Shown here in pieces: positions 1-64,000 of a stretch of DNA of 64,000 bases. The notes beneath the pieces were generated by a model, which was not told the origin of the DNA, ran no database searches, and saw only the letters and a program-made list of their open reading frames with translations. Source of the stretch: an uncultured Rickettsiales bacterium (lineage in GTDB: Bacteria; Pseudomonadota; Alphaproteobacteria; Rickettsiales; RGZB01). The stretch covers positions 79,530-143,529 of the forward strand of contig CAYXPR010000003.1 of the NCBI GenBank assembly GCA_964467255.1, written 5' to 3'. Positions within the stretch are counted from its first letter, which is position 1, and every line of letters starts with the position of its first letter. Both the position numbers and the translations under genes were made by a program.

Positions 1-39590: not shown

Positions 39591-40327
39591 GCGGGCAGTG
39601 GTGCCAGCACGCCGGAGACGAGTGCGAGCAAGCGTTCGCGGGCTTGCGGCAGCCCGTGGCGGGAATGTTCGAGCAAATGTTTTTCCAAAAAATAACCGGT
39701 GAGGCGCAGTCCGCCAAAAATATCGGCGGCAGGTGAAGCCACTTCATCGCCGCATAAAAATGCGGGCAGGGGCAATAGCTTGTCGTGATAAATTTTCCCT
39801 GCGCTTTCGCATACGGCGCGGCCTGATTTGGGCGATACATACACCAGATTTTCACGTGCGCCCGTGGCAGCGCAGGCGGTGAGGTCGAGCCCGAAGCCGA
39901 GTTCTTTTAACAGTTCCATCTCAAGCAGCACGTAGGTTTTGAGCCAGTCTTCCGGCTGGCCGCGTGTGAGCACGGAGAGAAAATTCAGTAGCGAAACATA
40001 GAGCGACGGATGCGGGTCGCGTTCCGGCATGGCGGCCACGATGAGTGAGAGCGCGGCATTCATGGCATTGAGTTTGGCGCCGTCTTGAATGATGAGGGCA
40101 GAAAAAGCCTTGGCGGGCTCTACGCGCAAACTGCCGAGCTGCTCCTCGAGCCTTGCACTCCAATGTGCTTCTACCACATTGCCCGGCTGCACCCCCGCCC
40201 GCGCTTTTTTGGAAAGCCGCACCATGCCGCTATACATACCTTGCTCGCGCGAAAACACGCGCACAAGTAAAGCGTGCTCGCCATATGCGCGGGTGGAGAG
40301 GATGAGTGCAGTATCGTGCCATTCCAT
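39587..40327 (-). CDS. recO: DNA repair protein RecO
   Basis: 246 aa with an OB-fold N-terminus (MEWHDTALILSTRAYGEHALLVRVFSRE) and typical RecO length. Confidence 0.85.
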   Translation of the reverse strand: MEWHDTALILSTRAYGEHALLVRVFSREQGMYSGMVRLSKKARAGVQPGNVVEAHWSARLEEQLGSLRVEPAKAFSALIIQDGAKLNAMNAALSLIVAAMPERDPHPSLYVSLLNFLSVLTRGQPEDWLKTYVLLEMELLKELGFGLDLTACAATGARENLVYVSPKSGRAVCESAGKIYHDKLLPLPAFLCGDEVASPAADIFGGLRLTGYFLEKHLLEHSRHGLPQARERLLALVSGVLAPLPA

Positions 40328-40445
40328 GCGCAGATTTTAACACGAAGGCACGCGCATGGCTATGCGCTGTGTGCAAAAAACAAAAATCCTTTTTAAAAGC
40401 ACCATCTCTGCGCATAATGGATTTTTCAATGGGATAAACACGCGC

Positions 40446-41351
40446 ATGATGTTTGCACTGGCGTATAATGCGGGCCCCAATTTGGGGGACGATATTCAAA
40501 CCCTCGCGGCTCGACAATATTTGCCACAGGTGGATGTGTGGATTGACCGCGAGAAAATTGCAGAAGCGCAGGCGCAAGAAGGCACAAAGTGCATTATGAA
40601 TGGGTGGTATATGCACAACCCACGCCAGTGGCCGCCCGCAAAAAATATCAGACCATTTTTTATTTCCTTCCACGGGCGGCCTGCGGGCGCACAGAACGTT
40701 CGGGCGTGTGTGTATGATGCAGTTCTGGGCCGCATGCCGCAGGGGTCTGTGCTTGATGTGGCGCACCGCGAGTATTATGCCGCCCACGCGCCCATTGGGT
40801 GCCGCGATATTGCCACGCGTGATGCAATTCAGGCACTTGGTGTTTCCGCTGAATTCAGTGGTTGCCTGACGCTCACGCTACAGCGGCCGGATGTGCCGCG
40901 CGGGGAAAAAATTGTATTTTCTGACCCGTTTGGCACAGTACCGCTCACGACCCACCGGTATGATATATGGTGCAAATTACCCAAAGAGATGCATCAGAAA
41001 GCAAAAAAAGTGACGCACCTTACGCTGCAACACAATGTGCAGAAACGAATGCGTGCCGCAGAAAAACTATTGGAAGCCTATGCTTCCGGTACGCTGGTGG
41101 TGACCGCCAGACTGCATGCCGCGCTGCCCTGCCTTGCCTTCAGGACGCCGGTTATTTTTCTGGACATTGGTCACCGCACCGAACGATTTTCGGGGTATGA
41201 AACATTGCTAAAGCGGGTGCGGGTGGCTGATTTTATAACGGCCGCGAGAGCAGGGGATGTGTCGCACCTTATTTCCGCTCCGGACGTAGCGCAGTTGACA
41301 GCATTGCAGCAAAAAATGCGGCAGCGCACGGAAGCGTTTATTGCGGATTAG
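40446..41351 (+). CDS. polysaccharide pyruvyl transferase family protein
   Basis: The start is trimmed to MMFALAYNAGPNLGDDIQ. The C-terminal TARLHAALPCLAFRTPVIFL resembles the PS_pyruv_trans signature. Confidence 0.55.
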   Translation: MMFALAYNAGPNLGDDIQTLAARQYLPQVDVWIDREKIAEAQAQEGTKCIMNGWYMHNPRQWPPAKNIRPFFISFHGRPAGAQNVRACVYDAVLGRMPQGSVLDVAHREYYAAHAPIGCRDIATRDAIQALGVSAEFSGCLTLTLQRPDVPRGEKIVFSDPFGTVPLTTHRYDIWCKLPKEMHQKAKKVTHLTLQHNVQKRMRAAEKLLEAYASGTLVVTARLHAALPCLAFRTPVIFLDIGHRTERFSGYETLLKRVRVADFITAARAGDVSHLISAPDVAQLTALQQKMRQRTEAFIAD

Positions 41352-41970
41352 CGCGGTTATATTGCTGCTCAGGGGAGCGTGCCCGTGGGTCGAAATCAGG
41401 CGGCGCATTCTCGCGCTCTTTTTCCATCCGTTCGGTTTCTTTTTCCTGCAGGTCTACCCAGCCGTCGGGGTAGCGTTTGTCCCACGAACCCAGCGGTTTG
41501 TGAGGCTGATTAGGGCCCGAAACAAAGGGGTTTGTGTTTTTCGGGAACCATGTTTCATCGACGACGACACTGTCGCAGATGCTCAAATAAGGATCACTGG
41601 CGAACACACCGAACGTGCCGCCAATGATATTGCCGCCGCCATCGGGCGCGAAGATGCGCCCATAGCCACACGAGGTGGAGTCGGTGCGGATGGTGAATTC
41701 GGTGATGTCTTCCGGCAGGCCGCGCCATAAGGTTTCAATGCGGAAGGTGAGGTCGACAAACTCAAACGGAAAGCCGCGCACTTCTTTGGTGGTTTCGCTG
41801 ATGTGGGTGAGGGTGCCTTTAAACGCGATGCTCGCATTTTCCATCGGGAAGCGTGTGCCCGGGCAACCGCAATCCTGCGACACGGTAGGGTCGCGCCGCT
41901 TGGCCCCCGCTGCCTGCGGCAACGTCACGCACAGCATCAGCATCGCAGTGCCGAGAAGGAATTTATTCAT
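41338..41970 (-). CDS. secreted TIMP/NTR-like OB-fold protein with acidic/basic C-terminal tail (paralogue 1)
   Basis: The start is trimmed to MNKFLLGTAMLMLCVTLPQAAGA (signal peptide). It has a CGC motif, ...AFKGTL..., WRG, SCGY and a late Cys, shared with the upstream paralogue. Confidence 0.45.
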   Translation of the reverse strand: MNKFLLGTAMLMLCVTLPQAAGAKRRDPTVSQDCGCPGTRFPMENASIAFKGTLTHISETTKEVRGFPFEFVDLTFRIETLWRGLPEDITEFTIRTDSTSCGYGRIFAPDGGGNIIGGTFGVFASDPYLSICDSVVVDETWFPKNTNPFVSGPNQPHKPLGSWDKRYPDGWVDLQEKETERMEKERENAPPDFDPRARSPEQQYNRANPQ

Positions 41971-42475
41971 TGGGCGAGAGAGGTTCATACGACACTCCGG
42001 CGGGGGTGGGTGGGTTGCGATAGCGCGGGCCTTCCGGCGTGAAGGTGACATCGGGCTCACCCAGCGCAATTAAATCTTCACCCGCCTCAGATAAAAGCCG
42101 TGTGCGGGTGCATTTATCAACGGTGAGCGGGCTGTGTTTTTCGTAAAACGCATAGACGAGATATTCTTTGCCCCGCTCGAAGGGATAACCGCAGCTGATG
42201 CCATATTTCAAAACACCGTATGTATCGGCGCGGTCGGTAAAGAGGCGCAACTGTTCCTGCGCGGGCCCACGCCAGCTTTTGCTGACATCAAAATACACAC
42301 GCAGTTTTTTAGTGCCGTAATCTTTGACCTCAACGACTTTGCCAACAAACACACGGCCCGAACGCTCCCAGCTTTCGGCAGGCGTCCATTCATACTTGCA
42401 GCGGCAATAATCGAACGCGTACGCGGAAGGCGCGAAACTTAAGGCAAACACCGTCAGCAAAAATAACGTGCGCAT
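41963..42475 (-). CDS. secreted TIMP/NTR-like OB-fold protein (paralogue 2)
   Basis: It has the signal peptide MRTLFLLTVFALSFAPSAYA. CRC...SGRVFVGKVVEV...WRG...SCGYPFERGKEYLVYA...DKCTRTRLLSEA matches the bacterial TIMP-like pattern CxC-(VFxGxV)-CGY-(YLVxA)-C. Confidence 0.5.
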   Translation of the reverse strand: MRTLFLLTVFALSFAPSAYAFDYCRCKYEWTPAESWERSGRVFVGKVVEVKDYGTKKLRVYFDVSKSWRGPAQEQLRLFTDRADTYGVLKYGISCGYPFERGKEYLVYAFYEKHSPLTVDKCTRTRLLSEAGEDLIALGEPDVTFTPEGPRYRNPPTPAGVSYEPLSPNE

Positions 42476-42489
42476 GGCGTGAGGACCTC

Positions 42490-43416
42490 TTATAACGTCA
42501 GATTCGATGTATCATCCTGCCAGTTTTCCCGCACTTTTACAAACAGGAACAAATGCACGTGCTGCGACAGCATGCGCTCTAAATCTTTGCGCGCTTCTTC
42601 ACCCACGGCGCGGATGGTGCCGCCGCCTTTGCCGAGGATAATTTTCTTGTGGCTTTCGCGTTCCACGATAATCGCCTGATGTATTTTCACGCCGCCCGCC
42701 GGTTCGGTTTTTGATACCGGACGCTCTTCCCATTTTTCGGTTTCCACCATCAGGGAGTAGGGTAGCTCCTGCCGCAATTTCATAAACAGTTTTTCACGCG
42801 TAATTTCCGCTGCGATAAAGCGCATCGGCGCGTCGGTAATCTGGTCTTCAGGGAACATCCACGGCTGCTTGGGAGCGCCCGTGGCGAGATAATTCTTCAC
42901 ATCATCCACCCCGTCGCCTGTGAGGCCGCTAATCATGAACACTTGCTCAAACAGGTTTTTTTCACCGATCGCAGCGGCAAGCGGCAATAATTTTTCCGGT
43001 GAGATACTGTCAGTTTTATTCAGCACCGCAATGGCGCGCACGCCGCCACGCTTCACGCGGTTTTCAATGCCTTCTAAAATCGTTTGCAAATGAGGGGTGA
43101 TGCCGCGGTGGCTATCCATGAGCAGTAAAATCGTGTCGCCGCTATCCATGCCGCTCCACGCATTTTTCACCATGGCTTTTTCAAGGCCGCGCTTGGGGGT
43201 GAAGATGCCCGGCGTGTCAACAAACACCAGCTGCGCATTTTCCGCCATCACGATGCCGCGCAGCAAGGTGCGCGTGGTTTGCACCTTGGGGGTGACGATG
43301 GCGAGCTTGCTGCCCACGAGTGTGTTGAGTAACGTGGATTTGCCCGCGTTGGTTTCACCCACGAGGGCGATAACCGAACAATGCTGGGAAGAAATATCTG
43401 TGCGGGGAGTGTTCAT
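42490..43416 (-). CDS. era: GTPase Era
   Basis: 308 aa with G1 GETNAGKST, DTPG, NKTD and a C-terminal KH domain. Confidence 0.95.
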   Translation of the reverse strand: MNTPRTDISSQHCSVIALVGETNAGKSTLLNTLVGSKLAIVTPKVQTTRTLLRGIVMAENAQLVFVDTPGIFTPKRGLEKAMVKNAWSGMDSGDTILLLMDSHRGITPHLQTILEGIENRVKRGGVRAIAVLNKTDSISPEKLLPLAAAIGEKNLFEQVFMISGLTGDGVDDVKNYLATGAPKQPWMFPEDQITDAPMRFIAAEITREKLFMKLRQELPYSLMVETEKWEERPVSKTEPAGGVKIHQAIIVERESHKKIILGKGGGTIRAVGEEARKDLERMLSQHVHLFLFVKVRENWQDDTSNLTL

Positions 43417-43425
43417 GCTTAAAGC

Positions 43426-44097
43426 TTATAGCACGGGGCGGGGGGCTTCGCCAAGCTGCGCGAGGAGCGCCTGAGCGGCATCCTGCTCCGCGACTTTTTT
43501 CGAAGCGCCGCTGCCGCGGGCCATTCCCTTGCCTTCCACACTCACTTCGACCAAAAATAACGGTGAATGCGCGGGGCCGGTGGCTTCAATCAGCGTGTAA
43601 TGCGGCAAAGGCAGGCCAAGGCTTTGTGCCCATTCTTGAAGCAGGGTTTTGCTGTCACGCGGGGGCTCGGCCATACTGGCGGCGTGCGGGTCTAAAAGCG
43701 GCAGCAGAAAATTCTTTGCGGCCTTTGGGCCGCCATCGAGATACAGCGCCCCCATTACGGCCTCAAAGGCATTTTCAAGATTGGCAATATTTTCGCGCCC
43801 GCCGGTTTTTTCTTCCCCGTCGCCTAAAATCAGTGCATCCCCCAAGTGGATGGCCTCCGCCATTTTTGCCAGTGTTTCGCGGCGCACCAGATGCGCGCGG
43901 CGCTTGGCGAGCGCGCCCTCATCTTCCTGTGGGTAAAAGGTAATCAGATATTCCGTGACCACCAGGCCGAGCACGCTGTCGCCCAAGAACTCCAGCCGCT
44001 CATAATTCGGCGTGCCATAACTGGGGTGCGTGAGCGCTTCTTTAAGTAGTGAGGGGTCACGAAAAACATGCCCGAGTTTTTGTGCAAACCGGTTCAT
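43426..44097 (-). CDS. rnc: ribonuclease III
   Basis: The start is trimmed to MNRFAQKLGHVF (ATG at 44097). It has the signature ERLEFLGDSVLG and a C-terminal dsRBD. Confidence 0.9.
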   Translation of the reverse strand: MNRFAQKLGHVFRDPSLLKEALTHPSYGTPNYERLEFLGDSVLGLVVTEYLITFYPQEDEGALAKRRAHLVRRETLAKMAEAIHLGDALILGDGEEKTGGRENIANLENAFEAVMGALYLDGGPKAAKNFLLPLLDPHAASMAEPPRDSKTLLQEWAQSLGLPLPHYTLIEATGPAHSPLFLVEVSVEGKGMARGSGASKKVAEQDAAQALLAQLGEAPRPVL

Positions 44098-44101
44098 GTG
44101 A

Positions 44102-44866
44102 TTACTCGATTGGCTGCCAGAAACGGTCGGTGCGGATATTCGCCAGCCATTTCCAGATAATGTAGAACGGTGCATCCGCCGACACAAACACACGCTTGGC
44201 CTTGCCGACCAGATTTTCAGCCGGCACATAGCCCACCATGCTGACAACGCGGCTGTCCTGCGAGTTATCGCGGTTATCACCCATGAAGAAATAATGTTCC
44301 GCAGGTACGGTGTAGACATCCGTATCATCGAGCGGGCCGTTGGGCACATCATCGAGCACAATGTAGCTTTTGCCTTCCGGCATGGTTTCCTTAAATTGGC
44401 GGTAGCGGTGGGCGCGGCCACGTTCGTCTTTTTCTTCCCACCAGCCTAGGTCTTCCCGCGGCAGCGCCTTACCGTTGATGAAAAGCACGCCGCGCTTCAC
44501 CTGAATCGTATCACCCGGTAAGCCCACGAGGCGCTTGATGTAGTCAATCGAAGGGTTTGAAGGCAGGCGGAACACAATCACATCGCCGCGCGCCGGCTCA
44601 TTAAAGAAAATGCGATCTTCCCACAAACGCGGGGCAAGCGGCATGGAGTAACGGCTGTACCCATAGGCCGATTTAGAAACGAAAATATAGTCGCCCACCA
44701 AGAGGCCGGACTTCATGGAGCCCGACGGAATGTGGAACGGTGTGAACACAAAACTGCGCAGCACAATGGGCACCACCACGCACACAAGGATGAGAAACGT
44801 CCATGTTTCGTAGAATTTTTGTTTTTTAGCGTGTTTTAACGCCGCGGCAGGGGAGGTATGTTTCAC
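44102..44866 (-). CDS. lepB: signal peptidase I
   Basis: 254 aa with IPSGSM (catalytic Ser), KRLVGLPGD and GDNRDNSQDSR. Confidence 0.9.
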   Translation of the reverse strand: MKHTSPAAALKHAKKQKFYETWTFLILVCVVVPIVLRSFVFTPFHIPSGSMKSGLLVGDYIFVSKSAYGYSRYSMPLAPRLWEDRIFFNEPARGDVIVFRLPSNPSIDYIKRLVGLPGDTIQVKRGVLFINGKALPREDLGWWEEKDERGRAHRYRQFKETMPEGKSYIVLDDVPNGPLDDTDVYTVPAEHYFFMGDNRDNSQDSRVVSMVGYVPAENLVGKAKRVFVSADAPFYIIWKWLANIRTDRFWQPIE

Positions 44867-44910
44867 GCAGATGTTCCCGAAGAAAATGGCTTAAACCGTT
44901 GCACAGGTTA

Positions 44911-44955
44911 TAAACGAAACGGCGGGACCAAGTCGAGTAAAACTTGCGTCCCGCC
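44911..44955 (-). terminator. candidate intrinsic terminator downstream of the OMP gene
   Basis: GGCGGGACCAAGT...ACTTG(C)GTCCCGCC forms a 13-bp interrupted stem. On the minus strand it is followed by GTTTCGTTTAT. Confidence 0.45.
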
Positions 44956-45012
44956 GCTCTCTCCCCACACGTTGCCTCTTGGTTTCCTCCCCCTTAGAAG
45001 CAACGGTATTTC

Positions 45013-45579
45013 TTAGAAGTGATACACCACCGCTGCGCTATATTGCAGCTGATAGTCAATCCCGTCGGATGTGTCTTGCAGGTAATGCGCCATGCTGCGC
45101 AGACCCAATTCTTCGCTGAACAGGATTTCAAAACCAAGGCCGGCGCGCAGGCCGTCCTGTGTGCCATCTTCCGCCGCACTGCCGCCCAAAGCAGAGGTGG
45201 CGGAAATATCTTTATACATAATCATATAACCCACATCCGCGAGCAGATTCAGGTTTTCATGCACGGGCGCGATACCCATCAGGCTCGCGTAAGCACCCAT
45301 CATCTGAAAATTTGTGGTGAGCGTGCCATTGCGTTGTTCTTCTTCCATGGTGACATAGCCACCGAATTCTATCGCACCATATTCATGGAAACGGTACCCG
45401 CCGAACACTTCACCGCCCGGAAAATTATCGGCAAAACTCTGGTCGAGATTGCCTTCGTACGAAAGCATGGTGTGGGCATAACCGGCGCCGACGTAAAACG
45501 GAACATCATCGTAGCTTGCGGCGGCAGAGCCAGCAGCACCAAGCACAAAAATCATCAGGAAGGGTAGAAATTTTTTCAT
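45013..45579 (-). CDS. small outer-membrane beta-barrel protein (OmpA-N/OmpW-like)
   Basis: 188 aa with the signal peptide MKKFLPFLMIFVLGAAGSAAA, alternating strands and a C-terminal aromatic ...AAVVYHF. Confidence 0.7.
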   Translation of the reverse strand: MKKFLPFLMIFVLGAAGSAAASYDDVPFYVGAGYAHTMLSYEGNLDQSFADNFPGGEVFGGYRFHEYGAIEFGGYVTMEEEQRNGTLTTNFQMMGAYASLMGIAPVHENLNLLADVGYMIMYKDISATSALGGSAAEDGTQDGLRAGLGFEILFSEELGLRSMAHYLQDTSDGIDYQLQYSAAVVYHF

Positions 45580-45813
45580 AACAAGCCTCCTTTGGCAGTT
45601 TACCCGCGTGATACATAGCGTTCGGGAAATGCACCACGCGGGTTCAGCCAGAATGGCAGCGCGTGGTTAATAAAAGGTTACCGGAAAAGAGAAGTAGGGC
45701 GGCGAAATGACCGGAAATGAAGGGGTGTTGTATTTGTGCAACAGCGGTTATGTGCGGGTTTTGGCAGCCAAAAACCGGCCCAAAACCGCCCCAAACCAAG
45801 GCCGCAAACGGTC

Positions 45814-45842
45814 TTGCCCTTCCGTTTAAAACCCTTTATATA
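45814..45842 (+). promoter_or_regulatory. candidate sigma-70 promoter for tRNA-Ser
   Basis: TTGCCC-N17-TATATA lies about 45 nt upstream of the mature tRNA 5' end. Confidence 0.35.
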
Positions 45843-45886
45843 GAGTTTCCTTCGCGGGCGAGCCCCCCGAAGATATCGAATGGTTA

Positions 45887-45978
45887 GGAGCGGTGGCCGA
45901 GTGGCCGAAGGCGGCGGTTTGCTAAACCGTTATACGGGTTAAACCGTATCGGAGGTTCGAATCCTCTCCGCTCCGCCA
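45887..45978 (+). tRNA. tRNA-Ser (anticodon GCU)
   Basis: The acceptor stem is GGAGCGG/CCGCTCC, followed by discriminator G and encoded CCA. The anticodon loop is TTGCTAA, the variable arm is long (TATACGGGTTAAACCGTATC) and the T-loop is GGTTCGAATCC. Confidence 0.9.
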
Positions 45979-46138
45979 TTAAGTCTCAGGGTTCCCACCC
46001 TTAGAGAATTAATGGCATTAAAAGCGCGCATTCCGGGCCACTCACGGGATACCAGCACTTCCCCACACTACTGAGAATACCCAAAATAGACCCCCAAAAG
46101 CCCACTTCTCTCAGTTTGCAAAAAACCAGTGTGGCGAA

Positions 46139-46603
46139 TCAAGATTTGAAGAAATCTACTGTTTTTATGTACGAAACACCAAAAACCTTAGCTACGCTTG
46201 GAATTTTCAACCTTTGTGGTTTCTGAGACTCATCTGTTATGATGGTAGCCCCATTATTTTTTGCATGAGCAATTAACCAAGGATCAGCCCAATTCGAGTC
46301 ATTTTCATTATCAAACCAATTCTGATATTGGGCTGCAATTTGCTTTACAATTTCTTGGTCAGCAACACAATATGACCTAGTGCTACTAATAAAACAACTG
46401 AGGCCCTCTAATAGCCTAATAAGTTCAGAATCTTCCTCTTTCTTCTCTACTAATCTAGCCTGCAGTTCACATTTAACTTCTTGGTGTATTAAGAAACCAC
46501 CTAAAGCGGCATATTCCTTGAATTTATTACGACAATGTTCGATTGGATGATAATCCGAGAAGTACTTAATCAAAGAGTTAGTGTCCCAAACATATTTTTG
46601 CAT
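46139..46603 (-). CDS. DUF4411-like PIN-superfamily nuclease (candidate toxin/effector)
   Basis: The start is trimmed to MQKYVWDTNSLIKYF. The N-terminal WDTN, ADPWLIAHAKNNGATIITDE and KIPSVAKVFGV match my recollection of DUF4411. The ATG lies 1 nt after the upstream stop (TAGCATG). Confidence 0.55.
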   Translation of the reverse strand: MQKYVWDTNSLIKYFSDYHPIEHCRNKFKEYAALGGFLIHQEVKCELQARLVEKKEEDSELIRLLEGLSCFISSTRSYCVADQEIVKQIAAQYQNWFDNENDSNWADPWLIAHAKNNGATIITDESQKPQRLKIPSVAKVFGVSYIKTVDFFKS

Positions 46604-46604
46604 G

Positions 46605-47741
46605 CTAACTCTTAACTTTAGATGCAATTCTGGCCATAATATCTAGGCAATACTTATCTTTTCTGCCTAAGTAATAATGTAAATCACTCTTGGAAATAAT
46701 ATTGCTACGGTAACCTGCATAAACCGCTTTACAATATTTTTGGCCCAACTGGTTAATGGTTGTATATAAGTGGGTATCTTTTCCGCCGCCCGAAGGTTTT
46801 TTTTCGGTCTTTCTTTTTTCATCCAATTCAATTTCAAGGATATTGTAGGCTTCTTGGCTAAGAATCTTGTTGTGTAACAATCTGAGCAATACAACATCTC
46901 TACTAATTTTGTATTTCTCAGAAATGTACTCGATCTCTTTCAGGCTTACGCTTTTATCTATAAGAGATGTTATGAGGGGATCATTACTCAAGTAAGAATC
47001 CGGCAATAAAACCTTTCCAGTAATGCTATTACACAATGCCTCAATCACAGAATGTTCGTATTCTGTTGTATCCGCGTTGTGGACCATACTGCTTTTAAGA
47101 AGTATATGAGCCAGTTCATGAATAATAGAAAATATCTGACCTGCAAGAACATCATTGGATGCTATTCCAATGATTGGCAAAATATCATTGTAGAGCGCCA
47201 ATCCTCGAAGACTTTTGTCTTTCGCGGGCATTTTGAACACTAAAATGTTTAGATCTTCTATTTTAGAAACCAAATATTCATAGAGACCTCTTTTGTCTAG
47301 TCTTTCCAGCCGCTCTTGGGAGGGGTAGATAGTGGAGGAAATGTAATCAATAATTTTTCTTTTTTCGGTTTCTTTAAAGGTAAGGAATTTAGGCATGATA
47401 TCTATATCTGTCGCGCTTGCTAAATAGAGATAACTTTGCCTTCTTTTTTGTAATTCTTCTGAGAGAACAATTACCTTGTAGTTTATATCGATTTTTTCAG
47501 ATCTAAATGTTCTAGTATCAAGCTTATCAATTCCTCCCACTGATTCAGGTTTTATTCTTGGACTTGATAAAAAGAAAGCAATTGGCCTTTTCAATTCTTT
47601 GGACAAGCCCTTTATTGAGCTTAACGTAGGCCTATCTGCAGCCCAAGACTCAATATCAGGGAACTTTCTTGATATGCCAGGATATGCCCTTAGCATCCAA
47701 TTTATGCAGTCATCATTTACGTGAATAATTATTTTTGTCAT
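46605..47741 (-). CDS. ImmA/IrrE-family zinc metallopeptidase (COG2856-like)
   Basis: 378 aa with HEXXH in FSIIHELAHILLKS. It has an N-terminal roughly 60-aa HTH-like segment and a C-terminal helical region. Confidence 0.65.
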   Translation of the reverse strand: MTKIIIHVNDDCINWMLRAYPGISRKFPDIESWAADRPTLSSIKGLSKELKRPIAFFLSSPRIKPESVGGIDKLDTRTFRSEKIDINYKVIVLSEELQKRRQSYLYLASATDIDIMPKFLTFKETEKRKIIDYISSTIYPSQERLERLDKRGLYEYLVSKIEDLNILVFKMPAKDKSLRGLALYNDILPIIGIASNDVLAGQIFSIIHELAHILLKSSMVHNADTTEYEHSVIEALCNSITGKVLLPDSYLSNDPLITSLIDKSVSLKEIEYISEKYKISRDVVLLRLLHNKILSQEAYNILEIELDEKRKTEKKPSGGGKDTHLYTTINQLGQKYCKAVYAGYRSNIISKSDLHYYLGRKDKYCLDIMARIASKVKS

Positions 47742-47810
47742 GCCGCCTCATATGGCCTTTCTAGCATTTAGATATCTAGCCGCACCAGAGAAATTTGCTC
47801 AACGGGATAT

Positions 47811-57082: not shown

Positions 57083-58960
57083 CTATTTCATCATTACGTA
57101 GTCACCCGGCGCATCCCGCAGGGGTTTGTAACCTTTGCTCGGAGCGCCCATTGCCGGAGGTTTGGTTTTTTCGCCGGACTGTTTTCCCAGCCACGCGCAC
57201 CATTCGGGCCACCACGATCCTTCTTGTGTTTTTGTTTTCCCCCGCCATGCTTCCGGCGCGATATGCTTACCGGCGCTTTGGAAAGTGGAAATTTGGTAGC
57301 TGCGGTGCGGATGGCCGGGCTCGCTGACAATTCCGGCATTATGGCCACCGCTGGTCAGCAGGAACGTCACGTCAGTGTCGGTAAAGTGGCGGATTTTATA
57401 GACGGAATGCCACGGCGCGACGTGATCGCGCTGGGTACTGACGGCGAAAATCGGCACCCGTATATCCGTCAGTGAAATCGATTTGCCGTCCACGGTAAAC
57501 CGTCCCCCGGACAGATCGTTGTTGAGGAAAAGACTCCGCAGATATTCCGAATGCATGCGGTACGGCATGCGGGTGGCATCGGCGTTCCAGGCCATCATGT
57601 CATTGAGGGATGGGCGGTTGCCCAGCATGTATTGCTCAACAATGCGCGACCATACCAGGTCGTAGGAGCGCAGCATCTGGAATGTACCTGCCATATGCTT
57701 CTTGTCCAGATAGCCCTGTTTCCACATTACGTCTTCCAGAAACGCTAATTGGCTCTCGTCGACGAACAGCAGCAGCTCCCCGGCCTCCTCGAAATCCACC
57801 TGCGCGGCGAGTAATGTCAAGCTTTTCAAGCGTTCATCGCCGTCTTTGGCCATCGCGGCGGCGGCAATCGAAAGCAGCGTTCCGCCGAGGCAATAGCCGG
57901 CCGCATGCACTTTCTGCCCCGGGACAATGGCGGTGACGGCCTTCAATGCCTCCATCACGCCGAGATTGAGATAATCCTCGAAGCCTAGGTCGCGGTCACC
58001 GGCATCCGGGTTCTTCCATGAGATCATGAAAACCGTATGGCCTTGCCCGACCAGGTATTTCATCAGCGAATTTTCCGGCGACAGGTCGAGTATGTAGTAT
58101 TTCATGATCCAGGCGGGCACGATCAATACCGGCTCGGCGTAGACTTCCTCGGTGGTTGATGCGTACTGGATCAACTCGATCAGCCGGTCCTGATAAATCA
58201 CCTTGCCCTTGGTAACGGCGATATTTTCCCCGACCTTGTAGTCTTCCGCCCCAGCAGGTGGTTTCTGGGTAATGAGCCGCGACAAATCATCCAGATAATT
58301 CTCCGCGCCTTTGATGAAGTTCGCGCCGCTCTGTTCGGTGGTGGCCTGCGCCACGCGGGGATTGGTGAGCGGGAAATTGAGCGGTGAAAACATATCAAGC
58401 CACTGGCGGGTCAGGAACGGTACGACATCGGCGTGATGACGGGTCACGCCGCGCACATTGCCGGTGGCTTCCTGCCACCATTGTTCGGTCAGCAGAAATG
58501 CCTGTTGATACATGTTATACGGCCAGTTTTGCCAGCCTTCGTCATTGAAGCGGCGATCCTGCGGCAGCGGATGGATGCAGCATTCGGGCTTTTCGCAGCC
58601 TGAGGCCATATGCATTAGGTAATTAGTGAGCAAGGTCGCTTTCTCTCCGGCACTCTGCGCCAGCTCCGCCTGCCTGCCGGGGGCGATGGCCAGATGCGCT
58701 GCCCAATCGAACCAGGCGGTCGCCAGCGCCGCAGGGGACATGCCGGAAAATTTCGACATGGAAGCGTGCAGCAACCGGTCAAACGCCGATGTCTGTTCGG
58801 TTTCATGCTCGACAGCAGGTAGACGCTTCTGCTGTCCGCAGAAGCTGCACACACGACCACCCTTGCCCTCCAAAGGAGCCTTACTACCCGATTTTACTCT
58901 GGTTTCAGGCTCCTTATGTTGCGTTTTTCTGACAAGCTCCATGCTCATCTTTCTCCTCAC
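57083..58960 (-). CDS. phaC: class I poly(3-hydroxyalkanoate) synthase
   Basis: 625 aa with the lipase-box GYCLGG, a conserved PhaC N-domain (AWFDWAAHLAIAPG) and a C-terminal ...GGHNAGIV. Alternative starts lie at 58948 and 58942. Confidence 0.9.
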   Translation of the reverse strand: MRRKMSMELVRKTQHKEPETRVKSGSKAPLEGKGGRVCSFCGQQKRLPAVEHETEQTSAFDRLLHASMSKFSGMSPAALATAWFDWAAHLAIAPGRQAELAQSAGEKATLLTNYLMHMASGCEKPECCIHPLPQDRRFNDEGWQNWPYNMYQQAFLLTEQWWQEATGNVRGVTRHHADVVPFLTRQWLDMFSPLNFPLTNPRVAQATTEQSGANFIKGAENYLDDLSRLITQKPPAGAEDYKVGENIAVTKGKVIYQDRLIELIQYASTTEEVYAEPVLIVPAWIMKYYILDLSPENSLMKYLVGQGHTVFMISWKNPDAGDRDLGFEDYLNLGVMEALKAVTAIVPGQKVHAAGYCLGGTLLSIAAAAMAKDGDERLKSLTLLAAQVDFEEAGELLLFVDESQLAFLEDVMWKQGYLDKKHMAGTFQMLRSYDLVWSRIVEQYMLGNRPSLNDMMAWNADATRMPYRMHSEYLRSLFLNNDLSGGRFTVDGKSISLTDIRVPIFAVSTQRDHVAPWHSVYKIRHFTDTDVTFLLTSGGHNAGIVSEPGHPHRSYQISTFQSAGKHIAPEAWRGKTKTQEGSWWPEWCAWLGKQSGEKTKPPAMGAPSKGYKPLRDAPGDYVMMK

Positions 58961-59422
58961 TTAAGCCGCTTGCTTTGCCTTCTCTTTTTTGGCGCTCGGC
59001 TGACCTGGTTTTGCCAGTTCGGAAAACAACTCTGTGGCTCGCTTGTTAATAATCTTACCCGTTGCCGCACCGTGTTTTACCACCTTGTCGGCGAGTTCCT
59101 TGGAATCACTTAAACTGGATTCCACGGATTCCTTTACAAAATCGGCATGACAGGCGATTTTATCTTCCGGCTTTGCCGATGCGTCCGTCATCTCCGTGAA
59201 GAATTTTGCCAAGTGCTCAGCATTTTTCTGCACAATCTTTACCTGCTGACCGGAAAGGTCGTGCAGATGATCCAGGATAGATGCGCTAATATCGGTGAAA
59301 GCCCTAGCGTTTAACCGCCACACTTCAATATATTTGTCCACCCCCAGGCGGCTTGTAAAAGGAGTCTCCCCCGTCCACGTGGTGAAGAAATTGGAAAACA
59401 CATTTTTCTTGTTATCAGACAT
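58961..59422 (-). CDS. phasin-family PHA granule-associated protein
   Basis: 153 aa, helical and amphipathic, with a Lys/Ala-rich tail. Its stop abuts the phaC start. GGAG lies 9 nt upstream of the ATG. Confidence 0.6.
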   Translation of the reverse strand: MSDNKKNVFSNFFTTWTGETPFTSRLGVDKYIEVWRLNARAFTDISASILDHLHDLSGQQVKIVQKNAEHLAKFFTEMTDASAKPEDKIACHADFVKESVESSLSDSKELADKVVKHGAATGKIINKRATELFSELAKPGQPSAKKEKAKQAA

Positions 59423-59855
59423 GATATTAACTCCATGTTATGTGGTTAAAAACAGTAAACCTACACCCTTGACCCAAGTCCAGAGTCAAGAGAATTCTTC
59501 TGCAAGAGAACGCTGGTTCACTTGCAAAACCTTTCTCGATCATACGTTGTGCCGCTGCTTACCCCCTAAAATATTTTTAGGCGTGTTCAACTCCTCCGTT
59601 ATTAATCCGCCGTCGGTGAGAATGGGCCGATGCAATGTAAATCATCCTCTATTTCCGACCGCAGAGGCGGTTCCTTATGCCTCTCTATCAACCGGACCTG
59701 GGGGGTCATTTTGGAACCTACTGCATTATCGCCATGATAATCCGATGCGTATTGTTTCACCTGAGTGTGTCCGGACATTGTATGCCTCGTTCGTTGAATT
59801 GCTGTTGTTTTGCCATAAAACGTTACTATCAATAACCAAGTACATAAGGCTTGGA

Positions 59856-59871
59856 TTTGATAATTATCAAA
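59856..59871. promoter_or_regulatory. perfect FNR/CRP-family box (TTGAT-N4-ATCAA)
   Basis: TTTGATAATTATCAAA is a 16-bp perfect palindrome. On the minus strand, TATTGA lies exactly 22 nt after the box, which is class II spacing. Confidence 0.5.
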
Positions 59872-60113
59872 CGTCTAAGTACGGTACCAAAGCAGGTGTT
59901 CGTATACGCTCGACCACATCATACCGAAGGTGAGGGCAGTCTAAATCGTGCCCGGCGGCATGGCGCACATAGTCCATGTCATGCCCCCGGTGAATCTCGT
60001 TCCCCCACTATTCCTCTGCGTATATTTGCCTTCGTGTATTTTAGGTGCGTAGGCATCAGCATGAGCAAAGAGAGAAAGACCGGAATGTTGCTCTTTTTCT
60101 GCATATGCTCCTT

Positions 60114-62333
60114 CTATAATTTCACGCGCTTGAGGCGCGAGGCGTTCATGACAACCGACACCGAACTGAGCGCCATCGCTGCGCTGGCGATGACCGGGCT
60201 GAGTAAAATGCCAAAGAACGGGTAAAGGATACCCGCTGCCACTGGCACGCCCAGCGCATTATAGATAAAGGCAAAGAACAGATTTTGCCGGATATTGCGC
60301 ATGGTAGCATGGCTTAATCGGCGAGCGCGGACAATGCCAACCAAGTCGCCCTTCACCAGCGTCACGCCCGCGCTTTCCATCGCCACATCTGTTCCTGTTC
60401 CCATTGCTATGCCGACTTGCGCTTGCGCCAACGCGGGCGCGTCATTTACCCCGTCACCGGCCATTGCCACTTTGCGGCCTTGCGCTTGCAGTTGCCGCAC
60501 CACCTCGCTTTTGCGCTCCGGCAGTACCTCGGCTTCGATATCATCAATCGCCAGCTGTCTGGCAACGGCCTGAGCGGTGGCTTTGCTGTCGCCAGTGAGC
60601 ATGACGATACGCAACCCTTCTTCCCGCAATGCTTTTAAGGCTTCCGGCGTAGTGGCCTTGATTGGATCAGCCACGCTAATCACGGCGGCGGGCTTGCCGT
60701 CGATGGCGGCGAACATCGCCGTTTGACCTTTGCTGCGCAGCTGTTCGGCGGTTTCCGCCAATGGCGCAGTGTCAATGTTAAGTGAGACAAGCAACGCCTT
60801 ATTCCCCAGCGCCACGCTGCGGCCCTCGATACTACCCTTCACACCCTTGCCGGTGATTGATGCGAAATCCTGCACCGAGGCAAGCGTTAGTCCGCGTTCC
60901 TCTGCGCCTTTGACGATGGCGGAAGCTAACGGATGCTCGCTGCTTTTCTCCAGGCTTGCGACCAATCGTAATGTTTCATTTTGTTCAAAACCTTTCACCG
61001 TGACCACTTCCATCAGCTTCGGCTTGCCTTCGGTGAGCGTGCCGGTTTTATCGATAATCAGCGTATCGACTTTCTCCATGATCTCTAACGCTTCGGCATT
61101 TTTAATCAGCACGCCCGCATGTGCGCCGCGCCCGGTTCCGGCGATAATCGACATCGGCGTTGCCAGTCCCAATGCGCACGGACAGGCGATGATCAGTACC
61201 GCCACCGCGTTGACGATGGCATAGGCCAGCTTCGGCTCCGGCCCCCATATTCCCCAAATAATTGCCGTCACAATAGCAATCAACACTACTACTGGCACAA
61301 AATAGCCGGAGACGATATCGGCCATGCGTTGAATCGGCGCGCGGGTGCGTTGGGCTTTGGCGACCATATCGACGATCTGCGCCAGCATGGTTTCATTACC
61401 GACGCGCTCGGCTCGCATGATAAAGCCGCCCGTGCCGTTGAGCGTCGCGCCCGTCACTTTATCGCCGGGGCTTTTTTCCACCGGCACCGACTCGCCGGTG
61501 AGCATGGATTGATCGACGCTGCTGTGACCTTCCACCACTACGCCATCCACCGGCACTTTCTCGCCGGGGCGCACGCGTAGCAGATCGCCCTTCTGCACTT
61601 GCGACAGATGCACATCTTCTTCCTTGCCATCAGGCCGGATGATCCGCGCCATTTTAGGCGCAAGATCGAGCAGTGCCCGCATAGCATTACGCGCCTGATT
61701 GCGGGCTTTCAGTTCCAGCACCTGGCCAAGCAGCACCAGTGCGGTGATAACCGCCGCCGCTTCAAAATACACTTCCAATTCCAGCCCGCCCGCCGCTTGC
61801 GCGATCTGCGAAGGGAACAGCGTGAGAATGAGGCTGTAAATATAGGCAACGCCGACGCCGAGCGCGATCAGCGTAAACATATTCAGGCTGCGGTGTTTGA
61901 TAGAATCCACCGCCCGCACGAAGAACGGCCAGCCGCCCCATAGCACTACCGGCGTAGCCATCACCATCTGTATCCAGCGCGCAACCGGCGTTTTCATCCA
62001 TTCATGCGGAAAATCGGGAATCAGATGCGCGCCCATCACTGCCACCGCCAGCGGCAGCGATAGCACGGCAGACACCCAGAACCGCCGCGTCATATCGATC
62101 AGTTCGGGATCGGGGCCGGTATCCAGCGACACTGCTTCCGGCTCCAGCGCCATGCCACAGATCGGACAACTTCCCGGCTTCGGCTGACGGATCTGCGGAT
62201 GCATCGGACAGGTGTAAATGACTTCCGCGCCAGCCGGAATCTCCTGCTTTGCCGCCGCTTGCTGTGCTTTTTTATGCGGGCAATTATCGCCGTGATGCGA
62301 GTGATCTTCATGCGTTGTGTGGGAGTGTTTCAT
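60114..62333 (-). CDS. copA: copper(I)-translocating P1B-type ATPase
   Basis: The start is trimmed to [16 protein letters not shown]. It has an N-terminal [26 protein letters not shown] Cys-rich metal-binding motif, TM CPC ([12 protein letters not shown]), DKTGTLT and [10 protein letters not shown]. Confidence 0.9.
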
Positions 62334-62334
62334 G

Positions 62335-62556
62335 CTATTCCTTGTCTCCGTCATGCGTATGGCCATGATGCCCATGCCCTTTATGCATGAACAGGTGCAT
62401 CAACGGGCAGAGCAGGATGACCAGAAACGGCAGCGCGCCCAGCACGTGCTGCTGGTGGACGATTATGAGGTACAGGCCCAGCGCCGCCAGCGCGATCAGC
62501 ACGGCAATTCCCTTGGGGCTTTTCCACCACGGGCAGGATGATTTCATGTCGGTCAT
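62335..62556 (-). CDS. DUF2933-like small membrane protein with His-rich C-terminus
   Basis: The start is trimmed to [11 protein letters not shown]... It has two TM helices and ends in [22 protein letters not shown]. It has an ATGA overlap with the upstream ATPase, and its stop lies 1 nt before the copA ATG. Confidence 0.6.
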
Positions 62557-64000
62557 GCGTGTTTCTCCTCGTTTGTTCCGTGAGTTTTTTGCTTTATCCA
62601 TTTTCTGATTTCTATGGCAATTACGGGAACAAGCGTCAGTAAACCCATTACGATGCATTCATACCAACTGACGGACGTTACCTTGAAAATATCCTGGAAT
62701 AGCTCCGTGTGATGAAGGGTGAGTTGAAAGGATATGGGAATAGCCACCGCCACCAAATGGTACATATTGGAGGTAAAACCCATTTGAAAAATGGTCTTCA
62801 CATCGCTTCTACAGGCGAACGACCTGAACAGCTCCGTGAATACCAAGAAGGAAAACACATTCGTTCTTGCCGTAATCTCATCGGCGATTTGCAGGCTGTA
62901 GCTATAAACAGCAAGCGCCATGAGGGATGTGATACCGCCAATGAATGCCATTTCCTTATAGAAGTCCTTGTCAAAGAAAGTGCCGGGCGATGGCCGTTTC
63001 GTAGTCGCCAGAGAATCTTTTGGTACAGGCTCAGCGGCCAGCGCCAGCGCGGGAATCCCATCCGTCACTAGATTAATCCACAGCAGGTGGATGGGAGCCA
63101 GCGGCGCGGGCATTCCGGCAATAGCGGCGCCCAGCATCACCAGAATTTCGCTAAAGTTCCCGGACAGGAGATATTGGATGGTCCGGCGAATATTACCGTA
63201 GATCGCTCTTCCTTCCTCGACGGCGGAAACGATGGTGGCGAAGTTGTCGTCCGTCAGAATCATGGATGAAGCCTGCCTGGCCACTTCGGTTCCGCCTTTA
63301 CCCATCGCGATGCCGATGGATGCTTCTTTAAGCGCTGGCGCATCGTTGACACCGTCGCCAGTCATGGCGACTACATTGCCCCGCTCTTTCCAGGCCCGAA
63401 CGATTTTGACCTTATGTTCCGGCGATACTCTGGCGTAAACCGCCACCTTCTCGACCCGTTCTGATAATTCCTCAGGCGACATTTTTTCCAGTTCACCCCC
63501 CGTCAATACCTGGTCGAATTTTCCGTCTTCGACGATTCCCAGCTCGCGGGCGATGGCTTTCGCTGTCACCGGATGGTCGCCAGTAATCATGACGACTTTT
63601 ATGCCTGCGGCCTTGCAGGCCATGATGGCCGGGATACTCTCTTGCCGCGGCGGATCGGCGATGGCGACCAAACCGAGGAAGGTGAGATCGTTTTCCACGG
63701 AAGAAAAATCTTCATAAGCGCTGGTATCAAAATCCGTCCCGGATACGGGGAGAATCTTCTGCGCGAGCACCAGCAGTCTTCTTCCTTTAGAAGATAAATC
63801 ATTTATGGCCTTTTCAATTTTATCCCTGTCGCCGCCGCTTAACTGGCAGAGCGGCAGCACCGATTCAGGAGCTCCTTTACAATGGAGGATCGTTTGGTTA
63901 CCGGCACGCACGGCAACGCTCATCCGCTTTCGGTTGCTATCGAAGCTCCACTCGGCAAGCCGTGGATATTCAGTGTTGAGCGCCCTGGCGGTTAAATGAT
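62553..64000 (-). CDS. P2-type (Ca2+/Mg2+-like) cation-transporting ATPase, C-terminal part (5' end outside window)
   Basis: The frame stays open to the window edge (…FDSNRKRMSVAV…). It has [26 protein letters not shown] and the C-terminal TM bundle. Confidence 0.85.
   Translation of the reverse strand, partial: HLTARALNTEYPRLAEWSFDSNRKRMSVAVRAGNQTILHCKGAPESVLPLCQLSGGDRDKIEKAINDLSSKGRRLLVLAQKILPVSGTDFDTSAYEDFSSVENDLTFLGLVAIADPPRQESIPAIMACKAAGIKVVMITGDHPVTAKAIARELGIVEDGKFDQVLTGGELEKMSPEELSERVEKVAVYARVSPEHKVKIVRAWKERGNVVAMTGDGVNDAPALKEASIGIAMGKGGTEVARQASSMILTDDNFATIVSAVEEGRAIYGNIRRTIQYLLSGNFSEILVMLGAAIAGMPAPLAPIHLLWINLVTDGIPALALAAEPVPKDSLATTKRPSPGTFFDKDFYKEMAFIGGITSLMALAVYSYSLQIADEITARTNVFSFLVFTELFRSFACRSDVKTIFQMGFTSNMYHLVAVAIPISFQLTLHHTELFQDIFKVTSVSWYECIVMGLLTLVPVIAIEIRKWIKQKTHGTNEEKHA

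Follow-up and report, generated by a model that had tools for sequence, protein, structure and literature searches.

A divergent VapBC52-family peptidase antitoxin and PIN toxin gene pair beside a tRNA-Ser gene in an uncultured Rickettsiales bacterium

Introduction

VapBC52 of M. tuberculosis is a toxin-antitoxin system formed by the toxin Rv2514c and the antitoxin Rv2515c, for which crystal structures are available (PDB: 9VZY, 9VZZ; Singh et al., NAR 2026, PMC13273310). The complex contains antitoxin and toxin in a 1:2 ratio, and single-stranded DNA (ssDNA) triggers self-cleavage of the VapB52 antitoxin (PMC13273310). The VapC52 toxin cleaves tRNAs and conferred resistance to mycobacteriophage D29; phenotypes outside phage infection, in copper stress and virulence, have also been described (PMC13273310). 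Systems of this composition had been foreseen by computation, first by Makarova et al. 2009 (PMC2701414) and later by Matelska et al. 2017, who described DUF4411.1 with HTH-DUF955 (COG2856) as "three-component" toxin-antitoxin systems (PMC5499597). A second described group is RosmerTA, which combines the zinc-peptidase antitoxin RmrA with the toxin RmrT (Millman et al. 2022; Ernits et al. 2023, PMC10440598). The RosmerTA toxins tested to date differ in kind, an example being the membrane-depolarising RmrT of phage Kita (PMC10440598).

Here we describe a related gene pair found in a 64,000-nucleotide stretch of DNA, referred to as the window. A sequence-only reading had presented the pair as a coupled M78 peptidase and DUF4411 PIN protein with a likely toxin-antitoxin or abortive-infection function, and this core reading is supported, both proteins being full-length homologues of the solved complex. 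It had also held that such pairings were predicted bioinformatically, which is correct for 2009 (PMC2701414) and 2017 (PMC5499597), and that they were experimentally unexplored. The latter view is outdated because VapBC52 shares the architecture and has already been solved and tested, with crystal structures, self-cleavage, tRNA cleavage and a phage phenotype to its name (PMC13273310). Given that the family was predicted in 2009 and 2017 and its prototype solved and tested in 2026, the pair is a divergent member of the VapBC52 family and not a novel kind of system. It probably represents a VapBC52-type type II toxin-antitoxin/abortive-infection cassette, acquired as cargo of a ~6.8-kb integrative tRNA-Ser island.

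Gene layout and island context

The two open reading frames lie on the minus strand at the coordinates originally assigned to them. The features of the locus, in window coordinates, are as follows.

Antitoxin gene, 46605-47741, minus strand: 378 aa, start ATG and stop TAG, a Peptidase_M78 (ImmA/IrrE-type) zinc peptidase.
Toxin gene, 46139-46603, minus strand: 154 aa from ATG, a predicted DUF4411 PIN-domain nuclease.
Gene junction TAG-c-ATG, 46603-46607, minus strand: a single base separates the antitoxin stop from the toxin start, read from the sequence.
Spacer from the integrase stop to the antitoxin start, 47742-47810, minus strand: 69 nt, read from the sequence.
GATATC-centred repeats, 47767-47815, no strand assigned: a palindrome and the arms of an inverted repeat.
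tRNA-Ser(GCT), 45887-45978, plus strand: called by ARAGORN and Rfam (tRNA), the left boundary of the module-bearing island.
Large serine recombinase, 47811-49352, minus strand: Pfam Resolvase and Recombinase, phrog_95 integrase (4.3e-96).
Standalone Xre protein, 52461-52694, strand opposite to the peptidase: 77 aa, HTH_3.

The TAGCATG junction with its 1-nt gap is present in the sequence, and this single-base separation of antitoxin and toxin implies translational coupling. The same gap occurs in three members of the antitoxin's own clade (L003, L004 and L005), and the remaining intact loci have gaps of -14 to +20 nt. In the program-made list of open reading frames the toxin reaches back to a TTG at 46627 (162 aa); since close homologues all begin with MQKY or MEKF, the 154-aa ATG start is the correct one. 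A GAGG Shine-Dalgarno sequence stands 5 nt ahead of the antitoxin ATG, inside the 69-nt spacer.

The toxin stop is separated from the tRNA-Ser(GCT) by 161 nt. Synteny with a related genome stops at 45982, 4 nt past the tRNA, which supports the earlier placement of the pair as the first cargo beside this tRNA. The GC content of the cassette is 31-40%, with flanks of at least 50%, and is unlike that of the integrase and the remaining island. The cassette is foreign, low-GC, horizontally acquired cargo of a small mobile island. To locate an attachment site we searched the right end of the island for a direct repeat of the 3′ end of the tRNA; repeat search, local alignment and blastn-short gave nothing longer than 10-13 nt, so that gene content and GC alone define the right border.

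The two proteins and their proposed mechanism

Both family assignments made at the outset, DUF4411 and M78 peptidase, were upheld by Pfam above the curated cut-offs. The toxin matches PF14367 (DUF4411) at 5.6e-21 with 75.4 bits (cut-off 23.5), PF01850 (PIN) at 2.1e-05, also above its curated cut-off, and phrog_11126 at 6.5e-14. The acidic motifs that had been recognised by eye are indeed present, with D7 in WDTN, D107 in ADPW and E125 in ITDE; together with E46 these residues form an acidic tetrad that is invariant in a 40-sequence homologue alignment. We modelled each protein as a single chain with AlphaFold2. The toxin model (pLDDT 92.4, pTM 0.88) has its best Foldseek matches among VapC toxins (5ecw, 3zvk and 9h6a; TM-score ~0.6-0.7), and from model and matches the DUF4411 protein is confidently predicted to adopt a VapC-like PIN fold. 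Pairwise identity to the prototype toxin is 26% over 87 aa, and the toxin family profile matches 9vzy_D over its full length at 1.6e-41. No PADLOC family, RmrT included, was matched by the toxin at E<=0.1.

The antitoxin matches PF06114 (Peptidase_M78) at 6.6e-11 with 42.5 bits (cut-off 22), and the predicted HEXXH motif was found in IIHELAHIL, which holds H208, E209 and H212. These residues and E234 make up the zinc site and are invariant in the antitoxin alignment. The AlphaFold2 model (pLDDT 82.6) contains three domains, which together with the linker are arranged as follows.

N-terminal domain, about residues 1-60: a degenerate Xre helix-turn-helix.
Linker, residues 63-84: invariant D75-x-R77-T78, predicted to be disordered.
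Peptidase middle domain, residues 88-312: H208, E209, H212 and E234, with H221 at the "switch" position.
C-terminal domain, residues 323-377: a four-helix bundle.

Foldseek places PprI/IrrE and PrpR at the top of the matches to this model. Twelve PADLOC RmrA models match the antitoxin, the best at 2.9e-14 over residues 36-316, and phrog_2439 matches it at 2e-29. BLASTP against VapB52 gives 27% identity over 352 aa (6e-23), and the antitoxin family profile matches 9vzy_A at 3e-70 across residues 2-388, as well as IrrE and CapP. Since 9VZY is not among the Foldseek matches (PDB to April 2026), the link to this structure rests on sequence and profile searches. Membership of the NCBIfam spr1629 antitoxin family was considered and rejected, the score being 25.5 bits against a cut-off of 335.

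These data allow us to propose how the cassette might work. Homology along the full length of the solved M. tuberculosis proteins suggests that a single antitoxin of 378 aa would hold a dimer of the PIN toxin, with the N-terminal helical domain on the outside of the dimer and the C-terminal four-helix domain blocking the toxin active site, as in VapBC52. A trigger, most likely ssDNA from phage replication or DNA damage, would bind the peptidase middle domain and displace the switch loop carrying H221, a position held by Cys in the prototype. The zinc peptidase activated in this way would cut its own conserved linker at D75-T-R77-T78, and on loss of the N-terminal domain the complex would be expected to disassemble. 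Judging by the behaviour of the family, the freed PIN RNase would then cleave tRNAs, and the ensuing stop in translation would abort phage growth, arrest the cell or penalise loss of the island. For the present pair we infer the trigger, the RNA target and the role, whether defence or island maintenance.

Conservation of the pair and its likely role

In all 13 genome loci, which come from bacteria and archaea, the toxin gene is immediately preceded on its own strand by the peptidase gene, and the same arrangement is seen in six further loci from metagenomes and plasmids. The two genes thus co-occur well beyond this genome, in this order in 19 of the 19 complete loci examined; the scan of loci was based on an alignment of 7 closer sequences. 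Most of these 19 loci are without an integrase or a nearby Xre gene. Relatives often adjoin type I, MmeI-like or Eco57I-like restriction-modification genes, and the neighbours of others include further toxin-antitoxin pairs and a TIR-domain gene.

Stabilising islands is a common role of toxin-antitoxin modules, and the same machine could in principle serve purely for addiction, stabilising the island or a former prophage by post-segregational killing with no anti-phage function. The position of the cassette inside a mobile island beside the attachment tRNA would suit this role, as would the copper-stress and virulence phenotypes of the prototype. Against this, chromosomal relatives repeatedly neighbour restriction-modification and other defence genes, protection against phages is known both for VapC52 and for RosmerTA-type systems with a peptidase antitoxin, and an ssDNA-sensing peptidase fits a signal of infection or damage better than it fits simple antitoxin decay. 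We therefore regard addiction as the sole function as rather unlikely, if worth serious consideration.

A divergent clade of antitoxins

Within the VapBC52 family, the present antitoxin belongs to a clade of 9 clusters at 90% identity, which is sharply set apart from relatives that bear a helix-turn-helix, identity dropping from at least 51% to at most 29%. The N-terminus has no Pfam helix-turn-helix match even at E<=10. PF01381 is missing from all 9 clade clusters, whereas most relatives at 29% identity or below carry it. In the alignment, ~10 residues corresponding to helix 2 and two more are deleted from the Xre helix-turn-helix, and the rest of the N-terminal domain is conserved (W15, P38 and R52-P-I-A-F56). 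The helix-turn-helix-like N-terminus noted in the sequence-only reading is accordingly homologous to the Xre helix-turn-helix of the relatives, but it is degenerate, has lost helix 2 and finds no match in Pfam.

The switch position, 9 residues after the second His of HEXXH, is held by His in this protein (His221) and in all 8 clade sequences. VapB52 has Cys here, as do 10 of 13 other DUF4411-linked peptidases, the remaining 3 having Ser; a Cys switch is therefore not family-defining, as several members lack it. The linker residue R77 is invariant and is preceded by T or A in the clade versus F, Y or L elsewhere. F79-R80 is also present, in this sequence alone, and BLASTP pairs it with the FR of the prototype, a linker motif that is the putative site of self-cleavage. 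Across 7 aligned clade sequences (57-72% identity) no variation is seen in the N-terminal domain, the linker motif or H221-N222, which indicates that they are under selection.

It is conceivable that the clade represents a re-wired VapBC52-type system, in which the antitoxin N-terminal domain may no longer bind DNA, H221 may replace Cys as a zinc-capping switch, and the self-cleavage site may have shifted from D-F-R to D-T-R-T. We consider this combination doubtful. Were it true, the cassette would answer a different trigger or respond with different kinetics, and its transcription would be under outside control, for example through integrase read-through or, alternatively, through the standalone Xre of the island acting on the GATATC repeats.

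We also considered a split three-component arrangement, with a standalone helix-turn-helix gene regularly beside clade pairs, and rejected it on two loci: L003 has no such gene beside the pair, and the one present at L005 is apparently part of another small pair.

The upstream region and the serine recombinase

The palindrome reported upstream of the pair, TAGATATCTA, is real, although it lies at 47769-47778, one base away from the position first given. A second copy, GATATCTAAA, lies at 47806-47815, where it overlaps the stop codon of the integrase gene; with the arm TTTAGATATC (47767-47776) it makes up a 10-nt inverted repeat. The 10-nt palindrome is unremarkable by itself: shuffling the 89-nt stretch yields one 14% of the time, and the window holds 55 palindromes of this kind; an inverted repeat of at least 10 nt is unusual (0.5% of shuffles). 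Comparison of the 150-nt regions preceding the antitoxin gene at 11 other loci gave no shared palindrome, and the region in the nearest relative, L003, contains no palindrome at all. Autoregulation through the palindrome, as had been suggested, lacks comparative support and is unproven, because the GATATC repeats are not conserved in relatives. The helix-turn-helix that would bind them is degenerate in the clade. A promoter scan of the 69-nt spacer gave no consensus sigma-70 promoter, the RNA fold of the spacer is no better than that of shuffles (z = -0.58), and Rfam reported the tRNA only.

The antitoxin gene lies directly downstream of the serine recombinase gene on the same strand, and co-transcription of the two is possible.

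This arrangement also recalls an ImmA/ImmR-type switch, in which the peptidase, as anti-repressor of the integrative element, would cleave the standalone Xre repressor upon DNA damage and so bring about excision by the serine recombinase, with the PIN protein as an accessory. The peptidase gene follows the integrase by 69 nt on the same strand, the opposite end of the island encodes a bona fide HTH_3 protein, the helix-turn-helix of the peptidase itself is degenerate, and cleavage of ImmR by ImmA in ICEBs1 is the founding example of the peptidase family. We nevertheless judge such a switch very improbable. At 378 aa the protein has the three-domain plan of VapB52 and is far from the ~170 aa of ImmA; it is tied to DUF4411 in 19/19 loci, mostly without an integrase or a nearby Xre gene; the GC content of the cassette sets it apart from the integrase and the rest of the island; and the sole Xre gene is 4.7 kb away on the opposite strand.

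That the cassette is an inactive, decaying remnant, in which the absence of the Cys switch, the changed FR and the divergence of the N-terminal domain reflect lost regulation or function, can be dismissed as extremely improbable: the regulatory residues of the prototype do differ here and frameshifts or truncations affect some copies in metagenome-assembled genomes, but both open reading frames are full length with every catalytic residue intact, and the divergent features are invariant in the 7 clade sequences (57-72% identity), which points to purifying selection and not to decay.

Comparison with known systems

With the canonical VapBC systems, such as Shigella/F-plasmid VapBC and Rickettsia felis VapBC2, the VapBC52-type cassette described here shares the predicted toxin fold and the acidic active site. 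The VapB proteins of those systems are, however, DNA-binding proteins of the AbrB, RHH or Phd type with a mass of 8-13 kDa (about 70-100 aa) that form 2:2 or 4:4 complexes, whereas the present antitoxin is a 43-kDa peptidase.

The M78 fold and zinc site are held in common with CapP/CapH, IrrE(PprI)/DdrO and ImmA/ImmR, and in structure the middle domain comes closest to PprI with ssDNA (8sln) and IrrE (3dte). In those systems the peptidase cuts a separate repressor and controls transcription, whereas here, as in VapB52, substrate and protease are apparently fused in a single antitoxin that sequesters a nuclease. ImmA, moreover, is a short standalone peptidase adjoining an Xre repressor, in contrast to the 378-aa protein with its PIN neighbour.

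The antitoxin matches RmrA models, and RosmerTA likewise joins a peptidase antitoxin to swappable toxins, PIN domains included, in phage defence. The working logic is the same, but the toxin has no RmrT match and the pair is not classed as RosmerTA in PADLOC-DB 2.0.0. The systems predicted by Makarova et al. 2009 and Matelska et al. 2017 agree exactly in gene order and domain content, with DUF4411 downstream of a fused HTH-M78 protein; those papers offer predictions only, and the HTH component is unrecognisable in the present clade.

The closest likeness is to VapBC52. Both systems place a DUF4411 PIN toxin with an extra C-terminal helix downstream of a large antitoxin (about 360-415 aa), which begins with a helical domain and continues through a linker and an M78 HEXXH middle domain, itself containing an HTH-like subdomain, to a C-terminal domain of four helices. 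They differ in that pairwise identity is just ~26-27%, the present antitoxin is without helix 2 of the Xre helix-turn-helix and has no helix-turn-helix signature, His221 stands in place of the Cys229 switch, the linker reads D-T-R instead of D-F-R throughout the clade, and the genes reside on a mobile island of a Gram-negative-type genome and not on a mycobacterial chromosome. Annotation as a VapBC52-like or peptidase-antitoxin PIN module would be preferable to the labels now in use, "XRE family regulator + DUF4411", which are uninformative.

The pair opens no new question; it is a divergent, naturally mobile example in a family whose mechanism is known for one member. Set against VapBC52, the clade retains as constant elements the PIN tetrad, HEXXH with its additional Glu, the Arg of the linker, the helical plug at the C-terminus and the close coupling of the genes. 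What can be replaced is the helix-turn-helix, the Cys of the switch and, in the FR motif, the aromatic residue. This comparison of constant with replaceable elements supplies concrete mutants with which to probe the "switch loop" model.

A coupled peptidase-PIN gene pair

The two-gene coupled pair proposed by the sequence-only reading is present, with both ORFs and a junction (TAGcATG) that leaves one base between the stop codon of the first gene and the start codon of the second:

46605-47741, minus strand: antitoxin ORF, 378 aa, ATG start and TAG stop
46139-46603, minus strand: toxin ORF, 154 aa, ATG start, downstream of the antitoxin gene

A mechanical ORF list extends the toxin back to a TTG at 46627; we place the start at the ATG because every close homologue begins MQKY/MEKF. 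The family assignments were borne out by Pfam matches above the curated cut-offs, Peptidase_M78 (6.6e-11) for the antitoxin and both DUF4411 (5.6e-21) and PIN (2.1e-05) for the toxin.

The PIN-like acidic motifs ascribed to the second protein hold up in an alignment of 40 toxin homologues, where D7, E46, D107 and E125 are invariant and fall in the WDTN, HQEV-x-x-E, ADPW and ITDE motifs. A confident AlphaFold2 model of the toxin (pLDDT 92.4, pTM 0.88) finds its best PDB matches in the VapC toxins of Shigella, the F plasmid, Rickettsia felis and M. tuberculosis (TM-scores 0.6-0.7). Exhaustive searching of 1.84 billion representatives returned only 2 homologues with E<1e-10 and 116 with E<1e-3; judged by its sequence, the toxin is a divergent DUF4411 member, and it matches no PADLOC model.

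H208, E209, H212 and E234 are invariant in the antitoxin alignment, and PADLOC RmrA models match this protein (best 2.9e-14). Its structural model (pLDDT 82.6) has four parts:

residues 1-60: small N-terminal domain of five helices
residues 63-84: disordered linker
residues 88-312: peptidase domain, with a low-confidence loop at 221-230
residues 323-377: C-terminal domain of four helices

Structurally, the antitoxin model most resembles Deinococcus PprI/IrrE, including the ssDNA complex 8sln, and M. tuberculosis PrpR.

Conservation of the pair in other genomes

A pattern search of one genome per species, biased to toxins with an ADPW[LI]IA motif, found 13 loci encoding toxin relatives. Their sources are bacterial (Rickettsiaceae, Nitrospirota, Atribacteria, Terriglobia, Verrucomicrobiota, CPR bacteria and WOR-3) and, for 3 of the 13, archaeal (Bathyarchaeia, Altarchaeum and Thermoplasmata). 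Co-occurrence outside the window genome, on which the earlier proposal turned, is seen in all 13 scanned loci, where the peptidase gene lies immediately upstream on the same strand (four copies frameshifted or truncated), and also in metagenomic and plasmid loci: the gene order recurs in metagenomic homologues at 75% and 54% identity, with two helix-turn-helix-bearing antitoxin homologues (25-28% identity) and on Enterobacter and Leptospira plasmids. The frameshift-split or truncated pairs of loci L008, L011, L012 and L016, from metagenome-assembled genomes, are pseudogenes or assembly errors.

The gap between the genes is 1 nt in the clade of nine antitoxin clusters that includes the window copy, and -14 to +20 nt in other intact loci. 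Flanking genes vary by locus and include an IS1595 transposase, type I R-M (hsdMSR), MmeI-like and Eco57I-like enzymes, other toxin-antitoxin pairs and a TIR-domain gene. The pair is constant and its flanks differ, and therefore it moves as a unit, often in defence neighbourhoods, although this last link is anecdotal and not an enrichment test.

On the conjugative IncF plasmid p11778_1 of Enterobacter kobei (NZ_CP083829.1 118180-124398), an 'XRE family transcriptional regulator' of 380 aa and a DUF4411 protein are flanked by a TIR-domain gene on one side and, on the other, by a tyrosine recombinase adjoining mcr-10.2; thus the toxin-antitoxin family travels with a colistin-resistance gene. A Rickettsiaceae metagenome-assembled genome (L005) bears the closest named relative (50% identity) and, just downstream of the pair (L005 4675-5278), a second small overlapping pair, a 111-aa ORF and a 91-aa HTH_3 protein, that is probably another toxin-antitoxin module.

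Homology to VapBC52

PDB sequence searches matched the pair to both chains of 9VZY, a 393-aa 'HTH cro/C1-type domain-containing protein' and a 'DUF4411 family protein'. Family profiles align with these chains over their full length (antitoxin 3e-70, toxin 1.6e-41); compared pairwise, the antitoxins share 27% identity over 352 aa and the toxins 26% over 87 aa. The system in entries 9VZY and 9VZZ is M. tuberculosis VapBC52 (Rv2514c/Rv2515c; NAR June 2026, PMC13273310), a 1:2 antitoxin:toxin complex whose toxin cleaves tRNAs of host and phage and, when overexpressed, gives resistance to phage D29 (PMC13273310). With VapBC52 solved and tested, the pairing can no longer be called experimentally unexplored, as it had been. 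It was predicted earlier by Makarova et al. 2009, who named Rv2515c (PMC2701414), and specifically for DUF4411 by Matelska et al. 2017 (PMC5499597), and the RosmerTA peptidase-antitoxin systems are validated phage defences (PMC10440598).

The profile matches to both 9VZY chains and the conserved pairing support the toxin-antitoxin or abortive-infection reading, and we consider it probable that the pair is a VapBC52-type cassette with a self-cleaving antitoxin and a tRNA-cleaving toxin. In such a mechanism the antitoxin would sequester a PIN dimer until a DNA-damage or infection signal activated its own peptidase and the linker was cut; the PIN RNase so freed would cleave tRNAs and halt translation.

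The carrier island

The cassette is cargo of foreign origin, carried by a small island beside a tRNA gene. GC content is 31-40% exactly over 46140-47800, at least 50% in both adjoining flanks and about 55% in the host genome.

45887-45978, plus strand: tRNA-Ser(GCT), 161 nt past the toxin stop
45979-52800: integrative island, very small at about 6.8 kb
51880-52377, minus strand: 165-aa ORF with a HEHLVPRK stretch, beyond the methyltransferase gene
52461-52694, plus strand: standalone Xre-family HTH_3 protein, 77 aa (1.7e-13), at the island's right end, on the strand opposite the cassette

Upstream of the cassette, on the same strand, Pfam identifies a large serine recombinase, DUF2924, DUF5681 and a ParB-N6/N4 methyltransferase; the 165-aa ORF has no Pfam or PHROGs match. 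Structural and transfer genes are absent from the island, which may be what is left of a prophage or else a minimal mobile islet. An Rfam match to RF04351 (plastid psbI-rps4 3'UTR RNA; 45922-45975, minus strand) was rejected as an artefact of the tRNA sequence, being antisense to tRNA-Ser and below the gathering score (46.8 against 68 bits).

Colinearity of the window with a related genome, GCA_044356525.1 (~86% identical in nucleotides), ends at 45982, 4 nt beyond the 3' end of tRNA-Ser; from there on that genome holds different genes, and the neighbourhood is therefore a variable region. Past its tRNA-Ser, that genome (JBIKVZ010000001.1, locus L023 1-8884) carries a 97-aa ORF, a glutamine-synthetase-like gene, tRNA-Met and tRNA-Gln, followed by a further island that encodes two tyrosine integrases, AlpA and a type III R-M methyltransferase. 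Logan contigs on the lepB side stop at 45915/45916 (runs SRR12816580, SRR12816583 and SRR12808459) and those on the island side at 45949/45952 (SRR12816583 and SRR12816581), placing an assembly-graph branch within the tRNA (45915-45952). This is compatible with populations with and without the island but is also a common artefact, and is weak evidence because contigs often break at tRNAs. A search for a repeat of the tRNA end at the island's right side found no detectable att repeat; gene content would put the right border at about 52700-52800, ordinary metabolic genes such as ackA and pta starting again at 52815.

That the same machine acts as an island-addiction module only, a rival on role alone, strikes us as somewhat unlikely. 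The Xre protein is the only canonical helix-turn-helix in the island and a candidate island repressor, through which, despite its distance, the antitoxin could act as an ImmA/ImmR-like excision switch. We regard such a switch as improbable: coupling to DUF4411 is invariant, also in integrase-free contexts, and the antitoxin is VapB52-like in size.

Upstream repeats

Two elements lie upstream of the cassette:

47769-47778: palindrome TAGATATCTA, upstream of the antitoxin gene
47806-47815: GATATCTAAA, overlapping the integrase stop codon

Together they form an inverted repeat of 10 perfectly matched nucleotides whose arms are 29 nt apart. Shuffling the 89-nt stretch yields a 10-nt palindrome in 14% of cases and a 10-nt inverted repeat in only 0.5%. 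The repeats from which autoregulation had been proposed are real, but the GATATC-type element is absent from the nearest relatives and 11 other loci share no upstream motif. The RNA fold of the region is no better than that of shuffles, and no consensus promoter was found in the 69-nt spacer. Autoregulation through the repeats is possible but finds no support, and the antitoxin helix-turn-helix, which would have to bind them, is degenerate.

Divergence from VapBC52

Single-sequence and profile searches agree on only nine antitoxin clusters at 51% identity or more, and the next relatives, at 29% or less, score far lower (141 against 335 bits). None of the nine has a Pfam HTH match, and HTH_3 is found in most distant relatives; taken by itself, the N-terminal domain gives no match to an HTH model even at E<=10. 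In the alignments, ~10 residues spanning helix 2 of the Xre helix-turn-helix are deleted and 2 more are lost in the W-E-x-G-E turn. The remainder of the domain is invariant across the clade and therefore maintained, plausibly for toxin binding by analogy with VapB52, whose N-terminal domain is required for binding and whose four-helix C-terminal domain occludes the PIN active site (PMC13273310). A decaying remnant is very improbable, as the catalytic residues are intact and the divergent features are conserved clade-wide.

The VapB52 zinc site carries a 'cysteine switch' cap, C229, and ssDNA activates the antitoxin to cut off its own N-terminal domain close to a conserved FR motif (PMC13273310). 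The cysteine lies nine residues past the second HEXXH histidine, whereas all eight clade sequences have histidine there (M-[VI]-H-N); other DUF4411-linked peptidases have cysteine (10/13, G-[IL]-C) or serine (3/13). In the linker, the clade has D-[TA]-R-T where relatives have D-[FYL]-R, with the arginine invariant. Such differences in helix-turn-helix, switch and linker may affect triggering. The window pair adds a divergent new member to a kind of system that is already known and whose mechanism has now been characterised.
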